In this document: positions 1-64,000 of the stretch, one piece after another
How positions within the stretch are numbered: position 1 is the stretch's first letter
Layout of the letters: each line of letters begins with the position of its first letter
Source of the DNA: an uncultured Gemmatimonadales bacterium
Lineage (GTDB): Bacteria; Gemmatimonadota; Gemmatimonadetes; Gemmatimonadales; GWC2-71-9
DNA: 64,000 nt
Assembly (NCBI GenBank): GCA_963821525.1
Contig: CAWGED010000010.1
Location: forward strand, 32,001 to 96,000
Reading direction: 5' to 3'
Position numbers and translations under genes: made by a program
The notes under the pieces: generated by a model
What the model was told of the DNA's origin: nothing
The model's database searches: none
What the model saw: the letters and a program-made list of their open reading frames with translations, nothing else

Positions 1-42
1 CTGCAGCGCCATAGAATCCACCGGGACTGCCTCGCCGCTGCC

Positions 43-167
43 GTTTACCAACGCCTGAAGCTGGCGGGCCTCGGTAGGCGGATGGTGCCCCGTTGAGACA
101 GCCGGGCGTTACCAAGGACAACTGACGAGTCGTGCCTCGGCCCGCAGCTTAGGCCTGACCGTTAGGC
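43..167 (+). mobile_element. Integron attC-like recombination site (R'' degenerate)
   Basis: GTTTACC-AACGC-CTGAAGCTGGCGGGCC ... GGCCCGCAGCTTAG-GCCTGACC-GTTAGGC. The arms are complementary except for two extra bases, and the site ends in a GTTRRRY core (161-167). R'' reads GTTTACC rather than RYYYAAC. Confidence 0.8.
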
Positions 168-225
168 GGCGCGTCAACCGGGAGTTATTCGCGAGATCAC
201 AGTCGATTGAGTCACCCGAGGAGGG

Positions 226-753
226 ATGATGCCGCGATCCATGCTTGGACGTATGACGGTGTGCCTCGTCGCCCTGACCGGCGTGGTCGGGCCCGCCAAT
301 GCACAGAAGCGCGACAGCACATTGGTGCGGCCCACCACGGTGACAGTGAGGATCACGAACGATCCCGATCCATGGAACGGGACCTTTAGCGCCTCGGGCG
401 TATCAACCAAGTGCGGCTTGGCCGATTATGGATATCCGCACCGCCAGAATTCCTTCGCCGTCATGTTTCCGGATGATACTGCCACGGGCACCGTTACCTC
501 GGTGAACTTTGACGCCGATACCCTCAAGAGCGGCACGACGGTCCACAGCTTCTACCTCGCGGTCGGGACCCGGATCGGACAGCGTGGGGCGCCACCGCTA
601 TACGTCGTTCGGGCCAACCAGCCGCAGTACGGTGAGCCCGGTACGGCGACCCTCACCAAGACAGCGAACGGCTCCGACTCGCTGACGGTCAAAGGCGTTG
701 CCAGCAAGGGCAGGAAGACCGACGTGGAAATGATCCTCGTCTGCCAACCATAG
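226..753 (+). CDS. Secreted hypothetical protein (cassette-like)
   Basis: Signal peptide ending in ANA, GGAGG RBS upstream, lies between two GTTAGGC cores. Confidence 0.75.
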   Translation: MMPRSMLGRMTVCLVALTGVVGPANAQKRDSTLVRPTTVTVRITNDPDPWNGTFSASGVSTKCGLADYGYPHRQNSFAVMFPDDTATGTVTSVNFDADTLKSGTTVHSFYLAVGTRIGQRGAPPLYVVRANQPQYGEPGTATLTKTANGSDSLTVKGVASKGRKTDVEMILVCQP

Positions 754-785
754 ATGGTCCGCGGCAATCCAGCGGGTTCGGCACG

Positions 786-812
786 CCCCGCAGGTGAGCG
801 CGGGCGTTAGGC
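786..812 (+). mobile_element. Right half (L'/R') of an attC-like site
   Basis: CCCCGCAGGTGAGCGCGGGC-GTTAGGC parallels CCCGCAGCTTAGGCCTGACC-GTTAGGC at 141-167. No matching left arm is present. Confidence 0.6.
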
Positions 813-851
813 TGCTCGGAGATCGAGTCGCAGCATAGGGAGGCAGTAGAA

Positions 852-1664
852 GTGTCCCAGCAACACTTTGGTCAAGCCTTTGGTGGAAGTCCACCAGAGA
901 ATTACCAGCGATATTTTGTTCCCGCTATCGGCACGCCCCTGGCGAATGACCTCATTAGAATCGCTGCGCTTCGTCCAGGTGAGCGGGTCTTGGATGTTGC
1001 CTGTGGCACCGGTGTCGTGGCGCGGCTCGCTTCACAGCCGGTCGGCGCCGCTGGGACTGTCGCTGGGTTGGACGTCAATCCCGGCATGCTGGCAGTTGCG
1101 CGCTCGACAACGCCGCCCGGGGTAGCAATCGACTGGCACCAGGCGAGTGCTGAGGCAATGCCACTCCCGGATGCGTCGTTCGACGCCGTCCTGTGTCAGA
1201 TGGGGCTTCAATTCGTGTCCGACAAACACGCTGCACTGAGCGAGATGCGGCGTGTCCTGGCGCCCGGCGGCCGGCTGATCCTCAATGTGCCTGGACCCAC
1301 GCCGCAACTGTTCGTTATCATGGCGCAGGCGCTCGCGAGTCACGTCGGCGCCGAGGCCGCCGGGTTCGTGAACCACGTGTTCTCGCTCCACGACTCGGCA
1401 GAGCTTCAGAACCTGATTAACGACGCCGCCTTCCGTTGATGTCTCGGTTCAAGCCGACACCAAGTCGCTACGCCTGCCGGCACCGGAGGAGTTTCTCTGG
1501 CAGTATGTGCATAGTACTCCCCTTGCGGGTGCCGTGGCGAAGCTGAATGACGAACGTCGCGCCTCACTGGAGCGCGAGGTCGTGGCGAAGGTGGCAGGAG
1601 TTCGTGAGGGATGGTGCCTTGATACTTCAGCGTGCGCATGGTAGTAGCGACTGCCCGGAAGTAG
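852..1664 (+). pseudogene. Class I SAM-dependent methyltransferase (UbiE-like), frameshifted
   Basis: VLDVACGTG motif. Reading continues past 1439 as DVSVQAD...ATARK* if about three single-base insertions (~1437, ~1590, ~1631) are removed. Confidence 0.8.
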
Positions 1665-1754
1665 AGGTCGGGCGGCCCACGTCATTCTTCCAGTACACGC
1701 TGCATCCGAGGAACAGCGTGACTGGCGCACCTCCACCACAACCCCGGCCGGTCG

Positions 1755-2715
1755 ATGCTGAACTACATCTGGGCAGGCCTGATCATCTCGAGCTTCCTGT
1801 TCGCCATCGGCTACGATATCCGCGACATCAGCGGGGACAAGTACCGGAACGGCCAGCCGCTCCCCGTGGAGCTCGCCTTCCCCGAAGGCTACGACTCGGC
1901 CGCCCGGCGTGTGCCGGTGGAGATCCGGATCGCGCCGGATCAATACGCGAGCTTCTACCGGACCGATCAAGCTCCGGCGCCGAGCTACCCTGGCTACCTG
2001 TTGCAGACGAAGGAGGGAGCCCAGCTCCGCTTCGCAGCCGGGTCCAAGCTTCCCGAGCCGCTCGCCACGATCGGGAAAGTCTCGAGTTCACGCGACGAGG
2101 AGCTGCAGGGCCTGCTGACGGGATTCACTCCCCCCGGAGGGACCGCCGGCGTCGTGTTCGAGCCGGTCCGCTTCGTGAAATTGAACGCCATCGCTTCCGC
2201 GGCACTCGACTTCGCGAAGACGGGGGCGGAGATCGCGCTCGGCCTGATCGGAGTGCTGTCCCTGTTCCTCGGACTGCTCAAGATCGCCGAGGACTCGGGC
2301 ATCGTCTTCGCCCTGGTGAAGCTGGTGCGGCCGATTCTGCGACCCTTGTTTCCCGAAGTCCCCGCCGACCATCCCGCGCTGGGGATGATCGCGCTCAACC
2401 TCACCGCCACCCTGTTCGGGCTGGGCAACGCCGCCACACCGTTCGGCATCAAGGCCATGGAGGAGTTGCAGAAGCTCAACCCCTCCGAGGACACCGCCAC
2501 CAACTCGATGGTCATGCTCATGGCCATCAACACGGCCGGCATCCAGCTCGTCCCGCCGGTCCTGCTGCTGGCGCTCATGGGCACCCAGGTCAACACGCTC
2601 ATCTTCCCGATCCTGATCACCTCGGTGCTGGGGATGATCGTCGCCATCGTGGCCGCGAGGTTGCTCGGCAGGCTGCCGGGGTTACCGCGCGTCCGACCCC
2701 AACCGGAAGGCCTGA
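1755..2715 (+). CDS. spmA: Nucleoside-recognition (Gate) domain protein, SpmA-like; 1-bp insertion near 2681
   Basis: RPLFPEVPADHPA and LGNAATPFGIKAMEELQKLNP motifs. The true end is probably GYRASDPNRKA*. Confidence 0.8.
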
Positions 2716-2722
2716 GCGCAGC

Positions 2723-3268
2723 ATGGAAACCGCGCGCAACGCCATCAGCCTGCTTTCGTACTTCGTCCTTCCGCTCATCCTGGTCGGCTTTCCGCTCTAT
2801 GGTCTCTTCAAGCGGGTGCCGGTCTACGAGAGCTTCGTCGAGGGGGCCAAGGAGGGATTCCAGGTCGCGGTCCGCATCATCCCGTACCTGGTCGCGATCC
2901 TCTTCGCCATCGCGATGTTCCGGGCCAGCGGCGCCATGGAAGCCCTGACCCGGGCGCTCGATCCGGTACTGGGTCTGATCGGCTTCCCCGCCGAGCTGCT
3001 GCCGATGGCCATCATCCGCTCGCTCTCGGGCTCCGGCTCGGCGGCGCTGGTGGTGGACATGATCAATCAGTACGGGGAGGACTCGATCTTCGTGAAGATG
3101 GCCTCCGTCATGTACGGGTCCAGCGAGACCACCTTCTACGTGATCGCGGTGTACTTCGGAGCGGTGGGTATCAGGAAGACCCGCCACGCGGTGCCGGCGG
3201 GCCTCATCGCGGACGCGGCCGCGATGCTCATCGCGGTGTGGACGGTACGGCTGCTGTTCCACGGATGA
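2723..3268 (+). CDS. spmB: SpmB-like membrane protein
   Basis: VYESFVEGAKEG, SSETTFYVIAVYFGAVGIRKTRHA; follows spmA. Confidence 0.9.
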   Translation: METARNAISLLSYFVLPLILVGFPLYGLFKRVPVYESFVEGAKEGFQVAVRIIPYLVAILFAIAMFRASGAMEALTRALDPVLGLIGFPAELLPMAIIRSLSGSGSAALVVDMINQYGEDSIFVKMASVMYGSSETTFYVIAVYFGAVGIRKTRHAVPAGLIADAAAMLIAVWTVRLLFHG

Positions 3269-3290
3269 TGGAACCGGAGGCGACACTGCC

Positions 3291-4448
3291 TTGCCCGACC
3301 TGGCTCCTATCGTCGCACCGGATGATTTTCCCGCGAGCAGGAAGAGTGTCTATCTCAACACTGCCTCTGTCTGCCTCATGTACAGCGGCGCGGAGCGGGC
3401 GGTGGTCGAATGGATGCACGATCTCGCGGAGAACGGGACGATCCATTTCGACGAGGCCGCTGAGGAGCAGGCGTTCGCGACACTGCACGCGTCGGCCGCG
3501 CGGCTGTTCAGCTGCCGCCCCGAGGAGATCGCCGTCGGCTCGAGCGCGACCGAGCTGCTCGCATCCCTCGCCTGGGCCGTCGCGCCGCCTGCCGGCAGCA
3601 ACATCGTCAGCACCGGCCTCGAGTTTCCCAGCACGATCTACCCGTGGGCACGCGTCGCGCGCCACACGGGAGCCGAAGTCAGACTCGCCGACGTCAAGGC
3701 CGATACTCATCGGGCCGAGGATCCGATCGGCCTGATCGATCGCCGGACCGCCGTCGTCTGCGTCTCCGATGTGATATACAGCACCGGCCAGCGACTCGAC
3801 GTGGCAGGGCTCGCAGAAGCCGCGCACCGGAACGGGGCCCTGCTCATTATCGACGCAACGCAGTCGGCCGGTGGGATTCCGATCGACGTCGGGGCGCTCG
3901 GGGTCGACGCGCTGATCACCGCATCCTACAAGTGGCTGTGCGGCCCCTTCGGCGTCGCCGTGATGTATCTCGCGCCCCATCTTCACGAACGCCTCGAGCC
4001 GGGGCTCGTCGGATTCCGGTCCCATGAGCGGATGTGGGATCTGCGCGCCGATCGACTGGAGCTCCCCCCGAACGCCCACCGTTTCGAGTTCAGCACCATG
4101 GCCTACGGGTGCGCGCCTGGTCTCGCCAGCTCGATCGATTACCTCCTGCGGCTGGACGTCGGGCGGATCTTCTCCAGGAACAAGACGCTCGCCGATCTCC
4201 TTATCGAGGGATTGCGCGAAAGGAACGCCGAAATCCTGTCGCCCACGGACGACGGCGCGCGCTCCTCGATCGTCGCTACCCGGTTCGCCGACATGGACGT
4301 GCGGATCCTGGCCGAACGTCTCAACCAAGCCGGGATCGTCGTCTCGGCGCGCAGGGGCGTTCTGAGATTCTCCCCGCATCTTTATAATGATGCGGATGAC
4401 ATCGAGCAGGCACTCACGGCGATTGATCGCTGGCTGACACCTGCCTGA
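3291..4448 (+). CDS. Aminotransferase class V / cysteine desulfurase-like PLP enzyme
   Basis: YLNTAS, DATQSAG, SYKWLCGP (PLP lysine), RFSPHLYN. Confidence 0.9.
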   Translation: MPDLAPIVAPDDFPASRKSVYLNTASVCLMYSGAERAVVEWMHDLAENGTIHFDEAAEEQAFATLHASAARLFSCRPEEIAVGSSATELLASLAWAVAPPAGSNIVSTGLEFPSTIYPWARVARHTGAEVRLADVKADTHRAEDPIGLIDRRTAVVCVSDVIYSTGQRLDVAGLAEAAHRNGALLIIDATQSAGGIPIDVGALGVDALITASYKWLCGPFGVAVMYLAPHLHERLEPGLVGFRSHERMWDLRADRLELPPNAHRFEFSTMAYGCAPGLASSIDYLLRLDVGRIFSRNKTLADLLIEGLRERNAEILSPTDDGARSSIVATRFADMDVRILAERLNQAGIVVSARRGVLRFSPHLYNDADDIEQALTAIDRWLTPA

Positions 4449-4505
4449 AGCTGACGACAGCGCTCCACCCGGTCTTTGGCGCTCACTTCACACCCACCAT
4501 TTCCT

Positions 4506-4961
4506 ATGGCCGAGAACAAGACCCAACGCACCAAAGCCAGCGTCGCTGACTTCCTCGCAGCGATCCCCGATCCCCACCGCCAACGGGACGCCAAGGCCCT
4601 GGCGGCCTTGATCCGAAAGGCCACCGGTGAGAGGCCCGCGATGTGGGGCTCCAGCATTGTCGGGTATGGGCAAATGACCTACGAAGGCAGCAAGGGACGA
4701 GCGGTCGATTGGTTTCCGGTCGGCTTTTCCCCGCGGAAGGCAGCCCTCGTCCTCTACCTCATGGGCGGCCTCAAGGCCAATGCGAACCTCCTCGCGGAAC
4801 TGGGACCGCACAAGGTCGGCGGCGGATGTCTCTATCTCCCTCGCTTCGAGGCAATCGACTCCAAAGTCTTGGCGCGCCTCATCACGCTGAGCCACAAAGG
4901 CAATCGCCAGGTGACCAAGCGAGTGCCCACCAGGCCGACCGCTCGGAAACGCGCTGTCTAA
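4506..4961 (+). CDS. DUF1801 (YdhG-like) protein
   Basis: MWGSSIVGYG, GFSPRK, GCLY motifs. Stop codon lies in GTCTAAC. Confidence 0.85.
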   Translation: MAENKTQRTKASVADFLAAIPDPHRQRDAKALAALIRKATGERPAMWGSSIVGYGQMTYEGSKGRAVDWFPVGFSPRKAALVLYLMGGLKANANLLAELGPHKVGGGCLYLPRFEAIDSKVLARLITLSHKGNRQVTKRVPTRPTARKRAV

Positions 4962-4988
4962 CCTAGACGCGTTGCGAAGGCGGAGTGT

Positions 4989-6908
4989 TCAGGCTGGATC
5001 TGTTGCGCGTCGTCCTGAGAGAAGCTTGGGCGTTGCGCTGCGGGGCAGCGTGACAGTGAATGTTGCCCCCCCGTTGAGATTCTCGCCGGTGATGGTCCCG
5101 CCATGAGCGTCGACGATCCTCTGTGCGATCGTCAGGCCTATCCCGAGGCCATGCGATTTCGTCGTGACGAATGGTGTGAACAGCGTGCCGATGACTTCCG
5201 CCGGCAAACCCGTTCCAGTGTCACCCACTGAGACCTCGACGTCGGCGGCCTTGACCGCGCTTCGTATCGTGATGTGACGCCTCGCCGGCGGCGTCTCCGC
5301 CATCGCGTCCATGGCGTTCCTTACCAGGTTGACGAGTACCTGCTCCAGGAGCACCAGATCGCCGTCGATGACGCAGGGAGTCGAGGACAGATCGAGGGTC
5401 GCCTCGATCTGCCGCGCCCTCATGTCGTGGGCGACGAGGGCGAGGCTCTCATCGATCACGGAGTGGAGGTCGATCGGCTTCCTGTCCAGTTGACGGCTGC
5501 GGAGCATCGTCCGATGGCGTTCGATGATCTGCGTGGCGAGGACGGCTTCCGCCTGGATATCGGCCAGGATCTCCCCTGTCGCGTCGGGCGCCGCGCGCTT
5601 GGCCGTGACCATCATCTGAAGCGCCTGGGCGTTGTGCTGCAATCGCACTGAGCGGTTGCCCGAGCTCATGCCCTATCGACGAAGTCAGCGCCGAGATCGT
5701 CTCGCGGCGATTGGCGTCGGCGGCGAGAGCCAGGTTCCGTCGGCTATCGATCTCGGCGCGCTGCCGTGCGCGGCGCTCGTACAGGAGCCGCGCGATCAGG
5801 AGCGATTGGAAAAACAGCGCGCCAATCGCGGTCAGAACTGTGAGCTTGTATTCACCCCACAGGCTCGGGGCCACGAAACTCGCACGACGCTTCCAGGCGG
5901 CAACCGACTCTCGGGGATGCCCCACCGCTGCAACTCGCGCCAATCGAACATCGGTTGACCCGCCAATTGTGGCGGTACTCTGAGGCTTGCAGGTGGCTCG
6001 CCATTCAGGATTCGACTGGCCACGTCGGCCGTGCTGCGAGCAAGGTCGTCAATGGACATCATCGACCCACCGACAATTCCATGTCCGAACAGTGGGCTTT
6101 GCGCTCCAAACATGGGGGCATTCGCCTTGGCGTGAAGGTCGGCGAGCACTTGCTCGTCCGCGTACGCCCCGCCCTGCGCGTCCGTGCCGAAGGTGAGATA
6201 GACGATCGCCGAGTGGGCTTGGAAGGCTCGCGACAGCGGCGCAGGATATCCGGAAGGGACAGCTCGTCGGACCAGACGAATGTCACGCGATCGCGAAATC
6301 GTGCGAACTCGGTCTCGAGCTCCTGGCGCCAGAACTGGCCGATGGGTCCGGACCCGATCACCATGAAGACCTGCCTGGTCTCGGGGAGTACCCGCAGGAT
6401 GTCATCGATCAGGCGAGGAAAATCGTTGGCGACCGCGACCGCACTCTCGTTCTCGCCAAGTGGCGCGTCCGCGGAGCCATCGCTGATCCACCGAAGCGAA
6501 AAGGAGCGGCGTCTCGGGGAAAAGCTGCCGCCGATGCTTGCGCGCGAATACAGCCGCGGGGCCGCCGACAGTCACGATGAGGTCCGGGGGCGGACGATCG
6601 GCGTACATGGATCGGATGTAGTCGACGACGGCTTGTTCGGGCGCGCCGACAAACCCTGTCGGGCCCACGACGACCTGAACGACGTTCACGGGTTTCCCGG
6701 CGCGCTGGTCCAGGCTTACGCGGAAGTCGCCGGTGAAGTGATCGAGAATCAGGTTCCCGCGGTCGAGCGATTGCAGCACCAGGACCTGTTTGACCGGGGA
6801 CTGAGCTTCGCTCGTCGCCGCACCGATCATCAGCAAGGCTCCCAGCAACGCAGCCTGCAATCCGCGATAAACGCCGCGAGCCGGAGGCGTTCTGCCGCCC
6901 TGGCCCAT
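4989..6908 (-). pseudogene. Sensor histidine kinase with periplasmic substrate-binding-like domain, split by several frameshifts
   Basis: Fragments in different frames: signal/sensor (6402-7058, 6059-6364, 5832-6149), TM plus IGHELGQPL H-box (5449-5943), and N/G1/F/G2 boxes NLVRNA, DTGTG, TTKSHGLGIGL (4989-5669). Confidence 0.85.
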
Positions 6909-7163
6909 GGCGTCGGTGTCGCATCTGGTTGGAGAACGTATCGCCTTGGTCGAACTTGGCAAGCAACAGCTTCGCCTCATGCAGGAACCCCGGTTGGCTC
7001 GACTCCAGCCGAACATGCAGCCCTTCACCGCCGAGGCACGGGTGTGTTGGTGTGGCAACGTGAGTTTTCCTTAATGATGCAGCTTGTGTGTTCCATCAGC
7101 GGCGTGTTCGTCTCAATCCATGATCGTGCTGAACGGCGCAGGCTTCGAGCAGGACCCATCACC

Positions 7164-7877
7164 ATGATCATGCTTTCGCTCTTGCTGCTGTCGTCTCCTT
7201 CCGCCTGCTATCCAGATACCAATCCGGCGGCGGCCACTTTGTCCGGGGTTGATGTGGACAGTGTGTCGCAGGTAGCGGTTCTGACTCCCGAACTGGCGAT
7301 GGGGTGGGAGTCCGAGGAAGCCCCGCCTGACACGTTCTCAGCGTCCCCGATCCGATCGCTGGCCTTTGTGCTAGCGCCGCCGCTGGATCCTGATTCAGGC
7401 GCGGACACCACTCGTGCCCGCCCCAAGGCCATCGAGTACAGCAGCTTCTATTACACCCGGCTTACGATTCACAAATATGCGAGCTACGCCACCATCCCGC
7501 TCTTCGTAGCGGAAGGGATCGTGGGACAGAAACTCTACAACTCGACTGGCGAGAGCAGTCTCCGTGGCACGCACAGTGCGCTGGCCGCGGGCATCGGCGT
7601 GCTGTTCGGAGTCAACACGGTGACGGGGGTGTGGAACCTGTGGGAGGGCCGCAAGAATCCGGCAGGGCGCACCCGGCGGATGATCCACTCGGTCCTGATG
7701 CTCGTCTCCGATGCCGGCTTCGTCGCCACGGCGTCTTCCGCGCCACATCGGGAGAGCGAGGGGGGCGGCCCGGTCACCAACGAGGGCGGTTCGGCGAGTA
7801 CCCACCGCACCCTTGCCATCACCTCCGGGAGCGTCGCCCTTGCGGGCTATCTGATGATGCTGTTCTGGAAGGACTGA
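7164..7877 (+). CDS. Membrane protein with four His-bearing helices (possible cytochrome b-like)
   Basis: C-terminal part of ORF 5955-7877, AGGA RBS before 7164; hydrophobic segments start with IHK, THS, IHS and THR. Confidence 0.6.
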   Translation: MIMLSLLLLSSPSACYPDTNPAAATLSGVDVDSVSQVAVLTPELAMGWESEEAPPDTFSASPIRSLAFVLAPPLDPDSGADTTRARPKAIEYSSFYYTRLTIHKYASYATIPLFVAEGIVGQKLYNSTGESSLRGTHSALAAGIGVLFGVNTVTGVWNLWEGRKNPAGRTRRMIHSVLMLVSDAGFVATASSAPHRESEGGGPVTNEGGSASTHRTLAITSGSVALAGYLMMLFWKD

Positions 7878-7878
7878 G

Positions 7879-8396
7879 ATGTTTCATCTGCTGCAGCAGG
7901 CCGAGGTGCTGGCCAAGCCCTGGTCGGACCTCTACTCCCGCAACATACCGCTTCAGACGGCCGTCACTTTTGTCCATTTCGCTGGGATCCTGGTGGCCGG
8001 CGGATTTGCCCTCGCGACCGACCGAATGACCCTCCGAATGAGCGGCGCCGATGCGCCCTCGCGCCGACTGCACTTGGCCGAGCTTCGGGCGGTTCACCGT
8101 CCCGTACTCGCAGGCCTGATCCTGACGGTATGAGCGGAACCCTGATGTTCGCCGCCGACCTCGAGACTTTCGCGACATCGCTCGTGTTCTGGGTCAAGCT
8201 GGGCCTGATCGGGATCCTGCTCGTCAACGGCTACCTGATGACCCGGGCCGAGCGGTCGCTCCGCGGCGACGCGGAGGCCGGGGCGGGCGGATGGCGCCGG
8301 CTTCGCCGGACCTCAATCGCGAGCCTTGCCCTCTGGTTCATCGTCCTGCTGCTCGGCACGGTGTTGCCGAATGTCGGCTCCGGCCCAGCCTCATGA
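7879..8396 (+). pseudogene. Four-TM membrane protein (DUF6644-like), frameshift near 8130
   Basis: ORFs 7879-8133 and 8130-8396 join: FVHFAGILV ... SG-LMF ... FWVKLGLI ... SLALW. Confidence 0.65.
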
Positions 8397-8920
8397 GCGA
8401 GCCTCGATTGCCGCCGGGATCGCGCGCGGGTTGCGCCGGCGATTGTGATGCAAGCCGCCGGGAGTTTCTTCGAGAGTCGGCATTGGTCGTGGCGGGTGCC
8501 CTGCTTGGGCTCGGAGCGAGCCACCGCGAGGCCATGGCCCTCCCCGTGAGCCTGGTGCGCGGCGTCCGGGGTGGCCCGGACCATCTTACCTATCCAATCC
8601 CCGCTGAGGACGGATCCCAGATCGATCATGATAACGGCGTGATCCTGGTCCGATGGCAGGGGCACCTCTACGCCTTCAACCTCGCGTGCCCCCACCAGAA
8701 CACCGCACTCAAGTGGCTGTCGGACGAGAGCCGATTCCAGTGCCCGAAGCACAAGTCGCGCTATCAGCCCGATGGCACCTTCATCTCGGGCCGTGCCACC
8801 CGCGGCATGGATCGCTTCGCGATTACCCAGGAAGGTAGCAACATCCTGGTCGACCTGAACCACCTGTTCAATCAGGAGAAGGACCGAGCAGGCTGGGATG
8901 CCGCTACGCTGCCGGTCTGA
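8393..8920 (+). CDS. Tat-exported Rieske 2Fe-2S protein
   Basis: SRREFL twin-arginine motif; CPH ... FQCPKH ligands. Confidence 0.9.
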   Translation: MSEPRLPPGSRAGCAGDCDASRREFLRESALVVAGALLGLGASHREAMALPVSLVRGVRGGPDHLTYPIPAEDGSQIDHDNGVILVRWQGHLYAFNLACPHQNTALKWLSDESRFQCPKHKSRYQPDGTFISGRATRGMDRFAITQEGSNILVDLNHLFNQEKDRAGWDAATLPV

Positions 8921-9158
8921 GACCGGCATCTCCTCCCTCTTCCCGCCCTTGTTATATCGGCGCCCCGGCAGGGTCCGGACTCGCAGGCCTGAGTGTCCGC
9001 CAGTTCCGAGAGCTTGGCCGCCACCACGCGATCCCGACGCCGGCACGCGATCATCCTGATGGGCGCTGGAGATGTCGATCCGGGCCCCGCTCGTTCGACT
9101 TACTAGTATGAAGCTGTTTTCGAGTCGCCTGGCGGCGGGTTCCGTCCTAACTTTCGGC

Positions 9159-11468
9159 ATGTTCCGCCGGCGCAAGGAAGCTGTCCTCAATCCGATCACC
9201 GTGGGCGACCGCTACACGCTCGACCGAGAGTTGGGCCGGGGCGGGATGGCGGTGGTGTATCTGGCGCGCGACCGCAAGCACGACCGCCCGGTCGCGATCA
9301 AGATCCTGCGCCCCGAGATCGTCACTGGCGAAATCGCCCAGCGCTTCCTGCGCGAGATTCAGATCCTCGCGCGTCTGCAGCACCCCCATATCCTCGCCCT
9401 GCTCGACTCTGGCGCCACCGATGACGTCCCACCGCGGCCGTTCTACGTGATGCCGTACGTGGAAGGCGAGAGCCTGCGCCAGCGGCTCACTCGCGAGGGT
9501 CCGCTCCCGGTCGCGGAGGCGATCCGCCTGGTGCGGGAAGCCGGCGAGGCGCTCCACTACGCCCACGGGGAGGGACTGATTCATCGCGACGTGAAGCCGG
9601 AGAACGTCCTGCTCTCGCAGCGCCACGCCCTGGTCGCTGACTTCGGCATCGCACGTGCCGCGGGCATCGCGGGCGGCAACCAGCTGACTGAGCCCGGGCT
9701 GAGTATGGGGACCCCGGCCTACATGAGTCCTGAGCAGGCCAGCGGCGAACGCGAGGTCGACGCTCGGGCAGACCAGTACAGCCTCGCCTGCGTTCTCTAC
9801 GAGCTGCTGGCGGGTGAGCCGCCCTTCACCGGGCCCAACATATTCGCTGTGATATCGCGCCAGATGCGCGACCCGGTGCCGCCACTGACGACGATTCGCC
9901 CCGGAGTGCCGATGTCGGTGCGACGGGCGATCGAGCGGGCGCTATCCAAGGTTCCGGCGGACCGGTTCGCGACGGTGCTGGAGTTCCTGGCGGCCCTGGA
10001 GGCGCCGGAGTCTCCGGAGGCTCCCGCGGTCGCGCCGAAGAAGGCGATCGTGGTACTGCCGTTCGCCAATCTGAGCCCCGATCCCGACAACGCGTACTTC
10101 GGGGACGGCCTGATGGAAGAGGTGATCGCGGACCTCTCCCGGGTCCGGGCGCTCACCGTGATCTCCCGGACCTCGTCGGTCAAGCTCAAGGAGACTGGCT
10201 GGGACCTCCGGCGCATCGGGCGCGAGCTCAACGTCCGCTACGCGCTCGAGGGGAGCGTGCGCAGGGAGGGCCCCGCCCTTCGGATCACGGCCCAGCTGAT
10301 CGACGTCGAGACCGACGTCCACCTCTGGGCCGAGAAATACGCAGGAACGGTGGACGACGTGTTCGATTTGCAGGAGAGGCTCTCGCGCCAGATCGTCGAG
10401 GCGCTGCAGATCACGCTCTCGCAACCGGAGGATCGCGAGATCGCGCAGCGTCCGATCGCGGATCTCCGCGCGTTCGAGTACTACCAGCGCGCCCGCCAGG
10501 AGTACTACCGGTATACCGGCGAAGGAATGGCGGCGGCGCGAGCGCTGGCGGACCACGGGCTCGCAGTGGTAGGCCCCAATGAGGCTTTGTATGGGATGCT
10601 GGGCACAGTGTACGCGTGGTCGCCGGTGGTGCTCGCCGGGGACGAGGAGACCACCCTGCGGGAAGCGGAGGCCTGTGCCCGCCGAGCCTTCGAGCTGAAC
10701 CCCCGCTCGGCGCAGGGTCTATCGATCCTGGGTCAGGTCGCCTACCGCCGGGGCAACGCCGGGGAAGCCGTTCGGCTGCTGACCCAGGCCTGCGCCGCCG
10801 ATCCCAACAATCCCGACGCGATGCACCAGCTGGGCGGCGCGTACCTGTTGGGCGGGCGGATCGGCCCCATGCGGGAGGTGCTGACCCGATTGGCCGAGCT
10901 GGACCCGCTGACGGCTAGCAATCACTGCCTGCTGGGATTGAGTTACCTGCTGGGCGGCGACGCCGCCGGTGCGCTGCCTTCTCACCGCCGGGCGGTCGAG
11001 CTGGATCCGCGGAGCACGATCTGCCGGGTCTGCGACGCCGTCGCGCTGGTGGCCGCGGGGCGCGAGGCCGAGGCGGCGAGCCAGTTCGAGTGGCTGGAAC
11101 ACCAGCCTTCGGACGATCACTTGGCGGCGGTTGCGGTGCGCTTCCGGCGCGGCCTGACCGGCGATCGGGAGGCGGTGCTGTCGCCGCCGAGCGCGGCGGA
11201 GCGCACGATGGCGGAATCCGACGAATACTGGTCCTACCTGATGGCGGGAGCCTATGCGCTGGTCGGTGACGCTGAGCAGGCACTGGGCTGGCTGGAGCAT
11301 GCGGTAACGGTGCGCGGGTGGGTGGACTATGTGTACTTCACCCGACATGACCGTTTCCTCGAGCGCGTCCGGTCGACGCGGCGCTTCAAGGAGCTGATGG
11401 ACTCGGCACGCGAGCGGTATGCGCGGTTCACGGACGCCGGCATACCCGCCGAACTGAGATCGATCTAG
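9159..11468 (+). CDS. Hanks-type Ser/Thr kinase with TolB-like and TPR domains
   Basis: LGRGGMA, VAIK, HRDVKPEN, DFG, GTPAYMSPEQ, then IVVLPFANLS and TPR-like helices. Start codon uncertain. Confidence 0.95.
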   Translation: MFRRRKEAVLNPITVGDRYTLDRELGRGGMAVVYLARDRKHDRPVAIKILRPEIVTGEIAQRFLREIQILARLQHPHILALLDSGATDDVPPRPFYVMPYVEGESLRQRLTREGPLPVAEAIRLVREAGEALHYAHGEGLIHRDVKPENVLLSQRHALVADFGIARAAGIAGGNQLTEPGLSMGTPAYMSPEQASGEREVDARADQYSLACVLYELLAGEPPFTGPNIFAVISRQMRDPVPPLTTIRPGVPMSVRRAIERALSKVPADRFATVLEFLAALEAPESPEAPAVAPKKAIVVLPFANLSPDPDNAYFGDGLMEEVIADLSRVRALTVISRTSSVKLKETGWDLRRIGRELNVRYALEGSVRREGPALRITAQLIDVETDVHLWAEKYAGTVDDVFDLQERLSRQIVEALQITLSQPEDREIAQRPIADLRAFEYYQRARQEYYRYTGEGMAAARALADHGLAVVGPNEALYGMLGTVYAWSPVVLAGDEETTLREAEACARRAFELNPRSAQGLSILGQVAYRRGNAGEAVRLLTQACAADPNNPDAMHQLGGAYLLGGRIGPMREVLTRLAELDPLTASNHCLLGLSYLLGGDAAGALPSHRRAVELDPRSTICRVCDAVALVAAGREAEAASQFEWLEHQPSDDHLAAVAVRFRRGLTGDREAVLSPPSAAERTMAESDEYWSYLMAGAYALVGDAEQALGWLEHAVTVRGWVDYVYFTRHDRFLERVRSTRRFKELMDSARERYARFTDAGIPAELRSI

Positions 11469-11588
11469 TCGGCGAGGCCGATCGATTCCTCCGATGCCCG
11501 GCTCTGCTCCGGGTACGCTTAACTGGACTCGTATACTCGACCCCCCGAGGTCAAGCCGGCGACAGGGGGGCTAACAAGGAAGTTTAGG

Positions 11589-11975
11589 ATGGCCACCATG
11601 TCAGAACAGAATAAGGCGATCGTGCGGGCATTCTACGATCTGGCCTTCAATGACCAACAGCCCGCCGAGGCCGCCGCCAAGTACATTGGCGCGACCTACC
11701 GCCAGCATAATCCCGGCGCCGCCGATGGCGCGGAGCCCTTCGTGGCTTTCGTAACCGGCTTCCTCAAGGCCTTTCCCAGGCTGCGCGTCACCTTCAAGCG
11801 GATGGTAGCCGAAGGCGAACTCGTTGCTCTCCACAGTCATTTTGTGCGGGAGCCCGGGGACGGAGGGTTGGCGGTCATGGATATCTTTCGGTTGGAGGGC
11901 GGCAAGCTCGTTGAACACTGGGATGTGCTCCAGGAAGTCCCGCCTGCGACGGCCAATCCCAACACGATGTTCTAA
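11589..11975 (+). CDS. SnoaL/NTF2-like protein
   Basis: YRQHNP, DIFRLEGGKLVEHWDV. Confidence 0.9.
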   Translation: MATMSEQNKAIVRAFYDLAFNDQQPAEAAAKYIGATYRQHNPGAADGAEPFVAFVTGFLKAFPRLRVTFKRMVAEGELVALHSHFVREPGDGGLAVMDIFRLEGGKLVEHWDVLQEVPPATANPNTMF

Positions 11976-12126
11976 GGATTCCGGCCCTGCGCGCGGTGCG
12001 CATCCACCCGGCCATCACCCTGCGGTCGGCCTGATTCACGACAGCCACGGTGCAATCAGGTTAGATTTCGCTGCTCGGCCTTGCGTTAGTCATGGCCGTG
12101 GCTGATTCCTCTACTGGGCAGGACCG

Positions 12127-12501
12127 ATGACTAGCGATGCATCGCAGGACCCCTCGTCGACACTTACGGACCGGGTCAGGGCCCACGTCGCGGAGGCCGG
12201 GCGGCGGCTCGACAATCGTGCGCGCGAGGCCAACGGCAAGCAGAAGCAGCTCCGGCCGACGCGCTCGACCAAGAAGGCCGCTTCGGTCACGGGCAGTTTG
12301 GAGACTGAGCGGGACGTCCAATCACTGCGAAAGGTCTACCGCGAAATGCGGGGGCTCTACCGGAGCTATCGTCGAAAGGCTGGAACGCCTGCGGTGCCCG
12401 AGCTCCGCTCCGCCGTCCACGCCTTCAGGCGCGGCGAGAGTCTGACTTCTCTCGTCCATATCGCCTCCTTCCTGGACGACCGCAAACTCCTGGCCTGGTG
12501 A
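12127..12501 (+). CDS. Hypothetical basic protein
   Basis: AGGA RBS, GC-consistent codon usage, no recognisable motif. Confidence 0.55.
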   Translation: MTSDASQDPSSTLTDRVRAHVAEAGRRLDNRAREANGKQKQLRPTRSTKKAASVTGSLETERDVQSLRKVYREMRGLYRSYRRKAGTPAVPELRSAVHAFRRGESLTSLVHIASFLDDRKLLAW

Positions 12502-12527
12502 GGTTGCGCGTGAAAGGACGCAGACGA

Positions 12528-13052
12528 ATGAACGCAAAGGCGATTGGCCTGGCGGCGATAGCCGCACTTCTCACTACCACACTTCCCGCCTACGCCCAGA
12601 GCGACAAGGAAGTGCAGGAGGTGATCCAGGAGTTCGTGAAGAGCGACTCGGGGATGAAAGGCTGGTTCGCAGACTCCTACGGGTATGCCGTGTTCCCCTC
12701 CGTGGGCAAAGGCGCCGTCGGGGTCGGAGGCGCCCGCGGCAAAGGGCTGGTATACGAGCAGGGCAAGCTGATTGGGAAGACCACCCTTACGGCGGTGACC
12801 ATTGGGCTTGCGCTGGGCGGTCAGGCCTTCCGGGAAGTGATTTTTTTCAAGGACAAGACCGCCCTGGACGACTTCACTCGGGGCAACTTCGAGTTCGCTG
12901 CCGAGGTATCGGCGGTGGCCCTCAAGGAGGGTGCGTCGGCAGACCTCGGCTACAACAAGGGGGTGGCAGTCATGACCGCCACCAAGGGTGGCCTCATGTA
13001 TGAGGCCTCGGTCGGCGGCCAGAAGTTCTCGTTCGAAAAGACTAAGACATAG
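12528..13052 (+). CDS. Secreted SYLF/Ysc84 lipid-binding domain protein
   Basis: YAVFPSVGKGA, GLMYEASVGGQKFSF; signal peptide. Confidence 0.9.
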   Translation: MNAKAIGLAAIAALLTTTLPAYAQSDKEVQEVIQEFVKSDSGMKGWFADSYGYAVFPSVGKGAVGVGGARGKGLVYEQGKLIGKTTLTAVTIGLALGGQAFREVIFFKDKTALDDFTRGNFEFAAEVSAVALKEGASADLGYNKGVAVMTATKGGLMYEASVGGQKFSFEKTKT

Positions 13053-13090
13053 CCTCCGAACCGCCGAGCCGAACCGCCGAGCCGCCGAAC
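13053..13090. repeat. Short tandem repeat CCGCCGA(A/G) between convergent genes
   Basis: cctccgaa ccgccgag ccgaa ccgccgag ccgccgaa. Confidence 0.7.
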
Positions 13091-13093
13091 TAT

Positions 13094-13552
13094 CTAGTTC
13101 CAGTTGTCGATCTTCAAATCATCCGGCGAAGGCCGGCCCTTCCCGGTTTCCACAAAGTCTCTGAGACTCAGGAGAAACACCGCCCATTTCATGCTGCAGT
13201 GGGCGGTAAACTCGATCGCTTCCCGCCAATTCCGGTGCCCGAACAGGAGCACCGTCGTGTCGCCCTCCTGAGTCAGTTGGAAGGTCGCATCGGTCCCGAC
13301 CCATTCCGGCGGTCCTCCCAGGAAACGCCACTGGACTTCCCGATTGGGCTCGAGCTTGGTCATCTCGAAGTCCATCTGCCCGATTTCCTTCCCGTCCTTG
13401 TGACGGAAGCGAACATTGATTTTCCCGCCGACCTTGGACGATCCGGTCGTGTCCCGGGTCCACCACCCTGCCACGCCCTGCGCCGTCGCCAGCGCCTCAT
13501 AGACCTTCGTCGCGGGCGCCTTGATGCCGATTCGATGAATGATGTCAACCAT
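13094..13552 (-). CDS. SRPBCC (AHSA1-like) protein
   Basis: DIIHRIGIKA, GWWT, EWVGT, HRNWRE, CSMKWAVFL. Confidence 0.9.
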   Translation of the reverse strand: MVDIIHRIGIKAPATKVYEALATAQGVAGWWTRDTTGSSKVGGKINVRFRHKDGKEIGQMDFEMTKLEPNREVQWRFLGGPPEWVGTDATFQLTQEGDTTVLLFGHRNWREAIEFTAHCSMKWAVFLLSLRDFVETGKGRPSPDDLKIDNWN

Positions 13553-13581
13553 AGTTTCCTCTGCTTGTCTTTGGTTAATGC

Positions 13582-13926
13582 CTAGCCTTCGACTATTTCC
13601 ACAAACGCTTTCAACCTCGCTGCCGCCGCGTCCCACTGCGCCGAGACGTGATCGATGTACTCCCGCGCGACCTCGAGGCGTTTGAGATCCAGCGAGAACA
13701 CATGCTCTCGGCCCTCCCTGGTGTCTCGCACGAGGCCCACCTTCCCTAGTGCGTGCAGGTGCCGGGTGATCGCCTGGCGGGTCATCCCGCTCCCCTCGCT
13801 CAAGCGGGTAATGGAGAGCGGGCCTTCGGTCGACAGGCGTCGCACCAGGCTGAGCCGGGTAGCGTCCCCCAGCGCGGCAAACACCGGGGCGGCCTGGCGC
13901 GCAGCTCCGCCTCTGCTAGCCGACAT
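13582..13926 (-). CDS. ArsR/SmtB family regulator
   Basis: FAALGDATRL, RQAITRHL, GREH. Confidence 0.9.
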   Translation of the reverse strand: MSASRGGAARQAAPVFAALGDATRLSLVRRLSTEGPLSITRLSEGSGMTRQAITRHLHALGKVGLVRDTREGREHVFSLDLKRLEVAREYIDHVSAQWDAAAARLKAFVEIVEG

Positions 13927-14386
13927 AACTCGCCAGCTTTTTGGACTGGCCGGTCCACCCTGCCTCGTTCATCCGGAACGCCTCAGCGCGTCGCGTGCTG
14001 GGGAGACGGTCGAAGCCCGACTCAGTGATCGTCACCGCAGTGCCACCCGCCGTCTCTTCCAGCCGGAATTCGACCAGGGTGGTCGGCTCCGCCGCGTAAT
14101 CGACCTCGGGATTCATCGGGTAGGGATGCCAGCGGTAAGAGAAGTAGCCCTCTGGTTCGATCCGCTCGACCTGCATCTCAAGCGAGATGTGCTCATATCC
14201 CGGAATGGTGAGTCGTCCGAAAACGGTGGCGCCGGCGGTGAAGGGGCGGTCCAGCTTCATGCCGAACCAGGCGCCGAACTCGTTCGCATCGGAGATCGCC
14301 CGCCAGACCCGGGAGCGCTTGGCACTTACCTCGAAACGCTTCTCGATCCGGTCGGTGGTCTGGGGTTGGTCGGTGGTGGCGGTCAT
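13916..14386 (-). CDS. SRPBCC family protein
   Basis: RVWRAISDA, FSYRWHP, TESGFDRLP, EAGW. Confidence 0.9.
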   Translation of the reverse strand: MTATTDQPQTTDRIEKRFEVSAKRSRVWRAISDANEFGAWFGMKLDRPFTAGATVFGRLTIPGYEHISLEMQVERIEPEGYFSYRWHPYPMNPEVDYAAEPTTLVEFRLEETAGGTAVTITESGFDRLPSTRRAEAFRMNEAGWTGQSKKLASYVG

Positions 14387-14432
14387 AAGTCGTTGCTGCT
14401 CCTGTCTATCGGTTGCGGTGGCTCGCTAACGT

Positions 14433-14493
14433 GCAACAGTTACGTTGCCTATTATAAGGCCCACCTTGTAAATGCGCAACTGTTGTGTTGCGC
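14433..14493 (-). promoter_or_regulatory. Two GCAAC-N6-GTTGC palindromes around a sigma70-type promoter
   Basis: GCAACAGTTACGTTGC (14433-14448) and GCGCAACTGTTGTGTTGCGC (14474-14493). On the minus strand TTGCGC-N17-TATAAT points to the SRPBCC-ArsR-SRPBCC operon. Confidence 0.75.
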
Positions 14494-14586
14494 TTCTCTG
14501 GATGCCAGGCCGGGCCTGACCGGCGCCTTCCACAACCCGCAAGCTCTTGCGAGGATTCTGGGTCCAACTCAAGTGAGCAGGTTTCG

Positions 14587-15051
14587 ATGAGCCCAAAGAA
14601 AAACACGCCGAAGTCCGCCAAGACCACCACCGCGACCGGCAAGAAGTTCAAGGGATTCACGGACGAAGAACGACTCGCGATGAAGGAGCGGATCCAGGAG
14701 CTGAAGGGGGCGGACGGGGAAAGTGCCGTCCTCGCGAAGATCGCCGCGATGCCGGAACCGGATCGTGCGATGGGCAAGCGGCTCCATGCGATCATCAAAG
14801 CCAGCGCACCAGCGCTCGCGCCGAGACTCTGGTACGGGATGCCCGCCTATGCCAAGGACGGCGAGGTCGTCTGCTTCTTCCAAAACGCGCAGAAGTTCAA
14901 GACGAGGTATTCGACGCTTGGCTTCAGCGACAAGGCGAACCTCGACGACGGCGCCATGTGGCCGACCGGCTTCGCGCTGAAGGAGTTGACTGGCGCTGAG
15001 GAGGCGAGGATCCGCGCGCTCGTGCAAAGAGCAACCACCGGCTCCCCCTGA
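14587..15051 (+). CDS. DUF1801 protein
   Basis: [30 protein letters not shown]. Confidence 0.9.
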
Positions 15052-15169
15052 CCGAGGAACTTGGGAGTCAGTTCCGCGCTCAGAATGAGCCAATTCGGGC
15101 GTAATCCGCGCCTAATCAGGTCGAACAGCGGAACAAAGACTTATGGACACCTAACAATGAAGGAATCCC

Positions 15170-15991
15170 ATGACTGCTGTAGCCGTTAACCCGAATCAGG
15201 CGCTCTGGGAAAAAGGAGATTTCACCCGGATTGCGGCCAGCATGCGCGAAAGCGGCGAGGCTCTCGTGCAGCGCATCGGCGTCCGCCGCGGAGACGACGT
15301 CCTGGACCTTGGCTGCGGCGATGGAACCACCGCCTTGCCTGCCGCCCAAACGGGTGCCTACGTCCTCGGCGTGGATATCGCCCGGAATCTGGTCGAGGCC
15401 GGGAACCGGCGGGCCGCGGCGCTCGGCCTGGCCAATTGCAGATTCCAACAGGGCGACGCCACGAACCTTGAGCTGATTCCGGATCGCGCGTTTGACATAG
15501 TCGTCAGCATCTTCGGCGCCATGTTCGCTCCCAGACCCTTCGACGTGGCCAGGGAAATGGTTCGCGTGACGCGCCCCGGGGGACGGATCGTCATGGGCAA
15601 TTGGATTCCGAACGACCCCACGCTCGTCGCCCAGATTCTGCGAATCAGCTCCGCCTATACCCCGCCGCCTCCCGAGGGATTTGTCAGTCCGATGACCTGG
15701 GGCGTTGAGAGCCAGGTGGTGGAGCGCTTTGTCGCCGCGGGCATCCCGGCAGAGAAGATCTCGTGCGTTCGCGACACGTTCATCTTCCGCTTCGCCGGAT
15801 CGCCAGCGCAACTCGTCGATGAGTTCAGGAGATACTACGGGCCGACGATGAATGCCTTCGACGCGGCGGAGAAGAACGGGCGCGCCGCGAGCCTGCAGGC
15901 AGAGCTCGAGGAGTTGTTCACCGCTCAGAACACGAGCACCAATGGCACGACGATTCCAGCCACGTTCCTGCGGGTGGAAGTGACCTGCTAA
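15170..15991 (+). CDS. Class I SAM-dependent methyltransferase
   Basis: VLDLGCGDG, SIFGAMFAP, YYGPT. Confidence 0.92.
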   Translation: MTAVAVNPNQALWEKGDFTRIAASMRESGEALVQRIGVRRGDDVLDLGCGDGTTALPAAQTGAYVLGVDIARNLVEAGNRRAAALGLANCRFQQGDATNLELIPDRAFDIVVSIFGAMFAPRPFDVAREMVRVTRPGGRIVMGNWIPNDPTLVAQILRISSAYTPPPPEGFVSPMTWGVESQVVERFVAAGIPAEKISCVRDTFIFRFAGSPAQLVDEFRRYYGPTMNAFDAAEKNGRAASLQAELEELFTAQNTSTNGTTIPATFLRVEVTC

Positions 15992-16162
15992 CCCCGCCTC
16001 CCGATACGGGCCTGATACCATCGGTACAATTGACCCGGCTCATTTCCGCTGGTAACTATGGCGCGGCAGGTCCATCGACCTGTCGCGTCCGATTCAAGTA
16101 GACGTACCACGCGCCGTCGGGAAGCGGTCAAGGCCGCTGACCTTGGGAAGGAGAAACGGGGT

Positions 16163-16717
16163 ATGGGAAGCAATCAAAGGTGGGCGATCGCGGTCGCGAC
16201 GGCACTCATCAGTGCCTCAGGCGCCGGCGCCATGTCCGCCCAGGACAAGTACAGCGTGAAGGTGCCGGGTGGGCTCGCGTTCTCCGAGTTCAAGGGATAC
16301 GAAAACTGGCAGCTGATCTCCGTCAGTCAGGACGGCGGCCTGCTGGCCGCGATCCTCGGCAATCCCGCGATGATCGACGCCTACAAGGCCGGCGTTCCTG
16401 GCAACGGCAAGCCGTTCCCCGACGGCTCCAAGATGGCGAAGATCCACTGGAACCCGACCAAGATGTCGGTGTTCCCCCAAGCGACGGTGCCGGGCACCCA
16501 GCATGACGTCGACTTCATGGTGAAGGACAGCAAGCGGTTCGCGGACAGCGGTGGGTGGGGATGGGCCGTGTTCGTGTACGACACTGTGTCCCACGCGTTC
16601 ACGCCCGGCACCACGGCTGACAAGCCGCCGCAGGCAAACGACGCCAAGTGCGGCTTCGGGTGCCACACTATAGTGAAAAACAGGGACTACGTCTTCACGG
16701 ATTACGGGGCGCGCTGA
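16163..16717 (+). CDS. Cytochrome P460 family protein
   Basis: Signal peptide, PFPDGSKMAK, MVKDSKRF..SGGWGW, C-terminal CGFGCH, RDYVFT. Confidence 0.85.
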   Translation: MGSNQRWAIAVATALISASGAGAMSAQDKYSVKVPGGLAFSEFKGYENWQLISVSQDGGLLAAILGNPAMIDAYKAGVPGNGKPFPDGSKMAKIHWNPTKMSVFPQATVPGTQHDVDFMVKDSKRFADSGGWGWAVFVYDTVSHAFTPGTTADKPPQANDAKCGFGCHTIVKNRDYVFTDYGAR

Positions 16718-16736
16718 ACCAGGAACGCCATCAGTC

Positions 16737-17147
16737 TCAGCGGGACTTGCGGTGGCCAGCGCCGGATTGGTTCAGCGCCACCGCTTCGCGGATCAGAGCC
16801 TTGAAGGAGGCCTCATCGATCTTCTCCCCTTCGCGGAAATCGATGGCCCGCCTGGTGTTTCCTTCAAGGCTCGAGTTAAAGAGCTTCCTGGGGTCCTTCA
16901 GCTGGGCGCCCTTGGCGAAGGTCAGCTTCACGGCGCTCTTGTAGCTCTCGCCGGTGCAGATCAATCCGTCGTGTGACCAGACCGGCCCACCCCATTTCCA
17001 CTCCTCCACCACTCCCGGGTCCGCCTCCTTGATCAGACCTCGCAGCCGAGCGAGCGTCTCGCCTCGCCAGTCGTCCAGCTCCTTTATCCTCCCGTCTATG
17101 AGTTGAGAGGGAGACCCGCCTGCCGGCTCACCGCTGCTCTTCTTCAT
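16737..17147 (-). CDS. DUF1801 protein
   Basis: EEWKW, VKLTFAKGA, FNSSLEGNTRRAID. Confidence 0.9.
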   Translation of the reverse strand: MKKSSGEPAGGSPSQLIDGRIKELDDWRGETLARLRGLIKEADPGVVEEWKWGGPVWSHDGLICTGESYKSAVKLTFAKGAQLKDPRKLFNSSLEGNTRRAIDFREGEKIDEASFKALIREAVALNQSGAGHRKSR

Positions 17148-17196
17148 ATCGTTTCATCCCTTCAATTCGAGTTGTTCTTCTCTCGTGCCGATGCTT

Positions 17197-17415
17197 TCAG
17201 GCGTCGCGTCGCCCGCTGCGCCACTTGGCGGCATACGGCAGCACGAACAAGTACAAACCGGTGACCGCGAGCAAGGCAAGCGGGAACAGCGGCACGTAGC
17301 TCACCCAGACGAGAGGCTTCTCCTGTTTCAAGGCGACGAACGTGACGATGACGGACACCGTAAAGACAATGGCCAGCCAGCGGTGGGTCTGCCGAACCCA
17401 ATGGTTCCAGTTCAC
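17197..17415 (-). CDS. Small two-TM membrane protein
   Basis: RQTHRWLAIVF ... TGLYLFVLPY; GAGGAGG RBS. Confidence 0.8.
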   Translation of the reverse strand: MNWNHWVRQTHRWLAIVFTVSVIVTFVALKQEKPLVWVSYVPLFPLALLAVTGLYLFVLPYAAKWRSGRRDA

Positions 17416-17451
17416 TGCGACCTCCTCTCCGGATTGCTGGACGTTGGATGG

Positions 17452-17991
17452 TCAGCTCGGAATGTCTTTACCGAATTGCCTGGCGTACTCCGCATTCAGC
17501 CGCTGCCAGCCGCCGAACTGCATTGTCTCGGGGCCGGCGATGCGTCCAATCGGCTGGCCGGCGAGCAGCCGGTCCAGCACATCCAGGCAGATGTGCCAGC
17601 CCGCAGCACCCCACGAGATGAAGCGGCGATCGATGTTGTGCCAGAGGGTCAGGCGGGTGCCGCTGCCGAGCGGCTCGAGCTCCCACCGGAGGTCCCCGCC
17701 ACCCCAGCTGTACTCGAGCAGCCTCGGCGCCTCGGCCCGCTTCACCGTGGTCTCGGAAACCTGCGGCGTTCCGACCGTCGAGAGCTTCACCGTGGTTCCA
17801 GCCGTACCCAGGCTCCCATCGGATTCAAAGGGAGCCCACTCGCGCAGCTGCGCCGGGTCGGTAAGTGCCTGCCAGACTGTCGCCGGCGAGTGGCGCAGCT
17901 CTCTGACGAGAATCAGGGTCCATTTCTCTCCCTCCTTACGGACTTCCGCCCCGCTGGCCGGGCCCGGTGCGTACTGTACGTGATCGGTCAT
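17452..17991 (-). CDS. SRPBCC family protein
   Basis: VWQALTDP, LLEYSW, AAGWHICLD. Confidence 0.9.
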   Translation of the reverse strand: MTDHVQYAPGPASGAEVRKEGEKWTLILVRELRHSPATVWQALTDPAQLREWAPFESDGSLGTAGTTVKLSTVGTPQVSETTVKRAEAPRLLEYSWGGGDLRWELEPLGSGTRLTLWHNIDRRFISWGAAGWHICLDVLDRLLAGQPIGRIAGPETMQFGGWQRLNAEYARQFGKDIPS

Positions 17992-18329
17992 TTCCCCCTT
18001 CCCTTCTTCTTCGTTGACGGTGATTGGTCCATGCGGTCGAGGTGGCGCTCGAGCGCATCGACATGACCGGACCAGAACCGACGGAACGGATCCAGCCAGG
18101 CATCCAGTTCCTGAAGTGGTTCTGGCTTCAGTCGGTAGAGGCGGCGTTGAGCGTCCACTGTGGATTCGACGAAACCGGCCTCGCGCAGGACCCGGAGGTG
18201 CTTGGACACGGTCGGCTGCGGCATCCGAAGGCGACGCTCGATCTCTCCAACCGACCTTTGGGACGAGACCAGGAGGCCCAGAATCGCGCGGCGGTTCGGC
18301 TCCGCGATGATTTCGAAGACGGATTCCAT
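17988..18329 (-). CDS. ArsR/SmtB family regulator
   Basis: MESVFEIIAEPNRR, VSKHLRVLREAG. Confidence 0.92.
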   Translation of the reverse strand: MESVFEIIAEPNRRAILGLLVSSQRSVGEIERRLRMPQPTVSKHLRVLREAGFVESTVDAQRRLYRLKPEPLQELDAWLDPFRRFWSGHVDALERHLDRMDQSPSTKKKGRGK

Positions 18330-18335
18330 GGCCTT

Positions 18336-18374
18336 AGTATACCGCCAACAGTATATACTTGTCAAGGCATATAC
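18336..18374 (-). promoter_or_regulatory. Sigma70-type promoter (probably leaderless) with TATA(C)-rich operator-like palindromes
   Basis: Minus strand TTGACA-N18-TATACT-N6-ATG of the ArsR gene, with overlapping GTATATAC / GCATATAC motifs. Confidence 0.75.
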
Positions 18375-18375
18375 G

Positions 18376-18549
18376 AAACACGAAGGCCCGAAGGCCACAG
18401 ACGGGTCGTCGCTGCCGTACAATCCCGCTCACCTCGGCAAGATCACCTAGCCAATTTCTTAACAACAAAAGCGCTCTGTGATCCTGCCCAGGTGGCTCGG
18501 AGGGCAGAGTGTCATCGGAGCCCTCTGTGCCCTTCGTCTCTTCGTGTTT
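18376..18549. repeat. Inverted-tandem-repeat element, CACGAAG type, copy A
   Basis: AAACACGAAGGCCCGAAGGCCACAGA ... TCTGTGCCCTTCGTCTCTTCGTGTTT; homologous along its length to 18621-18795. Confidence 0.85.
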
Positions 18550-18558
18550 TCGTACAGG

Positions 18559-18840
18559 AAAAGCTTACCACGGAAGACGCGGATAACGCGGAAGCACGCG
18601 GAATTGGGCTGGTTCAATTCAAACACGAAGACACGAAGGGCACAGAGGGGTCGCCGCTGCCGTAGGATCCCGCTCAACTTGGCAAGATCACCTCGCCAAT
18701 CTGTGAATCAACAACAGAGACTCGTGATCCTACCCAAATGATTCGGAGGCCAGATTGTCAACGGAGCCCTCTGTGCCCTTCGTGTCTTCGTGTTTTGCGT
18801 GATTATCCGTGTGCTTCCGCGCGTTCCGCTGTAAGCTTTT
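18559..18840. repeat. Inverted-tandem-repeat element, CGCGGAA type, enclosing copy B
   Basis: AAAAGCTTACCACGGAAGACGCGGATAACGCGGAAGCACGCGGA ... TCCGTGTGCTTCCGCGCGTTCCGCTGTAAGCTTTT. Confidence 0.75.
18621..18795. repeat. Inverted-tandem-repeat element, CACGAAG type, copy B
   Basis: AAACACGAAGACACGAAGGGCACAGAGGG ... CCCTCTGTGCCCTTCGTGTCTTCGTGTTT: perfect terminal inverted repeats. Confidence 0.9.
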
Positions 18841-18932
18841 GGTGGCGATCACGGATCATCCCGCTGGCGCAAAGGTCGCCTCGTGACCAGTTTGAGCCCG
18901 TGGACGACCCCTGACTTGGGCAGGAGGCTATC

Positions 18933-19319
18933 ATGAAACGAGAACAAGCCCTAAGAGTCGTGTTGGTGTTGGTGGGATTGTTGTTTACGGCCGGCCTTTA
19001 CCCTCTCGCGATCGGGGTCAGGAGCGAACTGGATCCCAACATCGACAACGGCGTGCCAATGATGCTTAGCCTCTACGTCACGCTGGGAGTCTTCTTGCTG
19101 TTGGCGGCACGCAATCCATCCGCCTATCGCAGCGTGATCGCTTTCGCTGCGTGGTCGAGTTTCGCTCATGCCGCCGTCATGGCAGTCATGTCCATCCAGC
19201 TTCCAACCCAACGAACCGAGCTCTTGATCGCGTCGGCTGCATTCGGCTTGATCGGTGCGCTCCTGATCGCATTCTCACCGGGAAGGCAGCCCGCATCAGC
19301 CGAACGCGCCGCAGCATGA
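18933..19319 (+). CDS. Four-TM membrane protein (DUF6632-like)
   Basis: MMLSLYVTLGVFLLLAARNP, WSSFAHAAVM; AGGAGG RBS. Confidence 0.8.
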   Translation: MKREQALRVVLVLVGLLFTAGLYPLAIGVRSELDPNIDNGVPMMLSLYVTLGVFLLLAARNPSAYRSVIAFAAWSSFAHAAVMAVMSIQLPTQRTELLIASAAFGLIGALLIAFSPGRQPASAERAAA

Positions 19320-19726
19320 CACCTTCAATACCCTCCGCTCAAGACTATGCCAGCGAGCCGGTGCGCTACCCCCCGCTCGTCGTGGTGGATATCGCCGCAG
19401 AAGCGGCTGCGGTCACCGAACAGTACCGGAACCAGGTCCTCAGCCAGGTGAACACCAGTTGTCTGCGCCTGGGGGTGCTCGCCGGGGAGTATCCCTGGCA
19501 CCAGCATCCTCACTCCGATGAGCTGTTTCTCGTGGTGGAGGGCCGGCTGGAGATCGAGCTGGCCGATGGGCGCACGATGAGCCTTGGACCCTGGCAGAGT
19601 GTGGTGGTGCCGGCGGGAACGGTGCATCGCACGCGAGGAGCCGGACGCACCGTAAACCTGTGCTTCGAGGCGTTGTCAGCGACGACCGTGTTCGTTGACC
19701 CTATTCAGCGCTCAGCGCCTGGATAG
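19316..19726 (+). CDS. Cupin domain protein
   Basis: WHQHPHSDELF, VPAGTVHRT. Confidence 0.9.
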   Translation: MTPSIPSAQDYASEPVRYPPLVVVDIAAEAAAVTEQYRNQVLSQVNTSCLRLGVLAGEYPWHQHPHSDELFLVVEGRLEIELADGRTMSLGPWQSVVVPAGTVHRTRGAGRTVNLCFEALSATTVFVDPIQRSAPG

Positions 19727-22181
19727 GGTCGGCCCGCGTCGCCCTCCAGCCGGGAATCAGGCAGGCGGCTACCGACACGACGACGAGGAGCACTGCGGTG
19801 CCGACGACTACGCGCGGCTCCTGCGGTGAGATTTCGTACAACGACGATCGCAGCAGTCGCGTGACGACCAGGGACAGCCCTACTCCTATCACCAGCCCGA
19901 CCAGCGGAAACGACATGCCCTCGCGCAGCACCTGCCACAGCACGTGACGCGGGGTGGCGCCGAGCGCAATGCGGATTCCGAACTCGCGCGTGCGGTCGGC
20001 GACCAGGTATGCGAGCACCGCGAAAATGCCGCTGGCCGCCAGGAACAGCGCCGCGACCCCGCAGCCGCCGAACAAGATCGCCTCGAAGCGGTTCCGCGCC
20101 CACGAATCGTTAACGATGTCGGTGAGCGGTTGCACATCCTGCAGTGCCAGATCGGGATCCACGGTAGCGACAGCTTTCCGCACGCTCGAAACCACGGACT
20201 GTGGATCCCCGGCGGTCCGCAGGAACACCATGCGCGCGGCATAGGTGAACTGCGCATAAGGCGTGTAGAAGCTGGCGAAATTGGGGCGGAGGTCGAGGGG
20301 AGCGTACACCACGTCGCCGACGATACCGACGATCTCGGCGCTGGAGTCCGGGCTGCTGAAGCTGCTACCGCCACCAAACCACACCCGTTTGCCCAGCGGA
20401 TCCTCATCCGGCCAGAAACGGCGGGCGGCCGTCTCGCTGATCACCGCCACCCGCGGCGCCCCGGCGACATCAGCGGCGGTGAACACTCGGCCGCGCCGTA
20501 CCGGAATGCCGAGGGTGGCAAAGTGATCCGGGGCGATGTAATGGCGGAGGACGGGAGGTGCTTGCCCCGGGTCCGGCATCGCCCGGCCTTCTATATAAAG
20601 GACGCTGCTCGCGGTGCCCGCGAGAGGCGCTCCGCCGTCCACCGAGGCCGAGACTACCCCAGGCACCCTTGCCAACGCGTCGAGCAACCGTGAGATGAAC
20701 GCAGGCGCGGCGGCAGGGGGAACCCGGGCCTCGGAGGGGATCACCCAGAAGGTGAGTACGTGGTCAGGCTCGACGCCAATCGGGGCCTGGCGCATCCGTT
20801 GAAAGCTGTCGATGAGCAACGCCGCCGAGACCACCAGCAACATCGCGAACGCCGCCTCGATGCCGACGATGATGCCCCGCAGCGACGGCCGGCGCAGCCT
20901 CATCGCGCCGTCCGCAATGCCACGCGATCCGGCCCTGATCCCGGACGATACGTCGAGGTGAAACGCGCTCATCGCGGCCGGAACTGCAACCAGGAGCGTC
21001 GTCGCGAGGGTCAGGCCGACACCGAACAAGAGCTCAGCGAGGCCGAACTTGGGTGAGTCGAAAGGCGCCAGGCTGCCGTAAAAGTTGCGTGGCGCCCAGA
21101 TGTTGGCTGGCGGGACGATGAGGGCGCTTCCCACCGCTGCGAGCGCGATGCCTATGCCGCCGCCCAGCAGGGCAAGCAGCGACCCCTCGCCGAGGATATG
21201 GCCAAAGAGCCGGTTGCTGCTGCTCCCCAGCGCCAGCCGCACCGCCGACTCTCGTCGTCGGGCCAGCGCACGACCGAGCAACAGGTTCGCCACATTGGCG
21301 CACGCCAGCAGGTGCAGCGCCGCGACACCGCCGAGGAGGACAAAAAGCGAACGTCGTACGTTTCGGTCCGCGCGGCCCTCGTTGAGGGTCGCAGCGGTCG
21401 CGCTCACCCGCTCCTCCGGGAAATCTGGATCGCTGGGCAACGCACGATTGATGCTGGCCCCGAGGACGGCGAGCTCGCTCCGCGCGGCAGTAAGGTTAGT
21501 CCCCGGCCGCAATCGACCGACGGCGCTGATGAAGTTCTGGTTCGTGGTGAGGTAGTCGGGGTAGGTGACCTGAGGTGACATGGTCCGCGGAATCCAAAGC
21601 TCGGCGCGGCCCGAGAGGCCGGTGAACTCTGGTGGGAGTATGCCGATAACAGTCAGCGGAACCCCGTTGAGGCGAATCGTTCGTCCGATGAGGGACAGGT
21701 CGGCGGCCCAACGCCGGGTCCACAGTCCGTGGCCGAGCACGACCACCGGTGTCGGGTCCGCAGGATCGTCCTCCGCATCGGTGAACAGGCGTCCGCGAGC
21801 CGCGCCGATGCGCAACAGTTGAAAGTACGATGGTGAGACTCTCTCCCCTTGCACCAACTCCGCATCCCCGTCTCCCGAGAGCGTAAGACTTGCGGGCGAG
21901 TAGCTGGCCACGATCTCGAAGCTGCGCTGCGATTTTCGCAGGAGCTCGAATCGGCCGAACGACCAGCGCTCCTGCTGCCGCGGTTCACCCGCGGGGTTGC
22001 GGCGGAGGTAGAGCATCGCAATGCGGCCGGCGTCGGGGAACGGCGGCTGGCGCCAGAGCCCTGCATTGACCACACCGAAGGCGGTGGTAAGCGCCGCAAC
22101 CCCAAGCGCGAGGGTAACGACCACACCAATCGCGAGCGCGGGAGCACGGGCGAGTGAGCGGAAGGTGGCAGTGAGTGGCAT
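19701..22181 (-). CDS. ADOP-type duplicated ABC permease (MacB/FtsX domains)
   Basis: LLACANVANLL, RLALG, REFGIRIALGA, RATRADP; no ATPase gene adjacent. Confidence 0.92.
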   Translation of the reverse strand: MPLTATFRSLARAPALAIGVVVTLALGVAALTTAFGVVNAGLWRQPPFPDAGRIAMLYLRRNPAGEPRQQERWSFGRFELLRKSQRSFEIVASYSPASLTLSGDGDAELVQGERVSPSYFQLLRIGAARGRLFTDAEDDPADPTPVVVLGHGLWTRRWAADLSLIGRTIRLNGVPLTVIGILPPEFTGLSGRAELWIPRTMSPQVTYPDYLTTNQNFISAVGRLRPGTNLTAARSELAVLGASINRALPSDPDFPEERVSATAATLNEGRADRNVRRSLFVLLGGVAALHLLACANVANLLLGRALARRRESAVRLALGSSSNRLFGHILGEGSLLALLGGGIGIALAAVGSALIVPPANIWAPRNFYGSLAPFDSPKFGLAELLFGVGLTLATTLLVAVPAAMSAFHLDVSSGIRAGSRGIADGAMRLRRPSLRGIIVGIEAAFAMLLVVSAALLIDSFQRMRQAPIGVEPDHVLTFWVIPSEARVPPAAAPAFISRLLDALARVPGVVSASVDGGAPLAGTASSVLYIEGRAMPDPGQAPPVLRHYIAPDHFATLGIPVRRGRVFTAADVAGAPRVAVISETAARRFWPDEDPLGKRVWFGGGSSFSSPDSSAEIVGIVGDVVYAPLDLRPNFASFYTPYAQFTYAARMVFLRTAGDPQSVVSSVRKAVATVDPDLALQDVQPLTDIVNDSWARNRFEAILFGGCGVAALFLAASGIFAVLAYLVADRTREFGIRIALGATPRHVLWQVLREGMSFPLVGLVIGVGLSLVVTRLLRSSLYEISPQEPRVVVGTAVLLVVVSVAACLIPGWRATRADPIQALSAE

Positions 22182-22237
22182 GAGCGGGCGTCTCGGGTTG
22201 CGAGCCTACTCTACGATGCCAGCCGGGCGGGAAGCGT

Positions 22238-23266
22238 TTAAGAGTTATTCATCGCGATATTTATTGGCTCCGCCTTCAAAGCATCCCTCGGCGATCCTCC
22301 CCATTCCCTGCCCCACGCTCTCCGCATCTGAAGCGCTGAACGGAACCCGGCAAACTCGGCGGCTCGCGTCACGCTGGCGCCATGCTCCAGCGCCTGCCTC
22401 GCCCGCTCCAGGCGGATCGCCTGGAGATACTGAAGCGGCGATACCCGCGCATACTCGAGGAAGAGCCGCAGCAGGTGTCGCTCCGTGGTGCACCCGGCCT
22501 CCGCCAGCGCCGCCATGTTCCAGTCCCGCTCCGGTTCATTGAGGATGGCGTTCTGAACCCGATGCACCGTCGTATGCAGATGGCCGCGATGGCGGCGAAA
22601 GGGTGACTCCTCCGGATCCCGTTCCGAGCGCCTGAGATACACCACCATGTCCTCGGCGACACTCGCCGCCAGGGCTTCCCCGCACTCTTCGGCAATGAGG
22701 TGCAGGGCGAGATCGATTCCCGCCGTGATGCCGGCACTCGAGGCCAGCGGGCCATCCACCACGAAGACTCGGTTGTCGAGGACCTTGGCCCGTGGCGCCA
22801 GCGCGCGCAGGGTGTGCAGCAGCTCGTGGTGCGTGGTGCAGCGCCGGTGGCCCAGCAGCCCGGCGCGCGCCGCGAGGAGAGTACCCGAGCAGATCGTCAC
22901 CAGACGATGTTCCCCGGTGCCCTCCAGCAGTGACTCGCCCAGGTGCCGATTGAGCCAGCGCGCAGTAGTCAGGACCGCTGGAGTGACAAGGCCCAGGTGC
23001 TCGCTCGGCTGACCCACCACCACGACCCATGTATTCGGGCCGAGCTCCTCCGGCAGCGGCTCCAGGCCGGCAATGGCGAGCCCCACCGACGTTTCCTGCA
23101 CCTGGTTCGGCGCGGCGAAGCGCAACCGGAAGCGCGGCGGGAGCCCACTCCTCCCGCGATGCTGGTTGGCCAGCCGGAAGGCCTCCGCCGCGCCGGCGAT
23201 GTCCAGCAGCAACGAATGCGGCAGGATCACGAACAGGACGTCAATCAGATGGGCGCGTGCGATCAT
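22238..23266 (-). CDS. GlxA-family regulator (DJ-1/PfpI plus AraC HTH)
   Basis: ICSGTLLAARAGLL, CTTHH, SAGITAGIDLAL, C-terminal AraC HTH. Confidence 0.92.
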   Translation of the reverse strand: MIARAHLIDVLFVILPHSLLLDIAGAAEAFRLANQHRGRSGLPPRFRLRFAAPNQVQETSVGLAIAGLEPLPEELGPNTWVVVVGQPSEHLGLVTPAVLTTARWLNRHLGESLLEGTGEHRLVTICSGTLLAARAGLLGHRRCTTHHELLHTLRALAPRAKVLDNRVFVVDGPLASSAGITAGIDLALHLIAEECGEALAASVAEDMVVYLRRSERDPEESPFRRHRGHLHTTVHRVQNAILNEPERDWNMAALAEAGCTTERHLLRLFLEYARVSPLQYLQAIRLERARQALEHGASVTRAAEFAGFRSALQMRRAWGREWGGSPRDALKAEPINIAMNNS

Positions 23267-23338
23267 TTGTCCGAAAGTGAGTGATAGTTGTCGGTCCTCG
23301 ATGCGACGAGGGACCACGTGTTCGGTAGCTTGGGGAAA

Positions 23339-23373
23339 CAATTGCAACTTTTCAATTGTCAATTTCCAATTGC
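23339..23373. repeat. AT-rich CAATT heptamer-like tandem repeat in a divergent intergenic region
   Basis: caattg caactttt caattgt caatttc caattgc. Confidence 0.6.
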
Positions 23374-23375
23374 TT

Positions 23376-25427
23376 ATGACTCCCCATATGCTATCGCCCG
23401 CCACCCTCAGCATGGCATTGCTGGCCCTGTCCTGCTCGCCGTTTTCGGCCATGGAACTTTGGGCCCAGGCGCCGCGGGACCACGTCGTCTCCCGGCTGGA
23501 AAGCACCGTCGATACGGGTATCAAGCCGGGGGACGACTTCTTTGGCTACGCCAACGGTGCCTGGCTCAAGGCGACCGTGCTCCCGGCCGGCAAGAACCGC
23601 TGGGCAGTCCGGGACGACATCAACGAACGGACTCGGCGGCAGCTCGAGGCGCTATTCGACGACGCACGCACGGCGCGGCCGGGCTCCCTCGCGCGCAAGG
23701 TGGCCGACTTCCGCTCGGCCTACCTGAACCAGTCGGCCATTGAAGGAAAGGGGGTTGCCCCGCTCAAACCCCTGCTCTCCCGGATCGACAGTGTCGGCGA
23801 CAAGCAGGCACTCACTCGCCTGATCGGCAGCACCATGCACGCCGACGTCGATCCACTCAACCTCGGCGTCTACACCTCGTCCTCGGTACTCGGACTTTCG
23901 GTGGAGCACAGCATTCACGGGGAGAAGACCTATGGCACCTTTCTGGTCCAGGGGGGGCTCGGCCTCGGCGACCGTGACCAGTACCTGAGCCAGGATTCCA
24001 GCGCCGTCACCCAGCGCGGTCGCTACCAGCAGTACATCGCCCGGATGCTGACGCTCGCTGGCTTCGACCACGCTGATCAGCGGGCCACCTCGGTGCTGGC
24101 ACTCGAAACGGCCATCGCCGAGACCCAGGCCTCGCTTAAGGCATCGGCCGTGGACCGTAACGCCGACAATCAATGGTCGCGGGCCGACTTTGCGCGCGAA
24201 GCACCGGGCATGGACTGGGGTGCCTTCTTCCAGGCGGCGGGCCTCGGCCAGCAGCAGGTAGTCGTCGCATGGCAGCCCACGGCCATGAAGGGGGTCGCGG
24301 CGCTGGTTGCCTCCCAACCGCTCGACTCTTGGAAGGACTATCTCCGCTTTCACCTGATCCACGACTACGCCGATGTGCTGCCGCGCGCCTTTGCCGAGGC
24401 GGCCGCTGGTATGCGCGGCGACCAGCGCCCACGCGATCAGTTGGCACTGGCGACCACCCAGTCGGCCATGGCCGATGCCATCGGACAGCTTTACGCCGCG
24501 CGTTACTTCTCGGCTGCGCAGAAGACGCGGGTCAACGGCATCATCAAGAACGTTGCTGCGGCGTTCCGCGAGCACGTAGCGGATGCGGCGTGGTTGTCGC
24601 CTACCAGCCGGTTGGTAGCACTGGCCAAGCTCGACCGGCTGTACGTGGGCATCGGATACCCGGATGCGTGGGAAGACTGGAGCGACCTTCGCATCGACTC
24701 CACCGACGCTTTTGGCAACGCGCAGCGCATCGCCGACCACCAGTACCATCATGCTCTGGCCCGACTCGACAAGCCGTACGACCCGCACGAGTGGGTGCTG
24801 CCACCGCAGACCGTGGGCGCCGTCCTGATCTTCCAGCAGAACGCCTACACCTTCGCGGCCGCGCTGCTCCAGCCCCCCAAGTACGACTCCACCGCGTCGG
24901 ATGCCGCGACCTATGGCGCGATCGGCGCCATCATCGGCCACGACATGAGTCACTTCGTGGATGTGCTCGGAGCCGACTATGAGCCCGATGGCCGGATGCG
25001 TCGTTGGTGGACGGCCGACGATTCGGCGCGATTCGAGTCAGCCGCCGAGCCGATCGTGCGACAGTTCTCCGCGTACCAGCCGCTCCCCGGGCTTAATGTT
25101 GACGGACGGCTCACGAGAACGGAGAATGTAGCAGACCTGGCCGGCCTTACCGCCGCCTTCGAGGCTTATCGCAAGTCACTCGGCGCCAAGGCCGCGGACC
25201 GGGATTACGTCCGGCGCTCGGATCGGGAATTCTTCATCGCCTTCGCGCAATCCTTCGGGGCGAAGGTGAATGAGACGGCCCTGCGTGCGCAGCTCTCGAG
25301 CGACCACGCGCCGGAGATGTACCGGATGGACGCAGTGCGGAACCTCGATGCGTGGTACCAGGCCTTCGACGTGGTCCCCGGACAGCGGCTGTACCTCGAG
25401 CCGGGGGCCCGGGTACGGATCTGGTAG
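23376..25427 (+). CDS. M13 (neprilysin/PepO) family metallopeptidase with variant active site
   Basis: PGDDFFGYANGAW, IGYPD, YGAIGAIIGHDMSH, ENVADLAG, RVRIW. Confidence 0.92.
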   Translation: MTPHMLSPATLSMALLALSCSPFSAMELWAQAPRDHVVSRLESTVDTGIKPGDDFFGYANGAWLKATVLPAGKNRWAVRDDINERTRRQLEALFDDARTARPGSLARKVADFRSAYLNQSAIEGKGVAPLKPLLSRIDSVGDKQALTRLIGSTMHADVDPLNLGVYTSSSVLGLSVEHSIHGEKTYGTFLVQGGLGLGDRDQYLSQDSSAVTQRGRYQQYIARMLTLAGFDHADQRATSVLALETAIAETQASLKASAVDRNADNQWSRADFAREAPGMDWGAFFQAAGLGQQQVVVAWQPTAMKGVAALVASQPLDSWKDYLRFHLIHDYADVLPRAFAEAAAGMRGDQRPRDQLALATTQSAMADAIGQLYAARYFSAAQKTRVNGIIKNVAAAFREHVADAAWLSPTSRLVALAKLDRLYVGIGYPDAWEDWSDLRIDSTDAFGNAQRIADHQYHHALARLDKPYDPHEWVLPPQTVGAVLIFQQNAYTFAAALLQPPKYDSTASDAATYGAIGAIIGHDMSHFVDVLGADYEPDGRMRRWWTADDSARFESAAEPIVRQFSAYQPLPGLNVDGRLTRTENVADLAGLTAAFEAYRKSLGAKAADRDYVRRSDREFFIAFAQSFGAKVNETALRAQLSSDHAPEMYRMDAVRNLDAWYQAFDVVPGQRLYLEPGARVRIW

Positions 25428-25444
25428 CGGCCAGGAGGGAGCCC

Positions 25445-26230
25445 ATGCGGGTCACAGTCTGCGAGCTGCCACATGAGCCCGCGGCGTTCGCCGCCGCGTG
25501 GGCCGGACTGTGCGACCATACCAGGGCGCACGCCTCGGCGCTGGTGCTGCTCCCGGAGTTCGCAATGCTGGAACCGGTCTGGGAGTCGGCGCACTTCGAC
25601 GCCGCTCGCTGGAATGCCAACGTGACCCTGAACGACATCCAGCTCGGTCGTCTCGCCGAGCTGGGCGTCGAACATGTGGTGGGCACCCGACCAGTGAGCA
25701 TGAATGGCCGCCGCTTGAATCAGGGATACCTCTGGTCTCGGGACGCTGGAGTGCAGCCGCTCCGGAGCAAGTACTTCCTGCCCGACGAGCCGGGAAACTG
25801 GGAGGCGACCTGGTTTCACCGGGGAGATCGGGAGTTTCCTCTGTTTCACGCCGGTCCGGTGTCGTTCGGCGTCAACATCTGTTCCGAGCTGTGGGCCCTC
25901 GAAACCTATGGGACCTACGCCGCGCTCGACGCCCAGCTGGTGTTAGCGCCGCGGGCGACGGAGTTGGCGACGACGATGAGGTGGCTGGCCGTGGGCGTGG
26001 TTTCGGCCATCCGCTCGGGGGCGTTCAGCCTCTCTTCCAATCGAGTCGACCCGACTGGCGCCTGCGGCGGTGGCGGATGGATCATCGATCCGGGCGGGGA
26101 GATCCTGGCCCTCACCTCATCCATCGAGCCTTTCGCGACGCGGGACATCGACCTGACGAAGGCGGCGAAGGCCAAGCAGAGCTACCCCCGCTACGTGTTT
26201 TCGGAATCGCGCAACGGCCCGCCGACCTGA
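25445..26230 (+). CDS. Carbon-nitrogen hydrolase (nitrilase superfamily)
   Basis: Triad contexts LLPE, SKYFLP, ICSELW. Confidence 0.88.
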   Translation: MRVTVCELPHEPAAFAAAWAGLCDHTRAHASALVLLPEFAMLEPVWESAHFDAARWNANVTLNDIQLGRLAELGVEHVVGTRPVSMNGRRLNQGYLWSRDAGVQPLRSKYFLPDEPGNWEATWFHRGDREFPLFHAGPVSFGVNICSELWALETYGTYAALDAQLVLAPRATELATTMRWLAVGVVSAIRSGAFSLSSNRVDPTGACGGGGWIIDPGGEILALTSSIEPFATRDIDLTKAAKAKQSYPRYVFSESRNGPPT

Positions 26231-26398
26231 GCTCACCCGCCTGACCAGCGCCTGCACCTGCCGGGCGCTACTTTTCACTTCCAGCCAGTCCATCGTTGCA
26301 GGATCTGCTGCGGCTGCCTGGTCGCGTATCTCAGACCCGACGCCCCGGGCCTGGCGACGGAGCCGTAATCAAGAAACCGATTCAGGAGGACCAAGACC

Positions 26399-26797
26399 AT
26401 GGAACTCGCGACCGCATCTGGCACGACGAACCTGACCGGCATATCGCCCCAATTCCTGGTGGACGACCTCGCTCGCTCCATCGAGTACTACGGTCGGTGC
26501 CTTGGCTTTGATCTGGACTTCCAGTACCAGGACTTCTACGCAAGCGTCAGCCGAGACGGCTGTGCGATTCATCTCAAGGCCGCGCCAAAGAATGAAGCCG
26601 ACCGGGCACATCGCCAGGAGCACGAGCATCTCGACGCCCACATCGCCGTCCGGAACGCCGCCGCCTTGTATGACGAACTGCACTCCCGCGGGGCGTTGAT
26701 CACGAGGGCGCTGGAGGACAGACCGTGGTCGTGCAGGGACTTCTACATCCAGGATCCCGACGGCTACATCCTCTGCTTCAGCGAGCTGACCGCCTAA
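26399..26797 (+). CDS. VOC/bleomycin-resistance family protein
   Basis: VDDLARSIEYY, EDRPW..RDFYIQDPDGY. Stop codon lies in GCCTAAC. Confidence 0.9.
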   Translation: MELATASGTTNLTGISPQFLVDDLARSIEYYGRCLGFDLDFQYQDFYASVSRDGCAIHLKAAPKNEADRAHRQEHEHLDAHIAVRNAAALYDELHSRGALITRALEDRPWSCRDFYIQDPDGYILCFSELTA

Positions 26798-26865
26798 CGC
26801 GTTACTCGGCCAGGCGATGACGCAGCGCCGAAGCGTCATCGTGCCCATCCGAGCCAGGGCCGACA

Positions 26866-27210
26866 ATGCCCCTTGCGCCGCCTTCGGCACTTCGTGCGAT
26901 CAAGCTCATCCATACGGTGGCATGGGTTTTCTTTGTGGCTGCCATACTCGCCATCCCGCTCGCGGCGTGGCATGAGAGGTTTGGCCTGGCGTTGGTCTGT
27001 GCGGTGATTGTCGCCGTCGAAGTCCTCGTCCTTGCCGTGAACGGCATGAAGTGCCCACTAACGCCTCTCGCTGCCCGCTACACCGATGACCGCCGCGACA
27101 ACTTTGACATCTACTTGCCATTGCTCATGGCCCGCTATAACAAGGAGATCTTCGGAACCTTGTACGTGGCAGGCCTGGTGTTCGGGCTTGCGCTCTGGCT
27201 GCTCTCATAG
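26866..27210 (+). CDS. Small membrane protein
   Basis: IKLIHTVAW, CPLTPLAARY, NFDIYLP. Confidence 0.8.
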   Translation: MPLAPPSALRAIKLIHTVAWVFFVAAILAIPLAAWHERFGLALVCAVIVAVEVLVLAVNGMKCPLTPLAARYTDDRRDNFDIYLPLLMARYNKEIFGTLYVAGLVFGLALWLLS

Positions 27211-27239
27211 CCCGGACTGGTCCGAAGGTCCCGGGCTAC
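27208..27239 (-). repeat. GTAG-type REP-like hairpin
   Basis: Minus strand GTAG-CCCGGGAC-CTTCGGACCA-GTCCGGGCTA; single copy in the window. Confidence 0.45.
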
Positions 27240-27261
27240 ACTAACCTGGTTAGGCCGCTAA

Positions 27262-27678
27262 ATGGCTACGATCACGGTCCGCACCGGCGATGCTCCCGAC
27301 CTCGAGTCATTCCTGGCCCAGCGCATTTACGAGTACAACGCGGCTGCTACCGGGTACCATGACGGGGAGGCGTTCTCCGCCGTCCACCAGAATGAGTCCG
27401 GCAGCATCGAAGCCGGTATCTACGGCTTCACGTGGGGAGGGTGCTGCTTCGTCTCGTACTTGTGGGTCGCCGAGGCTTTGCGCCGCCGGGGGATGGGGAG
27501 TGAGCTACTCAGAGCGGCCGAGCGTCATGCGCAGGAGAGGCGCTGTCGCCTGGTCCTCTTGTCGTCTCACAGCTTCCAGGCGCCCGTGTTTTACGCTCGC
27601 ATGGGATACGAGCAGATAGCACGGATCGACGATTATCCCGTCGGCCACGCAGACATCTTCTACGCCAAACGACTCTAG
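27262..27678 (+). CDS. GNAT family acetyltransferase
   Basis: LWV..RRRGMGSELL, SFQAPVFY. Confidence 0.92.
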   Translation: MATITVRTGDAPDLESFLAQRIYEYNAAATGYHDGEAFSAVHQNESGSIEAGIYGFTWGGCCFVSYLWVAEALRRRGMGSELLRAAERHAQERRCRLVLLSSHSFQAPVFYARMGYEQIARIDDYPVGHADIFYAKRL

Positions 27679-27711
27679 CAGGCTCGAAATCGAGCCCCGC
27701 AGCTAGTTCGG

Positions 27712-27738
27712 AGTCGATTGGGTGGCCCCTCTTCCGTC
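27712..27738 (+). promoter_or_regulatory. ECF42-type promoter candidate
   Basis: AGTCGA-N17-CGTC upstream of the YciI-ECF operon; same layout as 38212-38238. Confidence 0.55.
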
Positions 27739-27787
27739 ATTCGGATGTCCAGTGTCATCATCCACCACAGACTTGGAGATCCGACCC

Positions 27788-28180
27788 ATGCGCTACGCCC
27801 TTCTGATCCACTACCCGCAGCCTGCCGTCTCCACCCTCAGCGAGGACGAGATCAAGGCTGGCATGGCTGCTTTCCACGCCTACGCCAAGGCGCTCGAGGA
27901 GGCCGGCGTCCTCCGCTCGGCCGAAGTCCTTCAGACAATTGCCAAGGCGACCAGCGTGTCAATGAAGCAGGGCAAGCTGCAGGTGCAGGACGGGCCATTC
28001 GCCGACACCAAGGAGGCGTTCGCGGGCATCTTCATGCTCGATGTGCCGGACTTGGACGCCGCGCTCGCCTGGGCCGAGAAGTGCCCGGCGGCTCACTGGG
28101 GCACCGTAGAGATCCGTCCTTCGGCGGTGCGGTTCGCCGATGGCGGGTGGACCAGCGCGTCGGAACCGGTCCGCGCGTGA
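27788..28180 (+). CDS. YciI/DGPF family protein
   Basis: DGPFADTKE, VEIRP. Confidence 0.92.
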   Translation: MRYALLIHYPQPAVSTLSEDEIKAGMAAFHAYAKALEEAGVLRSAEVLQTIAKATSVSMKQGKLQVQDGPFADTKEAFAGIFMLDVPDLDAALAWAEKCPAAHWGTVEIRPSAVRFADGGWTSASEPVRA

Positions 28181-29433
28181 CCCAGGACGCCGCGGCGCGC
28201 GCCGAGGAGCTGGCCCGCACCGCCTACGGCCGGCTCCTCGCCGTCCTGGCTGCCAGGGATGGTGACATCGAGTCGGCCGAGGACTGCCTCGCCGAGGCCT
28301 TCGCGCAGGCGCTGCGCACCTGGCCAGAGACCGGGGTCCCGAACAGCCCTGAGGCCTGGCTCCTTACCGTGGCGCGCAATCGCGGGCACGACCTCCGCCG
28401 TTCAGCGGCGCACCGGCTGAACGAGCCACTCGCGAACCTCGAGCGGACCGGCGCGCTGTCGGTGGTGCCGGAGCTCGATCCCGATGCGATCCCCGACCGA
28501 CGGCTCGCGCTGCTCTTCGTCTGCGCCCATCCTGCCATCGATCCCGCCGCACGTACACCGCTCATGCTCCAGGCAGTGCTCGGTTTCGAAGCCGAGCAGA
28601 TCGGGCGCGCCTTCGCCATCCCGGCGACAGCGATGGCCCAGCGACTGGTGCGCGCCAAACGCCGCATCCGGGACGCGAAGATCCCGTTCGTCGTGCCCGA
28701 TCGTGGCCAGATGCCGACGCGCCTCACTCCCGTGCTCGAGGCGATCTACGGCGCCTACGCGATCGACTTCCCCCTGGTCGCCGGCACCGTGCCGCGGGAT
28801 TCGCTCGCGGGCGAGGCGCACTACCTCGCCACTATGCTCGCCGAGCTGCTTCCCGCGGAGGCCGAGGCGCTTGGCCTCGGGGCACTCATCTCGCTTTCTC
28901 TCGCCCGCCACCCCGCGCGCGGAACGGTCGACGAATTTGTGCCGCTCGACGAGCAGGATCCTTCGCTCTGGGACGCAGAGCTTATCGCGAAAGGGGAGCA
29001 GTACCTTCGGCGGGCGCGCGATCTCGACCGTATGGGCCGTTTTCAGATCGAGGCCGCCATTCAGTCAGTCCATTGCGCCCGCGCGACCTCAGGCGCGACC
29101 GACTGGCGCGCGCTGCTGACCCTCCACACCGCTCTCCTCTCGTTCGCGCCGACACTCGGCGTGCGGGTCGCCCATGCGGCGGCGGTGGGACGGGTCGAGG
29201 GTCCAGATGCTGGACTCGAAGCGCTCGATGCGATCGGGGATGATTCCGCGCCGCGTTTCCAGCCTGCGTGGGCAACGCGGGCCCACCTGCTGGCCGCTGC
29301 GGGACGTGCCGGGGAGGCCGCGCTTGCATACGAGCGCGCCATCTCCCTCACGACCAACGGGGCGGCGCGCCGCTACCTCGAGCGGGTAAGTGCCCGATTG
29401 GCTGGTGAAGCACGGCGGGCAGTAAGTCCCTGA
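28177..29433 (+). CDS. ECF sigma factor, ECF42 type (C-terminal DUF6596/TPR extension)
   Basis: YGRLLAVL, PEAWLLTVARN, LLFVCAHP, AQRLVRAK, QIEAAIQSVH; translationally coupled to the DGPF gene. Confidence 0.9.
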   Translation: MTQDAAARAEELARTAYGRLLAVLAARDGDIESAEDCLAEAFAQALRTWPETGVPNSPEAWLLTVARNRGHDLRRSAAHRLNEPLANLERTGALSVVPELDPDAIPDRRLALLFVCAHPAIDPAARTPLMLQAVLGFEAEQIGRAFAIPATAMAQRLVRAKRRIRDAKIPFVVPDRGQMPTRLTPVLEAIYGAYAIDFPLVAGTVPRDSLAGEAHYLATMLAELLPAEAEALGLGALISLSLARHPARGTVDEFVPLDEQDPSLWDAELIAKGEQYLRRARDLDRMGRFQIEAAIQSVHCARATSGATDWRALLTLHTALLSFAPTLGVRVAHAAAVGRVEGPDAGLEALDAIGDDSAPRFQPAWATRAHLLAAAGRAGEAALAYERAISLTTNGAARRYLERVSARLAGEARRAVSP

Positions 29434-29548
29434 GGGGCGCAGCTCATGGGCAGTGAGATCTGCCCCGGGGGACGATTGCCGTCGTGGGTTCCTCCCCCTA
29501 GCCTTCAGGTCGGTTTGGTCCCCCTTTTCCATCTTTGGAGACATTTCG

Positions 29549-30052
29549 ATGCGTCGTACTTTGGCTTACCTCCTGGTCGCCTGTTTCGTCGTCGGTTCCC
29601 TGCAGGCCCAGACACCTGCAAAGCAAGTCTCCGCGACCAGCCCGTCGCCGGCGACGCTGGATAGTGCCCTGGCTGCGTACCGCGCGGACATGCAGAGCAC
29701 CCGGGCCGACGTCATGGCCAAGAACCTGTCGCTCACCGCGGATCAGGCTGCCAAGTTCTGGCCGGTCTTCAATGCCTACCAGAAGGAACAGAACGTCATC
29801 ATGGACGAGCAGCTGCAGGATATTCAGCAGTACGTCGACGGCTATAATAGCATGGACGACGCGACCGCCCTCGCCCTCATCAAAGCGCATCTGGACCGGG
29901 ATGCCAAGATGACGGCGCTGCGCCAGAAGGGGCTGGTTGAGTTCCAGAAGGTGTTGCCCGGTATGCTTGCCGCGCGCGCGATGCAGATCGACCGGCGGCT
30001 GTCCCACGTGGCCCAGATGGAGATCTCCTCGAGGCTTCCCCTGATTCACTGA
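29549..30052 (+). CDS. Secreted helical hypothetical protein
   Basis: Signal peptide; LTADQAAKFWPVF motif. Confidence 0.8.
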   Translation: MRRTLAYLLVACFVVGSLQAQTPAKQVSATSPSPATLDSALAAYRADMQSTRADVMAKNLSLTADQAAKFWPVFNAYQKEQNVIMDEQLQDIQQYVDGYNSMDDATALALIKAHLDRDAKMTALRQKGLVEFQKVLPGMLAARAMQIDRRLSHVAQMEISSRLPLIH

Positions 30053-30084
30053 GGCGCACGAAGCAAGACCCGTGTCGAGAGCCG

Positions 30085-30468
30085 ATGGAAACGCCCCTCG
30101 ATACTGTGAATCGCCTCATCCGGGCGATCAACGCGGGCGACTTGGCTACGGCCGTGGCACTCTATGAGCCCGATGCGGTCCTCGTGGTTCAACCAGGTCA
30201 AGTCGCACGCGGGTCAGTCCAGCTACGCGAAGCGCTCAACGCTTTTGTCGCTTTGGGACCGACGCTGACTTCGGAGGCGCAGCATGTCCTGGAAGCCGGG
30301 GACGTGGCACTATACCTTGGCCGCTGGCAAGTTCGCGGTACTGATCCAGCTGGGGCACCGGTGATGCTCAAGGGCGAGTCGACCGACCTGCTCCGGCGTC
30401 AACGAGACGGTCGCTGGCTCATCGCCATCGATAATCCGTGGGGGCCTCAATTGCTGGGTCCAGGCTGA
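30085..30468 (+). CDS. YybH/DUF4440 SnoaL-like protein
   Basis: ALYEPDA, RRQRDGRWLIAIDNP. Confidence 0.9.
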   Translation: METPLDTVNRLIRAINAGDLATAVALYEPDAVLVVQPGQVARGSVQLREALNAFVALGPTLTSEAQHVLEAGDVALYLGRWQVRGTDPAGAPVMLKGESTDLLRRQRDGRWLIAIDNPWGPQLLGPG

Positions 30469-30515
30469 AGGGGATCTAGCTGGGAAGAACTCTCACCCAC
30501 GGCCTCACCGCCGCA

Positions 30516-30907
30516 TTGGCGCTCTTGGGTGCCATTGACTGCGGGACTCCACCGACGGTCGTGGCCGGTCCTCAGGAGATTTCCTCTACTCCCCAACAGA
30601 TCACGTTCCTCGGCCCAGTCCCAGTTTCCGGCCCGAGGCGGGAACTCTGTTTCGACTTCGACCCGCCGGGGAATCTCAGAAGGCTTCGACCCTGCAGGCG
30701 GTTCTCCTCACCACCGAAGGCCGTCGCGATACCCTGCTTGAGCCCGGCGTGGATCGGCGCGGTGAGAGCCGGGTGTGTCTCGTGGCCGATCACCCCTCTG
30801 CAGCCGAAGTAACTCGTCTCGAAGGGTCGCAGTATCGCGGCGTCGAGCTCACGAGCAGCGCTGCTCCGGTGCATGTTAAGGCCATTCGCTGGTTGAGCGG
30901 TCGCTAA
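30516..30907 (+). pseudogene. Frameshifted hypothetical (lipo)protein
   Basis: N-terminal frame LLGAIDC... switches near 30680 to LQAVLLTT...AIRWLSGR*, whose TAA abuts the next ATG. Confidence 0.45.
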
Positions 30908-31246
30908 ATGACTCCTGAAGCTATCGTCCAGCGCCAGTTCGAGGCGGCCAACGCGCACGACATTGAACGCTTCATCGCGGAATTCGCCGACGATGCCCAA
31001 GTCTTCATGCCGCCGGCGGTGGCCCCGACGCTGGTGGGTAAACCCGACATTGCTCATCACTACAGCACCAAGCGTTTCAATATCCGGGCACTCCACTATG
31101 AGCTGCTGAACCGTATAGTGACCGGAAACATCGTCGTCGACCACGAGCGGATTAGCGGTATCGAGCCCGAGCCGTATGAGGTGGTGCTTGTATACCAGAT
31201 CATCGACGGTCGAGTTCAGACCGTGTGGCTCTTCCGGTCGGCCTAG
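30908..31246 (+). CDS. SnoaL-like protein
   Basis: VQRQFEAANAHD, GNIVVDHE. Confidence 0.88.
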   Translation: MTPEAIVQRQFEAANAHDIERFIAEFADDAQVFMPPAVAPTLVGKPDIAHHYSTKRFNIRALHYELLNRIVTGNIVVDHERISGIEPEPYEVVLVYQIIDGRVQTVWLFRSA

Positions 31247-31306
31247 CCAAGCTCTATCCTCATCTCCTCCATCTGGTAGGCGCGGCGCTCGTACTCTGGA
31301 GGGACC

Positions 31307-32104
31307 ATGGGCGACTGGCTACTCAATCTCCCCGTCCTTGCGATGGGAATCATCATCCTCGGGGCCATCTATCTCCTCACCGCTGCGATCTACCTGCTGG
31401 TCACCAAGCTCGCCGTGGGTGAGCGGCTGAAGGCATTCAAAGCGATCACACCGGGCATCCTTCCGCCGCTGAGCGTCGTCTTCGCCCTGCTGGTCGCCTT
31501 CCTGGCCAACCAGGTCTGGGGCGAAGCCGACAAGGCGAGCACTGCGGTCAATCGGGAGGCGAGCGCCTTACGCGCCGTCGTGCTTCTTGCTTCCCAGTTT
31601 CCGGGTGAGACAGAGACGCAGCTGCGTGGGCTCATCCACGACTACATCCAGGACGCCGCGAATCAGGAGTGGCCTGATATGGCCCGGCACCACGTCACCC
31701 TGACGATCGCCCCACCCAAGCTCGCCGAGGCGTTGCGGCTGGCGCTTTCACTCACACCGCAGCAGGTGGGTCAGGTGGACGCCCAGCGCGAGATGGTTGC
31801 CGCGCTCCAGAACGCCTTCGATGCCCGCCGCCAGCGCATCGTCCTCAGTGGATCGTCGATCAACTGGGTCAAATGGACCGTGCTGCTGATCCAGGCGGGA
31901 CTCACCCTGCTCACGATCGCCATGGTGCACTGCGACAATCGCCTCGCCAACCGCATCGTCCTGGGAATTTTCGCGACTGGCGTCGGGGTCGCCGTCTGGC
32001 TGATCGCCGCGAATACCCGCCCCTTCGCCGGTCAGATCTCGGTGCGCCCCACCCTCCTGCTTCAGGTGATGCCGGAGGCGGGCCCGGACGGAGCAGGTCC
32101 CTGA
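31307..32104 (+). CDS. DUF4239 (bestrophin-like) membrane protein
   Basis: FALLVAF, REASAL, EWP, ARRQR, RPFAG. Confidence 0.85.
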   Translation: MGDWLLNLPVLAMGIIILGAIYLLTAAIYLLVTKLAVGERLKAFKAITPGILPPLSVVFALLVAFLANQVWGEADKASTAVNREASALRAVVLLASQFPGETETQLRGLIHDYIQDAANQEWPDMARHHVTLTIAPPKLAEALRLALSLTPQQVGQVDAQREMVAALQNAFDARRQRIVLSGSSINWVKWTVLLIQAGLTLLTIAMVHCDNRLANRIVLGIFATGVGVAVWLIAANTRPFAGQISVRPTLLLQVMPEAGPDGAGP

Positions 32105-32171
32105 AGCGATTCGCAGGGAAGCCGGTCGCTGACTGGGCTGCGGTGTTGGGCGACGTGATGCACTTCGATCT

Positions 32172-32814
32172 ATGACGTGCCACTGCGAAGCCACCGATCA
32201 ACATTTCGGGCCCGTCCGAGCCCAGGAGGACCTGGCGGCCTACCGGCGGCGCGGGGCTACCGGCACGGCTCGACGGCTTCGTTCGCCTGGTGGGCGACTG
32301 CCAGGTGCAGGCCGAGACCCTGCTCGACATCGGAGCGGGCGTGGGGATCCTGCATCATGAGCTCCTGGCCCGAGGAGTCGGCACCGCAATGCACGTGGAA
32401 GCCAGTCGCGCATTTGTGCAGGCCGCGCAGGATGAGACTGGGAGACGGGGACAGGGCGGGCGGGTGACATTTCTGCACGGGGATTTTCTGGCTCTGGCTC
32501 CCACGATCCCGGCGGCGGATCTGGTAACGCTTGATCGGGTGCTCTGCTGCTATCACGAGCTCGACCCGTTGTTGCTGACCTCCGCGGCGCGCAGCCGGCG
32601 CTACTGGGCGGCCAGCTTTCCCCGGGATCGCTGGTACGTCCACCTGTATACTCGCTGGGAGAACCGCCGCAGGGCACGCAACGGGGACGCGTTTCGAACC
32701 TTCGTTCACCCGGTTACGCGAATTTACCAATTGCTGGCTCAGGCCGGGCTGCGTCCGCTCCGCGTCTCTCGGCGCCCGGTCTGGGAGACCGTGCTCTGCA
32801 TCCGGGAGAGCTAG
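32172..32814 (+). pseudogene. SAM methyltransferase (BchM-like), frameshift near 32280
   Basis: N-terminus in ORF 32172-32360; LLDIGAGVG and VTLDRVLCCY in ORF 32290-32814. Confidence 0.8.
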
Positions 32815-32931
32815 GCGACGCGGGCCGGATCGACGTGGACGGCCACGGGGGATGAGGTCCCGGAACTTCCGCCCGTTCGATCCGTACAAGAGGGTGGCCG
32901 CTCACACCGAATCCCCCTCAAGGAGAGCCCT

Positions 32932-33522
32932 ATGACCGCCTCACCGAGTCGGTTCTCGGTGCCAGCCCTGGCCGTGATGGCGGGCCTGGCCAGTTTCGTC
33001 GCCACTCCACTCGCTGCCCAGGCGGTCAGTAACACGGCCGAGTTCGAGGCCTGGCGCAAGGTCCAGAAGGAAGACATCGACGGACTGAGGGAAAAGTTCA
33101 TGGCGCTGGCCAAGGCAGTGCCGGCGGACAAGCTCAAGTGGAAGCCGATGGAGGGAACCCGGTCGTTCCACGACGTGTTCGCCCACATCGCCGCCGAGGG
33201 GAATACCGAGACGGCGATGTTCGGGAAGCCCCTACCTGCCGGCTCCCTCGCCGACTTCGACGCCGAGGAAGCACGGCTCGGCAAACTCTCGGATGATCAG
33301 CTGATCGCGGTGATGGACAAGTCGATGCAGAGCCTGAGCGCCACCCTGGCCGGGCTGTCGCTCGACAAGATGAACACGCCGATCACCTACTACGGCCAGT
33401 CCACCCTGCCCCGCGTCGCGACCACCTACACGCTGAACGATCTGCACGAGCACCTGGGCCAGCTGGTGTCGTACGCGCGGATGAACCAGATCGTGCCGCC
33501 GTGGAGCAAGAAACCCGGGTGA
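32932..33522 (+). CDS. Secreted DinB family protein
   Basis: WKPMEGTRSF..VFAH, HEHLGQLVSYARMNQIVPPW. Confidence 0.9.
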   Translation: MTASPSRFSVPALAVMAGLASFVATPLAAQAVSNTAEFEAWRKVQKEDIDGLREKFMALAKAVPADKLKWKPMEGTRSFHDVFAHIAAEGNTETAMFGKPLPAGSLADFDAEEARLGKLSDDQLIAVMDKSMQSLSATLAGLSLDKMNTPITYYGQSTLPRVATTYTLNDLHEHLGQLVSYARMNQIVPPWSKKPG

Positions 33523-34013
33523 GGTGGGGCGAGCCTCTTGCGATTGGTCTTGGCGCCACCCTGCTGATGGACCTCTGGAACCTGTTCTTGAAGCGCGCCT
33601 TCAGCATTCCGTCACTCAACTACTGCATGCTCGGGCGCTGGGTCAGCCACCTGCCGTCGGGCACTTTCAGGCATGTGAGTATTGGCGCCGCCCCGCAAAA
33701 GCCCCACGAATGTGCGGTCGGCTGGGTTGCCCACTACAGCATTGGCATCGTGCTCGCCCTCGTCTTTGTCCTGATCGTTTCCGGTGAATGGCTCGCCCGG
33801 CCAACGGCCCTCCCCGCCCTGCTCTTCGGCATCGCCACCGTGGTCCTTCCGTTTTTCATCCTGCAACCTTCGCTAGGACTCGGCATCGCCTCGTCGCGAT
33901 CCCCCAATCCGACACAGGCCAGGCTCAAAAGCCTCGTGACCCACACCGTGTTCGGTGTCGGACTCTATGTTTGCGCCCTCGTCGTGAGCTACCTGCTGCG
34001 TGCGGCTGCTTAG
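33519..34013 (+). CDS. DUF2938 membrane protein
   Basis: GATLLMDLW, GRW, GWVAHY, QPSLGLG, HTVFG. Confidence 0.88.
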   Translation: MRWGEPLAIGLGATLLMDLWNLFLKRAFSIPSLNYCMLGRWVSHLPSGTFRHVSIGAAPQKPHECAVGWVAHYSIGIVLALVFVLIVSGEWLARPTALPALLFGIATVVLPFFILQPSLGLGIASSRSPNPTQARLKSLVTHTVFGVGLYVCALVVSYLLRAAA

Positions 34014-34084
34014 CCATGGGCCGCTGCGAGTCTCGACCTCGAATACCCGAGGGGGTGTGTGAAGAACCGTTCTAAAGGATTCCC

Positions 34085-34405
34085 ATGAGATCACTCGACT
34101 TTGCAACCGTGACGCCACGTGAGATCGCGCCAGGCTACCTCGGCCGCTACCTCCACTCGGACCATATTACGCAAGGCCGAGTTGACATCGCTCCGGGCGC
34201 CGTCGTCCCCGAGCACTCCCATCCGCACGAGCAATGGACCCTGCTGCTCACCGGCTCCCTCGAACTTACGGTCTCCGGCGTCCCCCACGTCTTGCGACCG
34301 GGGCAGATGCTCTACATCGCACCGCATGAGCGCCATTCGGCGCGCGCCCTCAAGGCTTCCGTGGTCCTCGATGTGTTCCATCCGCCTCGGGATGACTACC
34401 GGTGA
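34085..34405 (+). CDS. Cupin 2 domain protein
   Basis: HSHPHEQ, DVFHPPRDDY. Confidence 0.9.
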   Translation: MRSLDFATVTPREIAPGYLGRYLHSDHITQGRVDIAPGAVVPEHSHPHEQWTLLLTGSLELTVSGVPHVLRPGQMLYIAPHERHSARALKASVVLDVFHPPRDDYR

Positions 34406-34419
34406 GGCACGATCTGATC

Positions 34420-35055
34420 GGCCGCGGATGAACGCGGATAACAACGCAGAACTGTGCAAATGTTTCCGTGGGATCCCTAAGGATCTGACAGACCCTTATT
34501 TCTGTGTTCATCTGCGTTTATCTGCGGCCCTGCCGGCTTCAGCGAGTAGAAGGCGGCGGATGTCGCGCACCAGATCTACAAGAAGTGGCCTGCGGACTGA
34601 TTCAGCCGCAGAAGAACGCAGATAAACGCAGAACTGGTGCAAGTGCATTTGGGTAAATCGCCGGAGGACTAACAAACCTATATCTGCGTTCTATCCGCGG
34701 CCTCTGCCGACTTCAGCGAGTGGAAGACCGTAGGATATCGCCTGCGGCCCGATTCAGCCGCAGAAGAACGCAGATAAACGCAGAACTGGTGCAGGTGCAT
34801 TTGGCGTAAATCGCCTGATGACTAAGAAACCCTATATCTGCGTTCATCCGCGTTTATCCGCGGCCTCTGTGTGGTTCCTGCGCAGCCTTGGCCCGCTCCG
34901 TAAGATTTAGCCGCTGCAGGACGCAAATAAACACAGAGCTGTTTCCCAGTTGGCCTGGCTAAGTCCCAAGTGAAATTGGTAGGTCCCGTTTCAGTTTGAG
35001 TCTCCGCAGGTCTATGAATCCTTTTTTCTGCGTTCATCTGCGTTTATCTGCGGCC
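34420..35055. repeat. Array of four inverted-tandem-repeat elements (CGCAGA type)
   Basis: Units 34420-34529, 34604-34702, 34756-34865 and 34909-35055, each approximating GCCGCAGAWGAACGCAGATAAACGCAGA ... TCTGCGTTCATCTGCGTTTATCTGCGGCC. Confidence 0.9.
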
Positions 35056-35056
35056 T

Positions 35057-36732
35057 ATGACTACTTCCTCGCCACTCCACTTAGACTTTCGACCGCCGAC
35101 CCGGGCGTGGTCCCAGGCAATCGGTCTGTTCGCCGCCTTTCTTGGAACCTTCGCCGGGGGAGCAGCAGGCCAGGTCCAGCCGCACGCCGGCCATCCCCTG
35201 GGCACGGTTCACTTCCCCATCAGCTGCTCGGAACCGGCTCAAGTGGAGTTCGACCGGGCGGTCGCCCTCCTGCATCACATGACGTATCCCCAGGCGCGCG
35301 AAGGATTCGAGCGGGTCGCCACCATCGATTCGAAATGCGCGATGGCGTATTGGGGAGTTGCGATGACCCTGTTCCAGCCGCTCTGGCCTACGAGGCCGCG
35401 ACCCGAAGCGCTGCAGCGTGGGTGGGACGCCGTGCTGAAGGCCAAGACCCTGGCACCGCCGACGGAACGGGAACAGCTCTTCGTCGCCGCGGCGGAGGCC
35501 TTCTTCCTCGAACCGGCGTCTACCGATTATTGGCTCCGCATCCGGCGGTGGAAACAGGCGATGGAGAAGGTCTACTCGTCCTTCCCCGACGATCCCGAAG
35601 CCGCATCGTTTTACGCTCTGGCGCTTCTGGCCACGACCCCCTCGGATTCGAGTCCTCGCGCGCATGCTGACCAGGCCGCCCAAATTCTCCTCGGTGTCTA
35701 CGAGAAGAATCCGGACCACCCGGGTGCCATGCACTACCTGGTTCACGCCAACGATGTCCCGGGCCGCGAACGGGAATCACTGGAGATCACGGAGAAGTAC
35801 GAAGCCGCCGCACCGAGCAATCCACACGCGCTCCATATGCCGACGCATATCTATACCCGACTCGGCGACTGGAATGGCGTAATCCGGGGGAACCTGCGGG
35901 CAGCAGAGGCGGCATTACAGTATCCGGCGGGAGACCAGGGGAATTCGTCTGGGACGAGTTTCCCCACGCGATCGAGTATCTCGTCTATGCCTATCTCCAG
36001 AAAGGCGCGGACGACAGAGCCGCCACGCAGTTGAACCGGCTGCGCGCAACGGCCCGATTGGAACCCACCTTCAAGACCGCTTTTCACCTCGCGTCTACAC
36101 AGGCCCGTTACGCCTTGGAGCGTCGCGCCTGGAACGAGGCTGTGTTGCTGGTTCCCCGGGAGCCTGCTACCCTCGACTGGGATCGTTTCACCTGGCCGGA
36201 AGCCATCGTGCGATTCGCGCGGGGCCTGGGCGCGGCGCATCTGGGGAGAGTCAACGGAGCCAGAGCAGAGGTAGAGCGGCTGAACCAACTCGACGAGGCA
36301 ACCCAGAAGACGGGAGAAGACCTGTTTGCGCGGAACATCCGAATGCTCCGGCTCGAGTTGAGCGCATGGATTGCCCACGCGGAGCGACAGGAGGACTCGA
36401 GCGTTGCGCTGATGCGGGAGGCGGCCGAGCTTGAGGTCTCGACCCCGAAGCCCGCCGTAACTCCGGCACCCACCCTTCCCGCCCACGAGCTGTTGGGGGA
36501 CCTTTTGATGGAGCAGAAGCACCCGGCGGAAGCGCTCGCGGCGTACCAGCGTTCGATGGAACTCTATCCCAGGCGTTTCAACAGCCTGCTGGGCGCCGCT
36601 CGGGCAGCACGCGCACTCGGTGACGAAGCCCAGGCGCGTACGTTCTACGGCGAGCTTCTCGAAGTTGCGGATAGCGGAACTCGGCAGCCGGCCCTGAAGG
36701 AGGCACAGGACTATGTGGCAAAACGGCAATGA
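35057..36732 (+). pseudogene. Secreted TPR-like protein, frameshift near 35940
   Basis: LGTVHFPISC, HPGAMHYLVHA, HALHMPTHIY in the first ORF; continuation in 36031-36732. Confidence 0.85.
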
Positions 36733-38152
36733 TCGAGGCGTCTGGAGCTTCTTTTCCCCGGGCCTGGCTCTCCTCCTGATTCTGGCCGCAACGCTTGCTC
36801 CGGCCCGAAGCCTCATGGCCCAAGGCGAGCGTCAGATCGACGGACATTGGTCCTGTCAAACCATCCAGGCCAACAACACGATGTACGTCTCCGCAGTATG
36901 GGACGACAACGCGTGGCCGGATCAGGTCAGGACGGCCTGGCTTCAGTACCTCATCTCCAAGTACCAGTTCAAGGGCGATCCCTCCTGCAGCGTCGCCTAC
37001 AAGTCCGGCTCGACCCTCGAAAAAATTCAGGGGGATCAGAAGAGCTACTCCGCTCAGTTGCGGGCCCAAGGTGTCAAGGTCATCGAGACCGGGTGGACTT
37101 TCGTTCCCGCGAAGGTCAGCCTGCCCTATTACTGCTTTGGGGCGGTGATGGTGCGGAACGGCGGCCAGCAACAGGGCTACTTCTATATGACGAAGGTGCT
37201 GGGAATGTCTCCCAACTCGCTGGACCAGCTGGGCGCCGCATGGGCCAAGCATGCCGAGGAGTTGCACCCCGGCCTCTACTGGGAGCCGCGGCCTGGTTGC
37301 AGCCTGCTGCCCGCCGACCCGGCGAAGCAGCAGGCCACGTTCGACGAGTGGGTCAAGCAGTGGACCGACAAGAAGTACGAAATCGTTCGAGATGACTGGA
37401 CCTACACCGGCCCGGTTGTCGCCACGGCGGCCGACTCGGCAACGGGCTACTACTGCCAGCTCCTCTCGGGCAAGCTCCTCTACATCACCGGCGTGAACCT
37501 GCTGGAAGAGCCGGAAGCAACCTACGACTGGCAGGGCTATCGCGCAGCATGGTACAACTACGCCCGCAACACCCTCAAGATCGACCCCGGCGCCTTCCTC
37601 GGCGGTTGTGATACGGGGAAGATGCCGGTAGCGCAACATGCCAGGGCCGCCCGCGTCGCGGACATCAAGGGCCAAGCGGGGGGCGAGGTCCACGAGGTAA
37701 ACTGGAAATACACCAAGAGCCAGACGACCGCTCCGGCTCCTGCTAGTGCCGCAGCTCCCGCGGCCGCCGCAGCTCCCGTAGCCGCAGCATCGCCTGTAGC
37801 CGCCAAGCCTCCCACGACACAGCCTGCGGCGCCCACTGCTCCGGCCGCTGCACCGCCCAAGCCGCAGCAGTTCTACTACTGCCAATGGATCCGGCAGCCG
37901 GCAAACGGCCAGGGCGCGATGACCTTCTACCTCACCGACGCGTTCGGCAGCACTACCCCGCAGGCCACCATCACTCAGAAGTGGCAGCAGCACGTCACCG
38001 CCACCTACCACCCGGAAGGCTCGGTCCAGGGCTCGGCGCTTTGCAGCCATGTCTCGCCGGATCCGGCGTCACAGAAGGCGGTGATCGGCGCCATCGTCAA
38101 CGCCGCTAAGGCGAGCAAGGCGTCGGTCGTCAGCGACAAGTGGAGCAACTGA
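36713..38152 (+). CDS. Secreted protein with four repeats of a Cys-pair domain and a Pro/Ala linker
   Basis: Signal peptide; repeats begin at HWSC, YYCF, YYCQ and YYCQ. Confidence 0.8.
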   Translation: MWQNGNDRGVWSFFSPGLALLLILAATLAPARSLMAQGERQIDGHWSCQTIQANNTMYVSAVWDDNAWPDQVRTAWLQYLISKYQFKGDPSCSVAYKSGSTLEKIQGDQKSYSAQLRAQGVKVIETGWTFVPAKVSLPYYCFGAVMVRNGGQQQGYFYMTKVLGMSPNSLDQLGAAWAKHAEELHPGLYWEPRPGCSLLPADPAKQQATFDEWVKQWTDKKYEIVRDDWTYTGPVVATAADSATGYYCQLLSGKLLYITGVNLLEEPEATYDWQGYRAAWYNYARNTLKIDPGAFLGGCDTGKMPVAQHARAARVADIKGQAGGEVHEVNWKYTKSQTTAPAPASAAAPAAAAAPVAAASPVAAKPPTTQPAAPTAPAAAPPKPQQFYYCQWIRQPANGQGAMTFYLTDAFGSTTPQATITQKWQQHVTATYHPEGSVQGSALCSHVSPDPASQKAVIGAIVNAAKASKASVVSDKWSN

Positions 38153-38211
38153 GAAATGAGAAAGGGCCCCGCATCGCCCACCAAGGGCTCGGTTGATCGC
38201 ACCGCCGGGCT

Positions 38212-38238
38212 TGTCGATTTCCCCGATCCCGGTTCGAC
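38212..38238 (+). promoter_or_regulatory. ECF42-type promoter
   Basis: TGTCGA-N17-CGAC upstream of a DGPF/YciI gene. Confidence 0.7.
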
Positions 38239-38339
38239 GTCTCATTGAAGGCGAGCTCATCCCTCGCGGCAACTCGGCCGGGTCGGGATAGCCAATTTCA
38301 ACAAGGGCAACACCTTGCCGCTACCCTGGGAGACGACAG

Positions 38340-38699
38340 ATGAAGGTCCTCATGATGATCAAACATTCTGAAAACGTTCGCTCGGAGCCAATCCCTCAGG
38401 CGCTGATGGACGCCATGGGCAAGTTCGTGGAGGACGGCTTCAAGAGCGGTGTGCTCAAGGACACGGCCGGACTCAAGCCCACTGCGGAGGCGTTCCGGAT
38501 TCGCTTGAGTGGCGGCAAGCTGAAGGTGACCGATGGTCCCTTCACCGAGGCCAAGGAAGTCGTGGGTGGTTACGCAATTGTCGAGGTGAAGTCGCGGGAC
38601 GAAGCGCTGAAAATCGCGCGCGATTTCATGGAGCTCCACCGGGTGCACTGGCCGACCTTCGAGGGCGAGTCCGAGGTGCGGCCGCTGGAGGATTACTAG
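38340..38699 (+). CDS. YciI/DGPF family protein
   Basis: TDGPFTEAKEVVGGY, EVRP. Confidence 0.92.
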   Translation: MKVLMMIKHSENVRSEPIPQALMDAMGKFVEDGFKSGVLKDTAGLKPTAEAFRIRLSGGKLKVTDGPFTEAKEVVGGYAIVEVKSRDEALKIARDFMELHRVHWPTFEGESEVRPLEDY

Positions 38700-38826
38700 C
38701 CAGCCTGGCTAGCCGGCCGGCGTCTGTGCGCCGGCTGGCACCACCAGCCATGCCCCGGTAGGTTCTGCGAGCCGCGCCGGCGGACTCCTCAACCGATACG
38801 GTGATTCATGAGAACTCATCTCCGCC

Positions 38827-39240
38827 ATGACTTCAGCCGAGCTCACCGACTTCGCCACCCGTTACACGGCCGCCTGGTGCAGTCACGAGCCCGCGCGCGT
38901 CGCCGCCTTCTTCGCCGAGCAGGGCTCGCTCACCATCAATCATGGTGCCCCGTCGGTTGGGCGAGCAGCCATCACCGCGGCGGCACAGGGATTCATGAGC
39001 GCGTTCCCCGACATGGTCGTCATCATGGATAGCCTCGAGACGACCGGTGCCATGATCCGCTACCACTGGACTCTGACGGGTACCAACACCGGACCGGGCG
39101 GCACCGGCCGGCCGGTACATATCAGCGGCTACGAGGAATGGACCTTCGGGCCCGATGGGCTGATTGGCCGCTCGCTGGGCCACTTCGACGAGGCGGAGTA
39201 CCAGCGTCAGATTCAGGGGACGGCAGAGCCGACGTCCTAG
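38827..39240 (+). CDS. SnoaL-like ester cyclase family protein
   Basis: YTAAWCS, AFPD, WTLTGTNTGPGG, SGYEEW. Confidence 0.88.
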   Translation: MTSAELTDFATRYTAAWCSHEPARVAAFFAEQGSLTINHGAPSVGRAAITAAAQGFMSAFPDMVVIMDSLETTGAMIRYHWTLTGTNTGPGGTGRPVHISGYEEWTFGPDGLIGRSLGHFDEAEYQRQIQGTAEPTS

Positions 39241-39253
39241 GCGATCCTCACCT

Positions 39254-39826
39254 ATGAGCCGAGCCGGCCGCATCATCGGCGTTCTCATCATCCTCCAAAT
39301 GGTGGGCAGCGGCCTCGTGAACTTCGCCCTCCGGGACCCCGCCCCGCACTCCCGTCAAATGGGGCTGGCTGTACTCCTGGGCCTGGTGACTACAGCAATG
39401 CTGGTCGGCGTCGCGGTGACAGCGTTCCCGATTCTTTGGCCACGTTCCCAAACGATGGCTCTCTGGATTCTTTCGCTGGCCGTGGTGAGCCTGGCGGTCA
39501 CCGTCATGGAGAACTTCGCCCTGCTCTCCTCGACGTCCCCGAGCGATGCTAAGGACTGGGCCCACTACCTGGCCAAGATGCTCGACGGCGTTACGAACCT
39601 GGTCTTCTATGCTGCGCTGTACCGGTTCGTGCTGGTCCCGCGGGTCCTCGCGGGCTTCGGTCTGATCGCCGCGCCTCTGATGATCGCGTCACTGGCGATG
39701 CCCCTCTTCGGCCATGATGTGATGTTTCCACTGCTGGCACCGATGGGACTGAGCCAGCTGATTCTGGCGCTGTGGCTGGTGACGAAGGGGTTTCCGCAGG
39801 CGGAGACCGACGTACCGGGGACGTGA
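39254..39826 (+). CDS. DUF4386-like membrane protein
   Basis: Multiple TM segments, LVPRVLAGFG, WLVTKGF. Confidence 0.7.
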   Translation: MSRAGRIIGVLIILQMVGSGLVNFALRDPAPHSRQMGLAVLLGLVTTAMLVGVAVTAFPILWPRSQTMALWILSLAVVSLAVTVMENFALLSSTSPSDAKDWAHYLAKMLDGVTNLVFYAALYRFVLVPRVLAGFGLIAAPLMIASLAMPLFGHDVMFPLLAPMGLSQLILALWLVTKGFPQAETDVPGT

Positions 39827-39867
39827 GGTCATCATGGGGATCTTATATCGCGAGGCTCGTGAAGCCG

Positions 39868-40312
39868 ATGTTGGAGCAGCTCGCCCTTATCCGCGCCAGA
39901 GACTGGGGATCCGAGCAGTACTGGCGTGAGCGCATTCAGGGGTACATGAAAGGCACCCTCAACCCGCAGCAGTCTCTGGCCCCGCGCGTCGTCCTCGTCG
40001 CCTCACAGGATAGCCGAATCGTCGGATTTATCGCGGGCCATCTGACCTGGCGCTACGACTGTGACGGGCGAGGTCGAGTGGATCAACGTGATTCCGGAAG
40101 AACGTCGCACCGGAGTAGCCGGCGAGCTACTCCGCCTGCTGGCCTCATGGTTCGTTGGGCAGCAGGCCAAACGGATCTGCGTGGATGTGGATCCGGAGAA
40201 TGCGCCGGCCCGGGCCTTCTACCGAAGGCACGGAGCTCAGGATCTCAATCCGCATTGGCTGGTGTGGCCCGACATCACACTACTGGTGGCCGGGCCGGAA
40301 CCAGCTCAGTAG
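39868..40312 (+). pseudogene. GNAT acetyltransferase, frameshift near 40065
   Basis: VGFIAGHL then EVEWINV..RRTGVA, N..ARAFY in the next frame. Start uncertain. Confidence 0.8.
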
Positions 40313-41478
40313 AGCTGGCTCCAGCTCCTTGAGCCCATTGCCTGAGCCGTGGCGGAGGCGTGCAGCGCGCGGGTGATGGCGCAGCGCGAGAAGGTCACCG
40401 TAGAGTTACCCGAAATGAGACTGCTATTGAGAACCGCGTCCTGGGCCATGAGTCCACCCACGATGTGGCCGCCGGTACCGGTACTGCTCACGCCCCCCTG
40501 GACGATGACTGGCCCGAAGAACTCGAATCCGCCGGCAATATCCAGGTCACCATTCACCAGGAGGATGCCCTGGCCATAGCCGCCGGTGATATGGAGGTTT
40601 CCCGGCGCGTAGATGATCGGGAAGTAGCCGAAGCAGGGACTGGTCGGAGTGACAGGGTCGCCCCAATTGAGGTTATCGGTGGTACGGCAGCTGAGGGGCG
40701 ACGCGTTTAGCGTCGGCCCTATGCCGTTGACCGTGCCCGATACCGTTTTGGTTGCCATGCTCGCCAACTGGGCGAAATTGAGATCGCCGAACTGGTTGAA
40801 GCTCCCGCTGGTGATCGTCGGGTCAGTCAGAACCGCCGGGCTACCCGTGATGCAAGACGCACCGCTGCAGGCCCCGAAGGTGGTCACGTTGCCGCTGGAG
40901 TCCCGGACGCCCGCCGCGGTGGCGCCAGGGGGCGGGCAGAGGCCGCCGGTCCAGTTGGGCGGCACCGAATCGTTGCCGCTTATCTCAGTCGATCCGCCGA
41001 TGTTGATGCCGACGCGGGTGGTGACCGCCGCGTTCATGTCAATCAGGGGGATGCTCAGTTTCAGCAGCTTGCCCAATTGCTGCCTGCTGATTACGGCCCC
41101 GGTCCGACTCAGGTGCCGGCCCTCGGAGCGCACCATGTAGGCGGCCTGGTTGATCCGGAGGACGTATGGGGTATAGGTGTTGGTGCCCCCAACCGTCACC
41201 GTGGGAAGGGTGATCTCGGAGCCGTTGGCCATGGTGTTGTACGTGCCCCCGTTCCACGCCGTCACCGTGGCGGCGAGCCCGGCTTCCGCCGCCTCGGACG
41301 CCTGGGCTCGGGCCATGAAATTGTCGCCAGTCCGCTGCTCCAACCGCCCCATGTAGAAGACACCGGCCAGAAGCGCGGCAATAATGACCAGCGCAAAGAG
41401 AGCCAGGGGCAGCGCCATGCCGCGCTGGTCCAATCGAGGCAATCGGGACATCGGGACACTCCGGAAAGGAGAGGTCAT
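40306..41478 (-). CDS. PilX-like minor pilin
   Basis: RG|MALPLAL N-terminus without Glu5, EAAEAGL, GQGILLVNGDL. Confidence 0.8.
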   Translation of the reverse strand: MTSPFRSVPMSRLPRLDQRGMALPLALFALVIIAALLAGVFYMGRLEQRTGDNFMARAQASEAAEAGLAATVTAWNGGTYNTMANGSEITLPTVTVGGTNTYTPYVLRINQAAYMVRSEGRHLSRTGAVISRQQLGKLLKLSIPLIDMNAAVTTRVGINIGGSTEISGNDSVPPNWTGGLCPPPGATAAGVRDSSGNVTTFGACSGASCITGSPAVLTDPTITSGSFNQFGDLNFAQLASMATKTVSGTVNGIGPTLNASPLSCRTTDNLNWGDPVTPTSPCFGYFPIIYAPGNLHITGGYGQGILLVNGDLDIAGGFEFFGPVIVQGGVSSTGTGGHIVGGLMAQDAVLNSSLISGNSTVTFSRCAITRALHASATAQAMGSRSWSQLY

Positions 41479-42308
41479 GGCAGGGGAGAGTTACGGAGCG
41501 TGACCCACCGCACCAGGGTGTCCTGCACCGGCTGGACGGTGGCCGACGTCCCGCCGGCCCGCACTGCGCGATCGCTCTGGCCGCGCAGCGTGATGCTGAT
41601 GCTGCGGACCCGCGCCAGGGTACCGGTGACGTTCCCCAAGGAGTCGTAATAGGCGATCGAAAGACCGCCGGTCTGCAGCGGCCCGGCAACCGCCTGGAGC
41701 GCCTGGCCCGCGCTCACCGAGCGGGCGCCCAGATAGTCAACCCCACTCTGGGTCACCGGAGCAATCTCCATGGTTTCGAAGGTCCGTACCGGCGCCTCGA
41801 CCAGGACGTCCGCGTTGGACGCGCTGTCCAGCGACGTGCCCAGGGTGATGGCCCCCACCCCCCCGCCGCAGCTCCCGCCCGTCACCGAGGTGATCGGGAA
41901 TTCCCGCCACCGGTCGTCGCTCGAGATGTCCGGATCCTTCTCGACGAAGAGCAGCAGGTTGTCCTGGCCTGCCACCGGGAGCCGGGTGCCGTACAGCCGA
42001 TCGGTCCGGATCTTCACTTGCGAGCTGGTGACCGAGCAGGCAAAGCCCAGCGTGCGCATGGCCCGGTACGTCACCGACGAGGCGTTGGCAGTCACCAGAT
42101 CCACCGAGTCGACGTCGCTTCCCATCTCCTGCAGCTCGCTGGCCAGCACCTGAGTGCCGACCCGCACGTTGGACTGGAGCATCGCCTGCTCCACCTGGGT
42201 GACGGACAGGCGCTGCTGATTGCTGAGGAGTCGGATGAGCGCCGCTCCCACGATGCCCACGACCACCATCGCCACGAGCATTTCCACCAGTGTGAATCCG
42301 CGCCGCAT
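41475..42308 (-). CDS. PilW-like prepilin
   Basis: G|FTLVE methylation motif, C-terminal VTLRN. Confidence 0.88.
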   Translation of the reverse strand: MRRGFTLVEMLVAMVVVGIVGAALIRLLSNQQRLSVTQVEQAMLQSNVRVGTQVLASELQEMGSDVDSVDLVTANASSVTYRAMRTLGFACSVTSSQVKIRTDRLYGTRLPVAGQDNLLLFVEKDPDISSDDRWREFPITSVTGGSCGGGVGAITLGTSLDSASNADVLVEAPVRTFETMEIAPVTQSGVDYLGARSVSAGQALQAVAGPLQTGGLSIAYYDSLGNVTGTLARVRSISITLRGQSDRAVRAGGTSATVQPVQDTLVRWVTLRNSPLP

Positions 42309-42311
42309 AGG

Positions 42312-42681
42312 TCAGTCGCAGGCTAGAGTGGTGAACAGAGTGTCCGCCGTGGTGCCCCGAGAAGTCGGATAGCGCACCCACACCTGCACGGTCGCGCGTC
42401 AGGCCGGAGCCGGTAACCGTCCAGGTCTCGGTAACATTGCCGGGTCGTGTGGCAGTCCCGCTGGTCAGCGCGGTGCAACGGGGATTGGTCGCGTTGGCCT
42501 GGCGCCGCAGCAGCTCCAGACGCTCACTGGCCACGGCCGCCGCCTTGGTGGAACGCTTGCCTGCGCCCAGCATCCGGAAGACCGCGCCCGAGCCGGAGGC
42601 GAGCGCCAGAATCCCGACGCTCAGCAGGATTACCGCTACAAGGACCTCCACCAACGTGAAGCCGGAGGTGTTTCGCGTCAT
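42312..42681 (-). CDS. PilV-like prepilin (1-bp indel near 42390)
   Basis: G|FTLVEVLVA; corrected C-terminus TVQVWVRY...TTLACD*. Confidence 0.82.
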
Positions 42682-43145
42682 CTGATGACCCTCCCGAATC
42701 CCGTAACCAGCATCGAGTCCTGCTGCCCGCTGCGGGTGAAGTAGACCGTGGTCGGTACCGAGTTGCCCAGGCCGCGGGGATCCACCGCAACTGCATTGCC
42801 GGGAGTCACCGTCACGGTGACGGCATAGAGCTGCCCCAGGTCCTGCACATTCCCGATGGTGTCAGCGGTTCCGACGCCGGGGGACAGTCGCGGCGTGGCC
42901 GTGATGACCGCCTGGTTGCCTGTGAAGGTCAGCGCGGTGAACCGCCCCGTCATGAACGCCGTAGAACGGGCCTGGTAATACAGGGCCACCGCCTGGCCGC
43001 GGGCACTCCGGATATCGCTCTTGACCTTGGCCCGGTTCAGGCTGGGAAACCCGATGCCGACGATGATCCCAATGATCACGACGACCACGAGGATCTCGAT
43101 CAGGGTGAAACCCGCGCGCTCGGGACCCAAGGTGGGTCTGGTCAT
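42678..43145 (-). CDS. FimT/GspH-like prepilin
   Basis: G|FTLIEILVV, DPRG, GFGRV. Confidence 0.88.
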   Translation of the reverse strand: MTRPTLGPERAGFTLIEILVVVVIIGIIVGIGFPSLNRAKVKSDIRSARGQAVALYYQARSTAFMTGRFTALTFTGNQAVITATPRLSPGVGTADTIGNVQDLGQLYAVTVTVTPGNAVAVDPRGLGNSVPTTVYFTRSGQQDSMLVTGFGRVIR

Positions 43146-43214
43146 GGCTGTCTCTGGTTCGCGTAACAGTCGAGATGTCTACGGCAATGGACATAGCCAA
43201 TTGCCATACCCAGC

Positions 43215-43230
43215 AGCAATGCCTGTTCCA
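43215..43230 (-). promoter_or_regulatory. Sigma54 (-24/-12) promoter candidate for the pilin operon
   Basis: Minus strand TGGAACAGGCATTGCT (GG-N10-GC), about 70 bp upstream of the first pilin ATG. Confidence 0.6.
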
Positions 43231-43496
43231 ACTGGCTGACAATACTCAAGCCATTAATTGGCATGATGTTATGAGCGCTACTGGGGCCTGTCGGAGCCCC
43301 GGGATACGCCATCCCTAGGGCGACCTGCGAGACCTCAAACCAGCTGTCAAGAATCGCAGCGTCAAAGGAACGATTACAGCGGACGGAGCGCACGGCAGCC
43401 CAGCGGCCTTCCGAAACGCCTCGATGACCAAGATGTTCACCGGGAACCCCGTTCACGCGTTGCGCTGCATGACAGCTGACCGAAGCGACCACCGCA

Positions 43497-44072
43497 ATGG
43501 AGTATGAAGTGAAGACCCAGTACTACACCGCCGCCAGTCTCGACGGCTTTATCGCTACGATCGACGACTCGCTGGAATGGCTCTTCCCCCTGGGCGAGCT
43601 CGAAGCTACGAGCTACCCCACCTTCATCCGCGAGGTCGGCGCCCTCGCCATGGGCTCCTCCACCTATGAGTGGATGCTGCGACACGTCGTGGGTCCCGAG
43701 GCCAGGCGGCCGCAGGCGTGGCCCTACAAACAGCCGGCATGGGTGTTCACTTCGCGGACCCTGCCGGCAATCCCGGGGGCAGACATTCGTTTCGTCCGCG
43801 GAGACGTCCGCCCCGTCCACCAGGCGATGGTCGCGGCGGCCGGCGACAAAAACGTCTGGATCGTTGGAGGCGGGGAGCTGGCGGGCCAGTTCTATGATCA
43901 GGGTCTGCTCGACGAACTGTTCGTGCAGGTCGGTTCGGTCACGCTGGGGGCTGGCAAGCCGCTCCTGCCGCGGGCCATCACCAGCCCGCCACTGCGTCTG
44001 ATCTCGGTGAGAGCGGTCGGCACTGGTTTCGCCGAGTTGCATTACGAGGTCCCGAGTGATCGTCGGTCTTGA
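43497..44072 (+). CDS. Dihydrofolate reductase/RibD C-terminal family protein
   Basis: ASLDGFIA, MGSSTYEW, WIVGGG. Confidence 0.92.
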   Translation: MEYEVKTQYYTAASLDGFIATIDDSLEWLFPLGELEATSYPTFIREVGALAMGSSTYEWMLRHVVGPEARRPQAWPYKQPAWVFTSRTLPAIPGADIRFVRGDVRPVHQAMVAAAGDKNVWIVGGGELAGQFYDQGLLDELFVQVGSVTLGAGKPLLPRAITSPPLRLISVRAVGTGFAELHYEVPSDRRS

Positions 44073-44089
44073 TCGCATCCGGAGGAGTG

Positions 44090-44533
44090 ATGCCTGAGAT
44101 CAGGATTCTCGGTTCCGGGGACGAGACACTCCTCCGGAACGTCGCGCCGGGCGTGTTCGATCACGCTCTGAAGCCCGCCCTGGTAGCGGAGTTCCTTCGC
44201 GACGAGCGGCACCATCTGGCGGTGGCCATCGAGGATGAGACGGTGGTTGGCTTTGCCTCAGGCGTGCATTACGTGCACCCGGACAAGCCGGCGGAGTTGT
44301 GGATCAACGAGGTGGGAGTCGCGCCAAGCCATCATCGTCGAGGGATCGGGAAAGCCGTTATTCAAGCCCTCCTCGAGCATGCGAAGCGGCTGGGGTGTCG
44401 CGAGGCCTGGGTGCTCACCGATCGCGGGAACCAGGCAGCCATGCGGCTCTACGCTTCGACCGGAGGTAAAGAGGCGCCTCACGATCAGGTCATGTTCACC
44501 TACTTCTTGAATGGGAAGCGTCCGAGACCTTAG
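44090..44533 (+). CDS. GNAT acetyltransferase
   Basis: HPDKP..LWINEVGV, RRGIG, NQAAMRLY. Confidence 0.92.
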   Translation: MPEIRILGSGDETLLRNVAPGVFDHALKPALVAEFLRDERHHLAVAIEDETVVGFASGVHYVHPDKPAELWINEVGVAPSHHRRGIGKAVIQALLEHAKRLGCREAWVLTDRGNQAAMRLYASTGGKEAPHDQVMFTYFLNGKRPRP

Positions 44534-44611
44534 GACAGAGGGGGCGGTGGCGTGAAGACCTCTTCACGCCCGCATCATTCCCTTCCTTGTCAGGTGGCGT
44601 ATTCTCAGTTG

Positions 44612-46141
44612 ATGCTCCCCCACCCCCCGTTTGCGAGCCAGCTCTCCCTGGAGGAGGAGCTGGCAGAGTTCGAGCGCCTCAAGCCCCGGCTGGCTCGGGT
44701 CTGGCCGATCATTGCCTGGGAGCGGGACGACCCCTGTACCACGGTGGTCGTCCCTTCCCTCACACTACCTCAGGGGGAGCTGGCCAAGCTCAGCGGGGCA
44801 AGCTACTACGAAGAGCGATTGTTGTTCCTTCTGATCCGTCTCCGCAACCCGCGCGCGCGGGTTGTGTACGTGACCTCGCAGCCGGTCCATCCCCAGATCC
44901 TCGACTACCTCCTGCAACATCTGCTCGGCATCCCGGCCAGTCATGCTCGCCAACGACTCACCATGCTCTCGGCGGCGGACGGCTCACCGAGGCCGCTCAC
45001 CCTGAAGATCCTCGAACGTCCCCGCCTTATTGAGCGGATCCGCCAGGCGATTCCCGACCGCGATTCCGCCTACCTCAGCGCGTTCAACGTGACACCCCTG
45101 GAACGGCGCCTCTCGGTCCTGCTCGGCATCCCGATCAACGGTGTGGACCCCGCGCTCGCGCACCTGGGGACCAAGTCGGGGAGTCGGAAGCTTTTTCGAG
45201 AGAGCGGTGTATCGCACCCTGCCGGGTTCGAGGATCTGAAGAGTGAGAAGGACGTTGTCGGGGCACTCTCCACCCTCCGAGACGAGCGGCCTGGAATCCG
45301 GCGGGCGGTGATCAAGCTCGACGACAGCTTCTCAGGGGCAGGAAATGCGCTCTACGACTACCCCGAGGAGAGTACCTCGCAGGCGCTGGCGCGCGCCCTC
45401 GACGGCCTCAAGTTCACTGACGCCTCGGAGACCCGCGAATCATACTTCGCAGAATTCGCTGTCGGCGGCGGGATTGTCGAGGAGTACGTCGATGGAGTCG
45501 AAACCCGCTCGCCCAGCGTGCAGCTCCGCACGGCGCCCTCCGGACAGGTCCTGCTGCTCTCGACCCATGAACAGATACTCGGGGGGCCCACCGGCCAGGT
45601 GTATGAAGGCTGCCGCTTTCCGGCAGACTCGGCGTACCGCCTCGCGATTCAGGAGGCGGGGCAGCGGGTCGGAGGCGCGCTGGCCGACCACGGAGTCGTG
45701 AGCCGCTTCGGGGTGGACTTCATGGTGACCCGCCCAAGACCCGACGCAGCCTGGGAATATCGGGCAATTGAAATAAACCTGCGCCTGGGCGGTACCACTC
45801 ATCCCTTCCTGGCGCTCCGATTCTTATGCGGAGGCGGCCTCGACCCTGTGAGCGGTCTTTTCCATTCCGCCTCCGGACATGGTAAGTACTACCGCGCCAC
45901 CGATAATCTTTGGAGTCCCCGCTACCGGGGGCTCCTCCCCGAAGACGTGATCGAGATCTTCACAATAAACCGGCTGACATTCGACTACCGGACGGAAACC
46001 GGTGTCCTGTTTCATATGATCGGCGCGGTATCCGAATTCGGGAAGCTTGGCCTCACCGCGATCGGTAACAGCCCTGAAGAGGCCGACATGCTTTTTGAGG
46101 ACACTCTGGATGCGCTGGAGGAGGAAACAGCCTACGGCTGA
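44612..46141 (+). CDS. PGM1-related ATP-grasp peptide ligase (preATP-grasp, ATP-grasp, PGM1_C)
   Basis: VVVPSL, YEERLLF, GTKSGSR, FSGAGN, SPSVQ, EINLRLGGTTHP. Confidence 0.85.
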   Translation: MLPHPPFASQLSLEEELAEFERLKPRLARVWPIIAWERDDPCTTVVVPSLTLPQGELAKLSGASYYEERLLFLLIRLRNPRARVVYVTSQPVHPQILDYLLQHLLGIPASHARQRLTMLSAADGSPRPLTLKILERPRLIERIRQAIPDRDSAYLSAFNVTPLERRLSVLLGIPINGVDPALAHLGTKSGSRKLFRESGVSHPAGFEDLKSEKDVVGALSTLRDERPGIRRAVIKLDDSFSGAGNALYDYPEESTSQALARALDGLKFTDASETRESYFAEFAVGGGIVEEYVDGVETRSPSVQLRTAPSGQVLLLSTHEQILGGPTGQVYEGCRFPADSAYRLAIQEAGQRVGGALADHGVVSRFGVDFMVTRPRPDAAWEYRAIEINLRLGGTTHPFLALRFLCGGGLDPVSGLFHSASGHGKYYRATDNLWSPRYRGLLPEDVIEIFTINRLTFDYRTETGVLFHMIGAVSEFGKLGLTAIGNSPEEADMLFEDTLDALEEETAYG

Positions 46142-46378
46142 CCCGGACGCCCGCTGGCCTCATCGCTCCGCCCTCACACGTCGGTCGCGAGGTACGGCCG
46201 GGAACCACCGGGACATCTGGGCCGCGAGACATTAGAATGATCGCGATTGACGAAGACCGATCGGCCTTGCGCTTTCGGCAGGCCGAGTTCATCAAGCAAT
46301 TGAGCCGGGGCGCGGAACACGCGATTTCGAAGGCGGGAAAGCCAAGGCGGGCAAGAAGCGGCGTTGACGTCAGACTCG

Positions 46379-46519
46379 ATTCAGCCGCCGATGAACGCAG
46401 ATAATCGCAGAAATCTCCTTCTAAACAGGGATGCTCGATATCCAAGACTGGGAGTGAGCTTCCAGTACACCCGAAATAACCAGGGTAGGTTTCTGCGTTC
46501 ATCGCGTTCATCCGCGGCT
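46379..46519. repeat. Inverted-tandem-repeat element (CGCAGA type)
   Basis: ATTCAGCCGCCGATGAACGCAGATAATCGCAGAAA ... TTTCTGCGTTCATCGCGTTCATCCGCGGCT. Confidence 0.85.
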
Positions 46520-46698
46520 TTTCCGGATGGGGCAACCAAGCTGGGAGGGGTGTTGTGGCTGGCCGTCGCCTTTGCACTCTACCTGACGGCTCAGATATCG
46601 ACGATGGCGTACTTCGTCTTGAAGGCGCGCGCAACACGATGGATCCGGGGTGTGCCGTCCTGGTACCGCGCATTCCATAACAGGCACTTCGGAGCACC

Positions 46699-47058
46699 CT
46701 GGCTATCACCCAGATCCCCAACATCGGCCCCCAAGGCCAACGGCGTCGGATGACCTCCGGGGCAGTCGCCCTCGGGATTGTCGTTGCGGCAGCCGTCGTC
46801 CTATTCGTGGTGGGAGCGCCGAAGGCCTGGCGCCTCGGCCTGTTCCTGCCGATCTGGCTCGGTATGCTGGGGGTGTTCCAGGCGCGCGAGAAGACCTGAG
46901 TGAACCTGGCGGCGCGCGGTCTGCGCGACCTGGATAGTGGATCAGAACCGATCGCCGATCCAGCCGAGCTGGCTCAGGTGCGACGCCAAGCCAGAGTGGT
47001 TCACATGAAGTCTTTCGTTGCGGCGGCGTTGCTGACGGCGCTTCTGTTCCTGGTGTAG
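46699..47058 (+). CDS. Putative selenocysteine-containing membrane protein (in-frame TGA 46897-46899)
   Basis: GGAG RBS and CTG start; one frame gives AITQIPNIGPQGQRRR-TM-TM-GVFQAREKT(TGA)VNLAARGLRDLDSGSEPIADPAELAQVRRQAR-TM-TAG, 119 codons. Confidence 0.7.
46911..46930 (+). promoter_or_regulatory. Bacterial SECIS-like hairpin
   Basis: GG-CGCGC-GGTCT-GCGCG-A-CC begins after an 11-nt spacer following the TGA. Confidence 0.65.
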
Positions 47059-47064
47059 CCTTCC

Positions 47065-47544
47065 ATGATCTCCCCGACTCTCGCTCGAGAAGTCCGTCGC
47101 CAGGTAGCTGGACGGGCGTTGAACCTTGGCGGGTGTCTTCTGGTCCTGGCGGCTGCCGTGCACTTCATCGCCATCCCGATTCTTCGACGGATCCTGGAAT
47201 CCCACCTGACCACCGAGGCCTATGAGTTCTTCGCCCCACCTTTTTTCCTGAATCACGGCGTCGTGGGCATCCTGTTGCTTCCGCTCGCCTTCAACAGCTT
47301 CTACTGCGCCCGGGGCATCCGGCAAGGGCAACGCTGGGCGTGGCGGATCGGGCTGGCCACTGCCCTCGCGGTCCTGGCGCTACCGGTGGCGCTTCTCGCA
47401 ATCATGGGGACTCGCTACCTGCACGCGATCCCCTTCCTCGTGGCCGCGCTCGCAATCACGGCCGCCGGCCTGGCAATGACGCTGCCACTTCTCCGGGTGC
47501 GACACGACCTGGAGGATTGGAACCCGAACTCGGGATCCTCGTAA
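47065..47544 (+). CDS. Four-TM hypothetical membrane protein
   Basis: Four hydrophobic segments; starts 6 bp after the preceding gene's stop. Confidence 0.75.
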   Translation: MISPTLAREVRRQVAGRALNLGGCLLVLAAAVHFIAIPILRRILESHLTTEAYEFFAPPFFLNHGVVGILLLPLAFNSFYCARGIRQGQRWAWRIGLATALAVLALPVALLAIMGTRYLHAIPFLVAALAITAAGLAMTLPLLRVRHDLEDWNPNSGSS

Positions 47545-48074
47545 TGCGCCGGGTACGATATCGGGTGGCGACGAGCCTCGACGGCTACATCGCCGGGCCC
47601 AAGGGCGAGATCGACTGGATCCTGCAGGACCCGACGATGGACTGGGCCTCCCTCTTCGCCGGGTTCGACACGGCGCTGCTCGGTCGCCGCACTTACGAGT
47701 TGACGAAGCAGCCGGGCGCCCCAGGCTGGCCAGCGGGGTGGCGAATCTACCTGTTCTCGACGACCCTGGCACCGGAACAAGACCCGGACGTGACACTTGT
47801 CAGGAAAGACGCGGGCGCAGCGGTTGCCGCCCTGCGCGCCGGCGCCGGTCGGGACATCTGGCTCTTTGGAGGCGGCAGCCTGTTTCGAAGCCTCCTCGAA
47901 GCGAGGCAGGTGGACATCGTGGAGCTGGCGGTCATGCCCGTCCTGCTGGGAGGCGGGGTTCCGTTTCTCGAAACGGGTGCCCCTATCACACGGCTCAGGC
48001 TCGCGCACTCCGAAACTTCTCCACGCGGAATCGTCGTCCTGCGATACGAGGTACCGGATGCGGCTCTCGTCTGA
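47544..48074 (+). CDS. Dihydrofolate reductase/RibD C-terminal family protein
   Basis: ATSLDGYIA, LGRRTYE, WLFGGG, PVLLGGG. Confidence 0.92.
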   Translation: MRRVRYRVATSLDGYIAGPKGEIDWILQDPTMDWASLFAGFDTALLGRRTYELTKQPGAPGWPAGWRIYLFSTTLAPEQDPDVTLVRKDAGAAVAALRAGAGRDIWLFGGGSLFRSLLEARQVDIVELAVMPVLLGGGVPFLETGAPITRLRLAHSETSPRGIVVLRYEVPDAALV

Positions 48075-48098
48075 CACCTCACGAACGACGCGCGAGAC

Positions 48099-48693
48099 AT
48101 GGCTGGGACTGACCCAACAGACCCTTCGAATGGGTACGAGGCCGTTGCGAACGGGTTCATCTCGGGCCGTGTTCGCTCATCCGTCGGCGCTTCGACCGTT
48201 CGTGCATGGGCGAAGACGCTCCCCAAGGGCGCGCACCGTTCTGGATCTCGGCTGCGGGTCCGGCGTGCCGATCTCCCAGGCCATCGTGGATGAAGGCTTG
48301 ACCGTCTCACGGCGTCGATGCCTCACCCAGCATGATCGCGGCGTTCCGGGCGCGGTTCCCCGAGGCAGCTGCCGAGTGCCGGCCGGTCGAGGAGTCCGAG
48401 TTCTTCGGTCGTGCCTTCGATGCGGTGGTTGCGTGGGGACTGATGTTTCTCCTCCCGCCGTCGTGCAGGCAAAGCTCATCGCCAAGGTGTCGAGAGTCCT
48501 CAAGCCTGGGGGAAAGTTTCTTTTCACCTCGCCCCACCAGTTGTGCGAATGGCCGGACAATCTCACCGGCCGGAAATCCCAGTCGCTCGGTTCGGCCGAG
48601 TATCGTCGGCTTCTGGCGGCGAATGGGCTGATCGTACAGAATGAGACCGAGGATGAGGGCAACAACCACTACTATTTCGCGGCCAAACCGTGA
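48099..48693 (+). pseudogene. Class I SAM methyltransferase, about three frameshifts
   Basis: SNGYEAVA, VLDLGCGSG, AWGLMFLL and DEGNNHYY fall in different frames. Confidence 0.8.
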
Positions 48694-49156
48694 TGCCTGG
48701 CTCCAACGACCGCTACGCGAAGGAGTTCCTGGCGGTTGGGGGACGATGGACTTCAACGCCCACATGGCCAATACGGCCTATCTGGATCTCGCCGCGGACG
48801 TCCGCATGGCATTCTTCGCCGAGCATGGATTCCCGCCCAGTGAGTTCCGCCGGCTCGCCATCGGCCCCGTCATCCGCAAGGACGAGCTCGAGTACCGCCG
48901 GGAGGTTGGCCTGCACGACACCGTGACCGTCACGTACTCCATGTTGGCGATGAGTCCTGACGGGGCACGATTTGTCGTCCAGAACGAGTTCCTGCTGGCG
49001 AGTGGGGAGCTGGCCGCGACCGTCCGGTCCACCGGCGGGTGGCTCGACCTGCGCGCTCGCAAGCTCGTCCCGCCGCCGCCGGCGCTATTGAGCGCTTTCT
49101 CCCAGGTGCCGCGCGCTCAGAGTTATACCGAGTTGCCGCTCAAGGGCCAGGAGTAG
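48693..49156 (+). CDS. Acyl-CoA thioesterase (4HBT hot-dog fold); probable indel near 48733
   Basis: MDFNAHMANTAY, GGWLDLRARK. Confidence 0.85.
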
Positions 49157-49180
49157 ACGCCGCACGTCACAGGAGTGCCC

Positions 49181-49612
49181 ATGCCCGACATCCTGCAAGA
49201 CTTCCCAATCAAGGCTCCGGCAAGCCGCGTCTTCCGGGCAATCAGCGACCCGGCGGAGCTCGACCAATGGTGGACGGTCAGCTCCGCGGGCGAGCCTCGC
49301 CTGGGTGCCGACTACAAGCTCTTCTTCGGCCCCGACTATGACTGGAAGGCAAGGGTGGCCCGATGTACCCCCGACAAGGAATTCGAGTTTGAGCTGACCC
49401 GTGCCGACAGCGAGTGGCTGGGGACCAGAGTCGGATTCGAGTTGGAAGGGGATGGGAAAGTCACCCAGGTTCGGTTCCATCACCTGGGGTGGCCGGCGGA
49501 GTCGGAGCACTACCGGATATCATGCCATTGCTGGGCGATGTATCTCCGGATTCTGCGGCGGTATCTGGAGCACGGGGAGACTGTGCCGTACGAGCGCCGG
49601 CTCGACGTGTAA
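49181..49612 (+). CDS. SRPBCC (AHSA1-like) protein
   Basis: LDQWWT, EWLGT, CWAMYLRILRR. Confidence 0.9.
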   Translation: MPDILQDFPIKAPASRVFRAISDPAELDQWWTVSSAGEPRLGADYKLFFGPDYDWKARVARCTPDKEFEFELTRADSEWLGTRVGFELEGDGKVTQVRFHHLGWPAESEHYRISCHCWAMYLRILRRYLEHGETVPYERRLDV

Positions 49613-49623
49613 GGAAGTCTCGC

Positions 49624-50401
49624 GTGACCGCCTCTCGACAACGCAGTCTACGATCGGCTGGCCGACAGTTGGTGGGACGAGAGCGGCCTCCTGCATTCGC
49701 TCACCGCTCTCAATCCCGCCCGGTTCGGTTACATGCGACGGGTGCTCGTCGAGGAGCTGCGGATCTCGCCGCTGGGTCTTCGCGTCCTGGATATCGGTTG
49801 TGGCGGTGGACTGCTGGCAGAGGAATTCGCGCGGCTGGGCTGCGTCGTGACGGGAGTGGACCCTTCAGCGGAGTCGCTGGCAGCAGCACGGAAGCACGCG
49901 ATGAGTCAGGGGCTGGCGATCCGGTACCAGTGCGCACGAGGAGAGGCGCTCCCCTTTGCCGATGCAAGCTTCGATGCGGCGTACTGCTGTGATGTGCTGG
50001 AGCACGTGGATGATCTGAGCCGGGTGATCGCCGAGACCGCGCGAGTGCTCCGGCCCAGAGGGACCTACTTCTTCGACACCATCAATCGGACCTTTCTTAG
50101 CTGGCTGATCATGATCAAGCTGCTCCAGGAGTGGGGCTGGAGCGCCCTGATGCCGCCTCGGCTGCATGATTGGCACCGGTTCATTCGCCCGGCGGAGCTT
50201 CGGCGCGAGCTCACGCGGCAGGGTCTGGTGCCAGGCGGGATGACCGGGCTTAGGCCTCGTGCGAACGTTTTCCGTCAGTTCCGCGCTCTTCGCCGTCGCA
50301 AGCGAGGCTTCATCAGCTATGCGGCAGCATTCCGCGAGATGGATATCGCCGAAAGCCCTGACCTGTCGGTCTCCTATATCGGATTCGCCCGCAAGCCTTA
50401 G
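49624..50401 (+). CDS. UbiG-like O-methyltransferase (indel near the start)
   Basis: DN..YD...WWDE, LNPARFGY, VLDIGCGGG, DVLEHV, FDTINRT, FIRPAEL. Confidence 0.85.
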
Positions 50402-50482
50402 CCGTAGACCCCTCCCTTCCCCAGTTGACAAGCCACGGAGTTCCCGGCATTACCGTGTAATCCAACCTACACGAGGTGGGTC

Positions 50483-51373
50483 ATGAACCTGATCGTCAGC
50501 GGAACCGGTGCGCTGGGGATGGAGACTTGTCGGCTACTCGCGGCGCGAGGTGACCCGATCCGGGCGCTGGTTCGCGCCACCTCGAATCCCGACAAGACGG
50601 TGGAACTCAAGGGCCTGGGCGCCGAGCTGGCAACGGGAGACCTGAAGGACCCCGCTTCTCTGATGGCAGCGTGCAAGGGTGTGGGCACCGTCATATCAAC
50701 AGCGACGTCGGTACATTCTCACGAAACCGGCGATTCGATCGACACCGTGGACCGTCAGGGTCAGCTCGCCCTGGTCGAAGCAGCGGAAGCCGCAGGTGTC
50801 AAACACTTCGTGCTGGTCTCGTTTCCCCCGGTCGACGTCGAATTCCCGCTGCAGAGCGCCAAGCGCGCCGTCGAGGACCGGCTCCGGCGAAGCCGGATGA
50901 GCTACACCATCCTGCAACCCACTTGCTTCATGGAGGTGTGGCTGAGTCCCGCCTTGGGATTCGATCCAGCGAATGGGAAAGCGACCATCTACGGACCGGG
51001 CATCAACAAAACCAGTTGGATTTCCTACCGGGATGTGGCCAGGTGCGCAGTCGCGGCCTTGAACAATCCCCGGGCGGCCAACGCGACCATCGAGCTGGGC
51101 GGTCCGGACGCCCTGAGTCCGCTCGAGGTGGTGCGAGCGGCGGAGGAGGTCGTGGGGAAGCCCGTCGTGGTGCAGCACGTCCCCGAAGAAGTCCTCAGGT
51201 CGCAACATGCGGCGGCCACTGATCTACTTCAGAAGTCGTTTGCGGGATTGATGCTGTACTACGCTGCGGGCGATGTCATCGACATGACTGAGGCTCGGCG
51301 AGCACTTTCAGTGGAACGGCTCAAATCGGTTCGGGAGTATCTTCAGGGGTCTGTCGCCGCGGCTACCCCTTAG
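50483..51373 (+). CDS. NmrA-like/atypical SDR NAD(P)-binding protein
   Basis: VSGTGALG, SAKRAVE, ISYRDVA, GGPD. Confidence 0.9.
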   Translation: MNLIVSGTGALGMETCRLLAARGDPIRALVRATSNPDKTVELKGLGAELATGDLKDPASLMAACKGVGTVISTATSVHSHETGDSIDTVDRQGQLALVEAAEAAGVKHFVLVSFPPVDVEFPLQSAKRAVEDRLRRSRMSYTILQPTCFMEVWLSPALGFDPANGKATIYGPGINKTSWISYRDVARCAVAALNNPRAANATIELGGPDALSPLEVVRAAEEVVGKPVVVQHVPEEVLRSQHAAATDLLQKSFAGLMLYYAAGDVIDMTEARRALSVERLKSVREYLQGSVAAATP

Positions 51374-51383
51374 ACCTCGCCTG

Positions 51384-51809
51384 TTGATGAACCGTCTGCT
51401 TCTCTATGTCCTTCTCGCCACCGGGTGCGGGGTCGCCAACTCGGGACGGGTGCCCGAGGTATCGGAAACGGGCTGCCCTCCGAGCGGCGGACATCGCGAT
51501 CCCACCGGCGCCAGGACCTTCGATTCGACCGAGGTGGACCGCGATGCCCTGGTCGAGGACGACGTACCGGCATTTCACTCCCCGGTTCGCGCGGGACATG
51601 TCGTGGCGCGGTTCGTGATCGACTCGACCGGCCTGGCCGATCTGCGGACCTTAACGATCGAGGACAGCCCCGACACGGCGCTCGCCCGCGCGGTGCGCTC
51701 CTACCTGCCCCAGACCCACTTCATTCCCGCGGAACTGCACGGTTGCAAGGTTCGGGTCTGGGCGCGCTGGCCGTTCAGTATTCTGAGTGGCGCCGAGGTG
51801 CAGACCTAG
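51384..51809 (+). CDS. Lipoprotein with TonB C-terminal-like domain
   Basis: LATGC lipobox; GHVVARFVIDSTG, FIPAE..G.KV. Confidence 0.75.
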   Translation: MMNRLLLYVLLATGCGVANSGRVPEVSETGCPPSGGHRDPTGARTFDSTEVDRDALVEDDVPAFHSPVRAGHVVARFVIDSTGLADLRTLTIEDSPDTALARAVRSYLPQTHFIPAELHGCKVRVWARWPFSILSGAEVQT

Positions 51810-51957
51810 ATTTGTGAGCAGGTGATCCTTGCCCCCCACCGGCTCGGCCCGCACCTTAAGCGGGACCACCACGTCTTGGGATCTTCCTACCTCGGACCAT
51901 TAGGACTCACCCTCCGGCCGGACCGCTGCGCTGGATTCGAAAGGCAAGAAGGAACCG

Positions 51958-53208
51958 ATGACCGCGAAGGAGTCCCCCGCCCGCACATCCTCCGCATTCC
52001 TCCCTTCCTCGGGTCAAGTCCACGTCATCGGTGCCGGCCCCGTGGGTCTTCTCCTGACCGCGCTGCTTCAGTCCATGGAACGCTTCTCCGTCCATCTCTA
52101 TGAGAAGCGACCCGAGTACAAGCGGACCCGCATGGTCCAGCTCGCCTCGTACCTGGTGGCGGATTCACTTGAGAGCTATCGCAGCGATTACATCGACGGA
52201 GAAAACGTCGAGGCGGTCTTCGATCCACCGGAGCTGGAGGAAGGGCTCGCATTCAGGCAATCCATTCCTGCCGACCTGATGTCCCTGCTTCAGAAGTGGG
52301 CACAGGGATTCGTTCCGCTCAATGGCATCGAACGCTCCCTCAGCAACCTGATCGACACGCGCGCCTCGCATCCGGTGCAACGGATTGCCGGCGTCATGAC
52401 GCCGGACGCCGCGCTGGCGCTGCTGGAGCCGGGGGATACCCTGATCGATTGCACGGGTTCCCGGTCGCTGTTGCGTGATCACCTGGTACCGGGCTCCGGT
52501 ACGGTGATTGAGGGAGCCAACACCGTCAACATTCGCCTCGAGTACGCGATCGTCGTCACATTCCTGTACGGGCAGGCGTACGACTGCAACGAGTTTTGCA
52601 AGTACTACAAGAACGAGGGGAACTCGCAGTACAAGTTCATTCCGGCGGTCGCCCGCACCTGCGACAACAATGGCCTCACCCACGTCACGGGCATCGTCCA
52701 CATCACCGCCGAGGACTACGCGGCGATGCCCGCACAATTCGATGGCGGGTGGCTCCGCGCCAACTTCCCAGCGGTGGCCGCCTCGATGGACCGGTTCATC
52801 GACAAGATCAGGCAGGAAACTAATGGAGAGCTGGTCGGCGACCTCGAGATCATACGAATACCCCTGAACCTGTACCGGGCCCGCAACGCGACGAGCCGGC
52901 CTTGGCGCAAGGCCGGACCGGGCGACCATCCCTTCACCAGCTCACCGGTGTTCCTGGTCGGGGATGCGGCCATCGGGTCCCCCTATTTTCAGTCGATCTC
53001 GCTGGGGTTTGAGTCCGCCATGTACCTGGCCGGCCTGATCGCTCAGCGGACTCTGTCGCTCAGGGACATGCTGGATCGCTATGAGATATTCATGTACAAG
53101 CAGTGGCTTCGCGTCTACATGCGCAGCAAGATGATCAAGCACAACAAGGATCTGCTGGAGTGCATCGACGACAAGTTTGCGCTCCTGGGCCAGCTCCACA
53201 TCTATTAG
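51958..53208 (+). CDS. FAD-dependent oxidoreductase-like protein
   Basis: VIGAGPVG, IDCTG, LVGDAA flavoprotein motifs. Confidence 0.75.
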   Translation: MTAKESPARTSSAFLPSSGQVHVIGAGPVGLLLTALLQSMERFSVHLYEKRPEYKRTRMVQLASYLVADSLESYRSDYIDGENVEAVFDPPELEEGLAFRQSIPADLMSLLQKWAQGFVPLNGIERSLSNLIDTRASHPVQRIAGVMTPDAALALLEPGDTLIDCTGSRSLLRDHLVPGSGTVIEGANTVNIRLEYAIVVTFLYGQAYDCNEFCKYYKNEGNSQYKFIPAVARTCDNNGLTHVTGIVHITAEDYAAMPAQFDGGWLRANFPAVAASMDRFIDKIRQETNGELVGDLEIIRIPLNLYRARNATSRPWRKAGPGDHPFTSSPVFLVGDAAIGSPYFQSISLGFESAMYLAGLIAQRTLSLRDMLDRYEIFMYKQWLRVYMRSKMIKHNKDLLECIDDKFALLGQLHIY

Positions 53209-53225
53209 CGCAAGGAGAAGTCGCG

Positions 53226-53570
53226 ATGGAAGTTCACCCCGGGGTATTCGTGTCCAGCACGTCGACGGACACCTGGCGATCCGACCCGGAGGTCGGCGGC
53301 GGCGCCGAGGAGCACGTGCTCTTCGACTCCCGAAGCATGCGAGCCGGCCTCAGCCGCTTCACGGCGACTGCCGATCCCCATCCGCCGGCCTGGGTGCTGC
53401 CCCAGACCGAGGTGATCCTGGTGCTCGAGGGTGGAGTCAAGATCGAAATCGAGGGCGGGCCCACCCTCGAGCTGAAACCCGGCGACATGGTGTCCCTGCC
53501 CAAGGGCCTGGTCACACGCTGGCACCTCACCCTCCCGTTCAAGGAGATGTGGGTGCTCGCCGGCGCCTAG
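53226..53570 (+). CDS. Cupin (EutQ/DUF861-like)
   Basis: EVILVLEG, PGDMVSLPKG..TRW. Confidence 0.85.
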   Translation: MEVHPGVFVSSTSTDTWRSDPEVGGGAEEHVLFDSRSMRAGLSRFTATADPHPPAWVLPQTEVILVLEGGVKIEIEGGPTLELKPGDMVSLPKGLVTRWHLTLPFKEMWVLAGA

Positions 53571-53585
53571 CTCCCCTCCCTGACG

Positions 53586-54122
53586 ATGGCTCTCGTCGTC
53601 TTCCTCCGAGGGATCAACGTTGGCGGACACCGGAGGTTTCGCCCCAGCATCCTCGCAACAGCGCTGAGCAAGTATGATGTGGTGAACGTAGGGGCCGCCG
53701 GCACGTTCGTCGTTCGTAAACCAGGCTCACGCACGAGGTTCCGAGCTGCATTGGTCAAGAAGCTGCCATTCGAGGCGGAGGTTGCGCTCTGTGATGGCCG
53801 CGACCTGATCCGTCTCATGATGGACAATCCCTTTGGAACGGAGCCTCCACGCCCTGACGTTGTTCGCTTCGTAAGCATCCTGTCGAAAGCCGGCCGGGTC
53901 CGGCCCACCCTTCCAATCACACTCCCGCCGAACGGGGAGTGGCTGGTGCGAGTCATCGCCGCCAGCGATCGCTTCGTCTTCGGGGTGTACCGCCGTCACA
54001 TGAGGACGATCACCTGTCTGGGCCAGATCGACAAACTGTTTGGTGTGCCGGCGACCACTCGGAACTGGAACAGCATTACCGCCATCGTTCGGGTGTTGAA
54101 CAACGAGGAGAAGAAGGGTTAG
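53586..54122 (+). CDS. DUF1697 protein
   Basis: FLRGINVGG, TTRNWN. Confidence 0.9.
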   Translation: MALVVFLRGINVGGHRRFRPSILATALSKYDVVNVGAAGTFVVRKPGSRTRFRAALVKKLPFEAEVALCDGRDLIRLMMDNPFGTEPPRPDVVRFVSILSKAGRVRPTLPITLPPNGEWLVRVIAASDRFVFGVYRRHMRTITCLGQIDKLFGVPATTRNWNSITAIVRVLNNEEKKG

Positions 54123-54152
54123 AGTTTGCTATCACATCAGAGGAGACCGCGC

Positions 54153-55562
54153 ATGACCCGTGACCTCAGCCTCACTCGTCTGGCCACGCGACTCGCCCTG
54201 CTGGCGGTATTGGCGGTACCCGCCGCCGCCCAGCAGCTCGCTCCGGAGGAACGCGCCAGGATCGACAGCGCCGCGGTCGCGGTGCTGGCCGGCACCGGTG
54301 CGCCGAGTGCTTCGGTGGCCGTCGTGCGAGGCGGGGAGATCGTGTACGAGCAGGCCTACGGCGAGGGACGAATCGGGACGCCGGCGACACCGGCCATGCG
54401 ATACGCCATCGGGTCGGTGAGCAAGCAGTTCACCGCCACGGCGATTCTCCTGTTGGCGGAAGAGGGCAAACTGTCACTCGATGACAAGGTCGCGCGCTGG
54501 TTCCCCAACCTGACGCGCGCCAACGAGGTGACCATCCGCCAGCTGCTCTCGATGACCTCCGGGTACCAGGACTTCTGGCCGCAGGACTACGTCTTCACGG
54601 CGATGCAGGGGGCGACGACGGCGGATGCCATCATGCAGCGGTGGGCCAAACAGACCCTCGACTTCGACCCCGGTACCGCCTGGCAATACAGCAACACCAA
54701 CTACACCATCGCCGGTGCCATCGTGGAGCGGGTCGCAGGTGGGCCATTCATGGAGTTCCTGAAGCAACGGATCTTCAACCGGCTGGGCATGAAGTCGGTC
54801 GCCGACTTCGACGCAGGCCCGCTCCAGCAACCCGACGCCGGCGCCTACCTCCGCAATGGCATCGGACCGCTCAGGGAGGCGCCCAAGGAAGGGCCTCGGT
54901 GGCTCTTTGCCGCCGGACAGCTCGCGATGACCACCCACGACCTGGCGACCTGGGACCTGAGCGTGATCAAGCAGACGATTCTCAAGCCCGCCTCCTATCG
55001 GGCGCAGCAAACGACGACCCTGCTCGCCAATGGAACGTCGACCGGCTACGGGCTGGGCATCAACGTGAGCATGGTCGGGGGACGGCGGCGACTGTCGCAC
55101 GGTGGGGCGGTCTCGGGCTACACCACGACCAACCAGGTCTACCCCGATGATCGCGCGGCGATCGTCGTCTTCACCAATATCTATCCCGGTGGCGCCGGCG
55201 CCTCGGGACAAATCGCGTCGCGGATTGCGGCCGTAATCTTCTCATCGTCCGATACCGCGGATGTCGCCGCGCGCGAAACGGCGCAAAAGGTCTACGAGGG
55301 CCTGGCGCAAGGCCGAATCGACCGGAGCCTGTTTACCTCGAATGCGAACGCCTTCTTCAGCGACCAGGTACTGGCGGACTATGGCGCGAGTCTGGGTCCG
55401 TTGGGGGCGCCGACCGAGTTCACGGCGACCGGCAGCCAACTGCGCGGCGGATTGCGCATCCGCAGCTACCGGATTCGGGCCGGTGCCATGACCATGGATC
55501 TCACCATGATGACTCAGCCCGACGGACGGATCGAGCAGTACATCGTGGAGCGGGAGGGATAA
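54153..55562 (+). CDS. Serine hydrolase (beta-lactamase class C/R61-like)
   Basis: SVSK, YSN, HGG motifs; signal peptide. Confidence 0.92.
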   Translation: MTRDLSLTRLATRLALLAVLAVPAAAQQLAPEERARIDSAAVAVLAGTGAPSASVAVVRGGEIVYEQAYGEGRIGTPATPAMRYAIGSVSKQFTATAILLLAEEGKLSLDDKVARWFPNLTRANEVTIRQLLSMTSGYQDFWPQDYVFTAMQGATTADAIMQRWAKQTLDFDPGTAWQYSNTNYTIAGAIVERVAGGPFMEFLKQRIFNRLGMKSVADFDAGPLQQPDAGAYLRNGIGPLREAPKEGPRWLFAAGQLAMTTHDLATWDLSVIKQTILKPASYRAQQTTTLLANGTSTGYGLGINVSMVGGRRRLSHGGAVSGYTTTNQVYPDDRAAIVVFTNIYPGGAGASGQIASRIAAVIFSSSDTADVAARETAQKVYEGLAQGRIDRSLFTSNANAFFSDQVLADYGASLGPLGAPTEFTATGSQLRGGLRIRSYRIRAGAMTMDLTMMTQPDGRIEQYIVEREG

Positions 55563-55572
55563 CTCCCCTGCG

Positions 55573-56119
55573 ATGGGTTTGCTAACGGTGCCGTTCGATC
55601 GCCAGCCATCTCTAGCCGGGGATCTCCTCGACCTCCGTCCCCTCCGCGTCGACGACTTCGACGCGCTCTTTCGAGTCGCGTCCGATCCGCTTATCTGGGA
55701 GCAGCACCCCGACAGCGATCGCTATCAGGAAAAGGTCTTCCGCGGCTTTTTCGAGGAGGCGCTCGGCCTCGGGTGGGGCGCTCGTGGCCCTGGACCGGGC
55801 CGATGGCCGCATCATCGGCTCGTCCCGTTACCACGGCTACGTTCCTGAAGAGAGTGTGGTCGAGATCGGCTGGACCTTCCTCGCCCGGGCGTATTGGGGC
55901 GGCCGCTACAACGGCGAGATGAAGCGACTGATGCTGGAGCACGCGTTCCGCTCGGTAGACCGGGTGCTTTTCATCATTGGACCCGAGAATCGGCGGTCGC
56001 AGCGGGCGGTGGAGAAGATTGGAGCCGTACGCAGTGGCAGTACGATGGATCCGCAGGGACGGGAGCGCGTGGTGTATGAGCTGACGCCGGCGCGATACTA
56101 CCGGCTCCCCGGCTTATAG
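55573..56119 (+). pseudogene. RimJ/RimL-type GNAT, frameshift near 55770
   Basis: ASDPLIWEQHP then EIGWTFL, NRRSQRAVEKIG. Confidence 0.85.
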
Positions 56120-58185
56120 ACTCGCTCCGCATGCGCCTTGATCTCTTCCAGCGTAAACCACGCCGGCCGGAATTCGCCGCGCGCGTAGAGCGGGGCCTGA
56201 TCGAAGTAATGTGGCGACTGGGGATCGCCGCTCGCCCCCATCGTGTGTACCGCGAGCACCCGCACCGTGGGACCGAATTCCACGACGCTGATATACGACC
56301 CCCCCGCTACCCCATAACGCCGTTTCTGGCCTGGCACCGGACGCGCCGCAAAGGTGAACACTGCGCCGTCCTGGCCGCCAACCCCCACCACCGGTAGGCT
56401 GGACCGCGCGTCATCGAATTGCTGGTCCGCGCGCTCATCAAGGCGCTGCAGGCGGTTGACCTCCCCCCAGGGCACCTGCCACCTGCCCCACTCGCGCTCG
56501 AGGCGCACCACGGCGCTGTCCAGCGCGGCAAGTCGAGCTTCCCCATCCCCCAGCGCTTCCTGCCAGCGGTCGAACAGCGTCATCGCGACCGAAGCTGTGT
56601 CGCTGCGCCGATTCCACCGCGTCAGGGCGTCGATCGCCGGAGCCAGCGGTGCGTGGCGTGCGCTATCGGCAGCGAAGTCGCGCAGCAACCCGGGGAGCAG
56701 CGAATCGGCGCTGATGACGTAGGTGTCGAAGGCGGCCCGAACCCAGTCGTCCCAGGTGAACTGCGGCTTGGAATCGAGGATGCGACGCGAAACGAGTCCG
56801 CGCCAATTGTCACCCTCCGGCACCATGTAGCGCGGAAACCTGGACGAATCGGGATTGCCGCTGCTGGTGAGGAGAAACGGTGTCGTATTGCAGTTCTGCA
56901 TCCACCCGGTGCGCGGGTTGGTGAGCTGCGGCAGGTCCGCGAGTGAGTGATAGCCCCGCCATTCGGTTGCCGGATCGCTGCCATCTACTGGTGCGGACCA
57001 GTCGAAGCGCGGATCGCGCACCGGCACGGCCCCATTATAGAGGTAGAAGGTGTTCCCCTCGGCGTCGGCGGCCATGACGTTGCCAAACAACATGTTGAGC
57101 GGGCGCATGGCGTCCTTCAGCTCCGACACCCGATGTGCGCGCGTCATGGCGAACCATTCCGCGAGCCAGCCGTCGCCATCGAACTTCGCCATGCGCAGCG
57201 CCAGGGACTTGCCGTCGCGCGCGCCGACGATCGGCCCATGATGCGTCTTCCGGAAGGTGAACACCCGCCGCTCGATCCCACCTTCCGTCTTTACCCCGAT
57301 CGTATCGGTCCAGACCGTGGCCTGCCGATACCCTTTGCCATAGCGGTAGGCCGAAGGGTGAGCGGGATCGTCGAATGTCTCGAGGTAGAGATCGGCCTGA
57401 TCGGCAGCATTGTCGGTGCTCACCCAGCCCAGCGACTCATTGTGTCCGACGTACGGGAAGGGAAACCCGAAGCGGGTATACCCGGTGAAGTTCCACCCCT
57501 CGTCGCTCCTGATATGGCCCTCATACACCTGGCCGGAACCGAAAAACGGCAGATGCGGATTGATGAACAGCATGGCATGCCCGGTCGCGCTCTTGGTCGG
57601 CCCGATCACCCAACCGTTCGAACCGAAATCCTTCGACCGGACTGATGAATCCTCCAGCGCCACCTCGAGGTCCCCGGGCTCGAGTCCCGAGCTCCAGAAG
57701 AAGCCATTCTGGTAGTAGTTGTATCGGATGAAGGCGAGCGGATACCACGGTTCGAAGCGGGTGAGCAGTCGGGGATGCACATCGGGGTGATCCGCGAGAT
57801 AGGCGTTCAACCCCCCGACGAACGCTTCGAGGAGCGCGCGCATCCGCTGCGGCATACGGGCATACTCCGCTTGAGCAAGACGCGGGACCTCCAGCGTGCG
57901 GGAGCGACGGTCGCCGACCAGTCCACTCTCACCCTCCACCTCGGCGCGTCGACCGAGCGACTTGATGTAATTGTCCTCGATCTGCCAGAAGTTGTCCTCC
58001 GCCTGGGCGTAGGCGAAGCCGAAGAGGGTGCTGGCATCCGTCTCTCCGAATACGTGGGGGATGCCGTAGGTGTCCCGATAGATGGTCACGCGAGCCGCAA
58101 GGTCGTCTGACGGCGAGCGCCACCCGCCGAGTGGCGAGAAGCAGATCAATAGCGCCGCGACCGCGGCAATACGACCACGCGTCAT
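56098..58185 (-). CDS. Penicillin acylase family Ntn-hydrolase
   Basis: RDTYGIPHV, G|SNGW nucleophile, NPHL, THHGP, QNCN, SPHYFDQ. Confidence 0.93.
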   Translation of the reverse strand: MTRGRIAAVAALLICFSPLGGWRSPSDDLAARVTIYRDTYGIPHVFGETDASTLFGFAYAQAEDNFWQIEDNYIKSLGRRAEVEGESGLVGDRRSRTLEVPRLAQAEYARMPQRMRALLEAFVGGLNAYLADHPDVHPRLLTRFEPWYPLAFIRYNYYQNGFFWSSGLEPGDLEVALEDSSVRSKDFGSNGWVIGPTKSATGHAMLFINPHLPFFGSGQVYEGHIRSDEGWNFTGYTRFGFPFPYVGHNESLGWVSTDNAADQADLYLETFDDPAHPSAYRYGKGYRQATVWTDTIGVKTEGGIERRVFTFRKTHHGPIVGARDGKSLALRMAKFDGDGWLAEWFAMTRAHRVSELKDAMRPLNMLFGNVMAADAEGNTFYLYNGAVPVRDPRFDWSAPVDGSDPATEWRGYHSLADLPQLTNPRTGWMQNCNTTPFLLTSSGNPDSSRFPRYMVPEGDNWRGLVSRRILDSKPQFTWDDWVRAAFDTYVISADSLLPGLLRDFAADSARHAPLAPAIDALTRWNRRSDTASVAMTLFDRWQEALGDGEARLAALDSAVVRLEREWGRWQVPWGEVNRLQRLDERADQQFDDARSSLPVVGVGGQDGAVFTFAARPVPGQKRRYGVAGGSYISVVEFGPTVRVLAVHTMGASGDPQSPHYFDQAPLYARGEFRPAWFTLEEIKAHAERVYKPGSR

Positions 58186-58358
58186 ACGGCCTCCTTTTCA
58201 ATTCGGGACATCGGAATCTAGCCCGGCCCTGTGAGCGGCCCGGGGCAGTTCAGACCGAAACCTTAGACCGGCGGAATCCGGGAAACGTTTGTCACGGTTC
58301 GCACGTAAGAGCCTGCCGCGGATTGGCAGCGCGACTCTCCGAGCAAAGGAATCCTTCC

Positions 58359-59000
58359 ATGACTCAAGCCCTCAGGTCCCTGCGGACCGTGAGCGTTGCC
58401 CTCGGGTGTATGATCATGGCCTGCGCCGGACTGTTTGGAACCGCCGCAGCCGCCCAGGGCCAGAAACCCGAAAGCGCCACCCCGCCGGGTTACACTCTTA
58501 CTGGAACTGGCGACGTCCACGATTTCGATTACTTCGCAGGCGCCTGGACCACCCACCAGCGCCGCCTGAAGGAGCGCGGCGTCGGCAGCAACGACTGGGA
58601 GGAGTTCCCCGCGACGCTCTGCATGGCCCTCTACCTCGGCGGCATGGCGACTGTGGACGAGCTCTACTTCCCCACCAAGGGCTGGTCCGGCCTCACCCTC
58701 CGCACCTTCGATCTGGCGAAACACCAGTGGTCCATCTATTGGGTGAGCAGTGCCAGCGGCAAGGTCGAGCCGCCGGTGGTCGGCGGCTTCGAAGGAAAGC
58801 ACGGCGCCTTCTATGGCGAGGACCAGGACAACGGCCGTCCGGTCAAGGTCCGTTACACCTGGGACCTGCGCGATCACGACCACGCGCGGTGGGAGCAGGC
58901 CTTCTCCTACGACAACAAGTCCTGGGAGACCAACTGGACGGCGGACTTTGTGCGGGCCGACCCGGCGACCACCTGCCAAGGCGGTCGTCCCAGACATTAG
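58359..59000 (+). CDS. Secreted hypothetical protein (DUF1579-like)
   Basis: HDFDYFAGAW, WSIYW, RWEQAFS...WETNW. Confidence 0.8.
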   Translation: MTQALRSLRTVSVALGCMIMACAGLFGTAAAAQGQKPESATPPGYTLTGTGDVHDFDYFAGAWTTHQRRLKERGVGSNDWEEFPATLCMALYLGGMATVDELYFPTKGWSGLTLRTFDLAKHQWSIYWVSSASGKVEPPVVGGFEGKHGAFYGEDQDNGRPVKVRYTWDLRDHDHARWEQAFSYDNKSWETNWTADFVRADPATTCQGGRPRH

Positions 59001-59058
59001 CCTACCCCGCCTCGCGCCTCGCGTACCGCTTCATCGTAGGGGCGTTCAGGCTCTCGAG

Positions 59059-59172
59059 GGCCGCAGATGAACGCAGATGAACGCAGTTGATGCTTCTTCT
59101 GAGTTCTTGACTAACCTAAGGCAAACGCCTGCAAGATTTCTGCGTTTATCTGCGTTTTTCTGCGGCTGAATC
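59059..59172. repeat. Inverted-tandem-repeat element (CGCAGA type), opposite orientation
   Basis: GGCCGCAGATGAACGCAGATGAACGCAG ... CTGCGTTTATCTGCGTTTTTCTGCGGCTGAATC. Confidence 0.88.
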
Positions 59173-59246
59173 GGCCTAAACCCTATCGTTCGTCCTCCCT
59201 TGCCACGTCTGTTCGTCATCCCTTGCGACGGCTGGTAGAATAATGC

Positions 59247-59693
59247 ATGCGGAAACACGTCCTGCTCTACGGACTCCTGTGCGGCGTCCTCATCGTGGCG
59301 CTCAGGCTCATCGAATACCGCTGGCTGGTCGTAGAACACTCGCTGGAGATCTATGGCGGACTGGTGGCTGCCCTCTTTGCCGGGCTGGGCATCTGGCTCG
59401 GCCTCAAGCTGACCAGGCACAAGGAGACCGTGCTGGTCAAGGAGGTGATGGTACCGGCCCCCGTCGGCTTCGTGCGGGATGAGCAGAAGCTCGAGGCGCT
59501 CGGCATCACGCCCCGCGAGCTGGAGATCCTGGAGCTGATCGCCCAGGGGCTGAGTAACAAGGAGATCGCCGCCCGGGTGTTCGTCAGCGAAAACACGGTC
59601 AAGACCCATTCGAGTCGAGTGTTCGACAAGCTCGGCGCCCGCCGCCGGACCCAGGCGGTACAGCTGGGGAAGGAGCTGCGGCTCATTCCCTGA
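59247..59693 (+). CDS. Membrane-anchored LuxR-type HTH regulator
   Basis: Two N-terminal TM segments; ITPRELEIL, GLSNKEIA, SENTVKTH. Confidence 0.92.
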   Translation: MRKHVLLYGLLCGVLIVALRLIEYRWLVVEHSLEIYGGLVAALFAGLGIWLGLKLTRHKETVLVKEVMVPAPVGFVRDEQKLEALGITPRELEILELIAQGLSNKEIAARVFVSENTVKTHSSRVFDKLGARRRTQAVQLGKELRLIP

Positions 59694-59747
59694 TCCCACT
59701 TTCGTATGATTTCCCGCCTTCTCGACCAAAATCATCCTTTTTGGTGA
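59694..59747 (+). promoter_or_regulatory. Paired imperfect 16-bp palindromes, candidate LuxR operator
   Basis: TCCCACTTTCGTATGA (59694-59709) and TCATCCTTTTTGGTGA (59732-59747) upstream of the DUF4199 gene. Confidence 0.45.
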
Positions 59748-59803
59748 CGCGCGGCAACGAGGCTGGCCGCTAGACTGACCCGTCCCCAATCACTGGAGTT
59801 GCC

Positions 59804-60337
59804 ATGCAGCGGATCGTCCTGACCTTCGGCCTCATCGCCGGCGCCATCCTCTCGGTGATGATGCTCCTGACCATCCCCTTCCATGATCAGATCGGTTTCG
59901 ACCGGGGCCTGATCATCGGCTATACCACGATGGTGCTCGCCTTCCTGATGATTTTTGCGGGGGTCAAGACCTATCGGGATAACGTCGCGGGCGGAACGGT
60001 GAGCTTCGGCAAGGCCCTTCAGGTTGGCTTGTTGATCATGCTGATCGCCTCGGTTTGCTATGTCGCCACCTGGGAATTCGTCTACCACAATCTCGCTCCC
60101 GACTACCTCGACAAGTACGCGGCATACTCCCTGGAGAAGCTGAAGCAATCCGGGGCGAGCGCCGAACAGGTCGCGGCGAAGGCCCAGGAGATGGCAAAGT
60201 TCAAGACGATGTACCAGAATCCCCTGGTGAATATCGCCTTCACGTTGCTCGAGCCCTTGCCGGTTGGCCTCCTGTTCACGCTGGTGGCGGCGGCGGTGCT
60301 GAGCCGGAAGCGCCGGACGCAGGAAGCGGTCGCGTAG
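59804..60337 (+). CDS. DUF4199 membrane protein
   Basis: GYTTMVLAF, GVKTYRD..GG.VSFGKA, EPLPVG. Confidence 0.88.
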   Translation: MQRIVLTFGLIAGAILSVMMLLTIPFHDQIGFDRGLIIGYTTMVLAFLMIFAGVKTYRDNVAGGTVSFGKALQVGLLIMLIASVCYVATWEFVYHNLAPDYLDKYAAYSLEKLKQSGASAEQVAAKAQEMAKFKTMYQNPLVNIAFTLLEPLPVGLLFTLVAAAVLSRKRRTQEAVA

Positions 60338-60377
60338 TATTGAGGATTCCGTCTGAGGGCAGGCATCCACAGTTGAT

Positions 60378-60402
60378 CACGAAGGCCACGAAGGGCACGA
60401 AA
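60378..60402. repeat. Solo arm of a CACGAAG-type element
   Basis: CACGAAGGCCACGAAGGGCACGAA; no complementary arm nearby. Confidence 0.6.
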
Positions 60403-60476
60403 CTATCCTTCACTTCCAAGGTCGGCGTGAGCGTTGGGCGAGATCAACGTAAGACAGAGAGGAAGTACTTCTTCCC

Positions 60477-61337
60477 ATGGATGTCCAGCTGTTACTTGTC
60501 CCCTACGATACTGCCCGCCGGGGCTGGCGTTGTGGCGCCGGCCCCGAGCATCTCCTGAACGCCGGCCTGATCGACCGGCTTCACGCGGGAGGCCACCGTG
60601 TCGTCGGCACCCAGCTCATCGAGGATGATCCCGCCCAGTCACCGGCCGAGATCCGGACAGCCTTCGAGCTCATGCGGCGCCTGGCGACCGCGGTTCGCGG
60701 TGCTCGGGCCGCCGGGCACTTTCCACTGATTCTGAGCGGCAACTGCAACGTGGCCGGGGTCGGCGCCCTGAGTGGGCTCACTCCGGCTGCGCGATCGGTC
60801 TTCTGGTTCGACGCCCACGGGGAGTCCAACACGCCCGACACGACAGGCAGCGGCTTCCTGGACGGGATGGGACTCTCCATCAACCTGGGTTGGTGCTGGC
60901 GGGCCTTGGCCGCTTCGGTGCCGGGGTTCCAGCCCGCCCCGGTCGAAGCCACGTTCCTGCTTGGCGCGCGCGACCTCGATCCTCTCGAAGCGGCCTCGTT
61001 GTTCGACTCCCGGGTGAACCTGGTCCCCGTCTCACGTTTGCCCGCCCTGTCCGCCCTGCTCGACCCGTCCGCCGCCATCGGCTTGAATAAGACTATCGGC
61101 TATCTCCACCTCGACCCTGACGTCTTTGACCCCGACTCGGTCGGACATGGCAACGACCATCCGGCACCCGGTGGTCTCTCGGAAGCTCAGCTCCGTAGCG
61201 CGATCGCCGAAATCCGGGGCCATGTGCCCCTCGGCGCGGCGACGATCGCCTCGTATGATCCCGCGTGCGACCAGACTCAGGCGGTGTGCCGGGCACTGTT
61301 CGCGGCGGTCGATGCACTACTCGCACCCGGGGCCTGA
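60477..61337 (+). CDS. Arginase/ureohydrolase family protein (atypical motifs)
   Basis: SGNC, WFDAHGE.NTP, LGARD, HLDPDVFDP, PGGL. Confidence 0.88.
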   Translation: MDVQLLLVPYDTARRGWRCGAGPEHLLNAGLIDRLHAGGHRVVGTQLIEDDPAQSPAEIRTAFELMRRLATAVRGARAAGHFPLILSGNCNVAGVGALSGLTPAARSVFWFDAHGESNTPDTTGSGFLDGMGLSINLGWCWRALAASVPGFQPAPVEATFLLGARDLDPLEAASLFDSRVNLVPVSRLPALSALLDPSAAIGLNKTIGYLHLDPDVFDPDSVGHGNDHPAPGGLSEAQLRSAIAEIRGHVPLGAATIASYDPACDQTQAVCRALFAAVDALLAPGA

Positions 61338-61745
61338 GTGCCTCATGAAGCTGACGAGCCCATGGAACAATCCCGGCCCCGGTACCGGATGGCTGCCGCC
61401 GCGGCGCTGGGTTGGCTCGGCATGTATGTCCACAACGTAGCCGACCTGCCACATCTCACTCTCGCGAGCCCCGAGAACCTGGTCCCCGGGCTGATATGGC
61501 TTCTGCTCCTCGGGCTTTGGTGGGCGAAGCCGAGTCGGACGCTTCCAGCCTATCTCTTGATGACTTGGGGACTGCTCAATCTCGTGGGAGGCTTCGCGAC
61601 GGTGATCCCGTTACCGGTCTGGCCCTTCAAGCCGGAGCAGTCCCTCCGCCACTATTCCTTTCATGTCCTGTACGCTCTGACCCAACTACCATTGCTTGCT
61701 CTGGTTCGGAGAGAGTTGAGCGTGTTCCGCAAGGACCACCAATGA
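61338..61745 (+). CDS. Hypothetical membrane protein
   Basis: Four TM segments, VHNVADLP, PEQSLRHY. Confidence 0.75.
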   Translation: MPHEADEPMEQSRPRYRMAAAAALGWLGMYVHNVADLPHLTLASPENLVPGLIWLLLLGLWWAKPSRTLPAYLLMTWGLLNLVGGFATVIPLPVWPFKPEQSLRHYSFHVLYALTQLPLLALVRRELSVFRKDHQ

Positions 61746-63442
61746 ACGTCCTGACCCGCTGGCTTCCCGGCGTGCAGGCGCTTCGCAGTTATGAGCCGGC
61801 GTGGCTGCGACAGGATCTGACCGCCGGTCTGGTCCTGACCACGATGCTGGTTCCGGTCGGCATCGCCTACGCGGTGGCTTCGGGACTCCCGGGGATCAAC
61901 GGTCTTTACGCGACAATCGTCCCGCTGCTGGCCTATGCCCTCTTTGGGCCGAGCCGCATTCTGGTGCTGGGACCGGATTCCTCTCTCGCACCCGTGATAC
62001 TCGCGGTCGTGCTGCCGCTCTCCGGTGGCGATCCCAACCGGGCCGTCGCCATAGCGAGCATGATGGCCATCGTGTCGGGGGCGGTGTGCATCGTGGTCGG
62101 AATGATGCGGCTGGGGTTCGTCACCGAACTGCTGTCCAAGCCGATCAGATACGGATATATGAATGGTATTGCCTTCACCGTCCTGATCAACCAGCTCCCC
62201 AAGCTATTCGGCTTTTCGATCGACAGCATCGGGCCGCTGCGCGACATCAAGCAGATCGCCGAAGCGATACTGGGTGGCCAGAGCAACTGGACCACATTCG
62301 CCGTGGGGGCGTGCACACTCGCAGCAATCCTGCTGCTCAAGCGCTTCAAGCGGCTTCCGGCCATCCTGATCGCAGTCGTGGGTGCGACGATCGTGGTCAC
62401 CTTATTTCACCTTGACCAGACCGCGGGGGTAAAGGTGCTGGGCCCCTTGCCGCAGGGGTTGCCGTCGTTCGCGTTGCCGATGCTTAGCCTCGCCGACCTC
62501 CGCCAGGTATTGATCGGCGGCGGCGCGGTCGCCCTCGTGTCCTTCGCGGATACCAGTGTGCTATCGCGGGTGTATGCCGCGAAGCTCCGGACCCCGGTGG
62601 ATCCGAACCAGGAGATGATCGGTCTGGGTGCGGCCAACCTGGCAGCGGGACTTTTTCAGGGGTTTCCGATCAGCAGCAGTTCCTCGCGCACTCCGGTCGC
62701 CGAGGCTTCGGGGGCGAAGACCCAGCTAACCGGCGTGGTAGGTGCTATCGCGGTGGCACTGCTGCTGGTCCTGGCGCCCACTCTGCTCAAGAACCTTCCC
62801 AACAGCGCCCTCGCCGCGGTGGTGATTGCGGCAGCCATCGGCCTGTTCGAGTTCCAGGACCTCGCCCGAATCTTCCGCATTCAGCGCTGGGAATTCTGGC
62901 TTTCCATCGCCTGCTTTGTCGGGGTAGCCGTCCTTGGAGTGATTCCCGGCATCGGCCTCGCGATCGCCATCGCCGTCATCGAGTTCCTGTGGGACGGCTG
63001 GCGGCCGTACCACGCGGTGCTCGGCCGGGTCAACGGCCTGCGCGGTTACCATGACATCAAGTTCTATCCCGATGCCCGCCGTATCCCCGGCCTGGTGTTG
63101 TTCCGTTGGGATGCTCCGCTTTTTTTCGCCAACGCCGAGCTGTTCCATCAGCGGTTGCTCGAGGCGGTGGCTCAATCACCGACGCCGGCGCGGCGCATCA
63201 TCGTGGCCGCCGAGCCGGTGACCAGCATAGATGTCACCTCGGCAGACATGCTGGACGAGCTCGATCAGCAGCTTCGGACATCGGAGATCGAGCTGCGGTT
63301 TGCCGAAATGAAGAGCCCGGTGCAGGACAAACTCAAGCGGTTCGAGCTGTTTGAACGCTTCGGTGCGGCCAATTTCTATCCTACTATTGGCGCCGCCATT
63401 GACGCATACCTCGCTGAACACGCGGTGGACTGGAAACCGTGA
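61742..63442 (+). CDS. SulP family anion transporter with STAS domain
   Basis: DLTAGL, PVGIAYA, GPDS, SSSSRT, APLFFANA, IDVT. Confidence 0.95.
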   Translation: MNVLTRWLPGVQALRSYEPAWLRQDLTAGLVLTTMLVPVGIAYAVASGLPGINGLYATIVPLLAYALFGPSRILVLGPDSSLAPVILAVVLPLSGGDPNRAVAIASMMAIVSGAVCIVVGMMRLGFVTELLSKPIRYGYMNGIAFTVLINQLPKLFGFSIDSIGPLRDIKQIAEAILGGQSNWTTFAVGACTLAAILLLKRFKRLPAILIAVVGATIVVTLFHLDQTAGVKVLGPLPQGLPSFALPMLSLADLRQVLIGGGAVALVSFADTSVLSRVYAAKLRTPVDPNQEMIGLGAANLAAGLFQGFPISSSSSRTPVAEASGAKTQLTGVVGAIAVALLLVLAPTLLKNLPNSALAAVVIAAAIGLFEFQDLARIFRIQRWEFWLSIACFVGVAVLGVIPGIGLAIAIAVIEFLWDGWRPYHAVLGRVNGLRGYHDIKFYPDARRIPGLVLFRWDAPLFFANAELFHQRLLEAVAQSPTPARRIIVAAEPVTSIDVTSADMLDELDQQLRTSEIELRFAEMKSPVQDKLKRFELFERFGAANFYPTIGAAIDAYLAEHAVDWKP

Positions 63443-63451
63443 GAGGGAGCG

Positions 63452-63782
63452 ATGACTGAGAGTCCCGCACCACCTTCGCCTCTGCGGCTGCCCCTGTCCC
63501 TCGTCCTGGGGTTGGTCGCGCCGCCCCTCGGACTCGTCGCGTGGATTCTTTTGAGCGGCAGCCAGCGTGACCGTCTATCTCCAGTCTCCCTGGGTCCGGG
63601 CCGGGGGTGCGATCTTCCTCGCCGGCGCCATTCCGCTGTTCGGGGTAATCGTTGCCGCGTTCATCGGCCTCTGGCCTGACCCGAACCCCAATCCCGTCGG
63701 GCTGGGATTCCTCTTCCTCGCAGCGGGCGTGTTGGGATGCCTCCTGGCACTCATCGGCGTGATCCGCTGTGAGACATCCTGA
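63452..63782 (+). pseudogene. Small membrane protein, frameshift near 63570
   Basis: TM segment in 63452-63679, continuing as PDPNPNPVGLG in 63567-63782. Confidence 0.55.
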
Positions 63783-63787
63783 TGGCG

Positions 63788-64000
63788 CTAGGCCGTCTTC
63801 GGCAACACGGTATAGACCCGTGAGATGAACCCGTGGAATTCCTTCATATAGTTGCTGAGGAACTCCCCGATCGTGTCGTCGGTAACTTCGCCGGTATCGG
63901 TGATCAGCCCCGGCGTAAACTGGATGTAGGCTTCCAGCGTGTTCATCAGCGGCGAATTGCAGAAGCAGAGAATGCTGCGCAGGTGCTGTTGTGCGACCGC
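63788..64000 (-). CDS. NADPH-dependent FMN reductase (ChrR-like), C-terminal part; runs off the window
   Basis: Minus-strand translation AVAQQHLRSILCFCNSPLM..EAYIQF...RVYTVLPKTA*. Confidence 0.85.
   Translation of the reverse strand, partial: AVAQQHLRSILCFCNSPLMNTLEAYIQFTPGLITDTGEVTDDTIGEFLSNYMKEFHGFISRVYTVLPKTA

Follow-up and report, generated by a model that had tools for sequence, protein, structure and literature searches.

The reading frame and its surroundings

The window, by which we mean the whole 64,000-nt stretch of DNA analysed, belongs to an uncultured Gemmatimonadales bacterium. At 46699-47058 of its forward strand, a single frame runs from a CTG start codon to a TAG at 47056-47058 and encodes 119 residues when an in-frame TGA is translated as selenocysteine (Sec). 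Direct reading of the sequence confirmed this frame as the preliminary description had given it, from the GGAG and the CTG at 46699 through the TGA at 46897-46899 to the TAG. The features are the following (fractions refer to the homologs analysed in the next section):

46691..46694, + strand: likely ribosome-binding site GGAG, 4 nt 5' of the start codon, its function presumed
46699..47058, + strand: gene of a three-helix membrane protein of 119 residues, very probably a selenoprotein (sequence, homologs, and an ATG at the same place in the congener G141)
46720..46728, + strand: conserved N-I-G motif, residues 8-10 (N8 in 140/149, I9 in 130/149, G10 in 127/149)
46747..46812, + strand: membrane helix 1, about residues 17-38 (AlphaFold2 helix 11-38, hydropathy), preceded by an Arg cluster with the conserved R17
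46831..46884, + strand: membrane helix 2, about residues 45-62 (AlphaFold2 helix 42-64), moderately hydrophobic and ending in the conserved G-x-x-Q
46897..46899, + strand: in-frame TGA, taken as Sec67 from the Cys/TGA column in homologs, in the motif Q-x4-T-U-V-x-L-A-x-R-G
46911..46930, + strand: probable bacterial SECIS hairpin with a GGUCU loop at 46918-46922 (folding, family comparison, same loop in the organism's own formate dehydrogenase gene)
46921..46950, + strand: predicted beta-hairpin, residues 75-84 (AlphaFold2); residue 76 (Sec +9) is the alternative site of a second Cys in homologs
46999..47055, + strand: membrane helix 3, about residues 101-119 (AlphaFold2 helix 88-118, hydropathy), made only on readthrough of the TGA

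The sequence upstream of the gene, GGAG included, is identical in G141, where the start codon at the equivalent place is ATG instead of CTG. The codons had been described as GC-consistent on both sides of the TGA; this stands in that both sides are coding-like, but their third-position GC is not equal (0.83 on the 5' side, 0.69 on the 3' side).

Several other elements were noted in the window. There is a weak sigma-70-like site at 46210-46238. Upstream of the gene, 44552-46141 encodes a 529-residue ATP-grasp protein with IQCH-like and PGM1 C-terminal domains, which is not kept beside the selenoprotein gene in other genomes. On the reverse strand, 40306-43145 holds a cluster of genes with prepilin-type N-terminal methylation sites and a PilX-like gene (named by eye), one of which is apparently frameshifted near 42300. 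A methyltransferase-like gene at 48099-48693 also seems to be split between frames, which is consistent with assembly indels. Rfam had no match in the 64-kb window.

The position of the TGA in the homologs

A profile search retrieved 2,290 cluster representatives at E ≤ 0.001, and the column counts given here are those of the 149 full-length homologs among the best 150 of them. Residue 67, the position of the TGA, is the most conserved column (Cys in 145/149, Gly in 2, Trp in 1, Asp in 1), in agreement with the preliminary description, which had Cys there in similar proteins. The 19 closest database proteins present a different picture at this residue: 11 end at residue 66, 5 have Cys, 2 Trp, and 1 Gly. 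The rows with Trp or Gly, which are known as protein entries only, may be TGA codons translated under other tables. The database stores the TGA forms of the family as fragments of 62-75 residues, unnamed or called 'hypothetical protein'. Gene callers cut the family short at the apparent mid-gene stop codon.

When stops were translated through at the DNA level, matches were obtained in 21 of the 151 genomes from this taxonomic family. Of these, 18 carry TGA at the column and 2 carry TGC, and 1 is a weak non-member. A sample of 301 genomes of the phylum gave 26 matches, of which 21 have TGA, 4 have Cys, and 1 ends before the column. TGA stands at the column in 28 other genomes of the phylum sample, a weak non-member (L041) and a genome whose match ends before the column (G276) having been dropped before the counts. 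We also scanned GTDB genomes with a DNA pattern that requires TGA, and found at least 115 family members among the 120 matches listed; such a scan gives no ratio of Sec to Cys forms. Matches below 50 bits were dropped (5/120 for the TGA pattern, 38/120 for the equivalent Cys pattern). The TGA forms among the matches listed, at least 115, come under 15 NCBI phylum labels: Gemmatimonadota (39), Chloroflexota (19), Acidobacteriota (17), Myxococcota (10), Methylomirabilota (6), Rokuibacteriota (4), Binatota (4), Planctomycetota (3), and eight more under seven labels, with 5 unlabelled. The homologs therefore align across the TGA with either Cys or another TGA, as the preliminary description had proposed to check.

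The stretch 3' of the TGA is homologous to that of the Cys forms and has 52-57 residues in 105 of the 115 listed TGA forms. On a tree built by a fast method from 112 Sec and 71 Cys rows, we counted 21 changes between Sec and Cys, 6 of them forced by well-supported branches. Two members are peculiar. One TGA-form copy (L165) has another TGA in frame, six codons after the first and within the hairpin, and is likely a pseudogene or a sequence error. Another locus (L053, G323:C1:1394567-1394917) represents a divergent subfamily with the motifs C-N-I-G and Q-x4-F-C-V-G-F, which is Cys-only in this single example and may bridge towards DUF2892.

The downstream hairpin

The hairpin GG-CGCGC-GGUCU-GCGCG-A-CC lies at 46911-46930 (-11.7 kcal/mol), after an 11-nt spacer (46900-46910) that follows the TGA, where it had been described. 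Its GGT CTG are codons 7-8 after the TGA, and the same two codons occupy the same positions in E. coli fdhF, as we verified on the gene of MG1655. The fdhF SECIS has a four-base loop and a bulged U. In our gene the loop is GGUCU, five bases closed by a C-G pair, so that 'fdhF-like' holds for position and loop letters but not for the pairing register. The formate dehydrogenase gene of the same organism, an internal control, has a TGA followed by GGT CTG and a GGUCU loop in the same register and at the same offset as in our gene. A scan of the genome for this hairpin register gave five sites: this gene, the formate dehydrogenase gene, and three others. The formate dehydrogenase gene lies at G000:C19:314536 (- strand, L331) in this assembly and encodes the alpha subunit, its TGA falling within T-U-H-A-P.

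Taken in isolation, the hairpin does not exceed in stability dinucleotide-shuffled versions of its GC-rich sequence (z -0.98 over 24 nt, +1.18 over 54 nt), and its significance was therefore drawn from the comparison of family members. We used a simplified version of the SECIS consensus in section 5 of PMC13188914, distinct from bSECISearch, and obtained expected counts by re-drawing codons synonymously. This model is met by 107 of the 115 listed TGA forms, where 26.7 are expected. The control was the same pattern with TGC/TGT, run on metagenomes, which gave 82 members among the 120 matches listed and, after dropping 10 duplicates, 72 rows unique over 48 nt, many of them close kin; 16 of these 72 meet the model (9.3 expected). 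Within one acidobacterial family, it is met by 11/12 Sec and 3/18 Cys forms (30 of 38 fetched loci were scored, the 8 others being Cys forms). Codon usage shows a similar trend. Codon +7 is GGT in 68/115 listed TGA forms, compared with 119/962 (12%) of the Gly codons elsewhere in the same genes, and in 14/72 listed Cys forms. The third base of codon +8 is G in all 115 listed TGA forms, versus 49/71 in the comparison set. The covariation proposed as a check gave a partial answer: compensatory changes exist but are few (one pair is G-C in 47, A-U in 4, and C-G in 1), and the pairs are mostly invariant. These comparisons show selection for the hairpin in the TGA forms only.

The likeness to genes dependent on SelB and a SECIS, of which E. 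coli fdhF is the prototype, includes the in-frame UGA at a Cys column and GGU CUG as codons 7-8. As in the consensus of PMC13188914 (section 5), a hairpin with a G-led loop of 3-9 nt lies 16-37 nt downstream of the UGA. The differences concern the loop, which has five bases closed by C-G in 52 of the 115 listed TGA forms, this gene included, and three bases in 61, the other half of the family.

The gene thus has a UGA at a conserved Cys column and a conserved downstream frame, as bacterial SelB/SECIS-dependent selenoproteins do. Along with the finding that TGA forms are under selection for the hairpin, and with the Sec machinery of the carriers (analysed below, including selA and tRNA-Sec in this assembly), this supports the earlier proposal that the UGA is read as Sec, and makes it very probable that we have here a true selenoprotein gene of a 119-residue membrane protein. 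Sec-tRNA would be delivered by SelB once it binds the hairpin, 11 nt beyond the UGA, and this would allow synthesis of the whole three-helix protein of 119 residues.

Predicted structure and the role of residue 67

AlphaFold2, run on the 150-row alignment, produced a model with pLDDT 97 and pTM 0.87. Its helices span 11-38, 42-64, 68-72, and 88-118; residues 75-84 form a hairpin in which 75-77 are a strand, and residue 9 takes part in a bridge. Kyte-Doolittle hydropathy is around 1.1 for the middle helix and 2.7 and 2.0 for the other two, which gives moderate support to helix 2 and strong support to helices 1 and 3. The three membrane helices of the preliminary description are thus recovered by both methods, the middle one being moderately hydrophobic. 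The positive-inside rule suggests that the basic N-terminus and the 62-105 loop are both cytoplasmic. Residue 67 would then lie just after helix 2, at the cytoplasmic face, flanked by N8, R17, Q61 (present in 139 of the 149 homologs from the best 150 of 2,290), and T66, all of them conserved. The chances that it is a redox-active nucleophile seem to us about evenly balanced. A homodimer prediction on Cys homologs, with a score of 0.00, spoke neither for nor against a dimer.

Many members have a second Cys, at one of two sites: within five residues before the NIG motif (hereafter N-terminal) or nine residues after the Sec/Cys (+9). Among 303 rows, it is N-terminal only in 169, at +9 only in 44, at neither site in 90, and at both in none, compared with around 25 expected at both if the sites were independent. 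A second Cys is present in 160/196 Cys forms versus 53/107 Sec forms; the protein of this gene has none, including before its NIG motif. The Cys at +9 is scattered over the tree (31 changes, 5 forced). Two tests of the second Cys on phylogenetically independent pairs, one with 5 pairs on the exclusivity of the two sites and one with 6 pairs, were not significant. Such a distribution would be expected of a resolving cysteine, provided that the two sites flank the active residue. Under this scenario, the nucleophilic Sec67 would take up an oxidant or sulfane sulfur. The majority of Cys forms and half of the Sec ones have a second Cys, at the N-terminal or the +9 site, that could then resolve residue 67 to a disulfide or a selenosulfide; in forms devoid of it, like the one described here, re-reduction might fall to a small thiol or a partner protein.

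Metal binding is as compatible as redox chemistry with one invariant Sec/Cys and an optional Cys close to it. The protein could accordingly be a membrane sensor or chaperone, still a selenoprotein, in which this residue is a ligand of a soft metal or cofactor (Cu, Hg, or heme, for example) and the optional second Cys a second ligand, and the selenoproteins catalogued in Table 1 of PMC13188914 do include metal-transport and metal-binding families. However, no conserved His, Met, or further Cys completes such a site in the 149 homologs from the best 150, 90 of the 303 rows lack the second Cys, and metal-resistance genes are not recurrent among the neighbours of the 115 Sec and 82 Cys listed loci. 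We find this possibility unlikely, if worth keeping in mind.

The clustering of the neighbours of these loci showed no gene common to more than 6 of the Sec ones, and the larger clusters seem to reflect synteny between close relatives. We thus found, for the 115 Sec and 82 Cys listed loci, no conserved neighbourhood that points to a pathway. Sixteen Cys-form loci (L185, L196, L207, L212, L217, L223, and ten others) have the gene directly 3' of an apparent efflux membrane-fusion gene on the same strand. This neighbour was named by eye from its translation and is found in 0/115 listed Sec loci. A weak search for fused forms gave none among 8,000 scored candidates, the viral contigs contained no relative, and the plasmids had no match.

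Relation to DUF2892 and other known families

PF11127 (DUF2892) is the commonest weak Pfam match of the family: 22 of 150 members match it at E ≤ 0.5, with a best value of 5.8e-4. This does not reach the gathering threshold, and canonical DUF2892 members in related genomes score between 1e-15 and 1e-22 when the genomes are searched. The two families have in common an N-x-G...R start, two helices, a Cys followed by a Gly at +7 (in 22/24 DUF2892 rows and in 123/149 homologs of the best 150 of this family), and often a further downstream Cys. They differ in length (approximately 120 residues here, approximately 65 in DUF2892), in the loop, which is longer in ours, and in motif, Q-x4-T-[C/U]-V here standing where DUF2892 has G-x-C-P; a beta-hairpin and a third helix further distinguish ours. 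DUF2892, with the transmembrane domain of YgaP (YgaP-TM), is the best lead to a known family, and any kinship would be weak.

One could go further and regard the selenoprotein as a diverged DUF2892/YgaP-TM domain with a third helix, acting as a membrane persulfide carrier for rhodanese-type sulfur transfer. YgaP is presented in the available text of PMC4730233 as a membrane sulfurtransferase, and one profile-profile comparison gave DUF2892 a probability of 56%, against 0.1% for a reversed control. Yet the probability drops to 37% (local) and 6% (global) under other settings, the default local alignment ends before the Cys, which is aligned only in global and low-threshold runs, and the protein of this gene has no Pfam match itself. 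Moreover, neither a rhodanese neighbour was found at the listed loci nor a rhodanese fusion in the weak search of 8,000 scored candidates. The catalytic domain of YgaP is the rhodanese according to the same text of PMC4730233, and we found no source for a function of the membrane Cys. This more specific proposal is improbable to a degree similar to that of the metal ligand.

Sequence comparison with the PDB gave nothing better than E 0.15, Foldseek gave 0 matches at E ≤ 0.001, and the best Z of VIA-align was 7.2, a value generic for helical bundles, with none at 8 or above. YgaP-TM was not among the listed rows of either fold search. With a Cys homolog as query, only unnamed clusters were among the matches in the ESM Atlas. 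The fold searches show neither a known nor a new fold. NCBIfam had nothing near its cut-offs for 20 and 127 members, and Pfam no fitting family.

The selenocysteine machinery

The preliminary description had proposed to look for selA, selB, selC, and selD in the genome. The outcome is mixed: selA and tRNA-Sec are intact, selB is spread over three frames (G000:C5:974674-976756, L004), and selD was found neither by HMM nor by tblastn in the assembly, which is 81% complete. Added to the CTG that replaces ATG as start codon, this could mean that the family is a selenoprotein family in which Sec decoding is dead in this strain, where selB would be broken and selD lost, and the gene would give only a fragment of 66 residues. 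However, the one EF-Tu that we found here is broken as well, its two parts (172 and 302 residues, G000:C5:507500-508900) lying in different frames, which indicates indel errors in essential genes of this assembly. The congener G141 has an intact selB, 94% identical, relative to which there are seven single-base gaps. Contigs of short reads from 4/4 public runs differ by single-base indels at or beside the sites of the selB gaps where they cover them; they represent related strains, mostly 90-95% alike, and not the strain of the assembly. Furthermore, selD is present in 3/3 congeners and its flanks are also missing here, and the TGA and hairpin of FdhA are intact, as are selA and tRNA-Sec. The frameshifts in selB and the missing selD are thus probably assembly faults, and dead decoding in this strain is very unlikely. 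Among the relatives, we observed one SelD with an in-frame TGA (L336, G047:C17:261399-262331), and none in the four others tested.

We then considered the machinery of the carriers at large. Within the phylum, selB is over the cut-off in 27/28 TGA carriers and 2/4 Cys carriers. Outside the phylum, where genomes were picked from named loci, it is found in 48/49 carriers (49/50 before removal of the non-member L105). In the acidobacterial family, selB is present in 25/27 Sec and 23/26 Cys carriers, counts that leave out the unpublished G458 and G477 and in which 15 of the 27 Sec calls rest on two stops in the match rather than on fetched DNA. In this lineage selB is nearly universal, which makes the comparison of Cys forms with loss of selB uninformative. 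Among the genomes of the taxonomic family of this bacterium, 132/151 have selA (a tally that includes the unpublished G014). Since selA and selB are common in these lineages, their co-occurrence with the gene discriminates poorly within them, and is consistent with the selenoprotein claim without being strong evidence for it. For comparison, the available description of BSepDB (PMC13326102) reports entries from 16,621 species with the Sec pathway, out of 64,762 genomes; the lineages studied here are richer in the pathway than those genomes at large.

Finally, that the TGA is a real stop (in a pseudogene or split gene), a sequencing error, or a codon for Trp or Gly in an alternative code, as W or G in 3/19 of the closest and 3/149 (best 150) of the database homologs might suggest, is extremely improbable given that the same TGA is found in more than 100 genomes of many phyla with a conserved downstream frame, that the column has Cys, not Trp or Gly, in 145/149, that Sec and Cys forms interleave on the tree, and that an ordinary TGA stop ends many of the listed TGA-form genes, which excludes genome-wide recoding.

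A widespread family of membrane selenoproteins

Table 1 of PMC13188914 (2026), in which the families of Haft and Tolstoy 2025 are included, lists 119 prokaryotic selenoprotein families, mostly thioredoxin-like or metalloenzymes. None of these 119 entries matches the family when their listed names, domains, and motifs are compared with it. The family lacks both a CxxU/UxxC motif and a thioredoxin fold. The table also has Sec-bearing integral membrane proteins, namely the YeeE/YedE thiosulfate transporter family, the putative mercuric transport protein, and the SaoP permease. These are different families with different motifs, and none of their models matched above the cut-off. There is no mention of YgaP, DUF2892, or Gemmatimonadota in the available texts of deep-Sep (PMC12013277) and of Haft and Gwadz (bioRxiv 10.1101/2022.07.06.499078), and BSepDB, from what is accessible of PMC13326102, searched previously reported families only. 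Our literature search, beyond whose reach lay Table S2 of BSepDB and Deng et al. 2026, returned no report of this family. A full-text search pairing selenoprotein with YgaP returned no paper. Deng et al. 2026 is said to mention unvalidated candidates, and could contain this family. In summary, the family is widespread and decoded by a known mechanism, and it is probably uncatalogued.

Sec usually marks the catalytic residue of a protein, and its position here thus points to the active site of an unannotated family of more than 2,000 sequence clusters. The finding adds a family found under 15 phylum labels among the matches listed, in largely uncultured lineages, to the approximately 119 catalogued in Table 1 of PMC13188914. 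Its paired Sec and Cys forms are a controlled dataset for the rules of bacterial SECIS elements, with two loop registers and a hairpin that decays in the Cys forms, and through the family one can ask directly whether DUF2892-like membrane domains use their Cys in catalysis.

A broader scenario is conceivable, and as a whole somewhat less likely than not. In this scenario, an unreported and widespread family of integral-membrane selenoproteins lacking a CxxU-type motif would be a diverged DUF2892/YgaP-like branch, in which Sec would serve as a membrane centre for redox or sulfur transfer and the resolving Cys would have moved repeatedly between two positions, often being dispensed with in Sec forms. 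Its members may rank among the more frequent selenoproteins of Gemmatimonadota, Acidobacteriota, Chloroflexota, Methylomirabilota, and Myxococcota, and may, alongside formate dehydrogenase, help explain why these bacteria retain the Sec pathway.
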